From the NCBI GenBank assembly GCA_049516755.1, contig JBEKSU010000001.1, positions 1 to 51,306 of the forward strand: a stretch of 51,306 nucleotides of DNA. The letters run 5' to 3'. The notes beneath the pieces are model-generated. The model was not told the DNA's origin and did not search any database. It was given only the letters and a program-made list of their open reading frames with translations. Source of the stretch: Verrucomicrobiota bacterium. Its GTDB lineage: Bacteria; Verrucomicrobiota; Verrucomicrobiia; Limisphaerales; UBA11358. The stretch's first letter is position 1, and each line of letters opens with the position of its first letter. Made by a program: the position numbers and the translations under genes. Shown here one piece after another: positions 1 to 51,306 of this stretch.

Positions 1-312
1 GCCATTATCGGCCTGTTGGCGGCGATTGCCATTCCCAACTTCGTGAAGGCCCGTGCCACCTCACAGCAAAATGCGTGCATCAACAACCTGCGGCAGATTG
101 ACGCCGCCGCGAATGAATTCGCGCTGGAAAAAGGCAAAAAGACCGGCGACGCCGTCACTTGGCCGGACGACCTGACGCCCTATATCAAGTTGAACTCCGC
201 CGCCAGCATTCCCGCATGTCCGGCGAGCGGCACATACGCTCTCGCTAACATTGGCAATACGCCAACTTGTTCGCTGAGTTCCCTGGCAGGCTCGCCCCAC
301 ATTCTGCCGTGA
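1..312 (+). CDS. prepilin-type (T2SS/type IV pilin-like) pseudopilin, 5' end cut by window edge
   Basis: Frame 1 is open from base 1. AIIGLLAAIAIPNF is the hydrophobic prepilin N-terminal helix. It is followed by ACINNLRQI, PDDLTPYIKLN and a C-terminal CP...C pair. About 60% identical to the product of 563..943. Confidence 0.75.
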   Translation, partial: AIIGLLAAIAIPNFVKARATSQQNACINNLRQIDAAANEFALEKGKKTGDAVTWPDDLTPYIKLNSAASIPACPASGTYALANIGNTPTCSLSSLAGSPHILP

Positions 313-349
313 TTAATAGTTGATTAATAGTGAATTTGATTCAAAAAGT

Positions 350-382
350 CCGGAGCGTAAAGCTTCGGGCTTTTTTGTTTTT
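350..382 (+). terminator. rho-independent terminator after first pseudopilin gene
   Basis: CCGGAGC-GTAAA-GCTTCGG stem (7 bp, one G-U) followed by GCTTTTTTGTTTTT. It is preceded by a duplicated TGATTAATAG(T) giving stops in several frames. Confidence 0.6.
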
Positions 383-433
383 GAACCCTAGCAGGCCGAT
401 TTTCAAAAACCCCCTGTTTTTGACTTGGATTTT

Positions 434-449
434 TGGCATTGGTAGTGCT
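434..449 (+). promoter_or_regulatory. candidate sigma54 (-24/-12) promoter for second pseudopilin gene
   Basis: TGGCATTGGTAGTGCT places GG and GC exactly 10 nt apart, as in the consensus TGGCACG-N4-TTGCW. It lies about 110 nt upstream of the ATG at 563. Confidence 0.35.
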
Positions 450-562
450 AATATGATATTAAATTGCGGTCGCAATGGGCAATTAGTGAACGTAACCGTA
501 ATCATTATATTATAACTCGCCCGTTGTGTGGTTCACGCCGCATGAACGAAAGAACAAACAGT

Positions 563-943
563 ATGAAAACCACCAAAGCTTCGCTCTGGTCGGGCTTCAC
601 GCTGGTGGAAATCATGATTGTCGTGGCCATTATTGGCATCTTGGCGGCAATTGGCATCCCCAGCTTTTTGCATGCCCGCGCCAGGTCGCAAGCCACCGCT
701 TGTATCAACAATCTGCGGCAGATTGAAACCGCAGTCCAACAGGTCGCGATCGAACAGGGGAAGCACGTTGGGGACACAGTTGCCTTCCCTGATGATATCA
801 CGCCCTACATCAAATTGAATGCCGAAGGGTCCATTCCCCCCTGTCCTGCCGGTGGCACTTACAGTCTGGCCGAAGTTGGCAATATTCCGCAGGCAACTTG
901 CTCGCTAGGCACGACGGTTGACCCGCCGCATGTCCTGCAGTAA
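563..943 (+). CDS. prepilin-type N-terminal cleavage/methylation domain pseudopilin
   Basis: MKTTKASLWSGFTLVEIMIVVAIIGILAAI carries a G/FTLVE prepilin peptidase site. ACINNLRQI and a C-terminal Cys pair are also present. An alternative start exists at 542. Confidence 0.8.
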   Translation: MKTTKASLWSGFTLVEIMIVVAIIGILAAIGIPSFLHARARSQATACINNLRQIETAVQQVAIEQGKHVGDTVAFPDDITPYIKLNAEGSIPPCPAGGTYSLAEVGNIPQATCSLGTTVDPPHVLQ

Positions 944-963
944 CGACTGCCTGACCCGCTCTG

Positions 964-994
964 GGCACAGGGGATACCCTGTGCCTTTGTTTTT
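964..994 (+). terminator. rho-independent terminator
   Basis: GGCACAGGG-GATA-CCCTGTGCC is a perfect 9-bp stem, followed by TTTGTTTTT. Confidence 0.65.
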
Positions 995-1073
995 AATGCT
1001 TCAGTGGCGGTTGACTTTAAGAATCATTTAGGTTAGGAGAGGAACCGGCATTTGCCGGGCATCCAAGTTGGGC

Positions 1074-1826
1074 ATGAGCATTATTCTAAAAACGGAAAAA
1101 TTGCGCGTTGAGTTCACCAGCAGTGAATTTCGTCAGTCGACCAAAGTTGCGTTGAGCGGTCTCGATTTGGAGGTGAATGTCGGCGAAGTCTTCGGCTTTC
1201 TCGGGCCAAACGGTGCGGGAAAAACCACGGCCATCAACGTCCTGCTCGGCTTCGTGCCGCCCACCCGGGGCGCGGCGTATCTTTTTGGCATTGACGTGCG
1301 CCAACCCATTGCGCGCCAGCGCATCGGGTATCTGCCGGAGATGACGTACTACTACAAATTTCTCACCGCGGAGGAGTTGCTCCGGTTCTACGCAAAAATT
1401 TTTGGACTCTCCCGGACAGAAACCGACCAACGGATTGACCAGTTGCTCAAACTCGTTGAATTGGAGCCGGCGCGCAAACGTCCCATCAAATCCTATTCCA
1501 AAGGAATGCAGCAGCGCATCGGTCTCGCGCAGGCACTCATCAACAATCCCGATTTATTGATTCTCGACGAACCGACCAGCGGCCTCGACCCGTTGGGCCG
1601 CATGAAGGTCCGCGAAATCATTCAACGTCTTAAAAACGAGGGTAAAACCGTGTTTTTCTCGTCTCACGAGTTGGGCGAAGTGGAGACCATTTGCGACCGC
1701 GTGGCCATCATCAATCAGGGCGAACTGAAGGCCGTCGGCACGGTTGCCGGGATCACGGGGCAACGCGCAAGTCTCGAAAAGGCGTTTTTGGACATCATCG
1801 GTTATCAACTCCAACCCGCGTCATGA
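1074..1826 (+). CDS. ABC transporter ATP-binding protein (ABC-2 exporter type)
   Basis: Walker A GPNGAGKTT, signature YSKGMQQR, Walker B LLILDEPTSGLD, H-loop SSHEL. The ORF track starts at TTG 1068; the first ATG is at 1074. Confidence 0.9.
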   Translation: MSIILKTEKLRVEFTSSEFRQSTKVALSGLDLEVNVGEVFGFLGPNGAGKTTAINVLLGFVPPTRGAAYLFGIDVRQPIARQRIGYLPEMTYYYKFLTAEELLRFYAKIFGLSRTETDQRIDQLLKLVELEPARKRPIKSYSKGMQQRIGLAQALINNPDLLILDEPTSGLDPLGRMKVREIIQRLKNEGKTVFFSSHELGEVETICDRVAIINQGELKAVGTVAGITGQRASLEKAFLDIIGYQLQPAS

Positions 1827-2599
1827 AAACGATTTTCGCACTGGCCGGCGTCACCCTCAAGGAGCTTTATCGCCGCAAGGATTTTTACGTCCTGTTCATC
1901 ATCACCATTCTGATCTGCCTGGTCATGGCCTCGGTGAACATTTTCAATGACGAAAAAATCATACGTTACCTCAAGGAAATATCCCTGCTGCTGATATGGA
2001 TTTCAGCCCTGGTCATTGCCATCACCACCACCGCGCGGCAAATCCCCGCGGAACGTGAAAACCGCACCCTGCTCCCGCTGCTGGCCAAACCGCTGACACG
2101 GACGCAACTGGTGCTCGGAAAATTTTTCGGCTGCTGGTTTGCCTGCGGCCTGACGCTGGTTTGCTTTTACATCTTCTTTGGCGCGCTGGCGGAAAGCCGG
2201 GAGCACCAGTTGCCGCTGTTGAATTATTTCCAGGCCGCCGCCTTGCACTGGTTCATGCTGGGCATCGTGGTGGCGATTTCACTGCTCGGCTCGCTCGTTT
2301 TTGCGGCGCCCTCGTCCAACTCGACGATTTGTTTTGTCTTCGTCGCGGCCATATTGACCGTGGGCCGGCACATTGGCCAGGTTGCGCTGACACTGCCGGA
2401 ACCGAGTCGCTCCATCGCTTATTCGATCTATTACGCCATTCCCCATCTGGAACTGTTTGACGTGCGCGACTTGATCATCCATGACTGGCCATTGATTGCG
2501 TGGAAGTATTTCGGCCTGGCAGTCCTTTATGCGCTGGCCTACATCTCGGCCTTTCTTGTCGCCGCCTGCCTGGTATTTCGCCGGAAAGCGGTAAATTAG
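1823..2599 (+). CDS. ABC-2 family transporter permease
   Basis: ATGA start/stop overlap with the ATPase gene. About 6 hydrophobic helices (MKTIFALAGVTLKELYRRKDFYVLFIITILICLV...). The upstream extension of ORF 1691..2599 overlaps the ATPase gene and is discounted. Confidence 0.75.
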   Translation: MKTIFALAGVTLKELYRRKDFYVLFIITILICLVMASVNIFNDEKIIRYLKEISLLLIWISALVIAITTTARQIPAERENRTLLPLLAKPLTRTQLVLGKFFGCWFACGLTLVCFYIFFGALAESREHQLPLLNYFQAAALHWFMLGIVVAISLLGSLVFAAPSSNSTICFVFVAAILTVGRHIGQVALTLPEPSRSIAYSIYYAIPHLELFDVRDLIIHDWPLIAWKYFGLAVLYALAYISAFLVAACLVFRRKAVN

Positions 2600-2602
2600 C
2601 GA

Positions 2603-3505
2603 ATGGTTTCATCGCGAACATATTTTTTGCTGCTCATCGCACTGCTGGTTTTGTGTTTTGGCCTCGCTGCCAATTTGGAACCGCAATTTCAATCCATGCG
2701 TTTGAGCCGCGCGTCCGGCGATGTTTTCAAGATTCTGCTGGGCGACAGCCGCGCCCTGTTTGCCAACCATTTCTACGTCAAAGCCGATGAGTATTATCAT
2801 AGCGGCTATTATCCGACCATCTTCGATAACCGTGACGCATTTGAAACACCGCACATGGCCGAGGACACCGGTGCGGTCAACAGCAAAAACCACGGCCCGG
2901 AGGAAGGTTTCCTCGGCCCGCCGCGCGATTGGATTGATGCCTTTGGCCGCCATTTTTTTCCCGACCGGCATACGCACCTGGACGAGGGCGGCCCCACCGA
3001 TGATTTGAGCGGCAGCGAAAACCTCCGCGAAATCCTGCCTTGGTTGAAACTTTCCGCTGATCTCGATCCTGACAACGTCCAGACCTTCACCGTCACTGCC
3101 TACTGGCTGCGGGTGCGCATGCACAAGGTCGCCGAGGCCGACGCCTTTCTGCACGAAGGCCTGCGCCACAATCCCGACAGCTACGACATCCTCTTCGAAC
3201 TGGGCCGGCTTTATGACGAAGATTACCATGACACCGACCGCGCGCGGAATGTCTGGAAACAGGCTGTCCGCAAATGGCTCGCGCTCACGCCGGAGATGCA
3301 AAAGGAAAACAAGCTCGTCTTCGAACAAATCACCACCCATCTCGGCAAACTCGAAAGCGACGCCGGCAATTATGGCCGGGCCGTCGAATGGTTTCGGGCC
3401 GCCCAAAAAATTTCGCTCACGCCCGGCGATCTGCAGAAACGGATTAATGAACTCAAAAAGAAAATGGCGGCGCAACCGTCACCCGCAAACAGCCAGCCGC
3501 ATTGA
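2603..3505 (+). CDS. membrane-anchored TPR-like repeat protein, co-oriented with the ABC-2 pair
   Basis: N-terminal anchor YFLLLIALLVLCFGLA. TPR-like helical repeats (AEADAFLHEGLRHNPDSYDILFELGRLY..., GNYGRAVEWFRAAQKI). Starts 4 nt after the permease stop. Confidence 0.6.
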   Translation: MVSSRTYFLLLIALLVLCFGLAANLEPQFQSMRLSRASGDVFKILLGDSRALFANHFYVKADEYYHSGYYPTIFDNRDAFETPHMAEDTGAVNSKNHGPEEGFLGPPRDWIDAFGRHFFPDRHTHLDEGGPTDDLSGSENLREILPWLKLSADLDPDNVQTFTVTAYWLRVRMHKVAEADAFLHEGLRHNPDSYDILFELGRLYDEDYHDTDRARNVWKQAVRKWLALTPEMQKENKLVFEQITTHLGKLESDAGNYGRAVEWFRAAQKISLTPGDLQKRINELKKKMAAQPSPANSQPH

Positions 3506-3706
3506 AATCACGTCAAATCATTGCATGAGCCGGCGCCAGGAGGCGTTTTCAATTGTTGATCTGCGATTTGCGCGGCGTTCGGGGATGGTAGAAGGACGTA
3601 AATCGCGCATCGAATGTCGTAAATTTGGTCAACATCCCGTGACTGCGGCTTCTATGGTTGAGATTGCGCTTTGTTTTTCCCGCGCCGCTCTGGTTTAATC
3701 GCCGCC

Positions 3707-4369
3707 ATGAAAGCCCGGCAGGCAAAAATCTCGCGCAACACCAAAGAAACCCGCATCGCCGCCAGCCTCAACCTTGACGGCTACGGCAAATCCTCGGTCA
3801 AAACCGGCATCCCGTTCTTCGACCACATGCTCACGCTCTTCGCGAAGCACGCGACAGTGAATTTACAGCTCAAATGCAAGGGCGACCTTGAAGTGGATGC
3901 CCATCACACGGTCGAGGATTGCGGGATCGCGCTCGGCCAGGCGTTCACGCTGGCGCTCGGTGACAAAAGGGGCATCCGCCGTTACGGCGCGGGTTTTCAC
4001 CCGAAAAACCCATTTACCGGCGAAGCCTATGTGCCCATGGACGAATGTCTGGCCCGTTGCGTCATTGATTTTGGCGGGCGGCCGCATCTGGTCTGGCGTG
4101 GACTGAACGAATTTTCCCAGAAACGCGTTGCCCGATCCGAAAAATTCCAGGACCTGTCGAGCGCGTTTCGCTTCGGCCTCGCGCGCGAATTTTTCCAGGC
4201 CTTCACCAACGAAGCCCGCTGCAACCTGCACCTGGAGTTGCTCTACGGCGATGAACCGCATCACATCGTTGAAGCCCTGTTCAAGGCCTTCGCCCGCGCG
4301 ACGGACGCGGCGTGCCGGCGTGACCCGCGCATCGCCGGCCAGTTGCCGAGCACCAAGGGGAAATTGTGA
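3707..4369 (+). CDS. hisB: imidazoleglycerol-phosphate dehydratase
   Basis: RNTKETRI, IPFFDHML, DAHHTVED, GDEPHHIVEALFKAFARA and C-terminal PSTKG are classic IGPD motifs. It has two short insertions relative to typical 195-aa enzymes. Confidence 0.9.
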   Translation: MKARQAKISRNTKETRIAASLNLDGYGKSSVKTGIPFFDHMLTLFAKHATVNLQLKCKGDLEVDAHHTVEDCGIALGQAFTLALGDKRGIRRYGAGFHPKNPFTGEAYVPMDECLARCVIDFGGRPHLVWRGLNEFSQKRVARSEKFQDLSSAFRFGLAREFFQAFTNEARCNLHLELLYGDEPHHIVEALFKAFARATDAACRRDPRIAGQLPSTKGKL

Positions 4370-4495
4370 TGCCGGCCAACGGCTTCCGCTTTCGCTGGTG
4401 ATGTGACAAAACGGTCACCAGGGCCGGTAATGCGTCGCCAATGGTTGCCCCGGGCCAAAAACCGGAACTGTACAATGGTATGGGATGAATCTGAT

Positions 4496-6178
4496 TTATC
4501 GGGTGCGGGTGATTCGAAGCGATGGCAGGGTGGGAAAAGCCGCCCTGCCCTGTGTGGCCTGCGTGTCGCCTTGAACTGGAAGTTTTAATCCATTGAGCTT
4601 CGGAAATTGGCCGGGATTTTTCACGAGCACAAGAGCGAGATTGTCCCGATAGGCCGCCTGCCAGCCGGGTTGTTTCACGAGCGCCAGCGCGCCGGGCAGG
4701 TTTGAGGGCAGCAGCGCAAAATCCGCGCGGGCAATGTCGAGCGCGGCTTGGTCCACCGGTTCGGCGTTGTAAAATTTCCAGTGGGCGGTGATGACCGCAC
4801 GCGGATAACAGGTGTCCAGCCGGCCGTCCAGGGAAACCCGGCTGTCGGGCAGCGCCCAGATGCACATTTCACCCCAATCGAAGAAGACCAACAGATGTCC
4901 ATGCAACTCATGCTCGCGAATGAATTGAACTGCGGATACGGGATACTGCTGGCGCGGCACTTCCATCGTCCAGGCCCGTTCTTTGTGCAGGGTGAAGGTC
5001 GCAGCAATGATGCCGATCGAGGCGAACATGAAAATGGCCGTGAGCATTTTCCGCACACCAGGCCGTTGGCCAAGCTCTTCCAAACGCCGGAAGTGGGCGC
5101 TAAAACGCTGCAGGACATCCGCCAGATGCGGCGGCACAAAAGCCAGCGCGGCGATGCAAAACAGCGGCGTGTGCCGCACGGATCGAAACGCCATGATACC
5201 CAGCGCCGCCAGAACGGCAATTTGCCACAAGGAACGCGGCCGCCGGGACAAAAGAAACGCCCCCACGGCGAAGCCGGCACAAAAAAAGAACGCGGCGTGG
5301 TCCCAATCCGGTTTTGCTGAATTCCACTCGGCGATTTCCGGTCGCAGCCAGAGAACACTTCCAATCAGCCAGCGAATCAATGCGATGCCCCACGGGTTCA
5401 GCAGCAGCGCTGCCGTTGAAATGGCGGCGGAAATCCAGAGGGTGACAACGACGCTTGGTGAAGATTCCGCATCCAGCCAGGAACGAATTGCCGCCGGGCC
5501 GCGTTTTTTGAGAAACAATTGTGTGGTCGTTGCAGCGGCGATTACGAAAAGCAAAATGACTCCGGCCAAAGCACCGCCGTGGGTGTTGATCCAAAGCACG
5601 AACAATGGCGGCAGCGCCAGCGCCCACCCCCGGCGTCCGCGGTGGATTTCCCGCGTGATCCAAAATTGCGCCGCCAGCGCGAGCGCGCTGAAAATTTGTG
5701 GACGCGCCGCAAAGCCGAAGGAAATTTCCACCACGGCCAGCGCGCCAAACGCCCAGGCAACCGCGCGCGTTGGCCGGCTCATCCGGCTTGCGGCGATGAA
5801 CAAGGCGATGCCAAAGGTCAGCAAGCCCGCGGCCATTTTCAGCAGGAGCAATCCCGTTCCGCCAAGCCAGCGATGCGCCCATCCCAGCGCGATTTCCGCG
5901 ACCACTTCATGATTCATCCATTCGTGCCCGTTCGCGGTCCACGAATACGGGTCGGTTTTCATCAACCCGCCGGTTTGCACGGCTTGCTGGCCAAAAAGGA
6001 CGTGCCCCCACAAATCGGGATCGGCCGTGTTTTCGGAGAATTGGAAAACCGCGAGGCATAGAACACAGAGGCAAAAAGCCCGGCGCAAAGTGGAGTCATT
6101 TTGCGCCGAAGACGCGCGAACGGAACCGGTTCCCATGCTCTGCATGGCCGGGAAAATACCCGTTGCCGCGTTAGGCAA
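4496..6178 (-). CDS. polytopic inner-membrane protein with C-terminal soluble domain (possible GT-C/ArnT-like glycosyltransferase)
   Basis: More than 10 predicted TM helices, a DPDLWGH...HEW motif near the first loop, and a soluble tail of about 150 aa. The function is a guess from architecture. The start is uncertain (several in-frame Met). Confidence 0.5.
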   Translation of the reverse strand: MPNAATGIFPAMQSMGTGSVRASSAQNDSTLRRAFCLCVLCLAVFQFSENTADPDLWGHVLFGQQAVQTGGLMKTDPYSWTANGHEWMNHEVVAEIALGWAHRWLGGTGLLLLKMAAGLLTFGIALFIAASRMSRPTRAVAWAFGALAVVEISFGFAARPQIFSALALAAQFWITREIHRGRRGWALALPPLFVLWINTHGGALAGVILLFVIAAATTTQLFLKKRGPAAIRSWLDAESSPSVVVTLWISAAISTAALLLNPWGIALIRWLIGSVLWLRPEIAEWNSAKPDWDHAAFFFCAGFAVGAFLLSRRPRSLWQIAVLAALGIMAFRSVRHTPLFCIAALAFVPPHLADVLQRFSAHFRRLEELGQRPGVRKMLTAIFMFASIGIIAATFTLHKERAWTMEVPRQQYPVSAVQFIREHELHGHLLVFFDWGEMCIWALPDSRVSLDGRLDTCYPRAVITAHWKFYNAEPVDQAALDIARADFALLPSNLPGALALVKQPGWQAAYRDNLALVLVKNPGQFPKLNGLKLPVQGDTQATQGRAAFPTLPSLRITRTR

Positions 6179-6220
6179 AAAGGATTTTGTATTGCCGATA
6201 TGGCCTGGTCGGTGCCCGAA

Positions 6221-6254
6221 ATCAAAGAAACGCCCCGCAGTTTACCGCAGGGCG
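6221..6254 (-). terminator. rho-independent terminator ending the mre-rng operon
   Basis: On the minus strand: CGCCCTGCGG-TAAA-CTGCGGGGCG (10 bp, 2 wobble pairs) followed by TTTCTTTGATTT. Confidence 0.65.
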
Positions 6255-6275
6255 TTTTGCGTTTTCAGAATCTTT

Positions 6276-8234
6276 TCAGGCGCCAACGCTGGCCAGTTCC
6301 TCGTTGTTTTCCACGTTCACGATCTTGAACTGTTCGGCGTGCATGCCGGTATCGGCGCGGAAGGACAGCTTGCCGAAATAGCGCTTTTCCATCTCGATGA
6401 GATGCTTTTCGTCCTCGGTGCGAAGCCGGTCGAGGACGGTCGGATTTACCACAATGCGCAGTTGGAAATCCGATTCATCCCGTTCGCGCTTCTTCAAAAT
6501 CTCCTGCAGCTTGCGCTGGATTTCCACGCTCATGGTCACGACGCTCTTCACCTTGCCGCGGCCCTTGCAATAGGGGCAGTCGTCATAGACCGCCGAACGC
6601 ACGCTTTCGGTGTGGCGCTGGCGCGTCATTTCCATCAAGCCGAGCTGCGAAATGGGCAGGATGTGGGTCTTGGCCTTGTCGCGGCGCAGACCTTCCTTGA
6701 CTCGCTGATACACGGACTGCTGGTCGCGGCGCGACTTCATGTCAATGAAATCAAGCACGATGAGTCCGCCCATGTTGCGCAGCCGGAGCTGGCGGCAGAT
6801 TTCCTCGGCGGCTTCGAGGTTTACCTTCAGAATGGTGGCTTCCTGGTCGCGGCTGCCCTTATGCCGGCCCGTGTTTACATCAATCGCCACCAGCGCCTCC
6901 GTTTCGTCCATCACGATATATCCGCCGCTCTTTAAATGCACCTGGCGCGAGAAGGCGTTCTCCAGCTGCTTGCTGATGTTAAACCGGTCAAAAATAGCCT
7001 GGGCATCGGTGTAAAGGATGATTTTTCTGGCCGAGCGCGACGAGATTTTTGAAATCATCTCCCGCATCCGGTCGCAGGCCTTGCTGTTGTCCACGACGAT
7101 GCGCTCGACGTCTTCGGTAAGGAAATCGCGCACGGTGCGCTCGATCAAATCCGGTTCCTGAAAAACACACGTCGCCGGCGGCTGTTTCTTCATACGCTCC
7201 TGCACGCCGTTCCATTCTTCGAGCAGCAACGCGAGGTCGCGGACGAAATACCGCTTCTGCTGGCCTTCGCCGGCGGTGCGCATAATGACGCCCATGCCAT
7301 CCGGGATTGCCAGTTCGCGCAGGATTTTTTTCAGCCGTTTGCGTTCCTCCTGGTTTTCAATTTTGCGCGAAATGCCGCTTTGATCCGCATTGGGCAGCAA
7401 CACCAGATAACGTCCCGGCAACACCAGATTGGTCGTGATGCGCGGGCCTTTCGTGCCAATCGGACCTTTCGTGACCTGCACGATGATTTCACTGCCTGGC
7501 GGGTAGAGCCGCGGGATGTCCTTTTGAGTGATCTTGGGCCGGACTGGCCGGCGGTCCCGCCCGGCGGGCCGTTCGACGATTTCCACGCCGCTGTCAAACT
7601 GGTTCGGCACGATGTCCCAGTAATGCAGGAACGCATTTTTCTCGAAGCCGATGTCCACGAACGCGGCTTTGAGGCCATCTTCGAGGTTGCGCACCTTGCC
7701 CTTGAAGATGCTGCCGACCAGTCGTTCCTCGGTGGTGCGTTCGATGTTGAATTCTTCGAGCTTGCCATCCTCCGTCACAGCGACGCGCGTTTCCAATGTC
7801 TCGGCATTGATGACGACCTCCTTGCAGACGGTCTTTTCCTTCCGGATCAACCGCTGGACTTTTTTAACGAGGGTGTTCGCGGCGGTTTTGATGGTTTCAA
7901 TCAATCCCTTCGGCGGCTCGGTGATCTTCACCGGCTCGAACTGCTTTTCCGCGGCAGGTGTGGCGGCAGCTCCGGTTGCGCCGGCTGGCTGCACCGGTTC
8001 GGGAGCCGGTGGGGGCGCCCCCTGCGGCGGCAGGCCGGCAGCGATATTCTCGGCGCGCTCGATTTCGCTTGTGTGCCGTTTTTCGAACACATGCTCCACA
8101 CCGCCCTGCTCAGTCACCACATCGGCGCGGGCCTGGACGGCTTCGCGGTCGGGTTTTTGCTGGGTCTGGCCGAAGCCGCCTTTGGGGCGGAAACGCATTC
8201 CGCGTCGCCGCCGTGAAAAATTGTTATTACTCAT
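6276..8234 (-). CDS. rng: ribonuclease E/G family endoribonuclease
   Basis: S1 domain GSIFKGKVRNLEDGLKAAFVDIG. Catalytic-core motifs VAIDVNTG and GGLIVLDFIDM. Zn-link CPYCKGRG. Start chosen at MSNNNF, 2 nt after the rodA stop. About 150 aa of low-complexity N-terminal extension. Confidence 0.9.
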   Translation of the reverse strand: MSNNNFSRRRRGMRFRPKGGFGQTQQKPDREAVQARADVVTEQGGVEHVFEKRHTSEIERAENIAAGLPPQGAPPPAPEPVQPAGATGAAATPAAEKQFEPVKITEPPKGLIETIKTAANTLVKKVQRLIRKEKTVCKEVVINAETLETRVAVTEDGKLEEFNIERTTEERLVGSIFKGKVRNLEDGLKAAFVDIGFEKNAFLHYWDIVPNQFDSGVEIVERPAGRDRRPVRPKITQKDIPRLYPPGSEIIVQVTKGPIGTKGPRITTNLVLPGRYLVLLPNADQSGISRKIENQEERKRLKKILRELAIPDGMGVIMRTAGEGQQKRYFVRDLALLLEEWNGVQERMKKQPPATCVFQEPDLIERTVRDFLTEDVERIVVDNSKACDRMREMISKISSRSARKIILYTDAQAIFDRFNISKQLENAFSRQVHLKSGGYIVMDETEALVAIDVNTGRHKGSRDQEATILKVNLEAAEEICRQLRLRNMGGLIVLDFIDMKSRRDQQSVYQRVKEGLRRDKAKTHILPISQLGLMEMTRQRHTESVRSAVYDDCPYCKGRGKVKSVVTMSVEIQRKLQEILKKRERDESDFQLRIVVNPTVLDRLRTEDEKHLIEMEKRYFGKLSFRADTGMHAEQFKIVNVENNEELASVGA

Positions 8235-8236
8235 AA

Positions 8237-9457
8237 TCAGTATCCTTTTCGATGGATGTATATGTTTTGCATCAAGCCCAGTGCGATCAACGAGCATAAC
8301 ACTGAAGACCCGCCGTAGGAAAGCAGCGGCAGTGGGACGCCCGTCACGGGCATGATGCGAATGTTCATGCCGATATTGATGAAGACGTGGCTGAAAATGA
8401 GCGTCACGACGCCCACCGCCACGAGTTTGCCCAGGCGGTCGCGCGCCTGGCCGGCGATTCTCAATCCTGTGAACAGAATCACCGCATACAGCGCGATCAC
8501 CATCACGCTGCCGACGAATCCTTCCTCCTCGGCAATCACGGAGAAAATGAAGTCGTTATGAGCCACGGCTCGCGGCAGATATCCGAGGGCATTCTGGGTG
8601 CCCTGCCGCCAGCCTTTGCCCGCCAGCCCGCCCGAGCCGACGGAAATCAACGCCTGCCGGACATTATATTCGTCGTCCAGCTGTTGTTGTCGCAGGCGTT
8701 GCAACTCCGCCGGTGTGGCGTCCGGCGGAGCAAAATGGGTGTAATCCCGTCCAAAATAAACCAGCAGCCGGTCACGCTGATATGGCTGCATCGTGATCTG
8801 CCACCGGCCGGGCGGCAGGAACAGCACATCCACCAAAAACAGCACGGCCAGCAAACCCACCGCGCCAATCAACTTGAGCAGATATCTTTTGGGCGTGCCG
8901 GCAACAAACATCATCACCAGACCCGTTGGCATCAATACGAGCGCCGACCCCAGATCTGGTTCCTTTAAAATCAACGCAAACGGCAGGAGCAACAGCCCGA
9001 TGCCCTTCCAAAAAACCGGCGGCTGCCGCAATTCATCCTCCGGCCGGCTGAGAAAATTCGCCGCCGCCAGGATGAACGCCAGCTTGGCGAATTCACTCGG
9101 TTGAAACTGGAAGAATCCCAGGTCAATCCACCGCCGCGCGCCAAAGCGCATCGAGCCGATGTGGGGAATCAACACGGCCACCAGACAGATGATCGTCGCC
9201 CAGTAGGCCACGAACGACCACCGCGCCAGCGTGTGATAATCCGGCAGGCACAGCACTGCTCCAATGCCGATGCCCAGCCCATACCAGATGAGTTGATGAA
9301 ACCAGGTCTGGCCATACCACGATTTGGTCGCCTCCATGGGGCTCACCATCGTGGCGCTATAGACAAACGCCGCGCCGATGAACATCAACCCGGCCAGCAC
9401 GACCAGTTGTAACCGGTCGATCTTTGCGTAAGGTTCGTTGATGGGGTTGTTGAGCAT
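8237..9457 (-). CDS. rodA: rod shape-determining protein RodA (SEDS family)
   Basis: FtsW/RodA/SpoVE motifs (QPSEFAKL, SDFIFSVIAEEEGFVG-like NDFIFSVIAEEEGFVG, PLPLLSYGGSS). Located directly after mrdA. Confidence 0.9.
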   Translation of the reverse strand: MLNNPINEPYAKIDRLQLVVLAGLMFIGAAFVYSATMVSPMEATKSWYGQTWFHQLIWYGLGIGIGAVLCLPDYHTLARWSFVAYWATIICLVAVLIPHIGSMRFGARRWIDLGFFQFQPSEFAKLAFILAAANFLSRPEDELRQPPVFWKGIGLLLLPFALILKEPDLGSALVLMPTGLVMMFVAGTPKRYLLKLIGAVGLLAVLFLVDVLFLPPGRWQITMQPYQRDRLLVYFGRDYTHFAPPDATPAELQRLRQQQLDDEYNVRQALISVGSGGLAGKGWRQGTQNALGYLPRAVAHNDFIFSVIAEEEGFVGSVMVIALYAVILFTGLRIAGQARDRLGKLVAVGVVTLIFSHVFINIGMNIRIMPVTGVPLPLLSYGGSSVLCSLIALGLMQNIYIHRKGY

Positions 9458-11455
9458 TTAATTTGCCTGCCCGTCATGTCGCAGCGCAACCGCAGCGGAA
9501 CCGTTTGACTTTTCGCTTTTCAAAATCGCTTCGTATACATCATGGGCAATCGGCGCGCAGGTCGGACCGCCATAAGTGCCGCTTTCGACCATGACCACGA
9601 CGGCGTAGCGCGGATTTTCATACGGCGCAAACGAGGCAAACCAGGTGGTGCGGTCAATCTCCTGGTTATGCTCATTCATCACCTGCGCCGTGCCGGTCTT
9701 CCCGCAAATCTGCAGGCCGGGCACTTGTGCGGGCTGCCCGGTGCCTTCCACGGTTTCCGCCAGCATCGCGTCGCGCAAAATTTTTAAATTACGGGCGCTG
9801 ACGTCGAGATGATCTCGCACGAGACCGGTCGGGAAATTGGTCATGGCTTCGCCGGAAGCCGGGTCCTGCGGCTCGACGCGCTCGACCAGCCGCGGCCGGA
9901 GGACCGTGCCGCCGTTGGCGATGGCCGCATACGCGACGGCCATTTGCATCGGCGTCACGGCCATTTCACCCTGCCCGAAACAAATGTTTGCCGAGTCGCC
10001 ATCACGCCAGTCAGGGCCTTGCACCTGCTTCAACGTCGGGAAAATACCCTTCGTCTCTTGCCGCGTCGGCAGGCCGGTGCGTTCGCCAAAATGAAATTTC
10101 TCGGCCATGCGAACTACATTCTCAATTCCCGCGCGCAGGCCGACGGTGATGAAATAGGTATTGCTGGAGTAAATGATGGCGCGCCGGAAATTGTATTGGC
10201 CCGGCGGGGCCAGATCCGTGATGTGCCGCCGCCCGACATAGACATAACCCGGATTGTCAACAAGAGCGTCCGGATCCAAGCCGGCCTGGAGGGCGGCCAG
10301 CCCGACGATGGGTTTGAAAATCGAGCCGGGCGCGTAATTTTCATAAGTCGCGCGATTGCTTTGCGGACGCAATTTCGGGTCGTTCATCCACGCCGGTTCG
10401 TTGGAGGAATAATCCGGATTCATCGCCGGCGACGAAACCATCGCCAGCACATCCCCCGAGCGCACATCCATCACGACGACCGCCGCGCGCGCGTCCGCGC
10501 CCCGATGCGCCGCCAGCGAGCGTTCCGCCGCCAACTGGATGTCCAGGTCAAGTGTCAGCACGACGTTGTGGCCCGGTTCCGGCTGGCTCCACACGTTTTC
10601 GGTCTGGCGGTAGCCGAGATTGTTGACGAGCACGGCCTCCGTGCCCGGACGTCCGCGCAATTCCGCGTCGAACCCGGCCTCGACACCAACCTGGCCGCTG
10701 TAATCGGGCAGATAGTAATTGAAGTCGTAGGCATCCTCGCCTTCTTTGGAACTGTCGTCGCGCAGCACATAGCCGAGCAAATGCGCCGCCGTCGTGCCAA
10801 ACGGATAGGCGCGAACGGGCTGTAAATCCAGATCCACGCCCAAACCGCCATGGTATTGCTCCTCAAAACGCGCAACCTGGGCGTCATTGAGGTTGGGCAA
10901 CACCGTGTACGGCAGGGTCATCCGTGTTTCATAATTCTTTTCAAATTTTACCGGATCCAGTGTCAGCGGCTGGCCGAGCCGCTGGCCAACCTGGTTCACC
11001 AGATCGGCCGCCACGCGGAAGCGTGATTGTTCGCGAAGCTGTTTCAACTGGCCGGGCGTGAGCGCGAATTGTTTTCGTTCGGCCTTGGTCAGCGAACGGC
11101 CCAGTTTTTTTTCCTGCGCGGCGATGGCCAGTTTCTGGCCGGCCAGCGCCTGCGCCAGAGCCGCGCCATAGGCAACGTCGAAGGGCCGGCGCAGAACGTC
11201 GAAATAAAGGCTGAGGTTGTAGCTCGCACGATTTTCAGCCAGCACCCGGCCGTGACGGTCGAGAATTTTTCCGCGCACGGCGGGAATGCGGACGGTACGA
11301 TAGGATTGCGTCTCCAGGTGGCTTTCATATTTGCGGGCGGAAACGACCTGCACCCACCAAAGTCCCGCGAGCAAGACGAGCAGGCCGCCCGCCAGCACCA
11401 CCGCCACCAGGCGGAGCTGCGGGTCGTTGCGTTTCAGCTCGTCAAATATCAGCAT
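9458..11455 (-). CDS. mrdA: penicillin-binding protein 2 (elongasome transpeptidase)
   Basis: N-terminal anchor, RGKILDRHGRVLA, active-site SIFK (SxxK), SSN and KTGTA motifs. Confidence 0.9.
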   Translation of the reverse strand: MLIFDELKRNDPQLRLVAVVLAGGLLVLLAGLWWVQVVSARKYESHLETQSYRTVRIPAVRGKILDRHGRVLAENRASYNLSLYFDVLRRPFDVAYGAALAQALAGQKLAIAAQEKKLGRSLTKAERKQFALTPGQLKQLREQSRFRVAADLVNQVGQRLGQPLTLDPVKFEKNYETRMTLPYTVLPNLNDAQVARFEEQYHGGLGVDLDLQPVRAYPFGTTAAHLLGYVLRDDSSKEGEDAYDFNYYLPDYSGQVGVEAGFDAELRGRPGTEAVLVNNLGYRQTENVWSQPEPGHNVVLTLDLDIQLAAERSLAAHRGADARAAVVVMDVRSGDVLAMVSSPAMNPDYSSNEPAWMNDPKLRPQSNRATYENYAPGSIFKPIVGLAALQAGLDPDALVDNPGYVYVGRRHITDLAPPGQYNFRRAIIYSSNTYFITVGLRAGIENVVRMAEKFHFGERTGLPTRQETKGIFPTLKQVQGPDWRDGDSANICFGQGEMAVTPMQMAVAYAAIANGGTVLRPRLVERVEPQDPASGEAMTNFPTGLVRDHLDVSARNLKILRDAMLAETVEGTGQPAQVPGLQICGKTGTAQVMNEHNQEIDRTTWFASFAPYENPRYAVVVMVESGTYGGPTCAPIAHDVYEAILKSEKSNGSAAVALRHDGQAN

Positions 11456-11458
11456 GGG

Positions 11459-12016
11459 TTACAGGCGTCCCCGCCGGATTTCCCGGTCGGGACGAAAACT
11501 GGTTTCTGTCCTGGGTTGATAACCGAGCGCGCGGTTGGACCAGTTGAACAGCGCGAAAACAAACGGCGTGGCCGCCGCGCCGCCCGCAGTCATCACGATC
11601 CATTGCCAGATCGAACCCCAGCCCAGCAGGGGTTGTTTTCCGGCGGTCAACAAAAGCAACACGGTCAGCAACGGCACGATGGCGCTCGCCACGGTGCCCA
11701 GGACCAGTTGCGCAAACGACACCTCGCGCAATATCAGGTCGCGCCGCAGATAAATCAGGAATCCAACGGCAAAGAGCGGCAGGATGCTGATTCCGAGCGG
11801 GTTGGCCGACAGCGCGTCGAACCATAATCCGCCCAGCATGGCGAGCAACGAAACCGTTGCGATGTCCGCATTCAACGCTGCATACACCATCAGCACCGGC
11901 AGCAAATCCACCTGCGCGCCGAGCCAGTGGTGCAGGACGGGAAGCGTTGCTTCGCCAAACACCGCCAGAAACGCGGCGGCCAGTATCAGAATGGTTCGGA
12001 AAAGATTCATCTTCAC
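11459..12016 (-). CDS. mreD: rod shape-determining protein MreD
   Basis: Small 5-TM protein sitting between mreC and mrdA. 4-nt overlap with mreC. Confidence 0.75.
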   Translation of the reverse strand: MKMNLFRTILILAAAFLAVFGEATLPVLHHWLGAQVDLLPVLMVYAALNADIATVSLLAMLGGLWFDALSANPLGISILPLFAVGFLIYLRRDLILREVSFAQLVLGTVASAIVPLLTVLLLLTAGKQPLLGWGSIWQWIVMTAGGAAATPFVFALFNWSNRALGYQPRTETSFRPDREIRRGRL

Positions 12017-12816
12017 GGAAACAGCACCCAGACTTGATCGAGCGCGCCGAGATTCGCGGAAAGTTTCACACGCGCCTCGGTGTAAAGGCCGAATTCAACC
12101 GGACGCGAATCCACCACCTGGCCGATGGGAATGCCTTTCGGAAAAACGCCGCCGAGGCCGCTGGTGATGACGTTCTGGCCGGGTTTCAAACTCGCGTTGC
12201 CGGAAAGATAGGTCAAATCCACGAGCGATGTATCCAGCGGGCCGCTGGCGCTGAGGATGCCCGTGTCATGCGCCGGATTTTCAACGAGGGCGGAGACGTG
12301 GCAATTCGGGTCGCCGATCAAAACAACCTGCGAGCGGGTGAGGCCGACGGCTGAGACCCGGCCGACCAGACCTTCGGCGGTGAGCACGGGCAGATTTTCC
12401 CGCAGCCCGTCGCGGCTGCCGAGGTCAATCTGCAAGGTACGCCACCAATTGGCCGGGTCGCGCATGACGACGTTGGCGAGTTTGAGTTTCCACGGCGCCT
12501 GTTGCTGCCAGCCGAGCAGCAAATGGAGCTGGTCATTTTCTCGCGCGATGGCGGCAGTCTGCACGGCCAGGACCTTGTACTGATCATTTTCCCGGCGGAG
12601 CCGGTCGATTTGTTGAAGCAATTCGCGGCGGGGCAGAACGCTGTCGGCGAGGTCGGCGGGGAGTTGTTGGGTGATGTTGGCCAGCCCGAACAGCGGCAGA
12701 AACAAACTGCCGATGGTGAGCTTAAGATGGGCGGTCACGCGCGGCGGCAGGCTGAGAATCAGCAGTGCCAGCAGCGTCACCGCGCCGAGCGCGAGATAAT
12801 TTTTTTTCCTAAACAT
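12013..12816 (-). CDS. mreC: rod shape-determining protein MreC
   Basis: N-terminal anchor, coiled-coil (RRENDQYKVL), beta-barrel motifs (GLVGRVSAVG, VITSGLGGVFPKGIPIG). Confidence 0.85.
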   Translation of the reverse strand: MFRKKNYLALGAVTLLALLILSLPPRVTAHLKLTIGSLFLPLFGLANITQQLPADLADSVLPRRELLQQIDRLRRENDQYKVLAVQTAAIARENDQLHLLLGWQQQAPWKLKLANVVMRDPANWWRTLQIDLGSRDGLRENLPVLTAEGLVGRVSAVGLTRSQVVLIGDPNCHVSALVENPAHDTGILSASGPLDTSLVDLTYLSGNASLKPGQNVITSGLGGVFPKGIPIGQVVDSRPVEFGLYTEARVKLSANLGALDQVWVLFP

Positions 12817-12910
12817 CCTGCCAGTCCCGGCAAACGTGCCGGGGCGCGCAGGTGAACGCGCGGGCCTTCACCCCGCCAGGGGGAGCATTGGGCCACGCAA
12901 AGGCGGGAAA

Positions 12911-13939
12911 TCAATATTTGGCGTTGGTCGCGACGCGCTTGAGGAATTCGATTTCCTGCAAGACGCGGCCGGTGCCTTCGGCAACGGCGCTCATGGGGTC
13001 GTCCGCGAGGTGGACCGGGAGGCCGGTTTCCTCGGCCACCAGCCGGTCTATGCCGCGCAACAGCGAGCCGCCGCCGGCCATGACCAGGCCGCGATCCACA
13101 AGGTCGGCGGCGAGTTCGGGCGGACAGCGTTCCAGCGTGAGGCGGACGGACTCCAAAATGCTCGACAGCGGTTCTTGCAACGCTTCGCGAATTTCCTCGG
13201 AACGGATGGTCAAGGTTTTGGGCAGGCCGGAACCCAGGTCGCGGCCTTTGACATCCATGGTCAATTCCTGTTCCAACGGAAACGCGGAGCCGATGCGTAT
13301 CTTGATTTCTTCCGCGGTGCGTTCACCTATCAACATGTTGTAGGCGCGTTTCATGTGCGCAGTGATCGTTTCATCAAATTCGTCTCCGCCCACCCGCAGG
13401 CTGCGGCAGAAGACGATGCCGGCGAGGGAAATGATTGCGATTTCGCAAGTCCCGCCGCCGATGTCCACGATCATGTTGCCCGCCGGCTCATGCACCGGCA
13501 AACCGACGCCGATGGCTGAGGCCATCGGTTGCTCAATTAAATACACCTCCCGCGCGCCAGCGTGGGTGGCGGAATCTTTGACGGCCCGTTTTTCCACTTC
13601 CGTGATGCCCGAAGGCACTGCGACCACGACTCGTGGCGCAATCAATTTCCGATGGTGAACCTTTTGGATGAAGTGGCGGAGCATGGCCTCGGTGATTTCG
13701 AAGTCGGCGATCACGCCGTCCTTCATGGGCCGGATGGCCACGATGTTGCCGGGCGTGCGGCCCAGCATTCGTTTGGCTTCCGCGCCGACGGCCAGCACGT
13801 TGGTTGTGCCCGCCTGGATGGCTACAACTGAAGGTTCGCGCAGGACGATTCCGCGGTCCCGCACATAGACGAGGGAGTTGGCTGTGCCCAGGTCTATTCC
13901 AATATCGTTGGAAAACAGGCTTTTGAATTGCGCAAACAT
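12911..13939 (-). CDS. mreB: rod shape-determining actin homologue MreB
   Basis: [46 protein letters not shown] and [15 protein letters not shown] are canonical MreB motifs. Confidence 0.95.
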
Positions 13940-14125
13940 GAATTTGCCTAACGGGGCACAGTTAATCCATTATGCCCCAAAAGGTCAAGCAGCGAATAAA
14001 TGGCCTGTCAGGCCGCAGTTCGAAATGCATCATGGAACGACATGCTTCAGCCCGCCTTCACGTTGCACACTGCGGCGCGGCAGCCCCGAACTCCGAAGGG
14101 CTTCGCGAGCAGGCGCGTTCGGGGT

Positions 14126-14202
14126 TGGTGCCAGCGACTGGAATCGAACCAGTGACCTCGGGCTTATGAGTCCCACGCTCTAACCAACTGAGCTACGCTG
14201 GC
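14126..14202 (-). tRNA. tRNA with CAU anticodon (Met; Ile2/lysidine identity not excluded), CCA encoded
   Basis: The reverse complement reads GCCAGCGTAGCTCAGTTGGTTAGAGCGTGGGACTCATAAGCCCGAGGTCACTGGTTCGATTCCAGTCGCTGGCACCA. It has a 7-bp acceptor stem, a T-loop GGTTCGATTCC and an anticodon loop CTCATAA. Confidence 0.85.
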
Positions 14203-14220
14203 AACCGAGACCGGCATTAC

Positions 14221-14248
14221 ATTCTGCGCACAAACCGCGCGCTGTCAA
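14221..14248 (-). promoter_or_regulatory. candidate sigma70 promoter for the tRNA
   Basis: Minus strand TTGACA-16 nt-CAGAAT, ending about 18 nt upstream of tRNA position 1. Confidence 0.3.
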
Positions 14249-14425
14249 ATCTGAACCACAACCGCCGAAAACCGGCCGGGCGAGGCGACCGAACGTTTTT
14301 ACCCTGCGCCTGCCGGATTCAAATTGGCGAACGAGTTTTCTCGCGTCGCGTTTCCGGAACAAACCCGGCATTGTTGTGATTCCGGCGCCGAAGGAAGACC
14401 GTGGTGGTGGTGGTGGGATTGTCGC

Positions 14426-15253
14426 TTACGGCAGGGGGGTTACCGTGATCTGGGCGGCAGTTCTGAGGTTATCCATGAATGTCTGCAACTGCTGATTATA
14501 TTGATCCCGCGTTTGAGCTGCCAGTTGCTTTCGAATTTGGATGTCAATTTCCTGCCAGGCTGCCTGGCGGGCTTGTGGGTCGGCGGGGAGTTCTCCCAAT
14601 TCTGAAATGTGATTCTGATAATACTGTTCAACTTGATCGGGAGTCACATTGGGGGTCGCGCCCGCCTGCTCCATAAGAGAAGTTTGCAACATAAATGCCT
14701 GCGCATCCCGAAGCTCAAACTCGATCTCGGCAGCGTTCACCGTCAGTTTGCTGACGAGGCCCGGTTCCGGTTGCTCTCGCAACGCCTGCAATTTTGCCAA
14801 CTGCTCATCCTGGGCCTGGTTCAGGGTGATGCCTTGCGCCTTGGCAGCCTGTAAGGTCAATTCGCGATTGATGGCGCGTTGGAGGAAATAATCGTACGTC
14901 ACCGAATCAATTTTTTGTTCCACCTCTGAATTGGTTGATGGGAGCGGCATCAAGTCCCCAAGGGTGATGGACGTGCCATTGACCGTTGCCAGCACTTGAT
15001 TCGGGCGTGCCAGAAATATTCTGTTGTTGGACTGACTTTTGCCGCTTTGGAATCGCTCCGCGGTTTGGTTTGGGTGATTCGCCCCGCCTTTGGCTTCAAC
15101 GGCCCGGGAAGGCGCCGTTGTCCGACCTTGAAAATGCCAATATACCAGCAGCACGGTCACCGCCGTTGCGAGCGCCAACAGCAGCCAGATCGAATTGCGG
15201 CCTCTCATCTTGCCTTGAATCAATTCCTTGCCATCAAAATTCCGTCCTGGCAC
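14426..15253 (-). CDS. membrane-anchored periplasmic protein resembling the SurA N-terminal chaperone domain (no PPIase domain seen)
   Basis: Anchor IWLLLALATAVTVLLVYW. VLATVNGTSITLGDL...YDYFLQRAINRELTLQAAKAQGITL is typical of SurA_N-like proteins. The start may instead be at 15208. Confidence 0.45.
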   Translation of the reverse strand: MPGRNFDGKELIQGKMRGRNSIWLLLALATAVTVLLVYWHFQGRTTAPSRAVEAKGGANHPNQTAERFQSGKSQSNNRIFLARPNQVLATVNGTSITLGDLMPLPSTNSEVEQKIDSVTYDYFLQRAINRELTLQAAKAQGITLNQAQDEQLAKLQALREQPEPGLVSKLTVNAAEIEFELRDAQAFMLQTSLMEQAGATPNVTPDQVEQYYQNHISELGELPADPQARQAAWQEIDIQIRKQLAAQTRDQYNQQLQTFMDNLRTAAQITVTPLP

Positions 15254-15319
15254 CCCCGGCTTGCGCTGAGTTTTCCCTGCTGTCGCAATTCTCCATCAGC
15301 GCCAGGACGGCGACGGTTG

Positions 15320-17935
15320 TTACTTGCTCTCTAAAATGACATCTTCCATGCCCACCGGCAGACCCGGCGAACTGTTATATTCGACCCACACACATGAGCG
15401 GAAGAATAAATCACTGTTTATCGTTCCAGCTTGAAAGCTGCTCGTATTCAGATTGTATTGGAACTCGCCGTTATTCGGCACCATGATTCCGCCCGGGCTG
15501 CCAATGCAAACATAGTTCTGCGGCACATCGTTGACCAAAACGGAACTGCTGTAAGTGCCCTCACGTTCCGTGACGTCAATATGCACCGTGACATAGGGCC
15601 CCTCCTGTGAGGTAACGTCATTGCCGTTGCAATCCAACAATCGAACTTTGTGGCATACCACATCACCAACCTTGAACTGCGTGATGATCTCCGTCGTGGA
15701 GGGATCGTCCGGACAGTTCATGTCGGAGAAGCCGGCGTCCGGCTCAGCCGTGTTGTCATCCAGATTGTCATCCGGCGGCGTGTCAAACACCACCTGCAGC
15801 GGCGACAAGACCGTGAGGTTGAACGTGCATTCATTGGTGTTGCCGCTCGAGTCGGTCGCCACGGCGGTCACGGGATATACTCCCGGCCCCAGTATGCTGC
15901 CGGGCGGCGGTGTGCAGACCACCGACACCGATTTGCCGCAATTATCAACCGCCAGTGGCGGTGTAAACTCAACCGCACCCAGGCAAACGGCTCCCATGCC
16001 GAGATTGGCGCGTTTGCATGGACTCAAGACGCCGGTGCAATCCGGTTGCAAATTCCTGCCACACAAATACCAGCCTTGGCCGCAGGCGCCACAAGTCAAG
16101 AATGGCTTGAAGTTTTCACACGAACCAGCGGGATCCGAATTTTTCCAGCAACTGCTACGATTGTCGTCCACCGGTTTGACACCGCACAAATTGCAATTGG
16201 TGTTCAAGGTTGTCTCCACGACGGCACCCCACTGCCACTGAATTGTCACGCCGGGCGTGTCAACGGCGAACCGTCCACACCACGTTGCCGTGTTGATCTG
16301 ACAGCGGCTCTTGCACGGATTCATATTGTCCTTGCCCCAACAATAACCGGAGAAGCGGCAGTTTATATTGTTATTCAAGCTGAAGGGAACCTGCCAGGAC
16401 AGTCCGGACAGGAAGGTATTTCCGCAAAGACCGGGCTTTGAAATCGTGATCCATTGCCCGTTGGTGAACGTGGTGGTTGCAGTGGCCACGCCGTTCGAGA
16501 ACGTCACATAAGCGTCCGGCACAGCCAGGGAAATATTGGTGTTGTCAATCTGCAGTTGAATGGTCTGATCAAAAACATGCACCGTGAAGGAACCTTTGCT
16601 GTAACACGAAGGATTTTGTATCACGCTGCTGAACCAGATATAATTGTTCGAAACAATGCACGGGTTGTTAAAATTCACACTGATGCAACTCAGGGCATTG
16701 GTGAGGATTGGCTTGAAGGTGGCAGTCTGGTCGCTGCAGAACAGCGTGGGCGGCTGAGCGTCAATCACCAGCACCGGCGTTTGACATTGCGACGAATTAC
16801 CCCGCCCGTCATCGGCCGTGACCGTAATGAGATTCGTTCCCGTCACGTCCACTGGAAATTCCCCTTGCAACATTCCATTGCCCAGGTTGGTGAGAATAAT
16901 GGTGGCGCCATTCTCGTCAATGGCGCTCACGTTCACTGTGTCAATGCCGCCACAGCAATCTGTTGCCGTCGGTATCGGGAATGTGAACGTTGCATAGCAC
17001 TCATTCAAATCATTGGTCAGAACGATTGAGCCGCCGCCCGCTCCGCACTGAACCACTGGATTGTTCGTATCCGCAAACTCGGGCGGCATCGTGTCCTGAA
17101 CGGTGATGTTAAAAGTGCAGACATTCGTATTGCCGGACGCATCCATGGCCACGCAGGTCACCACATAATTGGTGGAATTGGCGGGCGGCGGCGGAAGGGC
17201 GAAGAAGCTGCCCGATGGCGGAGTGCAAACCACCGTCGGATTCGGGTCACAATTGTCCGTCACCACTGGTGTGGAATAACTGACATACGCCCCGGCCAAT
17301 CCGTTGGTATAATGGCATTGGGTCGTGATGTCCGGCGGACAACTGATTGTCGGCGGTGTGGTGTCTTCCGAACCAATGGTGCATTTGGCCTGGCCGTTGA
17401 AATTTGTCGTAAAATCATTGTTGAAGGTCGAGGCCCCGCTCACCACCTGAACGGCGATGTTCCCGCAAAATAAACTGGCGAGCGGCCCGCCATTGGGCGT
17501 GAAGCGAAAATCATATTGACCCGATGATCCTGCCAGATAACCGAATCCAATCACCTGGCCGGTCAACAACACGCCAGAGTAGGTATTGGTTACGCCCCCG
17601 ATGACTGCCGTTACGGTTCCGGACAAAACCAAATCATCGCCCCCATCCCCGGGTGCGCTACCTACCAGAGCCCCGGTGTTGTCCACGGCAATTTGGATTA
17701 GGAGACTCTTCGTACCGCTGATCGTCTTGGGGAGTGTCGCCTTGGCGAATATCACGGTCGTTGGGGCCGCGCTGATGGACAAAAGCTGATTCGTGGCCGT
17801 GTAAGCAAGGGCGTACGTGCTGGCACTATTGGCGCTGATCTCCGGATAGGTCAAAGAGACATTCAAGAGGCTGGCATATGAAGATGGCATCCATGTCAAA
17901 GTTGCCAGCATAACCAACATTATCTTTTGTTTCAT
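15320..17935 (-). CDS. secreted HYR-repeat / cysteine-rich surface protein
   Basis: Signal peptide MKQKIMLVMLATLTWMPSSYA. At least three HYR-like modules (VVCTPPSGSFF...VTCVAMDASGNTNVCTFNITV; VTADDGRGNSSQCQTPVLV; VVCTPPPGSILGPGVYPVTAVATDSSGNTNECTFNLTV). Central Cys-rich segment. Confidence 0.7.
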   Translation of the reverse strand: MKQKIMLVMLATLTWMPSSYASLLNVSLTYPEISANSASTYALAYTATNQLLSISAAPTTVIFAKATLPKTISGTKSLLIQIAVDNTGALVGSAPGDGGDDLVLSGTVTAVIGGVTNTYSGVLLTGQVIGFGYLAGSSGQYDFRFTPNGGPLASLFCGNIAVQVVSGASTFNNDFTTNFNGQAKCTIGSEDTTPPTISCPPDITTQCHYTNGLAGAYVSYSTPVVTDNCDPNPTVVCTPPSGSFFALPPPPANSTNYVVTCVAMDASGNTNVCTFNITVQDTMPPEFADTNNPVVQCGAGGGSIVLTNDLNECYATFTFPIPTATDCCGGIDTVNVSAIDENGATIILTNLGNGMLQGEFPVDVTGTNLITVTADDGRGNSSQCQTPVLVIDAQPPTLFCSDQTATFKPILTNALSCISVNFNNPCIVSNNYIWFSSVIQNPSCYSKGSFTVHVFDQTIQLQIDNTNISLAVPDAYVTFSNGVATATTTFTNGQWITISKPGLCGNTFLSGLSWQVPFSLNNNINCRFSGYCWGKDNMNPCKSRCQINTATWCGRFAVDTPGVTIQWQWGAVVETTLNTNCNLCGVKPVDDNRSSCWKNSDPAGSCENFKPFLTCGACGQGWYLCGRNLQPDCTGVLSPCKRANLGMGAVCLGAVEFTPPLAVDNCGKSVSVVCTPPPGSILGPGVYPVTAVATDSSGNTNECTFNLTVLSPLQVVFDTPPDDNLDDNTAEPDAGFSDMNCPDDPSTTEIITQFKVGDVVCHKVRLLDCNGNDVTSQEGPYVTVHIDVTEREGTYSSSVLVNDVPQNYVCIGSPGGIMVPNNGEFQYNLNTSSFQAGTINSDLFFRSCVWVEYNSSPGLPVGMEDVILESK

Positions 17936-18019
17936 AAAATTCCCTTTCTGAATTAATTGCGTTAACTCAGTTTTCTTTTGGGAGTTAACATTTCTACCAC
18001 TTCTGACTTCTGACGCGGA

Positions 18020-18048
18020 AGTCTAGCAACGCTCCGTGTGTGTGTCAA
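18020..18048 (-). promoter_or_regulatory. strong sigma70-type promoter for the HYR gene
   Basis: Minus strand TTGACA-17 nt-TAGACT. The spacer contains (CA)5, which is (GT)5 on the plus strand at 18036..18045. About 85 nt upstream of the ATG at 17935. Confidence 0.45.
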
Positions 18049-18273
18049 GCGCTTAACTTGTTTGGTAGTGTCCTAATAATCAGGATATTACCACTTGTTT
18101 CTGCGGCAGCGATGCGCTCCGGCGCACAATACGCCAAGGACGCCACCAACCAGCGTGAGCAAAATTTGGAAGGCTCGAGAACAACCGCAACTGATTCTGA
18201 GCCGGGTTGCCATTGGCGTAAACGGGTTCAAATCATCCATCGTTTTTTTGCCCGAACCGCTGGCTTGAACCCC

Positions 18274-21200
18274 TTATGGCGTGGATACCAGTTGGACCCA
18301 TTGGGTTCCCGTGCGGTACATAAGCCCATCGGAGGTCTTGATCATGGCATAGAACGGATGCAATCCGGCCCACAAATTTGTTCCCGCCACCGGGAAGGTC
18401 GTGGTGGATTGATTGGTGACGGTGCCCAACGCGCCACCGGTGCTGTACAAAGTAATCAGGCTTACCGTGTTGGTGTTGGCAACCACTTGAATGTGGTAGG
18501 TGCCTTGCACCGGAGCTGAATTGGTCAGGTCGAGCAGTGTCAAGGTCGCGCTCAAGGAGCGGTTCCGGATCTGGACGGGCACGGTCACCTGGGTTTCCGT
18601 TCGCATGCCACTGCCTTCGTAGGCCACGGCTGTTAGATTGTGATAACCGTCAGCCAGGGTCGTCGTATTCAAGGGGAAGTTCAGAGTCAGGCTGGAGGCG
18701 CCGGCTGTGACGTAAAGATGGTTTCGGGGCTCGAGGTCGGATAGGTTTTGCGTGAGGGTGGTGTTTCCCGCGGGTGTGAAGGTGGGTACCGAGGACGACA
18801 CCGTGGGGATGACTTGTATGGCGGCAGCCTGGTAGCCGGGGCTCCGGGCATACAGATTGAAGACGGTGTTGTTGATTTTGGTGCCGTATGGATTCACAAG
18901 ATAATCCCCGGCCACGACACCGTCGCTGCCCTGCAACGCGGAATTCGTGTTGATCGCTGCGACCAATTGTCCGACCAGCGTGGCGGGATTGCCATAAGAC
19001 AGATTGGTGACGGCCACGACCACAGTCTGGCCGTTGGTCTTGGTAATGCTGAACTGGATCCAGGAATTGGTGGAGACCAAATTGGTCAAGCTTAACTGCG
19101 AGTATCCCTGAAAGCCCTGCGCACTCGATGCCAGGAACTCAGGCTGGCTGGCGGTCAGAAAAGTCGTCAGGTTGCCGGCACTGCCAATCGCATTGGCGGC
19201 GGCGATTTGGATTCCGCCGAGGGCGAAATTGGTTGCCAAAGTCGTCCACTGGCCCTGGTTGGTGGAGACTGCAACCACGTAAGGCCGCGTGGCATTGCTG
19301 ACCTGGATCAGCGTGAGGTTTGTCGCCACGTTCAGCACCGTGAAGCCGGGTGGCGCCGGAGGCACGAGCCAGGCCCGGTAAAACCGGCCCGAATTCGTGG
19401 CGGAAGCATCAACAAAATCCATCGACCCGCCGGGCTGATTGGTGAAGACGGACACCCAATTAACGAGGTTGGTGGAAACTTGAACGGCCCAGGGCTGCCC
19501 GGACGTACTGTCCACATGCATCTGGAACGTCCCGGCACCGGCCATTCCCGGCGCCGACAGTTGGGGAGGTTGATCCGTTACCGGCCAGGTCATGCGATAA
19601 AAGCGCATGCGATAGTTCGTGGAGTCGTAATCGGTAAAATTCAGCAGTCCCGGTACGTCATTCGTGCAGATGGGTTGCCAGTTCATGAGATTGGTTGAAG
19701 CCAGGATGACGTAGGGCAACGTGCTGGGAATGGTCACCTCCATTCGGAAGGCTCCGTTTTTATCAGGAGAATCGGGCGTTATCTGGGGTGGAAAGGAATC
19801 CGGCAGGTTGTTGACGCTATACGAAAGGCCGGGGGTGTTCGCCGGGGTGTTGTCGGCAATGTAGAAAGGAACCGCCATGGAACTGGGGGCGATGGATTGC
19901 AACTCGATGCGGTCGCCATGAACCAGGGCCTTCACCAGGGTGACGTTGGTCGCGGCATTAATTAGTGAGGCCAGTCCGGCTGCCACCGTGCTCAAGGTTG
20001 AATTCGTGGGGACGGTGTAAGCGATTGGATATCCGTTCAGGGTGACGGTCAGCCGATTGCCGGGAGACGGAGCCAGGTTGGTCAAGGTGCTGAAATACAC
20101 GCCATCCACGAACAAATCAACTTGTTGCAGGGGGTGATTCCCAGGCTGGGATCTGAATTTCACGGAAAGGTTGGTTGTGCCGTTCAGCACGGCATTGAGG
20201 AGGTTGGTGCCCCATTGTCCAGAACCGGGCTGCGCGAAGGGCGCTGCCAGCGGCTCGGCGACGGTGAGCCCGAGATACGGCGCATTGACACTTTGATAAT
20301 AACTTTCGGCCAGACTGAAGCCGCGGGCCTGGTAAAAGTAAACCTGAGGATTCGGAAACTTCTGGGTATCGTTTTCCGGTTCCGCCACAGTGCCATAGCT
20401 GCCCGACGCCCCGCCATTGATAAATGCCAGCAGGTTGGTCTGGCCGTTGCTCCCGAAAATAACGCCACCGAAGGAAGTCAGACTGTCCGCGACGGCACCG
20501 GGAACGAACAAACCTTGCGGGACGCTGAATTGCGCCAGACCTGTTTCATACCCCTGACAGCCGTTGGGCCACGCAACCCAATCGCTGTTGGTACGCAAAA
20601 TCGAGGAAACGCCCAGAATGTTCACGTTGAAAATGGCGTTGTCGAAATACGGGTACCGCACGTTGCGTAATGGGTCTGAACTCTTCGCCAGGACCACCGG
20701 TTGTTGGGGAAAAGTCCCGTCGCTGGCAACGCCCTGATCCACCAACTGCTCCGCCTGAGCCAGCGAATTGCCAGTAATCATGGTGGCCAGAAACGAATAG
20801 CCGGGCGCACCCAAGGGCATCGCCTGGCGGAAGACCGCCTCACTGGCCGCGTAACTGTTGGTGATGCCCAACGGATCACTTCCGTCGCCCTGTCTGGGGC
20901 CATAGAACAAAGCCGAGGTGGTGCTGTTGATCACGGAACCAAAGCTGGTCTGGAACGGAATATCCATCGAGAGGACGACGTAATCAATCTGGTTGGTCAA
21001 CTGTCGGGCCGCCAGCATGTTCAGCAGGGGCACCACCAGGTTGGTTTGAAAATCATTGCTGGTCCAAAGAGTATTGCCACCCGGCCAATTGATGGACAAA
21101 ACGTTTTGCGGCGGGACCTGGCGTTGCTGGCAGTAGTAATTGCCCAGCTCGCAAGAGTTGGAACTGGCCTGGTTGACGACGACAACCGTGTTCAGTCCGC

Positions 21201-21282
21201 TGCCGCCGGCGTGCAGCTTGCCGACCAAGGTACAGCCCGCCAAAAACATCGCCAAAACTCCACGCTGAAAACTGCCGTCCAT
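18274..21282 (-). CDS. large secreted multidomain protein; N-terminal domain recalls the 'TIGR03790 family' (from memory)
   Basis: Signal peptide LAMFLAGCTLVGKLHA. N-terminal LNTVVVVNQASSNSCELGNYYCQQRQVPPQNVLSI. Repeated STNLxNW...FYR beta-sandwich-like modules. C-terminal Ig-like segment (LADGYHNLTAVAYEGSG). Confidence 0.6.
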   Translation of the reverse strand: MDGSFQRGVLAMFLAGCTLVGKLHAGGSGLNTVVVVNQASSNSCELGNYYCQQRQVPPQNVLSINWPGGNTLWTSNDFQTNLVVPLLNMLAARQLTNQIDYVVLSMDIPFQTSFGSVINSTTSALFYGPRQGDGSDPLGITNSYAASEAVFRQAMPLGAPGYSFLATMITGNSLAQAEQLVDQGVASDGTFPQQPVVLAKSSDPLRNVRYPYFDNAIFNVNILGVSSILRTNSDWVAWPNGCQGYETGLAQFSVPQGLFVPGAVADSLTSFGGVIFGSNGQTNLLAFINGGASGSYGTVAEPENDTQKFPNPQVYFYQARGFSLAESYYQSVNAPYLGLTVAEPLAAPFAQPGSGQWGTNLLNAVLNGTTNLSVKFRSQPGNHPLQQVDLFVDGVYFSTLTNLAPSPGNRLTVTLNGYPIAYTVPTNSTLSTVAAGLASLINAATNVTLVKALVHGDRIELQSIAPSSMAVPFYIADNTPANTPGLSYSVNNLPDSFPPQITPDSPDKNGAFRMEVTIPSTLPYVILASTNLMNWQPICTNDVPGLLNFTDYDSTNYRMRFYRMTWPVTDQPPQLSAPGMAGAGTFQMHVDSTSGQPWAVQVSTNLVNWVSVFTNQPGGSMDFVDASATNSGRFYRAWLVPPAPPGFTVLNVATNLTLIQVSNATRPYVVAVSTNQGQWTTLATNFALGGIQIAAANAIGSAGNLTTFLTASQPEFLASSAQGFQGYSQLSLTNLVSTNSWIQFSITKTNGQTVVVAVTNLSYGNPATLVGQLVAAINTNSALQGSDGVVAGDYLVNPYGTKINNTVFNLYARSPGYQAAAIQVIPTVSSSVPTFTPAGNTTLTQNLSDLEPRNHLYVTAGASSLTLNFPLNTTTLADGYHNLTAVAYEGSGMRTETQVTVPVQIRNRSLSATLTLLDLTNSAPVQGTYHIQVVANTNTVSLITLYSTGGALGTVTNQSTTTFPVAGTNLWAGLHPFYAMIKTSDGLMYRTGTQWVQLVSTP

Positions 21283-21361
21283 AAAATAGAATACTTAGGA
21301 CGTACCGTACGGTCCTCTCACCTAGCGCAAGGTCTTGATATCACCGCATTTCGTTTAACGC

Positions 21362-21393
21362 AACAAAAGAAAAGAGCCGGTCATGGACCGGCC
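21362..21393 (-). terminator. rho-independent terminator after PEP-CTERM gene 1
   Basis: Minus strand GCCGGTC-CAT-GACCGGC (7 bp) followed by TCTTTTCTTTTGTT. Confidence 0.6.
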
Positions 21394-21433
21394 CTTAATT
21401 GCTGTTTTTCAAGCCAAATACCGGCCATCAGAT

Positions 21434-22336
21434 TCACTGACGGCGCCGCGCGAGTCCCAAGACTCCAATGCCCAGAGCGATGAGGGCCAGGCTGGTCGGT
21501 TCCGGAACCACCGTGACTTCCAAGCCTTTGTCCTTGGTCAAGTCGAATTCCTGACCGGCATCAAGCGTTACGTTCCACTGAAAGGCCCACGAAACATCAC
21601 CCGTAGCCGTGGTGATGTCGTTCAAATTCAAATAATTCAAACCGCTGAGTTCGTTCAACGTCTGGGGAACCTGTGCCGCCTCGGCTCTGTTTGCGTTCGG
21701 TCCCAGAATGACTTCACCAATGCCCGTGCCGCCCGGGCCACCGGTCGTTTGGGTGGCTCCCCCATAATTGCCCGGCCCGCCAGAGATATTAACGGTATTG
21801 TTGTTGTTCTGCAGCAAATTGAAATTTGAATATTGGTAGAAGCTCAAGTTGATCTGGCTTAAGCCGTTGTTCACCAAAGATATAGACTCCATCAAATCGG
21901 CGCTCGGAGTGGTCGCGCCGTTGCCCGACAAAGTATATTCAAGACTAGCGGTGAGTTGGCCGTTGTTATACACAACGCCCAAGTCATTAAGCGAACCGAG
22001 AGGGTTGCCGTTGACACTATATACGGTCGCGGCGCTGATAGTGTTTATTGGCTGGGGAGCGGAGCCGTTGATTGAATACCAGAACCACTGCTGGTTTAAT
22101 TGACTCTGGCTAACCCCCCCCACGAACCAGCTATTCATCCCCAAAGTGCCAGTGTTGCCGACATTGACCGTGGCCGTGGATCCATTGTCATTCATTGTAT
22201 AGGTGCTCTGACCGGTTATGTCCACTTGTGCCATGCCTGCGGATGGCAGGAATAAAACTCCCGTCGCAATCCCGGCCATGCACAGTGCCCCAAAATGCCA
22301 GCAAGCCACATATTTTTTAAATTCGCCGTTTTTCAT
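21434..22336 (-). CDS. PEP-CTERM sorting-domain surface protein (paralogue 1)
   Basis: C-terminus VPEPTSLALIALGIGVLGLARRRQ (PEP motif, TM helix, Arg cluster). Signal peptide after the chosen start MKNGEFKKY. Shares the LSFYQYSNF block with 22500..23333. Confidence 0.8.
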   Translation of the reverse strand: MKNGEFKKYVACWHFGALCMAGIATGVLFLPSAGMAQVDITGQSTYTMNDNGSTATVNVGNTGTLGMNSWFVGGVSQSQLNQQWFWYSINGSAPQPINTISAATVYSVNGNPLGSLNDLGVVYNNGQLTASLEYTLSGNGATTPSADLMESISLVNNGLSQINLSFYQYSNFNLLQNNNNTVNISGGPGNYGGATQTTGGPGGTGIGEVILGPNANRAEAAQVPQTLNELSGLNYLNLNDITTATGDVSWAFQWNVTLDAGQEFDLTKDKGLEVTVVPEPTSLALIALGIGVLGLARRRQ

Positions 22337-22499
22337 ATTCAATTGCTCCTCGATTTTGTTTTTTAGCTTCAACTTTAGTCCGACTTGCTCCTTGATGTTC
22401 TTCAGGATTGATTGGTTGTTTATGGTTAAATATTGATCCGGCCGGTTTTGTTTCAGTTTTGTTTCGCGTATGTTTGTTTTATGGTCTGCAAATCCCAAG

Positions 22500-23333
22500 T
22501 CATGAACGGCGGCGATGCAACCATACTAAAGCAAGCATGCCCGTCGAAATAAGCGCCGCAGACGAAGGTTCGGGCACCGGAAAACTTGAAGTAATACTCA
22601 CCGTCATATTGTTGCCGGCTGCGACAGGACCTGAAAACTCATAGCCAAAGACCGCATTGCCCGAGGCGGTCAAGGTCGTGTTGTCAAGGTCGCCCGACCC
22701 GATGAAGGCACCAAACGGGGCGCCGCTGGAATCGGCCTGCACCAAGGTTGAATAGCCGGTTGCAAATCCCTTCCAAGAAAGCGGCCAAGCCCCGCCAATT
22801 TGGCTTTGGTTAACCACAGCATAGGCCTGGGATGCTGACCAAGGAGAAATACTTAGATACTGGTTTCCCGCGCCGGAAGAACCGCCAAGCACGAAATTTG
22901 AATATTGGTACAGGCTCATATTTTGATTTTCACCGCTCGTATTATTGAATACAATTTGCTCCCCCAATGAGGCGCCATTGAGCGATAACTTGTCAGCAAC
23001 GGTGCCAATGCCCGCAATGGTGTACGTCACAGTTAAATATTTTGTGGAACCGAAGCTGCTGGTAACAACCGATCCGCCAGTTAATTGGGTCAGCGGCCCG
23101 CCGCTGATGAGGCTGTAGTATAAAGTTTGCAGGGACAATTGATTGATACCCCCGTAAGCCCAACTGGTAAATCCGTTGACTGAGTCGTCATAAGTCGCAC
23201 TGTAACCACTCGTCGTGGTAATCGTTGTCGGTGACGCGCTGCTTTGAACTGTCAAGGCCATCATGATTAGTGTAAAAAAAGCGCCCCGTAACATCTGCGC
23301 CCCGTTTACGAAGTAATTTTTTTGAATCTTCAT
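22500..23333 (-). CDS. PEP-CTERM sorting-domain surface protein (paralogue 2)
   Basis: C-terminus VPEPSSAALISTGMLALVWLHRRRS. Signal peptide FFTLIMMALTVQSSA. Shares the MSLYQYSNF block. Confidence 0.8.
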   Translation of the reverse strand: MKIQKNYFVNGAQMLRGAFFTLIMMALTVQSSASPTTITTTSGYSATYDDSVNGFTSWAYGGINQLSLQTLYYSLISGGPLTQLTGGSVVTSSFGSTKYLTVTYTIAGIGTVADKLSLNGASLGEQIVFNNTSGENQNMSLYQYSNFVLGGSSGAGNQYLSISPWSASQAYAVVNQSQIGGAWPLSWKGFATGYSTLVQADSSGAPFGAFIGSGDLDNTTLTASGNAVFGYEFSGPVAAGNNMTVSITSSFPVPEPSSAALISTGMLALVWLHRRRS

Positions 23334-23450
23334 AGGGGGTTTTGAATGTTTACTCAGTTTCTTGTTTTATTAATTTTCGGCTTTCTGATTATTACTGGTT
23401 TTGGGGTTTGATGGCTTGTTGGTTGGCTCAGGGGCCGATCCCGCGGTTGC

Positions 23451-23525
23451 TTCTGATTATTTGTTTTTGCGGGGGCCTGCTTGCATCCTGGCTACCCACC
23501 AGATTCCTGCGCCGGTAAATGGATG
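23451..23525. repeat. conserved intergenic element, copy A (TTCTGATT ... TTGCGGGGGCCTGCTTGCATCCTGG-N7-CCAGATTCCTGCGCC)
   Basis: About 60 nt closely similar to 24562..24637. It lies about 27 nt downstream (minus-strand sense) of the stop of 23552..24274. Confidence 0.7.
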
Positions 23526-23551
23526 TTGTTTCATTTTGAATGTCCTGCTGG

Positions 23552-24274
23552 TTATCGGGAACACCGGTTTTTGGAAGAGTGCCGACCACAAGCCAGGGCA
23601 CCCAAGCCCAGCAGAAAACAGCCCGCCGTCGTGGGTTCGGGAACCGTAAAACAGTCTATGTCGCCAACGCTGCTGCCATTGCTGTCAAAGCTGCTATTCC
23701 ATAAACCGGTGAAGAGATGGTCGCCCGAACTGGCATCAAACCATGCGTCGAGAATAATCCCACCTGCGGCGACACTTCCGCCGAAAGCACTTTCCAAGGA
23801 ACCACCGGTAGCATTGAAACGAAATTGAAAAAGGTTGTTGTTGCCATCGCCATAACCAAAAGCCGTCCCCGCTGCTCCCGTGACCAAATTGGCGGTCAAT
23901 AGCGTCACACTTGTATCACCGTCACCGACTGCACCATTAATGGTCAGGGTTCCACCCGTCAAAATCGGGTTTCCGGCATTGTAGTTGATGGTCGCTGACA
24001 AAATATAGGAGTCGGGTATTGAAACCCCCACGTCGGTTGCCCCGCCGTTACCATCAGAGATGTTATAATCCGTTGTCCACCCGCTCGCCAGGAAAGCGCC
24101 TGTACCCGTGCCCGCATTGTAACTGTAAGTCACATCCATGAAAGAACCGGTCAAGTCGGGCAAAGGCACTGGGTTGCTCGGGAAAATTATGTCCGTCGCC
24201 GGCCCCGCCATGGATTGTGAAATCGCCAGAACCAATAACGCACCGATTGCAGTCAGAATTTTCAGGGTTTTCAT
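23552..24274 (-). CDS. PEP-CTERM sorting-domain surface protein (3)
   Basis: C-terminus FTVPEPTTAGCFLLGLGALACGRHSSKNR. Signal peptide MKTLKILTAIGALLVLAISQSMA. Confidence 0.8.
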   Translation of the reverse strand: MKTLKILTAIGALLVLAISQSMAGPATDIIFPSNPVPLPDLTGSFMDVTYSYNAGTGTGAFLASGWTTDYNISDGNGGATDVGVSIPDSYILSATINYNAGNPILTGGTLTINGAVGDGDTSVTLLTANLVTGAAGTAFGYGDGNNNLFQFRFNATGGSLESAFGGSVAAGGIILDAWFDASSGDHLFTGLWNSSFDSNGSSVGDIDCFTVPEPTTAGCFLLGLGALACGRHSSKNRCSR

Positions 24275-24434
24275 ATTTCTTAAGTTTTGAATTTAATGGA
24301 CGTTTTTGGCACATGAACCACCGCTGGCCTCAACCGCAATTCCAAGCAGCGTCGCATGACCCACCGACCCGCCAGCCCGCAAACCAAGAGTGCAAGGATT
24401 CCGATTTTCATATGCTTTTCCGTTTTGGTTTTAT

Positions 24435-24593
24435 TTCTGATTTCTGATTTGTGGGTTGCGGGGGCCTGCTGATTTGAGTTTTGCTATTCTGATTGTTTTT
24501 CTGATTCATTATTTGCGGGGGCCTGCTGGTTTGCATTTCTGATCCGACTGATCTGAGTATTTTCTGATTGGGTCATTGCGGGGGGGGCCTGCT
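24435..24593. repeat. three tandem 57-63 bp units, each with 2x TTCTGAT(T/C) plus TTGCGGGGGCCTGCT
   Basis: The GC-rich 15-mer occurs at 24456, 24513 and 24576. The last copy has G8 instead of G5. TTCTGAT(T/C) octamers occur at 24435, 24442, 24487, 24499, 24537 and 24562. Confidence 0.8.
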
Positions 24594-24637
24594 TGAATCC
24601 TGGTGGCACGCCAGATTCCTGCGCTGGAAAATGAATT
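24562..24637. repeat. conserved intergenic element, copy B
   Basis: See copy A. Contains the hairpin-capable GAATCCTGGTG-GCA-CGCCAGATTC (24595..24618). Lies about 22 nt downstream of the stop of 24659..25345. Confidence 0.7.
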
Positions 24638-24658
24638 TGGGTTCGGTTTGTTCATGAC

Positions 24659-25345
24659 CTATAAAGCCAATAAAATTCTGAGGCGGTTGAAGAAACCATA
24701 GGACGACGTTCCCTGCCGATCTTCCTCCCGCGTTCTCGCCGGCCGGGAGCGCCTGGATCCCGACTTTTTGCTGATGGGTTCCCCCAGGTTGGTGGTTACC
24801 TGCACACAACGATCGTCCCACAGCTCAATCATTCGTTTGTCCTTGACGTTGGTCACTTCCAATTCCGGCAACCCACAACTGGCAAGCCATTCCTTTATCG
24901 CCGCCACCTGCCGGGGGGAGGAGGCGCGGGCGGTGAAAATTTTTACGGTGCGGCCTTCGGCAATCCACTTCTGCACACGGGCCAGCATCGGTTCAATCGG
25001 ACTGCCAATCTCATCCCCGCGCGCACTCCCAAGATCGCGGGCCAGTGTCCCGTCCAGGTCCACACCAATCCACGGGGATCCGCCATACCGCACTTGCGAA
25101 TTGTCCGCGAACTGCTGGCCGCACTTGCGGCACACCGCGCCGATGCGACCGTCCTCCAGCCAGAAGGGCATCAAGGCCTCACCGCAACAAGTAGTCTCTC
25201 CATTGGGTGTGGGGAAGCCATTCTCCGAGCCTTTCTGGCCATCCTGATCGAACCAAGGCATGTATCTTGCACCGCCCTTGGCTCTGCCAGCATCGGCCAT
25301 CGCTTCCACATTGTTATGTAATGCCATGTTCATCGCGACTATCAC
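24659..25345 (-). CDS. HAD-superfamily phosphatase (NT5C/deoxynucleotidase-like core) with N-terminal Zn-ribbon
   Basis: HAD motif I VDLDGT (D96, D98), motif II FTAR (T138), a Lys in VTNVKDK, motif IV LWDD (D177, D178). N-terminal C53C54-x17-C72-x2-C75. The start is uncertain (several Met). Confidence 0.6.
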   Translation of the reverse strand: MIVAMNMALHNNVEAMADAGRAKGGARYMPWFDQDGQKGSENGFPTPNGETTCCGEALMPFWLEDGRIGAVCRKCGQQFADNSQVRYGGSPWIGVDLDGTLARDLGSARGDEIGSPIEPMLARVQKWIAEGRTVKIFTARASSPRQVAAIKEWLASCGLPELEVTNVKDKRMIELWDDRCVQVTTNLGEPISKKSGSRRSRPARTREEDRQGTSSYGFFNRLRILLAL

Positions 25346-25463
25346 TGAAGCTGCTCTTTAGCGGCTCCTCACATCCGTGCGCGTTGGTTTTACTACGGGC
25401 ACACCGCCCCTTATTTTCACACTTACTGTTGTCGTCGGAAGCCGTAACACTTACAATCAATTC

Positions 25464-25630
25464 ATGTTCACAATTGGCCTCTAAATGCTCACAAAATGGC
25501 CGGGGTTATTGACAAAAAGACGGGATGTTCACAAACCTTCAAAAACCAGGCAGGATTAATTCACCATTGTAAAAGTTATTCACCATTTAGGGAAGTTATT
25601 CACAAAGCGTCTAAATTTATTGACAAAAGT
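25464..25630 (+). promoter_or_regulatory. array of 8 same-orientation repeats (core (G/T)TTATT(C/G)AC or ATG(T/C)TCAC) with 19-21 bp phasing apart from one 32-bp gap
   Basis: TTCAC/TTGAC/CTCAC cores at 25467, 25488, 25509, 25528, 25560, 25579, 25599 and 25620, plus an outlier at 25416. The best copies are GTTATTGAC (25505), GTTATTCAC (25575, 25595) and TTTATTGAC (25616). The region is AT-rich and sits between divergent genes. Confidence 0.6.
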
Positions 25631-25648
25631 GTCTTAAATATCTACACT
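25620..25648 (+). promoter_or_regulatory. sigma70-type promoter reading toward the Zn-ribbon ORF
   Basis: TTGACA (25620..25625), exactly 17 nt, then TACACT (25643..25648). The -35 element is itself the last repeat copy. Confidence 0.5.
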
Positions 25649-25793
25649 GCACGCATTGGTAACGGGCAAAAGGCTTGAGAAGGTTTTGCTCTTGGACAAA
25701 CTCGGAACATAGCGCTTCCAGAACATCTGGAAGCTGAGAAATGAGACTTTGGCAGCACTATTGTAACACAATCAGTTTGGAAGTTGTTTCAGA

Positions 25794-26165
25794 TTGAAGG
25801 CAGTGATTACTGTAGCGCGGTGGAGTAAAGTCGTAGTTTCCATGTGGTTTATGGTAGACAATACCGCCATCCAACAGGCAAATCAGTTGCCTCAAGGCAA
25901 TGTAAACAGTGGCTTGGCCAATCTGTTACAGGGATCCATTACACATCTGGCCTGCAAATGCTCAACAAAGGATAATGCGGATTTTTTAATCAAGAAGGAT
26001 CGCATCGTCTGTGCCTTTTGTGACCGGGAGATCTTTTGCCTGCCGCCCATACTTGGAGTTTACAAGGCCACGTGCAGTTGTTGTAACTCGCCATCAGTCA
26101 AATCCACATTCGTTCTGGATTCGCGCGGACTCTATGTTTGTACCTGGTGCGGTCGAACGAAGTAG
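25794..26165 (+). CDS. small Cys-rich protein with two tandem Zn-ribbon modules
   Basis: C54-x-C56-x16-C73-x2-C76 and C94-x-C96C97-x18-C116-x2-C119. Low GC relative to its neighbours. The ORF-track start is TTG; ATG alternatives are at 25842 and 25851. Confidence 0.45.
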   Translation: MKAVITVARWSKVVVSMWFMVDNTAIQQANQLPQGNVNSGLANLLQGSITHLACKCSTKDNADFLIKKDRIVCAFCDREIFCLPPILGVYKATCSCCNSPSVKSTFVLDSRGLYVCTWCGRTK

Positions 26166-26223
26166 GCTGGCGCGAGTTTGTAAATGCCCCCGCCAAATTC
26201 TCAGACCAACAGTTTGCCGCAGA

Positions 26224-27993
26224 TCACGGCCTGCGGCGGATAAGTTCGAAATTGCATAGCCGCACTTCTGGTTTGCCCGCGGGGTCGAGCACCAGTTGTT
26301 CGTCCGCGTCGAAGGAAATCAGCAGATGATCAGGTTTGAGATTGAGGTCCTCAAATCCGAAGCGAGCCTGTTTGCGCGCCACCATCTGCGTCAGTTCCGT
26401 TGACATTTGCCCGGAAATCAGTTTGTTGGTGAAGGCGCGTTTGACGTTGACGGCCTGGTAGTATTTTCCATCCTGCGCCGCGAGCAGCTCGTCCGGGCCG
26501 TTCCAAAAGCCCCAGATGGTGATGTAGTCGTATTCCTTGCGCACGGCCGGGTCCCCGTCGGGCGTGCGGACATCAGCCAGCGCGGCGTAACGCCGTTCGT
26601 CGGATACCTGGCGGGCGGAGCCCCGCTGGCGGCCGGTCATGTAAATGGCGCGCGGGTAGACCGTCCGCACGTCGTGGTGGCTCATTTCGAGCGCAAAGGC
26701 AAACTCCTCGAAAGGACTGTTGAACCCATAGGCCTGCGCTTCCTCCTTGTGGGCGTCGGGATTCTTCAACCATGGCGAGTCGCCCATGCGCGAAACCTTC
26801 CACACCAGGTTGATGTTGTCCTTGGTGCGCGTGTAAAAAATCTGGTTGCGGGCGGACAGTTTTTTCTTCGGCGTGCGGCGCCACCGTTCCGGCAGAAAAT
26901 AATTAAACAGGTCGGGGTCCTTGCCCACCACCCAGAGCAGGCCGCCCGTGCTCTCGGCGCGGCCAAAAATGTAATCCACGCCCAGGATGTTGGTGGCGCG
27001 GAGATGTGCCGGCAGCGGACTGGCCGCGTCCGTGTCGAACCGGCGGGCCATGTGCTTGAGGTAAAGTTGCCGGTTGACGCTCCGCACGGCCCGTTCGTGT
27101 TCAGGGGTCCGTTCGAGCAATTCATAATCCACCAGCGCGTAGGCAAACTGGTCGTTGTGATCGCGCAGCAGCTTGTTCGATTGCGGGCGCAGAATGATGT
27201 GCGCCGGTTTCATGTCGATGACCCGGTAGCCTTTCTGCCACAATTCATGCGTGACCAGGCTGGTGACGCGGGCCAGAAATTCCGCCTGCGCCCGGCCTTC
27301 AAACCCGAATTTCTCCGCCGTTTCAACCGCATCCAGGCCCTTGATCCAGCCGAACAGAACGACGTATTGCCGGAGAATGTCAATCTCCACGCCGGGATGA
27401 CGGGTCACCTTCGCCCGGATTTTGTCCTCGGAACGGCCGGTCTGCCAGAGCTGCAAGCGCTCGTCCGGCACATAGATCGCCAGCGGGCGCTGGGTGCGGA
27501 TGCGGATGGCCGCCGGCCCGGCTTCGCCCCGGCGCAATTCCATGAGCAGCGAAAATTCTTCAAACGGACTGTTGAATTCCGCCTGAATGAACTTGTTTAC
27601 CGTGAGGGTGTCGAACGGAACCATTTCGCCCACGCGTGACCATTTGACGACTAGATTCAATACCTTGCCGCTTACCGGACGCGTCGGCACCTTGTAAACC
27701 ATGCTTGTGCCTTCCAGCCGCTCGCGCTTGGCCTCAAACCACTCTCGCGCATACCAGTTCTCCGGCAGCAGGTTTTTCCAGAACGGCAGACCAAAACGCG
27801 TGAGATACAGGTCGCCGCCGTCGTCGGTCTTCAGGCGATAATAATCCACCCCCAGGAAAGACATGGCATTGCACGGCACCGGCAAATCCGCCGGCAAAAC
27901 CAGCGGCGGCGGATTTGCGGCGGGAGCGGGTGTCGCCGAGGCGGAAATTTCCCGCGCCGGGTTGAACGTCAAAAGTTTGGCATTGGCAGCCAC
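26224..27993 (-). CDS. internally duplicated atypical kinase-fold protein (kinase-like half + degenerate half)
   Basis: Two halves of about 290 aa share LGVDY, LPExW, NLV(V/W)K(W/V)SR, FNSPFEEF, P(L/R)AIY, (D/N)xKPxH(I/L)(I/L) and (D/N)(Y/F)EL(L/I). GTG start at 27993. Confidence 0.6.
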   Translation of the reverse strand: MAANAKLLTFNPAREISASATPAPAANPPPLVLPADLPVPCNAMSFLGVDYYRLKTDDGGDLYLTRFGLPFWKNLLPENWYAREWFEAKRERLEGTSMVYKVPTRPVSGKVLNLVVKWSRVGEMVPFDTLTVNKFIQAEFNSPFEEFSLLMELRRGEAGPAAIRIRTQRPLAIYVPDERLQLWQTGRSEDKIRAKVTRHPGVEIDILRQYVVLFGWIKGLDAVETAEKFGFEGRAQAEFLARVTSLVTHELWQKGYRVIDMKPAHIILRPQSNKLLRDHNDQFAYALVDYELLERTPEHERAVRSVNRQLYLKHMARRFDTDAASPLPAHLRATNILGVDYIFGRAESTGGLLWVVGKDPDLFNYFLPERWRRTPKKKLSARNQIFYTRTKDNINLVWKVSRMGDSPWLKNPDAHKEEAQAYGFNSPFEEFAFALEMSHHDVRTVYPRAIYMTGRQRGSARQVSDERRYAALADVRTPDGDPAVRKEYDYITIWGFWNGPDELLAAQDGKYYQAVNVKRAFTNKLISGQMSTELTQMVARKQARFGFEDLNLKPDHLLISFDADEQLVLDPAGKPEVRLCNFELIRRRP

Positions 27994-28286
27994 AAGGTTA
28001 ATCTAGGCATTCCTCCCGCCGTCGCAAGCGGCGATTGTTTTATCGGAGGAACGGGTTGCCTGATGCCGTGTCGGTGTGCCCGTCTCCGGCAGCAACTGAC
28101 TTCATTCAAGCCATGGAATAATTCCCGACGCCCGTCGACCGTACTGCGCCCGCGCGGAGATTCAACTTTGAAATTCGGATCAAGCATCCGTCTGGGGATC
28201 AGCCCCCCCTCAGGAAAAGCAAAATGACGGAATGAGCGCGCCTGCCCACCCCGGTCAAAGCGGCCGCTAATTTTCAAAAACAGTGC

Positions 28287-28315
28287 TTCCTATTTAACGG
28301 TAAATGGGTTATAAT
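28287..28315 (+). promoter_or_regulatory. candidate promoter for the nitronate monooxygenase gene
   Basis: Perfect TATAAT at 28310..28315 with a weak -35 TTCCTA 17 nt upstream. Leader of about 125 nt. Confidence 0.3.
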
Positions 28316-28444
28316 TTATTCAGCGTCGGTTTCCGACGGATTCCCGCCAAGGTGTTTCAAGGGACACTTTTCCGGTGATTCCGGACTTTTCTGTCGTGAG
28401 CTTTTCTCCTTGGGGAGCGAAGCGCTGGTGGTGCGGTTGATATT

Positions 28445-29920
28445 ATGTCACAGCCGAAGATTATTCAGGGCGGGATGGGTGCGGCCGTGTCCGGCTGGAC
28501 TTTGGCGCGCACGGTTTCGCAATTGGGCCAGCTCGGCGTCGTCTCCGGGACGGGACTGGCCATCATCCTTGCCCGCAGCCTGCAACTGGGCGATCTCGAC
28601 GGTCATCTGCGTCACGCCCTGCAGCGGTTCCCCGTTCCCGAAGTCGCCGCGCGCGTGCTGGCGCAATACTTTGTTCCCGGTGGAAAATCTTCGGCGGCGC
28701 CATTCAAACTCGCTGCCATGCCCACGCTCCGCCCCGGTCCGGCACTCGTGGAATTGACGGTGGTGGCCAACTTCGTGGAAGTGTTTCTGGCCAAGGATGG
28801 CCACGACGGATTGGTCGGGATTAATTTTCTCGAAAAAATCCAGCTGCCCACCTTGCCCTCACTTTACGGCGCGATGCTCGCCGATGTGGATTACGTGCTC
28901 ATGGGCGCCGGCATACCACGCGCTATTCCCGGCGCGCTGGATCGTCTGGCGGCAGGCGAACCGGCCCAACTGAAAATTGATGTCATCGGCGCGTTGCCCG
29001 GCGAGGAATTCCTTTCCATGTTTGACCCGCGCGCTTTCTGCAAAGGCCAACTCCCGGCGGTGAAGCGTCCGCAGTTCCTCGGGATTGTCGCCTCAGTGAC
29101 CCTTGCCATGGCTTTGGCCAGGAAAGCCAGCGGATACGTGGACGGCTTCGTCATCGAAGGCGACACCGCCGGCGGACACAACGCCCCGCCGCGCGGCCCG
29201 CTGCAACTCAACGCCATCGGCGAACCGGTATATGGCCCGCGCGATGTCGTTGACCTCGAAAAAATCCGCGAGCTGGGCCGGCCCTTCTGGCTGGCCGGAT
29301 CGTATGGGCGGCCAGGCCGGCTGGCCGAGGCCTTGCGCCTTGGCGCCTCCGGTGTTCAGGTGGGAACGGCCTTTGCGTTTTGCAACGAATCCGGCCTGCG
29401 TCCCGACCTCAAGCGACAGGCCCTGCAAATGAGCCGTGCCGGCGCCGCGCGCGTTTTCACCGACCCGATTGCCTCGCCCACCGGTTTTCCGTTCAAGGTG
29501 GTTCTGACGCCCGGCACGCTTTCCGATGCCGACCGGTATGCGGCACGGACTCGCATCTGCGACCTGGGGTATCTCCGGCATCTTTATCGCAAACCGGACG
29601 GGACACTGGGCTACCGTTGTCCCGCCGAACCGGTGGATGATTTTGTCAAAAAAGGCGGGACAGTCGCTGACGCGCAAGGCCGCAAATGCCTTTGCAATGC
29701 GCTGGTGGCCAACATCGGCCTCAACCAGTTGCGCTCCAATTCGGAAGAGGAATTGGCGTTGATGACCGCCGGCGACGACGTCGCCCACGTGGCACAATTT
29801 CTCCAGCCGGGTTGCGACACCTACACCGCCGCGGATGTCGTACACTGTTTGTTGGACGAGGCGCTGCCCGTCAACGGGGTTGCTCATTCAGCAGCGCATC
29901 CAAGTCCAGCGCACGTGTGA
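28445..29920 (+). CDS. nitronate monooxygenase / NMO-family FMN oxidoreductase (long form)
   Basis: N-terminus IIQGGMGAAVSGWTLARTVSQLGQLGVVSG. GFVIEGDTAGGHN and GASGVQVGTAF are typical of the NMO/FabK-like TIM-barrel family. Confidence 0.8.
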   Translation: MSQPKIIQGGMGAAVSGWTLARTVSQLGQLGVVSGTGLAIILARSLQLGDLDGHLRHALQRFPVPEVAARVLAQYFVPGGKSSAAPFKLAAMPTLRPGPALVELTVVANFVEVFLAKDGHDGLVGINFLEKIQLPTLPSLYGAMLADVDYVLMGAGIPRAIPGALDRLAAGEPAQLKIDVIGALPGEEFLSMFDPRAFCKGQLPAVKRPQFLGIVASVTLAMALARKASGYVDGFVIEGDTAGGHNAPPRGPLQLNAIGEPVYGPRDVVDLEKIRELGRPFWLAGSYGRPGRLAEALRLGASGVQVGTAFAFCNESGLRPDLKRQALQMSRAGAARVFTDPIASPTGFPFKVVLTPGTLSDADRYAARTRICDLGYLRHLYRKPDGTLGYRCPAEPVDDFVKKGGTVADAQGRKCLCNALVANIGLNQLRSNSEEELALMTAGDDVAHVAQFLQPGCDTYTAADVVHCLLDEALPVNGVAHSAAHPSPAHV

Positions 29921-30374
29921 ACATCGCCAGGCCGCCGTCGGACGTGCGCGGCCACTGTTCCTTCGGACGGTCCCAATAAAGTTCCACGCCGTTGCCATCC
30001 GGATCGCGCAGATAAAGTGCTTCACTCACGCCGTGGTCGGAAGCGCCGTCCAGCTCAATCCCCGCCGCCAGCACCCGTCGCAACGCATCGGCCAGCAGCG
30101 CGCGGGTCGGATACAAAATCGCCACGTGATACAAACCGGTCGCGCCCGGTGGCGGCGGCGAACCGCCTGCACTCTCCCAGGTGTTCAGGCCGATGTGATG
30201 ATGATAGCCGCCGGCGGAAAGAAATGCCGCCTGCGATCCAAAATGTTCTGTCAGTTCAAAGCCGAGCACGTCGCGATAAAATTTCAGCGCGCGTTCGAGG
30301 TCGGCCACCTTCAGATGCACGTGGCCGATGCGAACCCGCGCATCAACGGGCCGGGCTGCCGGATGGTCTTTCAT
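29871..30374 (-). CDS. VOC (glyoxalase/bleomycin-resistance/dioxygenase) family protein
   Basis: IGHVHLKVADLERALKFYRDVLGF, YHHHIGLNTW, YHVAILYP, SEALYLRDPDGNGVELY. Start taken at MKDHPAA. The 3' end overlaps the NMO 3' end by 50 nt (convergent). Confidence 0.8.
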   Translation of the reverse strand: MKDHPAARPVDARVRIGHVHLKVADLERALKFYRDVLGFELTEHFGSQAAFLSAGGYHHHIGLNTWESAGGSPPPPGATGLYHVAILYPTRALLADALRRVLAAGIELDGASDHGVSEALYLRDPDGNGVELYWDRPKEQWPRTSDGGLAMFTRALDLDALLNEQPR

Positions 30375-30436
30375 GATGGCAAGGTGGACGAAAACGGGTG
30401 CGAATGCAAAAATCCGAACGTGTTGTGATGGGCAGA

Positions 30437-30745
30437 CTAACCAGCAAGCTGCGCGCGCACCAATTCGCAAAGTTTCACAACCAGTTGGCTCTTCATGCCA
30501 TAATAAACGCACTGGCCATTCTTTTTTCGGGTCAGGACGCCCCCGGCGGCCAGCAACGCGAGATGCTTGGAAACGTTGGCTTGGGTGGATCCGGTGGCCG
30601 CCACAATGTCATTCACGTTGCGCGGCCCCCGGCAGACCGCCTGCAAAATCCGCAGCCGCATCGGCTCGCCCAGCAGCTTGAACCGGGCCGCGACCTGCCC
30701 GAACTCTTTCGGGGCCACCAACCGCGCAGTTTTTTTATTTGACAT
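30437..30745 (-). CDS. ArsR/SmtB-family transcriptional regulator
   Basis: Winged-helix FKLLGEPMRLRILQAVCRGPRNVNDIVAATGSTQANVSKHLALLAAGGVL. Confidence 0.9.
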   Translation of the reverse strand: MSNKKTARLVAPKEFGQVAARFKLLGEPMRLRILQAVCRGPRNVNDIVAATGSTQANVSKHLALLAAGGVLTRKKNGQCVYYGMKSQLVVKLCELVRAQLAG

Positions 30746-30772
30746 ATAACTATATGGTTATACAATTATAAC
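30746..30772. promoter_or_regulatory. AT-rich overlapping palindromes, candidate ArsR operator
   Basis: ATAAC-TATATG-GTTAT (30746..30761) and GTTATA-CAAT-TATAAC (30757..30772). They sit immediately upstream of arsR, in the divergent promoter region. Confidence 0.45.
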
Positions 30773-30825
30773 ATGATTGAATTGGTTGTCCATCAAAAAG
30801 CGCCTCCACCCGAAGGGCGCTCGCC

Positions 30826-30993
30826 ATGATCCAGCGCCTCGTCATCGGCGCCGTGGCCGGGGCGGTTCTGGGCTTCGGCTGGCACAAGCTGGCCGGCTGT
30901 TCGACCGGCGCTTGTCCATTGACCGCCAATCCTTTTGTAGCCACGCTCTATGGGATGTCCGTGGGCGCGCTGATCGCAACCAGTTTTCATTAA
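30826..30993 (+). CDS. 55-aa two-helix membrane protein with a CxxGxCPLTAN motif (not in the ORF track, under 60 aa)
   Basis: Hand translation: MIQRLVIGAVAGAVLGFGWHKLAGCSTGACPLTANPFVATLYGMSVGALIATSFH. The same module forms the N-terminus of the thioredoxin at 36208. Resembles the small DUF6132-type family, from memory. Confidence 0.6.
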   Translation: MIQRLVIGAVAGAVLGFGWHKLAGCSTGACPLTANPFVATLYGMSVGALIATSFH

Positions 30994-31016
30994 ACCTCAA
31001 CCAGACAACTCTTGAT

Positions 31017-31283
31017 ATGAAAATGGAACTCATCATCCGCCGGTTCGCCGGCACTTTTGTCCTGGCGAGCCTGGTGCTCGCGCACTATCACAGCCCGTAC
31101 TGGCTCTGGGTCACCGCCTTTGTCGGCTTCAACCTGCTGCAATCGTCGTTCACGAAATTCTGTCCGCTGGAAATCATCCTGAGAAAACTCGGGGTCAGCG
31201 GCTCGTGCTGCGGCGAAGGGAAGACCGGCGGGGAACAGGCTGGCGGCTCTTGTTGCTGCGGTGACGCCGGCCACAAGATCTGA
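31017..31283 (+). CDS. DUF2892 / YgaP-like transmembrane-domain protein with a Cys-rich C-terminal tail
   Basis: R-F-AG...WLWVTAFVGFNLLQSSFTKFCPLEIILRKLG matches the YgaP-type TM domain. Tail SGSCCGEGKTGGEQAGGSCCCGDAGH. The N-terminal extension of ORF 30777..31283 is discounted. Confidence 0.7.
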   Translation: MKMELIIRRFAGTFVLASLVLAHYHSPYWLWVTAFVGFNLLQSSFTKFCPLEIILRKLGVSGSCCGEGKTGGEQAGGSCCCGDAGHKI

Positions 31284-31284
31284 T

Positions 31285-32313
31285 ATGAAAATTTTAAAAC
31301 GAGGTGCGAGCCTGGTTGTTTTGATGGCTGCGGCGTTGTTCGCCGGCTGCCGCGGAAAGGTTGCCCCGCCGGTTTCGGAAAACCTTCCGCCGGCCACCGT
31401 CCGCGTACAAACCGTGGAAAACAAATCGCGCGTTGCCACCGAGGACGTGGTGGGCACGGTCCGCGCCAAATTGCGCTCGGTGATTGAGGCCAAAATCAGC
31501 GGTCGGATCGAAAAAATGTTGGTGGTGCCCGGCCAGAACGTGAAGGCGGGCGAACTGCTCGTCCAGCTTGACGCCCGCGAAGTGCAGGCCCAACTCGACC
31601 AGGCGCTGGCCCTGCGCCAGCAGGCGGAAAGCGACTTGAAGCGCGCCACCGACCTGTACCAGCAGAAGATTCTCGCCCAGTCCGAATACGACAACGCCCA
31701 GTCCAAGTTCCGCGTGGCCGACGCGGCGGCCATGGAGGCCGAAACCCTGCTCGGTTACACCAAGGTCATCGCGCCATTCGACGGCGTCATCACCCGAAAA
31801 TACACCGACGTGGGCGACCTCGCCTCGCCAGGCAAACCGCTGCTGGAAATGGAGGACGCCCGCGATTTGCGGCTCGAAGCTGACGTGCCGGAAGCGGTCA
31901 TTGGCCATCTCACCCTCGGCGACAAGCTGGGAGTGCGCGTGTCCGGCGTGACCAACGAACTAGATGGCGTCATCAGCGAAATCGCGCCGTCCGCCGATCC
32001 CAACAGCCGTACCTTTCTCGTCAAGCTTGACCTGCCGTCGGCATCCGGCTTGCGGGCCGGCCAGTTCGGGCGAGCGGCCATGCCGGTGGGCGAAACTTCG
32101 GCCTTGCGGGTGCAGGCTTCCGCCGTCGTGCAACGCGGACAGATGGAACTGGTTTTTGTGGTGGTGAATGGCCACGCGCAATTGCGCATCGTCAAAACCG
32201 GCAAACGCATCGGCGACGAAGTCGAATTGGTCTCCGGCGTGGACGCGGGGGAAAAGGTGGTGGTGGATGGCGCCGCCAATCTGGTTGACGGACAGCCAGT
32301 GGAGGCTAAATGA
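31285..32313 (+). CDS. efflux RND periplasmic adaptor (MFP/HlyD-like) lipoprotein
   Basis: Lipobox LFAGC. Barrel-sandwich and coiled-coil pattern (GRIEKMLVVPGQNVKAGELLVQLD, YTKVIAPFDGVIT). Confidence 0.9.
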   Translation: MKILKRGASLVVLMAAALFAGCRGKVAPPVSENLPPATVRVQTVENKSRVATEDVVGTVRAKLRSVIEAKISGRIEKMLVVPGQNVKAGELLVQLDAREVQAQLDQALALRQQAESDLKRATDLYQQKILAQSEYDNAQSKFRVADAAAMEAETLLGYTKVIAPFDGVITRKYTDVGDLASPGKPLLEMEDARDLRLEADVPEAVIGHLTLGDKLGVRVSGVTNELDGVISEIAPSADPNSRTFLVKLDLPSASGLRAGQFGRAAMPVGETSALRVQASAVVQRGQMELVFVVVNGHAQLRIVKTGKRIGDEVELVSGVDAGEKVVVDGAANLVDGQPVEAK

Positions 32314-32422
32314 ACGCGCGCCCATTCCATGAACCGGACTGTGCGGCCGGCATTCTGCCGGCAGAACTCGAACAGATCTGCCGACGAGACGTCGGCAGCA
32401 CGTTGGTGGCGCGGTCGCTCCC

Positions 32423-35400
32423 ATGAAACCTGAAACCCCAGGCTCAACTGCCGAACACCTTGGCATCGCCGGCCGCATCGCGCGGGCGTTCATTGATTCC
32501 AAGCTCACGCCGCTCATCATCATCACGTCGGTTCTGCTCGGCGTGTTTGCGGTGTGGATGCTGCCGCGCGAGGAGGAACCGCAAATCAAGGTGCCCATGG
32601 TGGACGTGCTCGTCACCATGCCCGGCTCCGGCGCCAAGGAGGTCGAGGAGCGCGTCACCCGCCCGATGGAAAAGCTGCTCTGGGAAATTCCCGGCGTGGA
32701 ATACATTTACTCGACATCGAGCGAAGGCCAGTCGCTGGTCATCGTGCGCTTCAAGGTGGGCGAAGACATGGAAAACAGCCTGGTGAAGCTGAACCAGAAG
32801 CTGCAGCAGAACTTCGACAAAATTCCGCACGGCGTTTCGCAGCCGCTCATCAAGGCACGGTCCATTGACGACGTGCCGATTCTGGCGCTGACATTTCACA
32901 GTTCGCGCTACGATCATCTCACGCTGCGCCGGCTGGTGGCGCAGGTGGACGACGCCGTGAAGCAGGTGCCGCAGGTGGCCGAAACCACCCTGATCGGCGG
33001 CGCGCACCGGCAGTTGCGGGTACTGCTGGACCCGGCGAAGCTCGCCTCGCGCAACCTCAGTCCCGCCGGCCTGGTTCCCATGTTGCAGCAGGCCAACCGC
33101 CAGTATGTCGCCGGCGAACTGACCAGCAACAACAAGGAAGTGGTCGTGGAAACCGGCGCGTTTCTGAAGGATGCCGGGGACGTGGGCAACGTGGTGGTGG
33201 GCGTGTTTGGCGGCAAACCGGTTTATCTGCGTGACGTGGCAACCATCGTGGATGGTTCGGAGGAGCCGTCACAGTACGTTTTTTTTGGTCAAGGTAGCGC
33301 AGGCGTCCCGCCTGCTGCCGAAGCACAAAATAAACCTTCGAATTTGCAGGCCGGAGGCCTGCGCTACGTTGAAGAACCCGCCGTCACGCTGAGCATTGCC
33401 AAGCGACCAGGCGCCAACGCCATTTCCGTCGCGCGGGAGGTGTTGAAAAAAGTTGAAACGCTCAAGGGCCGCGTCATTCCCGCCGACGTGCAGGTGACCG
33501 TCACGCGAAATTACGGCCTGACGGCCGAGGACAAATCCAACGAGCTGCTCTGGCACATGCTCATCGCCGTGGTGGGCGTGTCGCTGCTGATTTTGCTCGC
33601 GCTGGGCTGGCGTGAATCGCTCATCGTGGCCATCGCCATCCCGTCCACGCTCGCGCTGACGCTGCTGGTGTTTTATCTCCACGGGTTCACGCTGAACCGC
33701 ATCACGCTCTTCGCGCTGATTTTTTCCATCGGCATTCTCGTGGACGACGCCATCGTGGTGTTGGAAAATATCGTCCGCCACTTTCACCTGCCCTTCAACA
33801 AGGGCCGCCGGTGGCGGGACATTGCGGTGGAAGCCGTGAACGAAGTCGGCAACCCGACCATTCTCGCCACGTTCGCCGTGATTGCCGCCGTGCTGCCGAT
33901 GGCGTTTGTCGGAGGATTGATGGGGCCTTACATGCGGCCGATTCCCATCGGCTCGAGCGCGGCGATGTTATTCTCGCTGGCCATCGCGTTCATCGTCACG
34001 CCGTGGGCCAGCATCCGCATTCTGCACTGGGGCCGGAAATATTCCTGCCTGACCAAAGGCGCGGCGTGTGTGACCGGGGGAGGCCAGCCGCACCTGCATT
34101 CCGAGCATCCGGAGGATTTTTTCACAAAACTTTATCGCCGGTTCATGGGACCGCTGATCGCGCACCGGAACTGGCGTTATGCGTTTCTGGCCGGCATCAC
34201 CGGGCTGCTGTTGCTGGCGATGGCGCTGGTGGGCATCGGCTGGGTGAAGGTGAAAATGCTGCCGTTCGACAACAAGAGCGAATTCCAGATCATCCTCAAC
34301 ATGCCCGAAGGCAGCTCGCTGGAACGCACCACGGAAGCCGCGCGGGAAATCGCCGCCGCCGTCCGCACCGAACCGGAGGTGACGGACTACGAAATTTATG
34401 CCGGGGTCGCCTCGCCGTTCAATTTCAACGGCCTGGTGCGGCATTATTTCATGCGGCGCGGCGCCAATGTCGCCGACCTCCAGATCAATCTCGTGCCGAA
34501 GAGCAAACGCAAGGCGCAGAGCCACGACATTGCCAAACGCGTGCGTCCGCGCGTGGCCGCCATCGCCGCCAAATACGATGCCCGCGTGGCCGTGGCCGAA
34601 GTGCCGCCCGGCCCGCCGGTGTTGCAGACCCTCGGCGCCGAAATCTACGGGCCCACCGAGAAGGACCGTCTGGCCCTGGCGCAGAAGGTCATTGACATTT
34701 TTCATCAAACGCCGGGAGTCGTGGACACGGACTGGTATATCGAGGCCGACCAGCCGAAGGTTCGTTTTGTCATCGACAAGGAAAAGGCCGCGCTTCACGG
34801 CATCAGCGCCGAAACCATTTCCGAGACGCTGCGCATTGCCGTTGGCGGCGAATCGGTGGATTTGCTGCACGTGCCGCGGGAGAAGGAGGACGTGAACATC
34901 GTCCTGCAACTGCCGCTGGCCAGCCGGACCAGCCCCGAAGAACTGCTGGCGTTGCGCGTCCGCTCCGGCGATGCCAATGCATTGCCCGAACCGGGTTCCA
35001 CGACGGGGGTTCCGCCGTTGATTCCGTTGCGGGAACTCGTGACCATCGAACGGACGATCACCGACAAGAGCATTTACCACAAAAACCTCATGCCGGTGAC
35101 CTACGTCATCGGTGATGTGGCGGGGGTGGTGGAAAGCCCGGTCTATGCCATCCTGAAAATGAACCAGGCCTTGAAGAAGCTGGACACGCGCGAATTCGGC
35201 GGAGACGGTTCGCTATTGAAGATTTACAACGCGCACCTGCCGTTCACCGATTATCAGCCGTCGCTGAAATGGGATGGCGAATGGCATATCACCATTGAGG
35301 TGTTCCGCGACCTCGGCACGGCGTTCGCCGCGTGTCTGGTGTTGATTTACGTGTTGATGGTCGGCTGGTTCCGCTCATTCCTCACACCGTTGATTGTAAT

Positions 35401-35803
35401 GGCGGCCATTCCGTTCTCACTGGTCGGCATCCTGCCGGGGCACGGCGTGTTGCACGCCTTCTTCACGGCCACATCGATGATTGGTTTCATGGCGGGTGCG
35501 GGCATCGTGGTGCGCAATTCCATCATTCTGGTGGACTTCATCGAACAGCGATTGCGCGAAGGCATGCCTCTGGCGGAGGCGGTGGTGGATGCCGGGGCGG
35601 TACGTTTCCGGCCGATGCTGTTGACGGCGCTGGCGGTGGTGGTGGGCGCCAGCGTGATTCTGGCCGATCCGATTTTCCAGGGCCTGGCCATTTCGCTGAT
35701 GGCGGGAGAAATCGCGTCGCTGCTCATCAGCCGCATGGCTGTGCCGGTGCTTTACTTCATGGCCAACAGCGGGAAGGCCGGCGTTGAAATTTCCAAAAAT
35801 TAA
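32423..35803 (+). CDS. RND efflux permease (AcrB/CzcA superfamily)
   Basis: 1126 aa with 12-TM architecture. TM4 [17 protein letters not shown] (DD pair). Two large periplasmic loops. Confidence 0.95.
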
Positions 35804-35807
35804 AAAC

Positions 35808-36176
35808 ATGAATTGGATTGCTTTGCTGATTATCGCAGTTGTTGTCGCGATTGTGTTTGTGATGAAACAAGCCGGTCAGATTTCAGTCCGGGATGCGCTG
35901 GCGCACCTCAAGAGCGGCGCGTTGGTGATTGACGTACGCAGCCCCGGCGAATTCAACTCCGGCCATCTGCCGGCGGCGATCAACATTCCGCTGGACGAAA
36001 TTGAAACCATCCTGCCGCGCCGCGTGAAGGATAAAAATCAGGTGCTGCTGCTGCATTGTCAGAGCGGAATGCGCAGCGGCGCGGCGAAAGGCAAATTGAA
36101 CCGCCTGGGCTACGCGAATGTTTTCAACCTCGGCTCGTATGGCCGTGCGGAAGGCATTTTGAAGCGGCAAAAGTAA
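35808..36176 (+). CDS. membrane-anchored single-domain rhodanese (sulfurtransferase)
   Basis: Anchor WIALLIIAVVVAIVFV. VIDVRSPGEFNSGHLPAAINIP. Active-site loop HCQSGMRS. Confidence 0.85.
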   Translation: MNWIALLIIAVVVAIVFVMKQAGQISVRDALAHLKSGALVIDVRSPGEFNSGHLPAAINIPLDEIETILPRRVKDKNQVLLLHCQSGMRSGAAKGKLNRLGYANVFNLGSYGRAEGILKRQK

Positions 36177-36207
36177 AAGGAAACGACAGCTGAAGGCGAA
36201 GAAAATT

Positions 36208-36756
36208 ATGCAGTCACTTTTGATCTATCTCCTTATCGGTGGAAGCCTCGGCGCATGTCTGGGGCATTTTAACCGGTGCAATTCCGGCGTCTGTCCGCTG
36301 ACGGCAAACTGGCGGCGGGGTGCGCTTTATGGAGCGGTATTGGCGCTGTTGTTTTATTCAATGTCCGGTTGCGGCGATTCCACGGCGATGAACCAGTCCT
36401 CGGCAAACGTAAAGCACATCACGGGCTCGGAGTTCGACGCCGAAGTGACGCGGGCCACGCTGCCGGTGGTGGCGGATTTTTATGCGACCTGGTGCGGTCC
36501 TTGTCGCCAGCTCGCGCCGACCCTGGACGCTTTGGCGGATCAATACGCGGGCAAGATCAAGTTCGTCAAAGTCAATGTGGACGAATCTCCGAAACTGGCG
36601 CAACAATTCCAAATCGAGGTGATCCCGACGCTGCTGTTTTTTAAGGGCGGGAAGCTTGCGGAAACTTCGGTTGGTCTGCTCACGAAGGCGGACCTGATCG
36701 GGCGGCTGGATTCCCTGCTTCAAACCAACGCTCCGCCCGCCGCGCCCGGCCGGTGA
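36208..36756 (+). CDS. thioredoxin fused to an N-terminal CxxGxCPLTAN membrane module
   Basis: N-terminus LLIGGSLGACLGHFNRCNSGVCPLTANWRRGALYGAVLALLF, followed by a classic thioredoxin (VADFYATWCGPCRQLAP, IPTLLFFKGG). Confidence 0.85.
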   Translation: MQSLLIYLLIGGSLGACLGHFNRCNSGVCPLTANWRRGALYGAVLALLFYSMSGCGDSTAMNQSSANVKHITGSEFDAEVTRATLPVVADFYATWCGPCRQLAPTLDALADQYAGKIKFVKVNVDESPKLAQQFQIEVIPTLLFFKGGKLAETSVGLLTKADLIGRLDSLLQTNAPPAAPGR

Positions 36757-36822
36757 GGATTTCGCGTTTTCAACACCTCCAGAAATTTTGCCAGCGCCGG
36801 GTTTTTCCCATACCTTTGTGAA

Positions 36823-37566
36823 ATGAACAGCAATCTGAAAGGAAAAGTCGCGCTGGTCACCGGCGCCTCGCGCGGCATCGGACGCGCCATCGCCGAACGC
36901 TTCAGCCGCGACGGAGCCGCCGTGGTCATCAACTATGTGAGCAATGCGGACGCCGCACGGAAGCTCGTGGGCGAAATTGAATCCTCTGGCGGCAAGGCGT
37001 CGGCCATCCAGGCCGATGTCGGGCAGGTGTCCGAGGTTGTCCGATTGTTTGACGAAACCATCGGCCGCTTCGGGAAGCTCGACATCCTCGTGAACAACGC
37101 CGGCCTCATGGTCACCAAACCGGTCGGCGCCATGACCGAGGCGGAGTTCGACCGCATTTTTGCCGTCAATGTGAAGGGCACATTTTTCGCCTGCCAGCAG
37201 GCGGCCACGCGTTTGGCGGAATGCGGGCGCATTATCAATGTGTCCAGTTCGACGACAGCGCGAATGATGCCGAACTATGCGGCTTACGTGGCCACCAAGG
37301 GCGCGGTGGAACAACTCACCCGTTCGCTCGCCGGGGAACTCGGCCCGCGCGGCATCACCGTCAATGTCATCTCCCCCGGCCCGACGGAAACCGAATTGTT
37401 CAAGGCCGGCAAAACAATGGAACAGATCCAGCGATTCGCGCAGTTGGCCGCGTTCGGACGGCTGGGCCAGCCGATGGAAATCGCCGACGTGGTGGCTTTT
37501 CTGGCGAGCGACGACGCCGGCTGGGTCACCGGCCAGAACCTCCGCGTCAACGGCGGCGCCGCGTGA
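36823..37566 (+). CDS. SDR-family oxidoreductase (FabG-like)
   Basis: TGASRGIGRAIA, NNAG, and Y-x3-K in YVATKGAVE. Confidence 0.9.
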   Translation: MNSNLKGKVALVTGASRGIGRAIAERFSRDGAAVVINYVSNADAARKLVGEIESSGGKASAIQADVGQVSEVVRLFDETIGRFGKLDILVNNAGLMVTKPVGAMTEAEFDRIFAVNVKGTFFACQQAATRLAECGRIINVSSSTTARMMPNYAAYVATKGAVEQLTRSLAGELGPRGITVNVISPGPTETELFKAGKTMEQIQRFAQLAAFGRLGQPMEIADVVAFLASDDAGWVTGQNLRVNGGAA

Positions 37567-37579
37567 ACTGGAATTGAGC

Positions 37580-38179
37580 ATGGACGCCGCCTTCTGGAAC
37601 GACCGCTACGCCGTCGCCGGCCATGTTTATGGCGAGGCGCCCAACGCGTTCGTGGCGGAAGTCGCGCCGCAAATTCCCCCCGGACTGGTGTTGTGCCTGG
37701 CCGAAGGCGAGGGACGCAACGCCGTTCATCTCGCCACGCTCGGCCACCGTGTTACTGCTGTGGATCAATCGGAGGTGGGCCTGGCCAAGGCCCGGCGTCT
37801 GGCCGGCGCGCGCGGCGTGGAAATCGAAACCGTGCTCGCCGACCTGGCAAATTTTTCTATCGGTGCCGGTGCGTGGGCGGGAATCGTCGCGACGTTTGCG
37901 CATCTGCCGCCAGCCTTGCGGCGGCGGGTCCATCGCGACGTGGTGACGGGGCTGCAGCCCGGCGGCGTGTTCGTCCTCGAAGCTTACACACCCGCGCAAC
38001 TGGCGTTCGACACCGGCGGGCCGAAAGATCCCGAACGGCTCATGACGCTGGCCGCCCTGCGCGAAGAATTGTCCGGCCTCGATTTTCTCATTGCCCGCGA
38101 ACTCGAACACAACGTAATCGAGGGCGACGGCCACACCGGCCGGGCCGCCGTCGTGCAAGTTCTCGCCCGCCGGCTCTAA
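37580..38179 (+). CDS. class I SAM-dependent methyltransferase
   Basis: FWNDRY... and motif I VLCLAEGEGRNAVHLA. Start taken at MDAAFW within ORF 37277..38179. Confidence 0.8.
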   Translation: MDAAFWNDRYAVAGHVYGEAPNAFVAEVAPQIPPGLVLCLAEGEGRNAVHLATLGHRVTAVDQSEVGLAKARRLAGARGVEIETVLADLANFSIGAGAWAGIVATFAHLPPALRRRVHRDVVTGLQPGGVFVLEAYTPAQLAFDTGGPKDPERLMTLAALREELSGLDFLIARELEHNVIEGDGHTGRAAVVQVLARRL

Positions 38180-38201
38180 TGTCGCGAGCGCGACCGGGAG
38201 T

Positions 38202-39830
38202 TCATGACATCCGCTTGCCATGCGGAACCAGACCTTCCGCCTGTTTCTGGCGGCGGCGATGAATGCGGCCGGATTTCAATTCCAGAACGTGGCTGATGCA
38301 CCCGGGCATTTCCCGGGCGTGATGCGTGACAAAGATGAGGCCGGCGCGGGTTTGCCCGATGACCCGGTCCACGGTGGCGAGCAGTGAGCGCCGGTGCGCA
38401 ACGTCCAGTCCCTGGCAGGGTTCGTCCAGGACCAGCAGCTCCGGCTTTTTGACCACGGCCCGGGCCAGCAGAACCAGGCGCTGGTCGCCGAGCGACAATT
38501 CGCCGAACGATTGCTCCGCCCGGCTGGCAAGACCCAGCCGGTGCAACCAGCCGCGGGCCGTCGCGCGTTGACGGGACGTGCCAGGCTCATAAAGGCCGAT
38601 CTGGTTGAAAAACCCGGAGCAGACGACCTCCAGACAGGACCAGCCCGCCGGGTAGTGCAGATGCAATTCCGGCGAGAGCCAGCCCAGTTTCCGGCGCAGG
38701 TGCCAGAGCGTGGCCGTGGTTTCGGGCCGCACGCCAAACAGCCGGAGGTCCAGCGCGTAAGCCTGCGGGTTGTCGCCCTGAATCAAACTCAACAAGGTCG
38801 TTTTGCCGGAACCGTTCGGTCCGAGCAACGCCCATTTCTCGCCTCGGCGCATCATCCAGGTGACGTCATCGAGGATGCGTTTGCTTCCGTGCCGGATGGT
38901 GACGTGGTTCAACTCGATCAACGGCGTGGCGCAGACTTTTCCGGCGTGATGATTCGAGGGCGAGCCGTCTTCATTACATTTCGCCGCGCCAAGGAACGAG
39001 GACGAGGAGGATGAAGACACAGAAGATTTGAGTTCGCGGGCCAGTGGATGTTTCAAAACGGCGCGGCGGGTTCCTTGCGCGATGATCCGTTGATTCCGGA
39101 CGAGCAGCAGATGGGTGGTGCCGGACGGCAATTCGTCGGGACGGTTGGTGATGAGCAGCACGGGCAATCCGGCGCGCATCAACCGTTGAATGACCCTTTG
39201 CAAACAGGCGCGGGTGGCCCGATCAAGACCGCCGAACGGGTCGTCGAGGATGAGCAGCCGCGGCGAGCGCAGCAGGGTGTGAACGAGGATCACCTTGCGC
39301 TGTTCGCCGCTGGACAGCACGGCCAGCCGCCGCCGTAACAAGTCTCCGATGCCCAGCCAGCGGCTGAAGCGCCGGCGGTTTTCCCGGAACCGGCGGGGAT
39401 CGCCCCGGTATCCGCCGACTTCAAATGGGTTGCGGTCCTCGACGCTGGCCTGGGAAAGGAACTGCGCCACGGTGCGGCGGCCTTCACTGATGCCGCTGTG
39501 CCAGCGTGATTGGTAGAACGAACTTTCGGCGGCAGCCAGATCGCGCTGGGTCTGCGGCGAGAGCAGGGCGATGGATTGTTCCGGGACCGCATCGGCCACG
39601 AGGCCGTCGAAATGATAGTGAATTTCCCCGTGCTGCAACGGCGCCTGGTCGCACAGGGCGAGCGCGAGCAGTGATTTGCCCGAACCATTGGGCCCGAGAA
39701 TGGCCCATTGTTCGCCGTGCCGCCACGTCCAGCGCGTGTGCGGAAACGCGACCCGCCCGTTCGAGCGGATGGCAATGTCGTCCAGCATGAGCAGCCGGGA
39801 ATCAATTTTTTCGGTGCCGGGTTTCACCAT
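38202..39830 (-). CDS. double-ATPase ABC protein without a TM domain (ModF-like)
   Basis: Two cassettes: GPNGSGKSLL/LSSGEQRKV/LLILDDPFGGLD and GPNGSGKTTLL/LSLGDQRLV/LLVLDEPCQGLD. Poly-Ser linker. Start taken at MVKPGTEK. Confidence 0.8.
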   Translation of the reverse strand: MVKPGTEKIDSRLLMLDDIAIRSNGRVAFPHTRWTWRHGEQWAILGPNGSGKSLLALALCDQAPLQHGEIHYHFDGLVADAVPEQSIALLSPQTQRDLAAAESSFYQSRWHSGISEGRRTVAQFLSQASVEDRNPFEVGGYRGDPRRFRENRRRFSRWLGIGDLLRRRLAVLSSGEQRKVILVHTLLRSPRLLILDDPFGGLDRATRACLQRVIQRLMRAGLPVLLITNRPDELPSGTTHLLLVRNQRIIAQGTRRAVLKHPLARELKSSVSSSSSSSFLGAAKCNEDGSPSNHHAGKVCATPLIELNHVTIRHGSKRILDDVTWMMRRGEKWALLGPNGSGKTTLLSLIQGDNPQAYALDLRLFGVRPETTATLWHLRRKLGWLSPELHLHYPAGWSCLEVVCSGFFNQIGLYEPGTSRQRATARGWLHRLGLASRAEQSFGELSLGDQRLVLLARAVVKKPELLVLDEPCQGLDVAHRRSLLATVDRVIGQTRAGLIFVTHHAREMPGCISHVLELKSGRIHRRRQKQAEGLVPHGKRMS

Positions 39831-40099
39831 GTCCGGCGATGATTTTACCGTTCTGGCGCCGGGGAAACAACCTTGCGGAAGTGCGGGTCGTGTCCTGATT
39901 TGTAGGCGACGAGGTGACGAGTCGTTTGGGCCAGCACTCCTTACGTCGTGCCCTACAACCAAATTAAGGCAATACCAAACGAGGTGGGAGTTTGCGCCAA
40001 AATTCCGGACGCTAAAGCCTCCCATTATGAAACTTGTCGAGTTATCCTCCGGCGCGCGGTTGCCGGCGAAAACAGCCGCAACTCCATTTGTGACAGGTT

Positions 40100-40900
40100 A
40101 TGAAAACGAAATTAAAGGCTTATGATTTAATGCAAAAGGTGCGCCGGGAAGCTCCGGTGGTGCATCACCTGACGAACTGGGTGACGATTTACGATTGCGC
40201 CCAAATCGTCAAAACCCTCGGCGCGTCGCCCGTCATGGCCCATGCGCCGGAGGAAGTGGCCGACATGACACAGATCGCTTCCGCCCTGGTGCTGAATATC
40301 GGCACGTTGACCGTGGATTTTGTGGAGGCGATGAAAACGGCGGCGACCAGCGCGAACCGGAAAGGCATCCCGGTCATTCTCGACGTGTGTGGCGCGGGTG
40401 CCACGAAATTGCGCGATCACAAAGCGTTCGAGCTGCTGGACCAGGTCAAAATCAATGTCATCAAGGGAAATGCCTCCGAAATCGCCCGCGTCAGCGGAGC
40501 CAACATCCGCACCAAAGGCGTGGATGCCACCGAAGTCGGAACGGATTTGGAGAAGCTGGCGCAAACGCTCGCCGTTCGCCGCCAGGCCACGGTGGTGATT
40601 ACAGGCAAAACGGACATTGTGGCCGATGCCCGGGGAATTTATCGCGTCAAAAACGGGCATGCCCTGATGACGCGCGTCGTTGGCACCGGTTGCATGGCGG
40701 CCTCTGTTATCGGCGCTTTCGCCGCCGTTGAACCGGATTACCGCCAGGCGGCGGCCTGTGCGCTGGCGTGCTACGGAATCGCGGCGGAACTGGCCGCGAA
40801 GCAATCGCGCGGCCCGGCGTCGTTCAAAGCCGCGTTGTTTGACTGCCTTTACAATCTGGACCGCCCGACCGTCGAAAAAATGCAACGCATCGAAGCGTGA
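40100..40900 (+). CDS. thiM: hydroxyethylthiazole kinase
   Basis: VHHLTNWVTIYDCAQIVKTLGASPVMA, VLNIGTL, IKGNASEI, VTGCMA-like VGTGCMAASVIGAF. Confidence 0.9.
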   Translation: MKTKLKAYDLMQKVRREAPVVHHLTNWVTIYDCAQIVKTLGASPVMAHAPEEVADMTQIASALVLNIGTLTVDFVEAMKTAATSANRKGIPVILDVCGAGATKLRDHKAFELLDQVKINVIKGNASEIARVSGANIRTKGVDATEVGTDLEKLAQTLAVRRQATVVITGKTDIVADARGIYRVKNGHALMTRVVGTGCMAASVIGAFAAVEPDYRQAAACALACYGIAAELAAKQSRGPASFKAALFDCLYNLDRPTVEKMQRIEA

Positions 40901-41511
40901 AAGGGTATTACTTCATCACGGACTCGAAATTGAGCCGGGCCGGCAATGTCAGCGATGTGCAAAACGCCGTCGCTGCCGGCGTGGCAGTGGTCCAATACCG
41001 CCGCCCGGATGCCTCCACCGCGGAACTTTTTGCCGAGGCCGCGGTTTTGAGAAAACTCTGCCGCCGGACGCTATTCCTGGTCAACGACCGGGTGGACATC
41101 GCACTGGCAGTTGAAGCCGATGGCGTTCATCTCGGGCAGAATGACCTGCCGCTCCCGGTTGCCCGAAAACTGCTGGGCCAGGGAAAGACCATCGGCCTCA
41201 CCGTCCACTCCCTTGCGGAAGCCCGGCAGGCGGAAGCGGCGGGAGCGGATTATCTGGGCGTCTCCCCGATATTCCCCACGCAAACCAAGGCGGACGCCGG
41301 CCCGCCCGCCGGAATTCAATTGATCCAGCAGATCAAGCGCGCGGTGAAGATTCCGCTCGTCGCCATTGGCGGAATCAGCCTGGCCAACGCACCGGAGGTG
41401 ATTCGGGCGGGAGCCGACGGCCTGTGCGCGATTTCAGCCGTCGTAAGCCGGGAAGACGTCCAGGCCGAGATCGAAAAATTCCAGCGGCTGTTTGGGCTTA
41501 CAACCCTGTGA
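40897..41511 (+). CDS. thiE: thiamine-phosphate synthase
   Basis: YFITD, VQYR, DGVHLGQNDL, GVSPIFPTQTK, VAIGGI. GTGA overlap with thiM. Confidence 0.9.
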   Translation: MKGYYFITDSKLSRAGNVSDVQNAVAAGVAVVQYRRPDASTAELFAEAAVLRKLCRRTLFLVNDRVDIALAVEADGVHLGQNDLPLPVARKLLGQGKTIGLTVHSLAEARQAEAAGADYLGVSPIFPTQTKADAGPPAGIQLIQQIKRAVKIPLVAIGGISLANAPEVIRAGADGLCAISAVVSREDVQAEIEKFQRLFGLTTL

Positions 41512-41552
41512 ATCTGCGTTCATCTGCGTCAATCAGCGGTTTCCGCCGCCGC

Positions 41553-42458
41553 TCATCCCGCCGCGCTAGTTTGCGGTGAAGTTCGCATCTTCACAACCTC
41601 CAGAAATTTCACCAGCACCGGGCTTTGGCTCCGGCCCCGGATGCGCTGCCAGTGGAGCGGACGCTGGACCGTCAAATCCTGCAACGGAATAATTCCCAGG
41701 GAACCTGCCTGCAGTTCCAGCGCGACAATCAGGCGCGACACGATGGAAATGCCCATGCCCGCGGCGACCAGGTTCTTGATGGCTTCCGGACTGGCCAGGG
41801 ACAGGAACGGTTTGATTTTAAGACCCCGCCGGCGCAAGGCCCGTTCCATCACCGCGCGCGTGCCGGAACCCTCCTCGCGCAGGATGAACGGTTCGCGGCA
41901 GATCTCCCGGACGGTCACGCGTTTTTTCCGGAGCAGGGGATGGCCGGCGGGCGCAATGGCCACCAGCTCGTCCTGAAAAAATACCGTGGATTCCAACTCC
42001 TCGGATTCCAGCGTCCCTTCGGTCAGGCCCAGTTCAATTGCCCCTTCGAGCAATAACCGCTGGACATGCTCGGTGTTGCCAATTTCCAGTTGCAGTTCAA
42101 TTTCGGGAAACTGGCGGTGAAATTCAGCAATCACCCACGGGAGTAGATAACCGCCAATGGTCTGGCTCGCGCCGATCGCCAGCCGCCCGCGTTTCAAACC
42201 GCGATATTCCTCAATCGCCCGCGCCGCATCATTTTCCACCGAACGCCAGCGATGGGCATAATCCGCCAGGATTTTTCCCGCCTCGGTCAGCCGGCAGCCG
42301 CGCGGCAGGCGGTCCAGCAGGCGGACGCCCAGCGCGTCCTCCAGTTCGGCGATTTGTTTGGAGACCGCCGGCTGGCTGACCCGCGCGGCGGCAGCGCCGC
42401 GGCTGATGCCGCCGGCTTGGGCAACGGCGTGAAACAACGCCAGGTGATTCCGATTCAT
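41553..42458 (-). CDS. LysR-family transcriptional regulator
   Basis: HTH LALFHAVAQAGGISRGAAAARVSQPAVSKQIAELE plus a LysR substrate-binding domain. Start taken at MNRNHL. Confidence 0.9.
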   Translation of the reverse strand: MNRNHLALFHAVAQAGGISRGAAAARVSQPAVSKQIAELEDALGVRLLDRLPRGCRLTEAGKILADYAHRWRSVENDAARAIEEYRGLKRGRLAIGASQTIGGYLLPWVIAEFHRQFPEIELQLEIGNTEHVQRLLLEGAIELGLTEGTLESEELESTVFFQDELVAIAPAGHPLLRKKRVTVREICREPFILREEGSGTRAVMERALRRRGLKIKPFLSLASPEAIKNLVAAGMGISIVSRLIVALELQAGSLGIIPLQDLTVQRPLHWQRIRGRSQSPVLVKFLEVVKMRTSPQTSAAG

Positions 42459-42465
42459 GGCATAA

Positions 42466-42478
42466 TCATAAGCTATGA
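42466..42478. promoter_or_regulatory. LysR-type T-N11-A box
   Basis: TCATA-AGC-TATGA palindrome in the divergent LysR/YeiH intergenic region. It is followed by TAATAT (42480..42485), 8 nt before the ATG at 42493. Confidence 0.4.
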
Positions 42479-42492
42479 CTAATATATAAACA

Positions 42493-43575
42493 ATGTCTTT
42501 GTGGCATATGCACGGCGAAGGTATTATTTCACCCGACATGCATGCCATTTCTTCAGCCAAACCGGAAAACGCGCGGCATCAGCCTGACCCGGCGGCCGCG
42601 CCCGGTCATCGTGCCAGAGTCACTACCCTGATTTTGGTGGCCACCGGCCTCATCCTGTGGTCGTCGCCGCCAACGGCTTTGGTGGCCGGCATCCTGTTCG
42701 CGCTTTTAATCGGGCATCCGTTCGCCCATTGGAATCACCATGTCACCAAATGGCTGTTGCAAATTTGCGTTGTGTTGCTGGGTTTTGGCATGAACCTGCC
42801 GGCGGTGCTGCGCCTGGGACTCAACGGTTCGCTGTTCGCCGCCATGACCATCGGCGCCACGCTGGTCCTCGGCTGGTGGGTGGGACGCCGGTTGGCGCTG
42901 GACCGGAAGACCACCACGCTGATTTCGGTCGGCACCGCCATCTGCGGCGGTTCGGCCATTGCCGCCGTCAGTACGGTCATCGGGGCTTCGGAGGCGGAAA
43001 TCGCCGTGTCCATCGGCACGATTTTTCTGCTGAATGCCGTTGCGCTGTACGTTTTTCCGGTTGCCGGCCATCTGCTGCATTTGAGCCAGGCGCAATTCGG
43101 CCTGTGGGCGGGTGTGGCCATTCACGACATTTCGTCGGTGGTCGGCGCCGGCATGAGCTACGGGCCGGACGCCCTGCAAACCGCCACGGCGGTGAAGCTG
43201 TCGCGCACGCTGTGGATCGTGCCGTTGACGCTGGCCATCGCCTTTGGCCTCGGCCGGCGGGCGCGGGCGGGCGCGAGCGCGGAAGGTTTACACCGTGCCA
43301 AAAAATTCAAAATCGCCGTGCCGTGGTTCATCGGTTTTTTCCTGCTGGCTTCGTTGTTGCGCAGTTATGTTCCCGCGGTTTCGGATTGGTCGCCGGAGCT
43401 TTCGGGAATTGCGCGCCGGGGCATGATCCTGGTGCTGTTCCTGATTGGTACTTCGCTGTCCCTCCCCGCGTTGCGGGTGGTGGGTTGGCGGACGATGGTG
43501 GCCGGACTGGTGCTGTGGCTGTTCATCAGTGTTGCGTCGCTGCTGGCTATTTGCGGTTTGCACCTGGCCTCATGA
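42493..43575 (+). CDS. YeiH/UPF0324-family membrane transporter (putative sulfate-exporter family)
   Basis: About 10 TM helices. LISVGTAICGGSAIAAV signature. Classic divergent pairing with a LysR regulator. The start may be leaderless at 42493, or at 42538. Confidence 0.8.
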   Translation: MSLWHMHGEGIISPDMHAISSAKPENARHQPDPAAAPGHRARVTTLILVATGLILWSSPPTALVAGILFALLIGHPFAHWNHHVTKWLLQICVVLLGFGMNLPAVLRLGLNGSLFAAMTIGATLVLGWWVGRRLALDRKTTTLISVGTAICGGSAIAAVSTVIGASEAEIAVSIGTIFLLNAVALYVFPVAGHLLHLSQAQFGLWAGVAIHDISSVVGAGMSYGPDALQTATAVKLSRTLWIVPLTLAIAFGLGRRARAGASAEGLHRAKKFKIAVPWFIGFFLLASLLRSYVPAVSDWSPELSGIARRGMILVLFLIGTSLSLPALRVVGWRTMVAGLVLWLFISVASLLAICGLHLAS

Positions 43576-43601
43576 AAAGTCGTTTAACGCTCATATAACG
43601 C

Positions 43602-43626
43602 ACCCGCCAGCAATCACCCGGCGGGT
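43602..43626. terminator. hairpin between convergent genes
   Basis: ACCCGCC-11 nt-GGCGGGT. No clear U-tract. Confidence 0.3.
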
Positions 43627-44081
43627 TACTCGTCCAATACCTCGTTGAGCACCTTCCACCCATCCTTGGTTTTTGCCACGAGCAGTTTGAGTTCGTTGAA
43701 TGTGCCGTCGCGCAACCGGTGCAGCTCCGTCACCATCACGATGCCGTCGGTGTAAAGCTGGCGTTCAATGAAATAGCTTTCCACGCCCTTGAGGTCGGGC
43801 CACGACTCCGCAGTGGTTTTCCGGTAGGCCAGTTCCAAAAGCCGGGCGTTCTTCTTCCGCATTTCCGGGTCGCGCGCTAGGTTCGGGTCTAGATCCAGCA
43901 GCTTCAGCGTTCCTTCGATCATGAAATTCTTGCAGATGCAGGCGGATTCGATGTTCTGCCGGCGGCAGGCGTCTTCCAGGCAGAGGATGACGCCTTCCGG
44001 CGTGTCGAAGTCCTTTTCGACGTGGGGCAGCAGCGTGCGCAACTGCTCGAGGGTCAATTCCGGTTGTACGTTCTCTCGCAT
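43626..44081 (-). CDS. hypothetical protein (151 aa)
   Basis: Clean ORF with balanced composition and no recognisable motif. Confidence 0.5.
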   Translation of the reverse strand: MRENVQPELTLEQLRTLLPHVEKDFDTPEGVILCLEDACRRQNIESACICKNFMIEGTLKLLDLDPNLARDPEMRKKNARLLELAYRKTTAESWPDLKGVESYFIERQLYTDGIVMVTELHRLRDGTFNELKLLVAKTKDGWKVLNEVLDE

Positions 44082-44258
44082 GGTGCGGTCATGGCCGGGT
44101 ATGGGCTTAAACGCAACCTATTCGTTGACCGCCGTTCTGGCAATTTGTTCCGCAACTTTTCAAGCATCCTTTTTCACGGCTTCGACAGGGCCATTCCGAT
44201 CATTCCTTTCCCAATAATTGTGTGGCCGGTACCAACCCGCGGCTCGTATGTTGATGAC

Positions 44259-44471
44259 GTGAAACTGCAACAAGATCAGGTCTGGAAACGCGGCGACGAA
44301 TATTTGCGCATCCTGCATCTGGAGCGGCTGGAGGTGGAATACAAGTCCACCAAAAGCCTCACCACCCGCGAAGGGACATTTCATCACGTCAGCAAAAAGG
44401 ATTTTTGCCGCCTGCTGAAAACCGCCCACCTGATGACGCTCGAGGAAATCCAGAAGTCCTGGTATCACTGA
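44259..44471 (+). CDS. possible small hypothetical protein (GTG start)
   Basis: Only the 3' part of ORF 44022..44471 is free of overlap with 43626..44081. VKLQQDQVWKRGDEYLRILHLERLEVEYK... has coding-like composition. Confidence 0.25.
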   Translation: MKLQQDQVWKRGDEYLRILHLERLEVEYKSTKSLTTREGTFHHVSKKDFCRLLKTAHLMTLEEIQKSWYH

Positions 44472-44499
44472 CGCGCCCGTGTAGCTCCATACATTTATT

Positions 44500-44566
44500 T
44501 CGTCCTCGTTCTCGTCCTCATCCTCGGAACAAGCCCGGAGAAAAACGATTACGAGAACGAGGACGA
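44500..44566. terminator. long inverted repeat between convergent genes
   Basis: TCGTCCTCGTTCTCG (44500..44514) and CGAGAACGAGGACGA (44552..44566) form a perfect 15-bp stem with a 37-nt loop. Confidence 0.45.
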
Positions 44567-44624
44567 CGACGAGGACGATCCAGCCTCAGTCTTTCTCATT
44601 TCTGGCCTTGCATCAATTTGGCAC

Positions 44625-45920
44625 CTACCGCCGCCAGCGGCGAGGCGGACCTGAGTGCTGATGCTGTTCCGGCCTCCCTGAACGATGGGGTGAAAACGGA
44701 TGCGCAGGCTGCTGTGGCCGGCCTTGATTCGGTCCCCGTTGGAAATGACGTTCGGCTTCGGCAGGCTGTCCTTGCGGCGCCGCGACAGAATAATTAAAAC
44801 CTTCCGCCCGCTTGCGGACGATGCCGCGGCCGATGAACCGCTCCACCGAGCGCAATTCGTCCCGGTCCTCCGGCGTGACGAAGCTGATGGCGTCGCCCAC
44901 CGCGTGCGCCCGGCCGGTGCGGCCGATGCGGTGGACATAATCCTCCGCGTGCATCGGAAAATCATAGTTCACCACGTGCGAAATGCCGTCCACGTCGATG
45001 CCGCGCGCGGCTATGTCCGTGGCCACCAGCACGCGCACCGCGCCGGACTTGAAATCCTTCAAGGCCTTCAGCCGCTGGTTCTGCGAGCGGTTCGAGTGCA
45101 GCGCCGCCGTCCGGATGCCCTTGCTTTCGAGGTTGCGGGCAATGCGATCGGCGCTGTGTTTCATGCGGGAGAAGACGAGCACCATGTCCATCTCCGCGTT
45201 GCGGAGCAGATGCAACAGCAGAGACGGTTTCAAATGCTTGGGCACTTCGTAGATGAGCTGCGTGACCGTCTCGGCGGGGTTCGAGCGGCGGCCGATCTGG
45301 ATCATTTTCGGCGAGCGCTGAAATTCGTGCGTGAGGGTTTCAATCTCGCGGGAAAGGGTGGCGGAAAACATCAGCGTCTGCCGTTGCTTCGGCAATTGCT
45401 GCACGATGCGCCGGATGTCGGGCAGAAAACCCATGTCGAGCATCCGGTCGGCTTCATCAAGCACGAGGAATTGCAATCCGGAAAAATCGGCGCAGCGCCG
45501 GCCCATCAGGTCCAGCAGCCGTCCCGGGCAGGCGATGACGATGTCCGTGGCGGCCCGCAGCGCGCGGATTTGCGGCTGTTCGCCCACGCCGCCGAAGACC
45601 GTGGCAACGGTCAGCGGGAGATATTTCGCGTAAGCCCGCACGTTTTCATCGATCTGCAGGACGAGTTCGCGCGTGGGCGCGATCACCAACACCCGCGTGC
45701 CGCGGCGCTGGCCCGGGGCGGGCGGGGCCGCGAGCCGGGTGAGAATGGGCAATGTGAACGCCGCGGTTTTTCCCGTGCCGGTCTGGGCGATGCCGATGAG
45801 GTCGTGTCCGGCGAGCAGCGGCGGGATGGCGGCGGTCTGGATGGGGGTGGGTTCGGTGTAGCCGGCGTCCTGCACGGCGTGCAAAATTCTGGCGTCAAGG
45901 CCAAGGTTGCGAAAGGGCAT
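44625..45920 (-). CDS. rhlE: DEAD-box ATP-dependent RNA helicase (RhlE-like)
   Basis: Q-motif region, AQTGTGKT, PTRELV, DEAD (VLDEADRMLDMGF), SAT, ARGID, HRIGRTGR. Arg/Pro-rich tail. Confidence 0.9.
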   Translation of the reverse strand: MPFRNLGLDARILHAVQDAGYTEPTPIQTAAIPPLLAGHDLIGIAQTGTGKTAAFTLPILTRLAAPPAPGQRRGTRVLVIAPTRELVLQIDENVRAYAKYLPLTVATVFGGVGEQPQIRALRAATDIVIACPGRLLDLMGRRCADFSGLQFLVLDEADRMLDMGFLPDIRRIVQQLPKQRQTLMFSATLSREIETLTHEFQRSPKMIQIGRRSNPAETVTQLIYEVPKHLKPSLLLHLLRNAEMDMVLVFSRMKHSADRIARNLESKGIRTAALHSNRSQNQRLKALKDFKSGAVRVLVATDIAARGIDVDGISHVVNYDFPMHAEDYVHRIGRTGRAHAVGDAISFVTPEDRDELRSVERFIGRGIVRKRAEGFNYSVAAPQGQPAEAERHFQRGPNQGRPQQPAHPFSPHRSGRPEQHQHSGPPRRWRR

Positions 45921-45999
45921 GGTATTAAAAGTGTGGTTTGGGGACAGGTTTGGACCCGCCCGGATGCGGGCGTTTGCCGGCGAAGGTCGCGAGAAAAGT

Positions 46000-46215
46000 T
46001 TACTTCAGCCGCCAGGTGATGCGCGCCTTGTCCAGATCGTAGGGCGACATCTCCATCTTCACGCGGTCGCCGACGGTCAGGCGCACCCAGCGTTTGCGCA
46101 TCTTGCCGCAAATCGTGGCGAGCACGAGATGTTTGTTGGCCAGTTCGACGCGGAACATCGTGCCGGGCAGCACGGTGGTGACGCAACCTTCCACTTCAAT
46201 GTGTTCTTCTTTCAT
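46000..46215 (-). CDS. infA: translation initiation factor IF-1
   Basis: 71 aa: [64 protein letters not shown]. Confidence 0.95.
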
Positions 46216-46243
46216 GGCGATAAATCGGCAATGACAACCAAAT

Positions 46244-46280
46244 CAAAAATAAAAGCGGGGCCGGTTCACCCGAACCCCGC
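46244..46280 (-). terminator. rho-independent terminator after RRM gene copy A
   Basis: Minus strand GCGGGG...CCCCGC stem followed by TTTTATTTTTG. Confidence 0.7.
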
Positions 46281-46299
46281 CACGAAAATCCTGCGGGGA

Positions 46300-46617
46300 T
46301 CAGTAACGATTCCGCCCGCCACCGCTGCCGCCGTATTCACGGCGACCGCCGCCGCCGGCTGGACGCTCTTCGCGCGGCTTGGCCACGTTGACCGTGAGGG
46401 CGCGACCGCCCAGTTCCGAGCCGTTCAGCGCCGCAATGGCCTTTTGCGCCTCCTCGGCGGAGTTCATGGTGATGAAACCAAAGCCACGGGGACGGCCGGT
46501 TTCCCGGTCCATCAACAGGTTGGTTTCCGTGACCGTGCCGTGCACGGCAAACGCGTCGTTCAGGTCGTTTTCAGTGGTGTCAAAGGAAAGATTCCCGACA
46601 AATATTTTATTGCTCAT
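46300..46617 (-). CDS. RRM (RNP-1/RNP-2) glycine-rich RNA-binding protein, copy A
   Basis: RNP-2 IFVGNL, RNP-1 RGFGFITM, RGG-rich tail. Start taken at MSNKIF. About 90% identical to 50878..51195. Confidence 0.9.
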   Translation of the reverse strand: MSNKIFVGNLSFDTTENDLNDAFAVHGTVTETNLLMDRETGRPRGFGFITMNSAEEAQKAIAALNGSELGGRALTVNVAKPREERPAGGGGRREYGGSGGGRNRY

Positions 46618-46725
46618 GTGATGTTTTACTGTCCGACAAACCGGTACTTTCCACAGACTGTTCCCGAACATCGGGTTTAAAATCATCACTGAACCCAGTT
46701 CACTTGAAGATTCACCATGCCTTGA
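46618..46725 (-). promoter_or_regulatory. conserved 5' leader of the RRM gene (copy A)
   Basis: Block-wise conserved with 51196..51306 (gtgatgttt, cagactgttcccg, aaatcatcactgaac, agttcacYtgaagattYaccatgcc). Confidence 0.5.
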
Positions 46726-46862
46726 AAGAGACAAGCTATCCAACAGACATGCACAGTGTGACTGATCCGGCCGCAATAGCGATAACTATCGGCAACTATC
46801 TTTTGGACCCAACTTCCGCGCCGCCGGCACCCATAACGGCTCGCAAGGGGTTCGCTTCGCGG

Positions 46863-47291
46863 CTAGAACTTCAATGACCGCAGATAAGCCACCACGGCCA
46901 CGGCATCGTCGTGGTTGAGACGGAATTGCGGCATGGGCGGCAGGGCGGTTTTGCCCTGGGCATTGGTGCCGGTTTCGAAAAATTTCACCGCCGCTTTGTC
47001 CTGGGCGAAGGTCGGCAGGCCGGCAATCGGCGGGGCGATGGCGGCGAAAGGCATGGGGCGGGTCGGCTTGTAATCAATCAGCTCGCCCTGCAGCCATTGC
47101 GACCGGTCGTATTCCCCCTTGTCGTTCCGCGGCGAATGACATTCCTCGCACACGCAAACCCGTTCGACCAGATACTGGCCGCGTTTGATTTGCGCGTTGG
47201 TGGCGGAAGTTGCCGGTTGGAGATTGTTGGTTTCCGCCGCGAACAAGGCGAACGTCAATGTTAGCAAAGGGATGATTATTTTAAGCTTCAT
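46863..47291 (-). CDS. periplasmic c-type cytochrome
   Basis: Signal peptide, a single CEECH (CxxCH) haem site, distal Met in PPMPQF. Confidence 0.8.
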   Translation of the reverse strand: MKLKIIIPLLTLTFALFAAETNNLQPATSATNAQIKRGQYLVERVCVCEECHSPRNDKGEYDRSQWLQGELIDYKPTRPMPFAAIAPPIAGLPTFAQDKAAVKFFETGTNAQGKTALPPMPQFRLNHDDAVAVVAYLRSLKF

Positions 47292-47391
47292 GCGCGTTTT
47301 CTAGCCGTTCGCCCAAGCCGGAACAAGTGGAAAACATCTGTTGAAACCACGGATGGACACGGACAACCTGACCGAGCCTGGAATGGATTCG

Positions 47392-47467
47392 GGGAGCGCC
47401 GGCGTCTCGCCGGCCGTGTTGCCTTGTAATCAGTTGATTCGCTCGCCGGCGAGACGCCAGCGCTCCC
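47392..47467. repeat. 23-bp-arm palindromic intergenic element
   Basis: GGGAGCGCCGGCGTCTCGCCGGC (47392..47414) pairs with GCCGGCGAGACGCCAGCGCTCCC (47445..47467), 22 of 23 complementary, 30-nt loop. Each arm is itself a mini-hairpin (GCCGGCG-TCT-CGCCGGC). Confidence 0.7.
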
Positions 47468-47552
47468 AGAAGGGAGAAATAGAGATCGTGGCAATCCTCA
47501 AATCCGCTATTTTACCTGGACTGCACTTCATCGCTGTTCGCTGTTGTTTGAT

Positions 47553-48896
47553 TCACTTCGCCGCCATCGCACGACCGGCCAGCCAGCCGGTTGTCCAGGC
47601 GGCCTGGAAATTGAAGCCGCCGGTCACGCCGTCAATGTCGAGCAGTTCACCGGCGAAAAACAGTCCCGGACAAACCTTGCTCTCCATCGTCTTGAAATTT
47701 ACCTCGCCCAAGCGCACGCCGCCGCACGTCACAAATTCGTCCTGGTTCAAGCTTTTGCCCGTCACCGCGAATTCCGTGCGGATTAATTGCTGGACGAGCT
47801 GATGCTGCGCAGCCCGGGAAAGCGCCGCCCAGCGCGTATCGCGTGCGATGCCGGCGGCCAGGACAAGTTGCTCCCACAAGCGCGCCGGCAACGGCGTCAC
47901 CGGCACGTTGACGACGAGACGGGCGGGTTGCGCGGTCTGGCGCAATTTAAGTTCGGCGGCAATCGTCTCCGCGTTGAGCTGCGGCAGCCAGTTGACCTGC
48001 AACGGAAACCGGTAATTCAATCCGTGCAACGCCCGCGCGCCCCACGCTGAGAGCCGCAAAATTGCCGGGCCGCTCAAGCCCTGATGCGTCACCAGCAACG
48101 GTCCGCGCTCGCGCAGTTTGGCCGCCGGCACGGACACCTCGACCGCGCCGACGGAAATGCCCGCCAGCGACCGCAGCCACGGCGATTCGATGCGAAACGT
48201 GAACAGCGACGGCACGGGCGGTTCCAGCGTATGGCCGAGCGCCACCGCCAGTTGCCCCGCTGCCGCCGCGCGGCAGCCGCCCGTGGCCAGCAACAGCCGG
48301 TCGCAGGTGATGGGATCACTTCCCACCGTGGATGGAGCGCCGAGCACTGGCTCGGCATTTTGTCCCGCCAAGACTGGAAACGGTTCGTGCCGAGACGGTG
48401 CTCGGCGCCCCAATTCAACTTCATATTTGCCGCCCGGCAATCTTGTTACCCGCTCGACGCCGCAATTCAACTGCAGCTTCACGCCCGCAGCCCGGGCTGA
48501 ATGCAGCAGGCAATTGACAATAATTTCCGATGAATCACTGACGGGGAACATGCGGCCGTCGGCCTCGGTTTTCAGTTTCACGCCGCGCGATTCAAACCAC
48601 GCCACCGTGTCGCTGGCCTGAAAGTTTTTGAAGGGAGCCAGCAACGCCCGCCCGCCGCGCGGATAACGGGCGGTCAATTCACGCGCATCGAAACAGGCAT
48701 GGGTGACATTGCAACGGCCGCCGCCGGAAATGCGGACCTTGGCGAGGAACTGCGGTCCGCGTTCGAGCACGGCCACCTCCGCGTCGGGAGCGGCCTCGGC
48801 GCAGGTGATGGCGGCAAAAAAACCCGCCGCACCTCCGCCGACAACAACGACGCGTCGCGAACTCATGCGCTGGAATTTAGCCGGACGCGCCGCCAA
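47553..48896 (-). CDS. HI0933/BaiN-type FAD-dependent oxidoreductase
   Basis: VVVVGGGAAGFFAAI dinucleotide fold, GGRCNVTH, C-terminal GELLDIDGVTGGFNFQAAWTTG. The start may be at 48866. Confidence 0.85.
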   Translation of the reverse strand: MAARPAKFQRMSSRRVVVVGGGAAGFFAAITCAEAAPDAEVAVLERGPQFLAKVRISGGGRCNVTHACFDARELTARYPRGGRALLAPFKNFQASDTVAWFESRGVKLKTEADGRMFPVSDSSEIIVNCLLHSARAAGVKLQLNCGVERVTRLPGGKYEVELGRRAPSRHEPFPVLAGQNAEPVLGAPSTVGSDPITCDRLLLATGGCRAAAAGQLAVALGHTLEPPVPSLFTFRIESPWLRSLAGISVGAVEVSVPAAKLRERGPLLVTHQGLSGPAILRLSAWGARALHGLNYRFPLQVNWLPQLNAETIAAELKLRQTAQPARLVVNVPVTPLPARLWEQLVLAAGIARDTRWAALSRAAQHQLVQQLIRTEFAVTGKSLNQDEFVTCGGVRLGEVNFKTMESKVCPGLFFAGELLDIDGVTGGFNFQAAWTTGWLAGRAMAAK

Positions 48897-48929
48897 AGTC
48901 TCTCCAAAGCGTGAGACTTTTTGCGGAAT

Positions 48930-48938
48930 TGGTATAAT
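48930..48938 (+). promoter_or_regulatory. extended -10 promoter (TGGTATAAT) predicting a leaderless mpg mRNA
   Basis: TATAAT at 48933..48938 is preceded by TGG. The ATG at 48945 lies 7 nt downstream, at the expected transcription start. Confidence 0.4.
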
Positions 48939-48944
48939 GCCGCC

Positions 48945-49484
48945 ATGCGAAGGTTGCCGCGCTCATTTTACGACCGGGACACGATTACCGTCGCGAAGGA
49001 ATTGCTGGGCAAATGGCTGGTCCACGGGGAACGCGTCGGCCGGATTGTGGAGGTGGAGGCGTATCTCGGCCCACACGATCTGGCGGCGCATTCGGCCCGG
49101 GGACTGACCGAACGGACAAAGGTGATGTTCGGCCCGCCGGGCCATGCCTACGTCTATTTCATCTACGGGATGCATCACTGCATGAACGTGGTGACGGAGC
49201 GCGAAGGCCATGCGTCCGCCGTGTTGTTGCGCGCCGTCGAGCCGGTGCGCCAGGTCACGGGCCGGACCTGCGGTCCCGGCCTGCTCTGCCGCGCGCTGGA
49301 CATTGACCGGCGCCTGAACGCGCACGACCTGTTCAGCGACGATTTTTACATCGCCGCGCCGCCCAAAGCCGGACCGATAATCATTGTGAAACGCCCGCGA
49401 GTGGGGGTGGATTACGCGCGGCATTGGGCGAAGCGGCATTTGCGGTTTTACATCAAAGGCAATCCGTATGTGTCGCGGCCCTAG
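48945..49484 (+). CDS. mpg: DNA-3-methyladenine glycosylase (Mpg/AAG family)
   Basis: FYDRDTITVAKELLGKWLV, GRIVEVEAYLGPHDLAAHS, GHAYVYFIYGMHHCMNVV. Confidence 0.85.
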   Translation: MRRLPRSFYDRDTITVAKELLGKWLVHGERVGRIVEVEAYLGPHDLAAHSARGLTERTKVMFGPPGHAYVYFIYGMHHCMNVVTEREGHASAVLLRAVEPVRQVTGRTCGPGLLCRALDIDRRLNAHDLFSDDFYIAAPPKAGPIIIVKRPRVGVDYARHWAKRHLRFYIKGNPYVSRP

Positions 49485-49535
49485 CGTGCCATGTTGAAGC
49501 CTTGACGCATTCCAGCGCGTCGTTACCCTTGCGAT

Positions 49536-50816
49536 ATGAATGCCAACAGGAGTCTTTCCAGAACTTGCGTCACCGCAATGGTTGCCGGCTTCATCTATGC
49601 ATGCACCTTCAGTGTTCCGGCGCAAGGCATCCCGTTGCCGGTGATTCCCAAGGCGACGTTCAACATCACCAACTACGGCGCGGTCGGCGATGGCCGGACA
49701 ATGAACACCGAGGCTCTGCAAAAGACCATCGACGCGGCTTCCGCCGCCGGAGGGGGCACGGTGCTGGTTCCGGACGGGAAGTTTCTGACCGGGCCATTCA
49801 CGCTGGCCAGCAGCATCAATCTGCATCTCGCCCGGAACGCATTTATTTTAATCGGCAATGACCTGAAAAATTATCCGTTTGCCAACCGGCGATATCAGGA
49901 CAGCATCACCGCCAGCGGCGCGCATGACCTCGAAATCAGCGGCGAGGGAACGATTGACGGCCAGGGCAATCCCTGGTGGACGGCTTTTCGGGCGAACAAG
50001 TCCATGATGCACCGGCCGTTCATGATCAAGCTGTTAAACTGCACCCGGGTGTATGTCCACGGCGTCGCCCTTTGCAATTCGCCCATGTTCCATCTGGTGC
50101 CGCAGAACTGCCAGGATGTGACGATCCAGGGCATCACCATCAAGGCGCCGGCGAATGCCCCCAACACCGACGGCATCGACCCTTCCGGATGGAATTTTCT
50201 GATTGCCGACTGCATGATTGACGTCGGAGACGACAACATTGCCATCAAACCCATGGGCAGCCGCACGCCGGCGAACAAAAACTTCACGATCAAGAATTGT
50301 ACGTTCGTACACGGGCACGGGTGCTCGATTGGCTCCGGCACCGCCGGCGGGATTGAGGATTTGCGGGTGAGCGATTGCACCTTTAACCAGACCGACTCGG
50401 GCATTCGCATCAAGACGCTGCGCGGGAACGGCGGTTTGCTTCAGAATTGCACGTATGAAAACCTCAAGATGACGGCGGTGAAGAACCCGATTTATATCAT
50501 TGATTATTATCCGGAACGTAACGCGCCCAAGGACCCGGCCACCGAGCAGCCCGAACCCATCACCGACCGGACGCCCTTCAACAAGAACATCAGCATCCGC
50601 AACGTGACCGCGACCGATTGTCTGACCGCCGGCACGATCCGGGGTTTGCCGGAGGCGCCCATCACCGACGTGACGCTGTCGAATGTGAATATTACGGCCA
50701 AGACCGGGATGAAAATTTATTACGCCCGGGGAATCCGGTTTGAGGGATCGAAGATTGTGGCCGAGGCCGGAAGGCCGCTGATGACCTACGAGGCCGAGGT
50801 CACGGGGCTGAAATAA
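49536..50816 (+). CDS. glycoside hydrolase family 28 (polygalacturonase-like)
   Basis: Signal peptide, YGAVGDGRTMNT, NTDGIDP, GDDNIAIK, GHGCSIGS, RIKT. Confidence 0.9.
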   Translation: MNANRSLSRTCVTAMVAGFIYACTFSVPAQGIPLPVIPKATFNITNYGAVGDGRTMNTEALQKTIDAASAAGGGTVLVPDGKFLTGPFTLASSINLHLARNAFILIGNDLKNYPFANRRYQDSITASGAHDLEISGEGTIDGQGNPWWTAFRANKSMMHRPFMIKLLNCTRVYVHGVALCNSPMFHLVPQNCQDVTIQGITIKAPANAPNTDGIDPSGWNFLIADCMIDVGDDNIAIKPMGSRTPANKNFTIKNCTFVHGHGCSIGSGTAGGIEDLRVSDCTFNQTDSGIRIKTLRGNGGLLQNCTYENLKMTAVKNPIYIIDYYPERNAPKDPATEQPEPITDRTPFNKNISIRNVTATDCLTAGTIRGLPEAPITDVTLSNVNITAKTGMKIYYARGIRFEGSKIVAEAGRPLMTYEAEVTGLK

Positions 50817-50821
50817 TCCGC

Positions 50822-50859
50822 AAAAAAAGGGCGGGACCTGGTTTGACCCGGGCCCCGCC
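50822..50859 (-). terminator. rho-independent terminator after RRM gene copy B
   Basis: Minus strand GGCGGGGCC...GGTCCCGCC (9 bp, one G-U) followed by CTTTTTTT. Confidence 0.65.
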
Positions 50860-50877
50860 GTGAAATCTCAAGCGCGA

Positions 50878-51195
50878 TTAGTAGCGATTGCGACCGCCAC
50901 CGCCGCCGCCGTATTCACGACGGCCACCGCCACCAGCCGGACGCTCTTCGCGCGGCTTGGCCACGTTGACCGTGAGGGCGCGACCGCCCAGTTGCGAGCC
51001 GTTGAGCGCCGCAATGGCCTTCTGCGCCTCTTCGGGCGAGTTCATGGTGACGAAACCAAAACCCCGGGGACGGCCGGTGGTCCGGTCCATCATCAGATTG
51101 GTTTCCACGACCGTGCCGTGCGCCGCGAAGGCGTCCTGCAAGTCGTTTTCAGTGGTGTCGAAGGAAAGATTTCCAACAAACAATTTATTACTCAT
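50878..51195 (-). CDS. RRM glycine-rich RNA-binding protein, copy B
   Basis: LFVGNL, RGFGFVTM, RGG tail. 105 aa. Confidence 0.9.
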   Translation of the reverse strand: MSNKLFVGNLSFDTTENDLQDAFAAHGTVVETNLMMDRTTGRPRGFGFVTMNSPEEAQKAIAALNGSQLGGRALTVNVAKPREERPAGGGGRREYGGGGGGRNRY

Positions 51196-51306
51196 GTGAT
51201 GTTTAACTGTGAGACTAACCTCTCTCTTGTCAGACTGTTCCCGTTAATCGGATTTCAAATCATCACTGAACTGAAGTTCACCTGAAGATTTACCATGCCA
51301 TGCAAT
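51196..51306 (-). promoter_or_regulatory. conserved 5' leader of the RRM gene (copy B, runs off the window)
   Basis: See 46618..46725. Confidence 0.5.

Follow-up and report, generated by a model that had tools for sequence, protein, structure and literature searches.

The locus described here raises the question of whether three adjacent genes with phosphatase-like, zinc-ribbon-like and kinase-like products constitute one functional module. It lies on contig JBEKSU010000001.1 (positions 1 to 51,306) of assembly GCA_049516755.1, from a Verrucomicrobiota bacterium (UBA11358); we refer to this whole stretch of 51,306 nucleotides as the window. An earlier note had proposed that the genes, here called A, B and C, are linked. 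Reading frames for all three were present, as the note had reported, and searches returned 1946 homologues of A, 59 of B and more than 3033 of C. A, B and C are thus conserved and therefore real genes, whose hosts are peat and soil Verrucomicrobiota. All three are uncharacterised: none matched a family in Pfam, NCBIfam or PADLOC, the last in keeping with the note's expectation that no known defence system would be recognised.

Layout and setting of the locus

The features of the locus are as follows.

14126-14202, minus strand: tRNA-Met gene, the far border of a variable slot (about 14.3-26.2 kb) placed by synteny breakpoints
21434-24274, minus strand: three PEP-CTERM surface-protein genes (23552-24274, 22500-23333 and 21434-22498), co-oriented with A
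24441-24650, minus strand: repeated leader/intergenic element before a PEP-CTERM gene; second copy at 23383-23538
24659-25333, minus strand: gene A, 224 residues from the likely ATG at 25333, with a zinc-ribbon-like segment, a HAD-type core and a hydrophobic/amphipathic C-terminal tail
24659-25345, minus strand: full open reading frame of A, 228 residues, reaching a GTG at 25345
24662-24703, minus strand: conserved C-terminal tail of A, ...GFFNRLRILLAL
24776-25072, minus strand: small HAD core of A, residues 92-190, of a type seen as stand-alone phage proteins
25121-25189, minus strand: Cys4 zinc-ribbon-like segment of A, residues 53-75, CCGE...CxxC, with invariant C53, C54, C72 and C75
25334-25841, no strand assigned: divergent A-B control region, 43% GC, with blocks conserved across 34 distinct relatives
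25467-25605, plus strand: five TTCAC(A/C)A direct repeats, all on the plus strand, the last three ~20 bp apart
25620-25648, plus strand: promoter-like site TTGACA-17-TACACT, facing B
25794-26165, plus strand: gene B, 123 residues from TTG 25794, or 107 or 104 residues from ATG 25842 or 25851
26224-27993, minus strand: gene C, tandem protein-kinase-like, 589 residues, independent of A and B
26227-27027, minus strand: C-terminal degenerate kinase-like domain of C, residues 323-589, with N551 and N581 in place of two catalytic Asp
27028-27888, minus strand: N-terminal kinase-like domain of C, residues 36-322, with K117, E146, D260-x-K262-P-x-H265 and D289-x-E291

The position between a surface-protein block and ordinary genes was as described, with the PEP-CTERM genes on one side and NMO, glyoxalase, ArsR and RND efflux genes on the other. 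C and B do converge, separated by 58 bp, and therefore cannot share a transcript. The description of the A-B intergenic region as low in GC and rich in operators also held: its GC content is 43% (0.433) compared with 58% for the whole window, while that of B is 0.475 and that of A 0.584, the genome value. TTCACMA occurs as five direct repeats within 140 bp, compared with 29 matches on both strands of the whole 51-kb window, and the repeats are conserved in relatives. The site facing B scores 10/12 as a consensus match, and both of its hexamers are conserved.

Gene neighbourhoods of A, B and C

We compared gene neighbourhoods across relatives. Among 80 species-level genomes with C, A and B lay within 10 kb of it in 15, while C occurred without A or B nearby in the other 65, including every genome in which C is at most 79% identical. 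All 15 genomes with A-B-C are close relatives (C at least 84% identical) in which unrelated flanking genes are syntenic as well: an unrelated NMO gene keeps its place in 10 of the 15, and mreB is likewise syntenic where A, B and C co-occur. Beyond this close clade C had no conserved neighbour, in that no flanking gene family was shared. B, by comparison, was divergently upstream of A in all 41 loci with room for it (29/29 clusters after de-replication at 95% A identity). Thus, of the linkage claimed for the three genes, the A-B part stands, and A and B are a tight pair, whereas C is separate in most genomes that carry it. C adjoins B in 24 of the 29 de-replicated A-centred clusters; a functional link of A-B to C specific to this clade could therefore exist. 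B had no adjoining C in 5 of 35 A-centred loci, and in six more 1.2-2 kb was inserted between B and C.

Besides B, the constant partner of A is the PEP-CTERM array and not C. A is followed by PEP-CTERM genes in the same orientation at 67 of 71 loci (30 of 33 clusters), compared with 0.09 co-oriented PEP-CTERM ORFs per 10 kb in control loci. In the window, all three of these genes encode the C-terminal pattern of PEP motif, transmembrane segment and Arg, and PF07589 matches two of them. The leader element consists of a hairpin, GGAATCTGG-N7-CCAGGATTC, followed by AGCAGGCCCCCGCAA and AATCAGAA repeats, and its core motif occurred 67 times in A-containing loci versus 0 times in 1.09 Mb of control loci. 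Some loci also have a PEP-CTERM gene between B and A that ends ~10 bp before the A start codon, an arrangement that suggests its co-transcription with A. A-B loci that have lost C retain their PEP-CTERM genes.

The first PEP-CTERM protein after A was unrelated in 55% of locus pairs with A 90-97% identical; the array is therefore exchanged around an A-B pair that persists. L002, L009 and L012, three close relatives in which A and B are missing, have no PEP-CTERM genes in the slot either, and in L002 a sulfatase-family gene occupies it instead. The order C, B, (PEP-CTERM), A, PEP-CTERM array, mreBCD recurs in two contigs of ~1 Mb. Between C and tRNA-Met/mreB lies a variable slot, of which the B-A-PEP-CTERM block is the cargo. 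Because a single clade (A at least 57% identical) supplies every A-B locus, the association of A with PEP-CTERM genes is not phylogenetically independent; array turnover and joint presence or absence nevertheless argue for a link despite the single clade. Neither an integrase nor an att-like direct repeat nor any other phage gene was present in the slot, and we found no defence, toxin-antitoxin or prophage context around A-B-C. The neighbourhood comparison that the earlier note had called for places A-B in a variable region but neither moves C with them nor puts them in a defence island. No exosortase gene was present in the region of the window examined. PEP-CTERM/exosortase protein-sorting systems were reportedly described by Haft and colleagues; the genes after A resemble them in ending with a PEP motif, a transmembrane helix and an Arg-rich tail, and our literature search did not find a HAD phosphatase or a double zinc-ribbon protein described as a component of such systems.

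Predicted products of the three genes

Most of the 1946 homologues of A use the MN(T/M)AL position as their start. Residues 53-75 are zinc-ribbon-like and a putative metal binder: AlphaFold2 predicted beta-hairpins over residues 51-80 (pLDDT 64-81), and comparison with solved structures gave only weak zinc finger or ribbon matches (E = 0.035-0.24). The proposal that A is a HAD phosphatase is supported by motifs and PHROG profiles. D96-x-D98-G-T100, T138, K168 and D177-D178 are invariant in the alignment, which includes the catalytic pair D96/D98 singled out before, and residues 90-165 match phrog_1238 (E = 4e-8), annotated with the putative function 'phosphoheptose isomerase', and the polynucleotide-kinase profile phrog_415 (E = 6.5e-6). 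Motifs I and II are only ~40 residues apart; therefore A has no large cap domain. No HAD model of Pfam or NCBIfam matched significantly. The AlphaFold2 model of A was poor (pLDDT 53); with it, the top-ranked Foldseek match was the HAD phosphatase 3qgm (E = 0.066), and several more HAD-type phosphatases appeared amid otherwise unrelated weak matches.

The core of A (WIGVDLDGTLA...KIFTAR) is 40-67% identical to the best 80 of at least 470 IMG/VR matches. Many of these relatives are stand-alone proteins of 105-150 residues beginning at GWIGVDLDGTLA, other phage forms are embedded in very large proteins, and relatives also occur in cultured phages; in Vibrio phage PVA7 the genes around the homologue serve nucleotide and DNA metabolism (thyX, exonuclease, DNA polymerase). 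A shares with the small phage HADs of phrog_1238 and with the phosphatase domain of the phage polynucleotide kinase/phosphatase (phrog_415) its profile matches and the lack of a large cap. In contrast to the stand-alone phage forms, which have neither, cellular A adds the N-terminal Cys4 zinc-ribbon-like module and the conserved tail, and it is chromosomal, paired with B and heads PEP-CTERM arrays. The tail is kept in the A alignment and is predicted to be helical at residues 218-227; it may be a membrane-targeting amphipathic helix.

The small protein B carries two knuckle pairs of the form CxC...CxxC and resembles a double zinc ribbon; C54, C73, C82, C116 and C119 are invariant and C56, C76, C94, C96 and C97 nearly so. 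Its Pfam search returned zinc-ribbon matches below threshold only, its 59 homologues all belong to one clade, and it was not found in viral contigs. The idea that A and B share a zinc-ribbon module was not supported by profile comparison of the ribbon of A with those of B, which gave probabilities of at most 6%.

The reading of C as a tandem kinase/pseudokinase fared well. Comparison with hhalign showed its two halves to be homologous (probability 99.6%, E = 7e-24), which supports the duplication of a protein-kinase-like domain in tandem within the protein. The kinase assignment is supported by motifs and by Foldseek, in which all 50 matches listed, from the top of the list, were protein kinases at weak E-values (~1e-3). 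Residues of the N-terminal catalytic set are invariant or almost so both in single-domain relatives (33-56% identity) and in 30 two-domain representatives (29-57% identity), and the D260 named in the earlier note is invariant, whereas the equivalent C-terminal positions vary freely across the family. No solved structure matched C or its profiles by sequence, and Pfam and NCBIfam likewise gave nothing; none of the libraries searched describes the family. It comprises 600 representatives at 50% clustering, single-domain forms among them, and one distant single-domain relative matches ABC1/UbiB weakly (E = 0.005). The family occurs in Verrucomicrobiota, and contigs labelled Fibrobacterota and Planctomycetota encode relatives; C was absent from viral contigs.

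Like atypical bacterial branches of the protein-kinase-like superfamily, C keeps the beta3 Lys, the alphaC Glu, the catalytic-loop Asp and Lys and the metal-binding Asp, but it has His for the usual catalytic-loop Asn, plus domain-specific insertions. Its D-x-K-x-x-H loop resembles that of the LPS-core/Kdo kinases WaaP and KdkA, and that of Rio/Bud32. Tandem kinase-pseudokinase proteins include the JAK kinases and plant tandem kinase proteins; C similarly joins an intact and a degenerate kinase-like domain, derived by duplication, in one polypeptide. It differs in being bacterial, in its order (active, then pseudo), in having no receptor or partner domains and in showing no sequence relationship to them. 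The likeness of C to HipAB, PD-T4-6 and other PADLOC kinases is confined to the kinase-like fold: C has no Pfam HipA match, antitoxin-like partner, defence neighbours or conserved gene pairing, and its faint PADLOC match to the PD-T4-6 defence kinase was not significant (E = 0.07 over 47 residues).

Competing explanations

We consider it probable that the locus holds two unrelated units, C alone and a B<->A pair heading a PEP-CTERM array, which are neighbours through local synteny only. C would represent a stand-alone, vertically inherited, undescribed protein-kinase-like family with an ancient internal duplication, in which the N-terminal domain most likely moves phosphate from ATP onto a substrate and the C-terminal copy, its catalytic set lost, is most likely a regulatory or scaffolding pseudokinase. 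That A, B and C instead form a single kinase/phosphatase/adaptor module of toxin-antitoxin-like, signalling or anti-phage type, with C phosphorylating a target (possibly B) and A reversing this, strikes us as very improbable. Such a module would account for one fold that adds phosphate beside another that takes it off, for three genes that are all uncharacterised and for their adjacency in most A-centred clusters and in the two long contigs, and it could draw on the faint resemblance of C to PD-T4-6. However, adjacency is limited to a clade in which unrelated genes are syntenic too, C lacks a conserved neighbour and occurs without A-B nearby in 65/80 genomes (all those with more divergent C among them), B is found without C or with insertions between them, and the convergent arrangement precludes a common transcript. 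Nor does anything suggest the toxin-antitoxin-like or anti-phage logic that had been proposed, and no defence neighbours accompany the genes.

In the two-unit reading, the divergent B<->A pair leads an array made up of one to six PEP-CTERM genes, for which A and B are most likely a local accessory or regulatory pair. A is predicted to be a Mg-dependent phosphatase acting in the cytoplasm, of the small HAD type known from phages, with its zinc-ribbon-like part as a targeting module and its tail possibly membrane-seeking, and would dephosphorylate a macromolecular or membrane-proximal substrate. B, predicted to be a small double zinc-ribbon protein with its own promoter-like site behind five phased direct repeats, would be a partner of A or a regulator of the array. 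There is some chance, albeit a modest one, that the link to PEP-CTERM genes is merely historical, B-A being the stable left border of a PEP-CTERM recombination hotspot with no part in the biology of those genes, and A, for example, a nucleotide or nucleic-acid-end phosphatase as in its phage relatives. The confinement of A-B loci to one clade, the resemblance of the A core to phage proteins, the company kept by the PVA7 homologue and the polynucleotide-kinase PHROG match all fit this possibility. In contrast, the joint loss of A, B and the array in three relatives, the retention of PEP-CTERM genes where C is gone, the apparent co-transcription of a PEP-CTERM gene with A and the zinc ribbon and tail that distinguish cellular A count against it. 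We regard as barely credible the view that B-A is a phage remnant or captured phage gene (moron) in a genomic island beside a tRNA gene. In its favour, viral contigs and cultured phages carry many members of the HAD core family, GC content is low in B and in the intergenic region, and the slot adjoins tRNA-Met and differs between close relatives. Against this, the slot is devoid of phage hallmarks and B of viral relatives, the GC content of A is that of the genome, and both A and B are under apparent purifying selection across 48 clusters.

Genomic association of A, B and C

The span 24659-27993 comprises three ORFs, which an earlier note had combined into one candidate kinase/phosphatase/adaptor module of a toxin-antitoxin-like, signalling or anti-phage kind:

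24659-25345, minus strand: A, ORF of 228 aa, predicted zinc-ribbon-like segment plus small HAD-type phosphatase
25794-26165, plus strand: B, ORF of 123 aa, small protein with a double Cys knuckle
26224-27993, minus strand: C, ORF of 589 aa, predicted tandem kinase-like protein

The three ORFs were present as the note had claimed and, judged by their many conserved homologues, are real genes. Searches returned 1946 matches for A, more than 3033 for C (72-91% identity among the best 120) and 59 for B, the latter from one clade throughout. The homologues were annotated as 'hypothetical' in every source, and named matches were metagenome-assembled genomes of Verrucomicrobiota and Limisphaerales, mostly from peat and soil. 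No significant match to A, B or C was found in Pfam, NCBIfam or PADLOC, and Pfam scans of 29 relatives of A and 29 of B were likewise negative. Single-sequence and profile searches of solved structures found none for C or B, and sequence searches with A returned only weak zinc-finger and ribbon matches. Alignments suggest the ATG at 25333 as the start of A, for a length of 224 aa, and B may start at 25794, 25842 or 25851. The start of C is probably the long GTG at 27993, since residues 1-43 are conserved in close relatives, for which C is called at 589-591 aa; the collection's own call in the window is 546 aa, from M44 (P0001).

We measured how often the three genes occur together, using one sample of loci centred on C and another centred on A. 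When 80 species-level genome loci (C identity 60-93%) were searched for A and B, both were found near C in 15 loci, each with a C identity of at least 84% and with other genes in synteny; in 10 of these 15 the unrelated NMO gene was among them. Neither A nor B was present in the other 65, which included all loci whose C was no more than 79% identical, as well as three close relatives, L002 (C 91%), L009 (84%) and L012 (83%). Clustering the flanking ORFs of the 80 loci yielded no conserved partner for C, and no neighbour family common beyond the close clade. The A-centred sample comprised 80 metagenome loci with A identities of 57-88%. Here, B lay divergently upstream of A wherever the locus extended far enough to show it (≥1.7 kb; 41 of 41 loci), and in 29 of 29 clusters after de-replication at 95% A identity. 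C followed beyond B in 30 of 35 A-centred loci (24 of 29 clusters), 6 of the 30 having a 1.2-2 kb insert between C and B, and was not beside B in 5 of 35; in one locus (L147) the NMO gene came directly after B, with no C in between. These counts argue that C is independent and that A-B is a real pair, a two-gene unit constant in adjacency and orientation. The expectation that A, B and C stay together in lineages whose surrounding synteny has decayed failed, and the proposed system is largely unsupported: the pairing of A with B held, the membership of C did not.

With PADLOC-DB 2.0, A and B were without a match, C returned PD-T4-6 at E = 0.07, and the ten neighbours gave only the generic winged-helix match of an ArsR regulator. 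The genes therefore correspond to no system in that database, in agreement with the earlier suggestion that this is not a known defence system. Taken together, A, B and C are not one unit, and they are no candidate for defence or toxin-antitoxin function.

Seven C-bearing contigs (L007, L013, L018, L035, L044, L046 and L077), some of them fully syntenic with A and B, carried non-verrucomicrobial record labels (Bifidobacteriaceae, Acidoferrum, Acidiferrales, Limnocylindrales, Sulfopaludibacter or Terriglobia). Errors in binning, or in the labelling of the metagenome-assembled genomes, probably account for this.

The variable slot and its PEP-CTERM array

A is followed by an array of genes for PEP-CTERM surface proteins, recognized by a C-terminal PEP motif, a transmembrane helix and a basic tail (PF07589). 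Array and slot border in the window are as follows:

23552-24274, minus strand: PEP-CTERM gene, by sequence pattern only
22500-23333, minus strand: PEP-CTERM gene, PF07589 match
21434-22498, minus strand: PEP-CTERM gene, PF07589 match
14126-14202: tRNA-Met, the slot border, followed by mreBCD, PBP2, RodA and RNase G

PF07589 was also matched by neighbours in a related locus, L001. Of the 71 loci that extended far enough, 67 had a co-oriented PEP-CTERM gene starting no more than 1.5 kb downstream of A (30 of 33 clusters), compared to only 10 ORFs of PEP-CTERM pattern in control loci lacking A, which total 1.09 Mb. Counted within 6 kb of A, the arrays had between one and six PEP-CTERM genes. Where the A-B gap measured 1.2-1.5 kb, a PEP-CTERM gene lay between B and A; in both loci examined, it ended ~10 bp before the A start codon. 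The same order (C, B, a PEP-CTERM gene in some cases, A, PEP-CTERM array, mreB) was found on two contigs of ~1 Mb. PEP-CTERM arrays turn over fast: the first PEP-CTERM protein after A was unrelated in 55% of pairs in which A itself was 90-97% identical. No description of a link between HAD and PEP-CTERM proteins was found in the literature searched.

Nucleotide synteny placed the borders of the variable slot at the 3' end of C (~26.2 kb) and at tRNA-Met. In L002, L009 and L012 the slot was without PEP-CTERM genes as well as without A and B, so that pair and array are present or absent jointly; L002 has a sulfatase-family membrane protein instead. The GC content of B (0.475), the A-B spacer (0.433) and the PEP-CTERM genes (0.50-0.53) is low, compared to A (0.584) and C (0.601), which lie at the window average of 0.584, and this agrees with the picture of a slot holding an array.

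The slot spans ~12 kb in the window (14126-26200), where it holds a gene for an HYR-domain protein, one for a 1002-aa protein, three PEP-CTERM genes, A and B, and only ~3.5 kb in L002 (11230-14624) and L009. An integrative island or prophage at tRNA-Met was considered and rejected, as the tRNA was accompanied by neither an integrase nor a matching direct repeat; the slot contained no att-like repeat, no phage gene and no defence gene. Two small ORFs in the slot of L002 were likewise considered as a toxin-antitoxin pair, for which Pfam gave no support.

Domain architecture and probable roles

Among 29 homologues of A, the cysteines of the CCGE...CxxC segment (C53, C54, C72 and C75) were invariant, as were the motifs WIGVD96LD98GT100LA, KIFT138ARAS, NVK168D and LWD177D178. 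HAD phosphatases are defined by DxDx(T/V) in motif I, Ser/Thr in motif II, Lys in motif III and an acidic pair in motif IV, and A has the corresponding residues D96, D98, T100, T138, K168, D177 and D178, with motifs II-IV putatively assigned by their spacing. Only ~40 residues lie between motifs I and II, too few to accommodate a large cap domain. Curated HAD models reached no significance with A, the NCBIfam scan returning only Cof (E = 0.22), and Pfam gave nothing for A or its 29 relatives. PHROG profiles matched residues 90-165 (phrog_1238, E = 4e-8; phrog_415, 'polynucleotide kinase', E = 6.5e-6). The reading of A as a HAD-type phosphatase is supported by the invariant motifs and by phage-type profiles. 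The AlphaFold2 model of A was too poor for a dependable fold comparison (mean pLDDT 53); the Foldseek search with it ranked a HAD phosphatase, 3qgm, first at a non-significant E = 0.066, with further HAD-type phosphatases amid weak unrelated matches, none significant. The C-terminal tail, ...GFFNRLRILLAL, is conserved and predicted to be helical, and may serve as an amphipathic helix for membrane targeting.

Two Cys knuckle pairs, CxC...CxxC and CxCC...CxxC, are conserved in B, which also shows sub-threshold resemblance to Pfam zinc ribbons (TFIIB Zn ribbon, 0.027; ClpX C4, 0.027; PyrI_C, 0.13); no relatives were found among solved structures. A zinc-ribbon-like Cys pattern, putatively metal-binding, is conserved both in B and in the N-terminus of A. 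The idea that the two proteins share one ribbon module was dropped, because hhalign aligned the ribbon of A with those of B at probabilities of 6% or less.

The two halves of C (residues 36-322 and 323-589) are homologous (hhalign 99.6%, E = 7e-24, 244 columns). All 50 matches at the top of the Foldseek list for its AlphaFold2 model (pLDDT 72) were protein-kinase domains, with probabilities up to 1.00, weak E-values of ~1e-3 and low TM-scores, and the model has a predicted bilobal kinase fold. In 30 two-domain representatives (29-57% identity), K117 (K or R), E146, D260, K262, H265, D289 and E291 of the N-terminal half were invariant, and the same catalytic set was conserved in single-domain relatives of ~300 aa. 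The C-terminal half lacks the catalytic residues: N551 and N581 replace the catalytic Asp residues, the D260 equivalent is N, R, D, F, T, E, K, P, H, A or S, the D289 equivalent is almost never Asp, and these positions vary freely. The half homology, the kinase matches and the conservation in the N-terminal half make an active kinase-like domain followed by a pseudokinase a sound reading, as previously proposed. Pfam and NCBIfam gave no match at E ≤ 1 between C and Pkinase, ABC1, APH, Kdo/WaaP, RIO or HipA, although one distant relative matched ABC1 below the cut-off (E = 0.005). A HMMER scan of 1.84 billion representatives identified 600 relatives, the named ones on contigs labelled Chitinispirillaceae, Fibrobacter and Planctomycetota; C was not found on viral contigs. 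Three relatives (P0311, P0342 and P0360) were fused to a GNAT acetyltransferase, an O-methyltransferase fragment or helix-hairpin-helix DNA-binding repeats, possible clues to substrate class.

The pairing of A with B, their association with the array, the joint presence or absence of pair and array, and the conservation of domains and motifs are direct observations; enzymatic activities, and a role in PEP-CTERM biology, we infer along the following lines. C would most likely be an ATP-dependent phosphotransferase that works on its own and whose first domain is regulated or scaffolded by the degenerate second. A and B would most likely serve the neighbouring array as an accessory or regulatory pair. 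The substrate of A, whose small HAD core leaves no space for a large cap, would be a phosphorylated macromolecule or another membrane-proximal phospho-compound; the zinc-ribbon module, and perhaps the C-terminal helix too, would target A, and B would be a partner of A, or a regulator.

The viral relatives of A bear on two other explanations. Residues 92-190 are 40-67% identical to IMG/VR proteins (best 80 of at least 470 stretches), many of which are stand-alone, of 105-150 aa, begin exactly with GWIGVDLDGTLA, and are without zinc ribbon and tail. Relatives also occur in cultured phages of Rhizobium, Ralstonia, Vibrio and Burkholderia; in Vibrio phage PVA7 the homologue lies between thyX and exonuclease and DNA-polymerase genes. 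These relatives would fit a reading of A-B as the passive border of a recombination hotspot, with A having a phage-like nucleotide or nucleic-acid phosphatase role; we regard this as rather unlikely. They would also fit a phage-derived moron, which we consider highly improbable: B was not found on viral contigs. In several IMG/VR sequences (L183, L182, L179/L192, L210 and L177) the HAD core was embedded in very large ORFs of 632-1655 aa, which suggests that it also serves as a module in giant multi-domain phage proteins.

Two further explanations retain C. A three-gene module within the A-B-bearing sub-clade would account for the loci in which C lies beyond B; considering those with an insert or without C, it is very unlikely. 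In the same sub-clade, the kinase domain of C and the phosphatase A could have a common substrate, either B or the cytoplasmic basic tails of the PEP-CTERM proteins, and so form a lineage-specific phospho-switch for variable surface-protein display. We attach very little probability to this idea; if true, it would connect a kinase-phosphatase pair with the regulation of exosortase substrates for the first time.

The preferred reading remains an A-B accessory pair and an independent C. The folds of A and C belong to known superfamilies; the Zn-ribbon-HAD architecture of A and the link of A-B to PEP-CTERM arrays appear undescribed in the literature searched, as does the C family, which was also absent from the libraries searched. 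C founds a large protein-kinase-like family with a built-in pseudokinase and no Pfam model; over 3000 close homologues are known, and clustering at 50% identity gives 600 groups. Its 60-93% identity across Verrucomicrobiota points to an important function. In these abundant bacteria of peat and soil, the rapidly changing PEP-CTERM arrays consistently have A-B at their head, which offers a testable entry into the control or maturation of these poorly understood surface proteins.

Intergenic elements

The A-B spacer was conserved blockwise in 34 distinct relatives and contains the following predicted elements:

A-B spacer, plus strand: five TTCAC(A/C)A direct repeats, all within 140 bp
25620-25648, facing B: conserved promoter-like site, TTGACA-17-TACACT

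The repeats lie directly upstream of the promoter-like site; the whole window has 29 matches to TTCAC(A/C)A on both strands. With its low GC content, repeats and conserved blocks, the spacer matches the operator-rich, low-GC intergenic region described earlier. At 25750-25765 (plus strand), just upstream of B, is a -24/-12-like string with two mismatches, TGGCAGCACTATTGTA, the TTGTAACAC part of which is strongly conserved in relatives; it may be due to chance, since the pattern is not enriched in the window. TGGCAC-like strings in relatives had raised the idea of sigma-54 promoters before PEP-CTERM genes, which was rejected: the canonical pattern gave 33 matches in the window vs 35 expected, at positions not ahead of these genes.

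A conserved intergenic element lies ahead of PEP-CTERM genes, in minus-strand sense at 24441-24650 and 23383-23538 in the window, at ~14400 and ~15270 in L001, and in many other A-containing loci. It consists of a hairpin, GGAATCTGG-N7-CCAGGATTC, whose variants apparently compensate, then AGCAGGCCCCCGCAA and repeated AATCAGAA. Its core motif occurred 67 times in A-containing loci vs 0 in the 1.09 Mb of control loci. No Rfam family matched at gathering score, and the element may act as a leader RNA or be bound by a protein. Right after it, at 24280-24411 (minus strand) and just before the PEP-CTERM start at 24274, is a 43-codon ORF (MKIGILALLVCGLAG...) that resembles the PEP-CTERM signal-peptide start found at the same position in relatives, e.g. 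L001 at 14472 (MKIRTLAIMAALLAGAG), and that looks like a 5' remnant from cassette replacement.

Follow-up and report, generated by a model that had tools for sequence, protein, structure and literature searches.

RND pumps and reactive sulfur have already been linked in print. In Azospira suillum PS, the Dsui_3440-3443 operon, which encodes an unknown protein, an RND pump, an SQR and an MFP, is strongly induced by H2S (Mehta-Kolte et al. 2017, mBio, PMC5358917). According to the same study, a DUF2892 gene at another site in the Azospira genome goes up about 10-fold under H2S, and deletion of the operon left the H2S oxidation rate, the one assay reported, unchanged (PMC5358917). As an explanation for the RND induction, its authors suggested metal-sulfide stress (PMC5358917). 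In a 2025 survey, SqrR-type regulators, R. capsulatus SqrR included, are tabulated next to RND genes (PMC12423496 Table S1). The promoter of the neighbouring rcc1451 carries an operator to which SqrR binds (10.1101/2020.03.22.001966), and the polysulfide link of SqrR is described as being reduced by Trx2 (PMC10044876). A third relative is the E. coli YgaV-YgaP pair, an ArsR-family regulator followed by a protein in which a rhodanese and a DUF2892 two-helix membrane domain are fused. The sequence-only reading of the locus described below had not seen such a unit described, a remark that the H2S-induced RND/SQR operon of Azospira and the tabulated SqrR-type regulators beside RND genes contradict.

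The locus lies in a window of 51,306 nt (the whole stretch of DNA analysed) from contig JBEKSU010000001.1 of a Verrucomicrobiota genome. The host is a soil or freshwater Verrucomicrobium. Like Dsui_3440-3443, the locus places an MFP-RND pair in the same operon as genes of sulfide metabolism and a gene for a small uncharacterised protein. However, an SQR sits between the pump genes in Azospira, whereas the window has no SQR and carries DUF6132, a rhodanese and a DUF6132-thioredoxin fusion in addition. The likeness to the Azospira and R. capsulatus pumps is one of gene context. With the RND-adjacent subgroup of SqrR/BigR/YgaV systems, the locus shares an ArsR repressor divergent from or adjacent to MFP-RND and a rhodanese or SQR nearby.

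Gene content and conservation of the locus

ORF calls and Pfam/NCBIfam profile searches confirmed all seven genes at the coordinates, in the order and with the motifs read from the sequence before: arsR and, divergent from it, genes for a 55-aa protein, a DUF2892 protein, an MFP adaptor, an RND permease, a rhodanese and a thioredoxin. No terminator-like site was found in the intergenic gaps of the operon.

The gene neighbourhood survey proposed in the sequence-only reading was carried out on 65 orthologous loci whose upstream flank measured 2 kb or more. The neighbourhood is conserved, with DUF2892 in 42 of the 65 loci, ArsR in 29, an outer-membrane factor (OMF) in 27, DUF6132 in 16, rhodanese in 15, thioredoxin in 8 and SQR in 4. 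Of the 65 loci, 47 have one or more partners of a sulfur or thiol type. The core consists of ArsR divergent from DUF2892-MFP-RND and was seen with the pump in MAGs of Verrucomicrobiota, Ignavibacteria, Myxococcota and Pseudomonadota; Desulfobulbaceae loci mainly retain OMF-MFP-RND. Around this core, DUF6132, rhodanese, thioredoxin and the outer-membrane factor are variable. In close relatives, the positions of thioredoxin and rhodanese shift, yet both remain near the pump. Dozens of genomes show the arrangement around an orthologous pump, far beyond what chance would give.

The regulator and the divergent promoter region

The arsR gene (30437..30745, minus strand) encodes an ArsR/SmtB-family repressor of 102 aa with three cysteines, Cys38, Cys79 and Cys93. 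It is recognised by Pfam HTH_5 and HTH_20 and by NCBIfam HTH_metalloreg (70.4 bits, cut-off 55), and its PDB matches (ArsR, SmtB, YgaV, SqrR and BigR) assign it to the ArsR/SmtB winged-helix fold. Regulators of the BigR/SqrR type had been named earlier as known controllers of sulfide or persulfide detoxification genes. The BigR equivalog model NF040642 gives only 28.5 bits, far short of its cut-off of 155. The protein was aligned with E. coli YgaV and with the canonical two-Cys regulators present in the pump-clade members Paracoccus, Rhizobium, Azospirillum and Novosphingobium. At the canonical alpha-2 Cys site (L-x-L-C) the window protein has Gln, with Cys38 three residues further on. The canonical C-terminal alpha-5 Cys was not found in it, and Cys93 lies about 8 residues, or two helical turns, earlier. 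Since both cysteines are missing from the canonical SqrR/BigR/YgaV positions, membership of that subfamily is not established. Cys93 itself (LCE) is kept in nearly all pump-linked ArsR orthologs. Most Verrucomicrobial orthologs read LCELVCG around it, and most orthologs have a CxxxC in alpha-5.

A putative divergent promoter/operator region spans 30739..30792, on both strands. The plus-strand site reads TTGACA-16-TACAAT and the minus-strand site TGGACA-16-TATAAT, each matching at 11/12 positions. Between -35 and -10, an inverted-repeat search located the palindrome TATAACTATATGGTTATA (30745-30762), a putative operator of a TATAAC-N6-GTTATA-like form. In this it differs from SqrR/BigR/YgaV, of which the ATTC-N8-GAAT box was not found at the window operator. 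The promoter/operator block is almost invariant in three related loci (L001, L002 and L041), and the leader downstream of it diverges.

The RND pump

The periplasmic adaptor is an MFP lipoprotein (31285..32313, plus strand; TIGR01730 RND_mfp, 224 bits; HlyD_D23). Its ORF opens with GTG at 31261; translation probably begins at ATG 31285, two bases past the DUF2892 stop (31283), which gives the lipobox LFAGC. DUF2892 thus lies directly upstream of the adaptor, as in two (Paracoccus and R. rhizogenes) of the eight annotated homolog loci. The 109-nt spacer between MFP and RND (32314..32422, plus strand) is made up of REP-like palindromic repeat copies forming two hairpins; the repeat is dispersed, its hairpins being found on more than 20 further contigs of this genome. 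No T-run terminator was found in this spacer. In relatives such as L001, the gap measures 11 nt.

The remark that an outer-membrane factor gene is missing is correct for the cluster in the window but describes a local feature only. An OMF gene lies between DUF2892 and MFP in 27/65 related loci, and at least six OMF genes are found elsewhere in the host genome. The OMF is likewise unlinked in AcrAB-TolC.

The RND permease (32423..35803, plus strand) has 1126 aa and matches ACR_tran in three stretches (540 bits). As proposed in the sequence-only reading, it was placed relative to the HAE and HME clades, and by the tree and the NCBIfam cut-offs it is neither an ordinary HAE1 nor an HME pump; the key residues speak against HME and are mixed with respect to HAE1. 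It stays under every cut-off of the NCBIfam RND models, and its best PDB match scores about 217 bits. The HAE1 models NF033617 and TIGR00915 give 429 (cut-off 1250) and 288 (cut-off 940), and the HME model TIGR00914 gives 224 bits (cut-off 701). In a tree with a small reference set, the permease falls outside the AcrB/MdtBC clade, in a distinct deep clade (SH-aLRT 100) that is separate from AcrB, MdtB/C, CusA and the three other full-length pumps of the genome; CusA is the most distant sequence in this tree. The clade includes pumps of Paracoccus, Vibrio, Flammeovirga and Pseudanabaena, and the window pump groups with SQR-linked pumps. It is single-copy, with 62-87% identity across phyla.

With HAE1 pumps (AcrAB-TolC), the window pump shares a tripartite-type architecture, the lipoprotein adaptor, the Asp-Asp pair in TM4 (D441/D442, equivalent to AcrB D407/D408) and the TM11 Arg and Thr (R1061 and T1068, equivalent to R971/T978). 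It differs from them by its separate deep clade, by scores below all curated cut-offs and by R1031, which replaces AcrB K940 (TM10) in all clade members aligned. The CusA Met triad (M573/M623/M672) is absent, with Ile, Val and Ala at those positions, and TM4 has DD and not the D-A of CusA. The DFG...DGA motif known from Czc is lacking as well. No conserved Cys or other sulfur-pointing feature was found in the permease. Small inner-membrane partners are known from AcrAB-TolC (AcrZ) and MexGHI-OpmD, and the window pump too is encoded with a small membrane protein.

Small membrane proteins, rhodanese and thioredoxin

The first plus-strand gene (30826..30993) encodes a DUF6132 mini-protein of 55 aa with two Gly-rich hydrophobic helices around GC-x2-G-x-CP (34.9 bits, PF19628, cut-off 23.2). 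Its motif is GCSTGACP, and orthologs keep GC[SP][ST]G[AT]CP[LI]T. A second DUF6132 module (56.7 bits) forms the first ~50 residues of the thioredoxin protein at the other end of the operon (36208..36756, plus strand; 182 aa, WCGPC; Thioredoxin 106.7 bits). This thioredoxin is of the TrxA type (TIGR01068, 111.1 bits, cut-off 96.8). In L025 and L119, too, a DUF6132-Trx fusion precedes the pump; the presence of two modules, one of them fused to thioredoxin, is particular to the window locus.

The second plus-strand gene (31017..31283) encodes a DUF2892/YgaP-TM-like two-helix membrane protein of 88 aa (Pfam YgaP-like_TM, 42.5 bits), with a conserved FCP Cys and a CC...CCC tail, SCCGEGKTGGEQAGGSCCCGDAGHKI. 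CC-containing tails are common among Verrucomicrobial DUF2892 copies. Besides the 65 loci surveyed, eight annotated homolog loci from proteobacteria or cyanobacteria were compared, and six of them have a DUF2892 gene at the pump genes or close by. In the host genome, DUF2892 and DUF6132 genes are confined to the window locus.

The rhodanese (35784..36176, plus strand; Pfam Rhodanese, 59.3 bits) is a single-domain protein with an N-terminal hydrophobic membrane anchor and the active site HCQSGMRS. Its gene overlaps or abuts the RND stop. Among its best NCBIfam matches is PspE (57 bits, under the cut-off of 102). Most rhodaneses beside orthologous pumps have a signal peptide or TM anchor, and the window protein probably faces the periplasm, like PspE.

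The view of the two proteins as a split YgaP holds: in E. coli YgaP, the TM half matches the DUF2892 protein (27% identity, with the FC motif), and the rhodanese half is 36% identical to the window rhodanese, with the same HCQxGxR loop. In YgaP both domains are fused, whereas in the window they are separate genes 4.5 kb apart, one on either side of the pump. Furthermore, the YgaP rhodanese is cytoplasmic, unlike the anchored and probably periplasmic window protein.

Sulfide-metabolism genes beside related pumps

In distant clade members (40-56% identity) of Paracoccus, Rhizobium, Azospirillum, Novosphingobium and Pseudanabaena, the pump genes adjoin an SQR or SQR-like flavoprotein, DUF2892, ArsR and in some cases rhodanese. 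Paracoccus PD1222 has an MBL-fold (PDO-like) gene, DUF2892, YeeE, a TIGR01244 sulfurtransferase, ArsR and DUF2892-MFP-RND, together with a divergent FAD/NAD(P)-binding SQR-like oxidoreductase. In R. rhizogenes, ArsR is followed by type I SQR-DUF2892-MFP-RND. Azospirillum has an SQR-sized FAD-dependent oxidoreductase and DUF2892, then MFP-RND-rhodanese and then ArsR. The order in Pseudanabaena is ArsR, DUF2892, SQR-like flavoprotein, rhodanese, MFP-RND and DsbA. Fused SQR-rhodanese and rhodanese-DUF2892 (YgaP-like) forms occur in L018, L020 and L027. An SQR or SQR-like flavoprotein was counted in 6/80 relatives and in five of the eight annotated homolog loci, the identity as SQR being confirmed in R. 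rhizogenes (type I) and L032 (type II) only. Two SQR types have therefore been recruited beside the pump.

No SQR was found in the window, nor with three SQR queries in the 90%-complete genome. The pump cannot serve an SQR here. YeeE and TIGR01244 were not detected in this genome either, and the MBL fold gave a weak match only. The lack of an OMF in the operon, the lack of a genomic SQR and the non-canonical ArsR cysteines are particular to the window system.

Proposed function and alternative explanations

Gene content, conserved synteny, clade placement and promoter/operator architecture are established here. Since related pumps in many phyla adjoin sulfide-oxidising genes, the operon probably expels or detoxifies reactive sulfur. 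As a whole, it is best explained, with a probability of roughly 60%, as an efflux and detoxification operon for stress by reactive sulfur species (sulfide, persulfide or polysulfide), built around a dedicated RND pump. The sequence-only reading had left the choice between sulfur species and a thiophilic metal(loid). Its sulfur branch agrees with the clade context (SQR types I and II, rhodanese, the PDO candidate of Paracoccus, YeeE and TIGR01244), while the metal(loid) branch gains little support.

What is proposed below on inducer, cargo, topology and protein-protein contacts is inferred from this context and from the literature on related loci. The ArsR-family repressor would bind TATAACTATATGGTTATA. 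The palindrome falls within a pair of near-consensus promoters placed back to back, so that binding would silence arsR itself as well as the plus-strand unit. Sulfane-sulfur modification of cysteines might then free the repressor, as in SqrR, BigR and YgaV, with Cys93 possibly pairing with Cys38 here and with its CxxxC partner in most orthologs. Once expressed, DUF2892, MFP and RND, with an OMF encoded elsewhere, could clear sulfur-derived species from the inner membrane or periplasm; candidate cargoes are polysulfide, elemental sulfur or an organic polysulfide, probably membrane-partitioning. Transfer of sulfane sulfur would fall to the rhodanese, which is anchored in the membrane and probably faces the periplasm, and the tethered thioredoxin with the DUF6132 modules may reduce thiols that are persulfidated or bridged by polysulfide, perhaps those of the sensor among them.

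Resistance to a thiophilic metal(loid) (Hg, Cd, As, Cu/Ag, Te or Se) is an unlikely alternative. ArsR would then be a Cys-based metal sensor and the RND pump would expel metal from the periplasm, with the DUF2892 tail and the DUF6132 CxxGxCP loop binding or relaying metal and rhodanese and thioredoxin supplying or repairing thiols. The regulator does fit such a role, as its best family match is a generic metalloregulator model, its cysteines are off the SqrR positions and most orthologs have the CxxxC in alpha-5, the helix forming metal sites in SmtB/CzrA-type sensors. The CC...CCC-His tails resemble metal ligands, on Riemerella plasmids an HMA-domain gene is immediately followed by one for DUF6132, and the missing SQR of the host genome and the metal-sulfide stress proposed for Azospira (PMC5358917) point the same way. 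The pump, however, argues against it, being without the CusA Met triad and D-A pair, far below the TIGR00914 cut-off and apart from CusA in the tree, and the N-terminus of the MFP was found to be neither Met- nor His-rich. In addition, the recurrent neighbour clusters examined contain no P-type ATPase, CDF, mer or other ars gene, the exception being an ArsP-family permease, which neighbours the pump in two loci and would favour a metal(loid). What recurs beside the pump is SQR, rhodanese and thioredoxin, to which Paracoccus adds PDO and YeeE.

General maintenance of the envelope thiol redox state is quite improbable. Here, DUF6132 and thioredoxin (with or without the rhodanese) would keep periplasmic and membrane thiols reduced, the pump would remove oxidised or electrophile-conjugated thiols and not inorganic sulfur, and ArsR would sense disulfide or electrophile stress. 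Among the neighbours at 14 DUF6132 loci of another phylum, thioredoxin-like proteins are indeed the most frequent family (Thioredoxin_2 10 and Thioredoxin_7 8 of 66 ORFs scanned). The recurrent DUF6132-Trx fusions, the DsbA following the pump in Pseudanabaena, a Thioredoxin_7-rhodanese fusion nearby in L120 and AhpD/CMD-type genes in two homolog loci are also consistent with it. Nevertheless, it leaves unexplained the repeated recruitment of two SQR types beside the pump and of PDO and YeeE in Paracoccus. Moreover, DUF6132 (16/65) and thioredoxin (8/65) are the least constant neighbours, and the core is DUF2892-MFP-RND.

An ordinary multidrug or xenobiotic efflux pump with incidental sulfur-type neighbours, as the sources' name 'multidrug efflux pump subunit AcrB' and the retained HAE-type DD pair and TM11 Arg and Thr would have it, is very improbable, given that none of the contigs with the genome's other RND pump genes carries DUF2892 or DUF6132, that the pump is a single-copy, unusually conserved member of a distinct clade and that synteny with DUF2892 and ArsR is kept over several phyla, down to 40% pump identity.

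Gene content of the cluster

According to the ORF table and the Pfam and NCBIfam scans, all genes listed by the sequence-only reading are present. An ArsR/SmtB-family regulator gene (arsR, 30437-30745, minus strand) is divergent from a plus-strand row that starts with a 55-aa DUF6132 protein carrying the motif GCSTGACP (30826-30993) and an 88-aa protein similar to DUF2892 and the transmembrane (TM) part of YgaP, with the tail SCCGEG...SCCCGDAGHKI (31017-31283). These are followed by an adaptor lipoprotein (MFP, lipobox LFAGC), which likely runs from an ATG at 31285, two bases past the DUF2892 stop, to 32313, and by an RND efflux permease of 1126 aa with an Asp-Asp pair in its TM4 motif (32423-35803). 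The row ends with a rhodanese having a hydrophobic N-terminal anchor and the motif HCQSGMRS (35784-36176) and a thioredoxin (WCGPC; 36208-36756) whose first ~50 residues form a further DUF6132 module. In alignments with E. coli YgaP, the rhodanese matches the N-terminal half (36% identity) and the DUF2892 protein the C-terminal TM half (27% identity), so the earlier description of a split YgaP is correct.

The plus-strand genes are closely packed, no terminator-like sites occur in their intergenic gaps, and G+C is uniform over the cluster region. The sole long gap in the operon separates MFP from RND, spans 109 nt (32314-32422) and consists of two hairpins of a palindromic repeat with the core CTGCCGACGAGACGTCGGCAG. 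This repeat also occurs on over 20 further contigs of the same genome, a MAG of 3.48 Mb (90% complete), and is absent from relatives, in which the two genes are 11 nt apart. The spacer was therefore rejected as a regulatory element; by its repeat content it is a REP-like insertion within the operon and no feature of the system. Operon membership is unsupported for the VOC/glyoxalase gene 3' of arsR and for the SDR gene after the thioredoxin gene, neither being conserved beside the pump in relatives. The VOC/glyoxalase-family gene (29871-30512, minus strand, downstream of arsR on the same strand) overlaps the 3' end of arsR as annotated, so its true start is probably an internal Met near 30377.

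Control region and ArsR regulator

The 80 bp between arsR and the DUF6132 gene contain a pair of promoter-like sites placed back to back, both agreeing with the consensus at 11 of 12 positions: TTGACA-16-TACAAT on the plus strand and TGGACA-16-TATAAT on the minus strand. The palindrome TATAACTATATGGTTATA (30745-30762) falls within the plus-strand promoter, between its -35 and -10 elements. In the three closest loci of the same layout (L001, L002 and L041) this promoter/palindrome block is near-invariant, while the downstream leader diverges. Such an architecture is as expected for an autoregulated repressor whose predicted binding would also control the divergent operon. The ATTC-N8-GAAT box of SqrR is not the operator found in the window. 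SqrR itself binds an operator in the rcc1451 promoter (10.1101/2020.03.22.001966).

The canonical two cysteines of YgaV, SqrR and BigR are present in the proteobacterial regulators encoded beside pumps of this clade. The window ArsR has a Gln at the alpha-2 position, with Cys38 three residues later; its C-terminal Cys is absent, and Cys93 is located in alpha-5, about eight residues earlier. Cys93 (LC[ED] motif) is kept in almost all Verrucomicrobial and Ignavibacterial orthologs linked to the pump. The partner of this cysteine differs between groups, being Cys38 (in the window, L001, L002, L041, L120 and one Pseudanabaena regulator) or a second Cys four residues on (LCELVCG, a CxxxC in alpha-5, in most Verrucomicrobial, Opitutaceae and Ignavibacterial copies). 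Among the ArsR orthologs of loci L001-L078, neither of these pump-linked layouts matches the canonical SqrR/YgaV pair. The BigR equivalog model scores 28.5 bits on the window ArsR against a cut-off of 155. Its sequence does not place the regulator in the SqrR/BigR/YgaV subfamily; it may well work like a persulfide sensor.

Spread and co-conservation

The permease is unusually conserved, with 62-87% identity over 80 loci from Verrucomicrobiota, Ignavibacteria, Desulfobulbaceae, Myxococcota and others, including Verrucomicrobiae/Verrucomicrobiota MAGs from soil and freshwater. A clade member is present in 73 of the 301 species sampled from the phylum (about a quarter), nearly always in single copy, and the clade also occurs in many Proteobacteria, Cyanobacteria and Bacteroidota.

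For the survey of gene neighbourhoods that the sequence-only reading had suggested, all 80 loci were searched with tblastn and iterated HMMs for the window proteins and for seeds of SQR (a sulfide-oxidising flavoenzyme) and the outer-membrane factor (OMF). Neighbour ORFs (n=485) were sorted by sequence clustering, with Pfam on representatives. Counted over the 65 loci in which at least 2 kb precede the adaptor gene, DUF2892 was found in 42, ArsR in 29, OMF in 27, DUF6132 in 16, rhodanese in 15, thioredoxin in 8 and SQR in 4. At least one sulfur- or thiol-type partner was present in 47/65. The neighbourhood is genuinely conserved. Where ArsR and DUF2892 are both found, most loci have ArsR diverging from DUF2892-(OMF)-MFP-RND, in many cases with a rhodanese gene after the pump genes. 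In the window genome, the sole DUF2892 and DUF6132 genes are those of this cluster, and no match to DUF2892, DUF6132 or rhodanese was found on its contigs bearing other RND pump genes.

The OMF gene noted earlier as missing is indeed absent from the window cluster, but this is a local trait, since relatives carry one between DUF2892 and MFP. At least six OMF genes are encoded elsewhere in the genome, none orthologous to that of the relatives (best 28% identity). By analogy with TolC and AcrAB, the simplest assumption is that an unlinked OMF would serve the pump.

Clade members of cultured bacteria were retrieved by tblastn of plasmid and chromid records, with 40-56% identity. In Paracoccus denitrificans PD1222, an MBL-fold hydrolase (PDO candidate), DUF2892, YeeE, DUF6691, a TIGR01244 sulfurtransferase and ArsR are followed by cytochromes c and b, DUF2892, MFP, RND and a divergent FAD/NAD(P)-binding (SQR-like) oxidoreductase. 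Rhizobium rhizogenes has ArsR divergent from CMD, SQR, DUF2892, MFP and RND. In Azospirillum brasilense, an SQR-size FAD-dependent oxidoreductase and DUF2892 are divergent from MFP-RND-rhodanese, followed by ArsR; in Novosphingobium, TolC, DUF2892 and an SQR-like flavoprotein are divergent from MFP-RND-ArsR. Pseudanabaena shows the order ArsR, DUF2892, SQR-like flavoprotein, ArsR, rhodanese, MFP, RND and DsbA, and Vibrio has DUF2892 divergent from MFP-RND. The SQR-like label in Paracoccus, Azospirillum, Novosphingobium and Pseudanabaena is a generic annotation only. In Rhizobium the flavoprotein is an SQR of type I (451 bits to the enzyme from Acidithiobacillus), and in the Verrucomicrobial locus L032 it is an SQR of type II (165 bits to SQR chain 8dhk; 163 to mitochondrial SQR). 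Because two verified SQR types were recruited beside one pump clade, a functional link is favoured over shared ancestry of the block.

The RND pump

The permease falls below the curated cut-offs of every NCBIfam RND family (best score 429 against a cut-off of 1250 bits; CusA/CzcA model 224 against 701). Compared with solved structures it scores about 160-217 bits, with HAE1 and HME pumps nearly equal. The phylogenetic placement (HAE versus HME) proposed by the sequence-only reading was carried out with a maximum-likelihood tree, in which the permease, its relatives and four annotated homologs form one clade (SH-aLRT 100) on a branch of 1.45 substitutions/site. Outside this clade lie E. coli AcrB, MdtB and MdtC, CusA and three further pumps of the window genome; with a small reference set, the tree fixes the clade against the included references and not its place among TCDB subfamilies. 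Retained residues are the TM4 Asp-Asp pair (D441/D442) and, in TM11, the Arg and Thr. All aligned clade members have Arg (Arg1031 in the permease, 35513-35515; motif IV[VI]RNS[IV]) at the position of the AcrB proton-relay Lys940. The three CusA relay Met positions are Ile, Val and Ala in the permease. A conserved cysteine is lacking in the pump family.

Proposed function

A reactive-sulfur-responsive efflux and detoxification operon is the most likely function of the cluster, with a probability of about 60%. For such an operon we infer the inducer, the cargo, the topology and a contact between the DUF2892 protein and the pump. SQR (three query types), YeeE and the TIGR01244 sulfurtransferase were not detectable in the 90%-complete genome and the MBL-fold gave a weak match only; the sulfur-type operon therefore stands alone there. 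If the sulfur assignment is right, the operon would here defend against sulfur species coming from outside or from other pathways.

The sequence-only reading had not seen this unit described, yet RND pumps grouped with sulfur genes and an ArsR of the persulfide-sensor type are, as a general kind, already published, if unexplained. In Azospira suillum PS, the operon Dsui_3440-3443 (an unknown protein, an RND pump, SQR and MFP) was prominent in fitness and RNA-seq data under H2S oxidation, with a DUF2892 gene up about 10-fold; deleting Dsui_3440-3443 left the H2S oxidation rate unchanged, and the authors proposed metal-sulfide stress (PMC5358917). According to a 2025 survey of two-Cys ArsR regulators, one group is encoded beside RND transporters, with R. 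capsulatus SqrR, Halorhodospira, Rhodopila ('RND transporter, Rhd') and others as members, and these pumps are proposed to move sulfur compounds (PMC12423496). For the Azospira and R. capsulatus pumps, the comparison follows the descriptions given in those papers. The literature searched contained no functional work on the pump, on DUF6132 or on DUF2892 together with a pump, and no exporter for zero-valent sulfur.

A role in handling thiophilic metals is unlikely. A Cys-based metal site in the window ArsR would be compatible with its sequence. In favour of the metal role, Riemerella anatipestifer plasmids carry a DUF6132 gene located 3 nt after a gene with an HMA domain (L122, 6681-7156). HME (Cus/Czc) membership was rejected on residues, scores and tree, and the MFP adaptor has no Met- or His-rich N-terminus.

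Less likely still is a broader envelope thiol-redox role, and incidental multidrug efflux is very improbable for a pump placed outside AcrB, MdtB and MdtC.

As to the accessory proteins, a word-based protein search for distant DUF6132 relatives returned only close Verrucomicrobial copies. A Pfam-model genome search detected DUF6132 genes in 14/251 sampled genomes of the phylum holding the Ignavibacteria locus L051, where the commonest neighbour families were Thioredoxin_2 (10) and Thioredoxin_7 (8) of 66 ORFs scanned. As thioredoxin-like domains top the DUF6132 neighbours in another phylum, the link between the two is general. DUF6132 could serve thiol-redox or metal-binding proteins as a small membrane partner. 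Most rhodaneses beside orthologous pumps have a signal peptide or TM anchor. Both are lacking in the stand-alone thioredoxins of these neighbourhoods, several of which are Trx2-like and contain a zinc finger. On this pattern the rhodanese would face the periplasm and the thioredoxin would be cytoplasmic. Outside the cluster (L123-L136), DUF6132 mostly adjoins or is fused with thioredoxin-like proteins (Thioredoxin_2, Thioredoxin_7, DsbH-like).

Within the preferred reactive-sulfur assignment, it is possible, if rather doubtful, that the DUF2892-MFP-RND clade is a dedicated zero-valent sulfur exporter. The cargo would be membrane-partitioning polysulfide or elemental sulfur, and the cysteine-bearing DUF2892 protein would be the obligatory inner-membrane partner of the pump. 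Without SQR, the Verrucomicrobial version would be a pure defence against environmental polysulfide. Its switch would be the new Cys arrangement in the ArsR sensor (Cys93 with Cys38 or with the CxxxC partner), and DUF6132 would act as a minimal two-helix thiol-redox module servicing the system with thioredoxin-fold proteins. If true, this would account for the way in which sulfur formed by SQR, or invading from outside, leaves Gram-negative cells, which concerns the disposal of sulfane sulfur from sulfide oxidation and polysulfide resistance in sulfidic soils and sediments. Being single-copy, unusually conserved, widespread and repeatedly wired to persulfide sensors and SQR, the pump clade is a concrete, testable candidate exporter. 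If the sulfur assignment is wrong, the cluster is one more uncharacterised efflux operon.

The locus is new in five respects: the non-canonical sensor cysteines, two DUF6132 modules (one Trx-fused), the split YgaP, the absence of SQR and the absence of an OMF in the operon. It shows that the DUF2892-MFP-RND and ArsR core persists in a genome without SQR, and that sensor cysteines can shift while the context stays. Two uncharacterised small membrane families are now tied to partners, DUF2892 to the pump and DUF6132 to thioredoxin-fold proteins.

Variation among related loci

Accessory genes are reshuffled but retained in very close relatives. Locus L119 (pump 94% identical) has DUF6132-Trx, Trx, DUF6132, DUF2892, MFP and RND in a single row, and L120 and L121 (pump 88% identical) have, upstream of ArsR, a fusion of Thioredoxin_7 with rhodanese as well as a CLC channel. 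Fusions of SQR with rhodanese and of rhodanese with DUF2892 (YgaP-like) occur in L018, L020 and L027. The CC-rich DUF2892 tail is common in Verrucomicrobial copies, with a Trp/Gly-rich tail instead in Opitutaceae-type copies.

In L120/L121 (2312-5137), a 63-aa ORF, the Thioredoxin_7-rhodanese fusion (278 aa) and the CLC-type channel lie between glyoxalase/epimerase genes and arsR; in the window, nothing separates the glyoxalase-like gene from the arsR that follows it. The Desulfobulbaceae loci (L062, L063 and L071) have a context unlike that of Verrucomicrobia, with ArsR/DUF2892 absent upstream and the orthologous OMF-MFP-RND genes located after two NuoM/NuoN-like genes. Next in L063 and L071, and likewise in L068 (a Pseudomonadota MAG), stands an RlmL-like methyltransferase gene of 717-743 aa.
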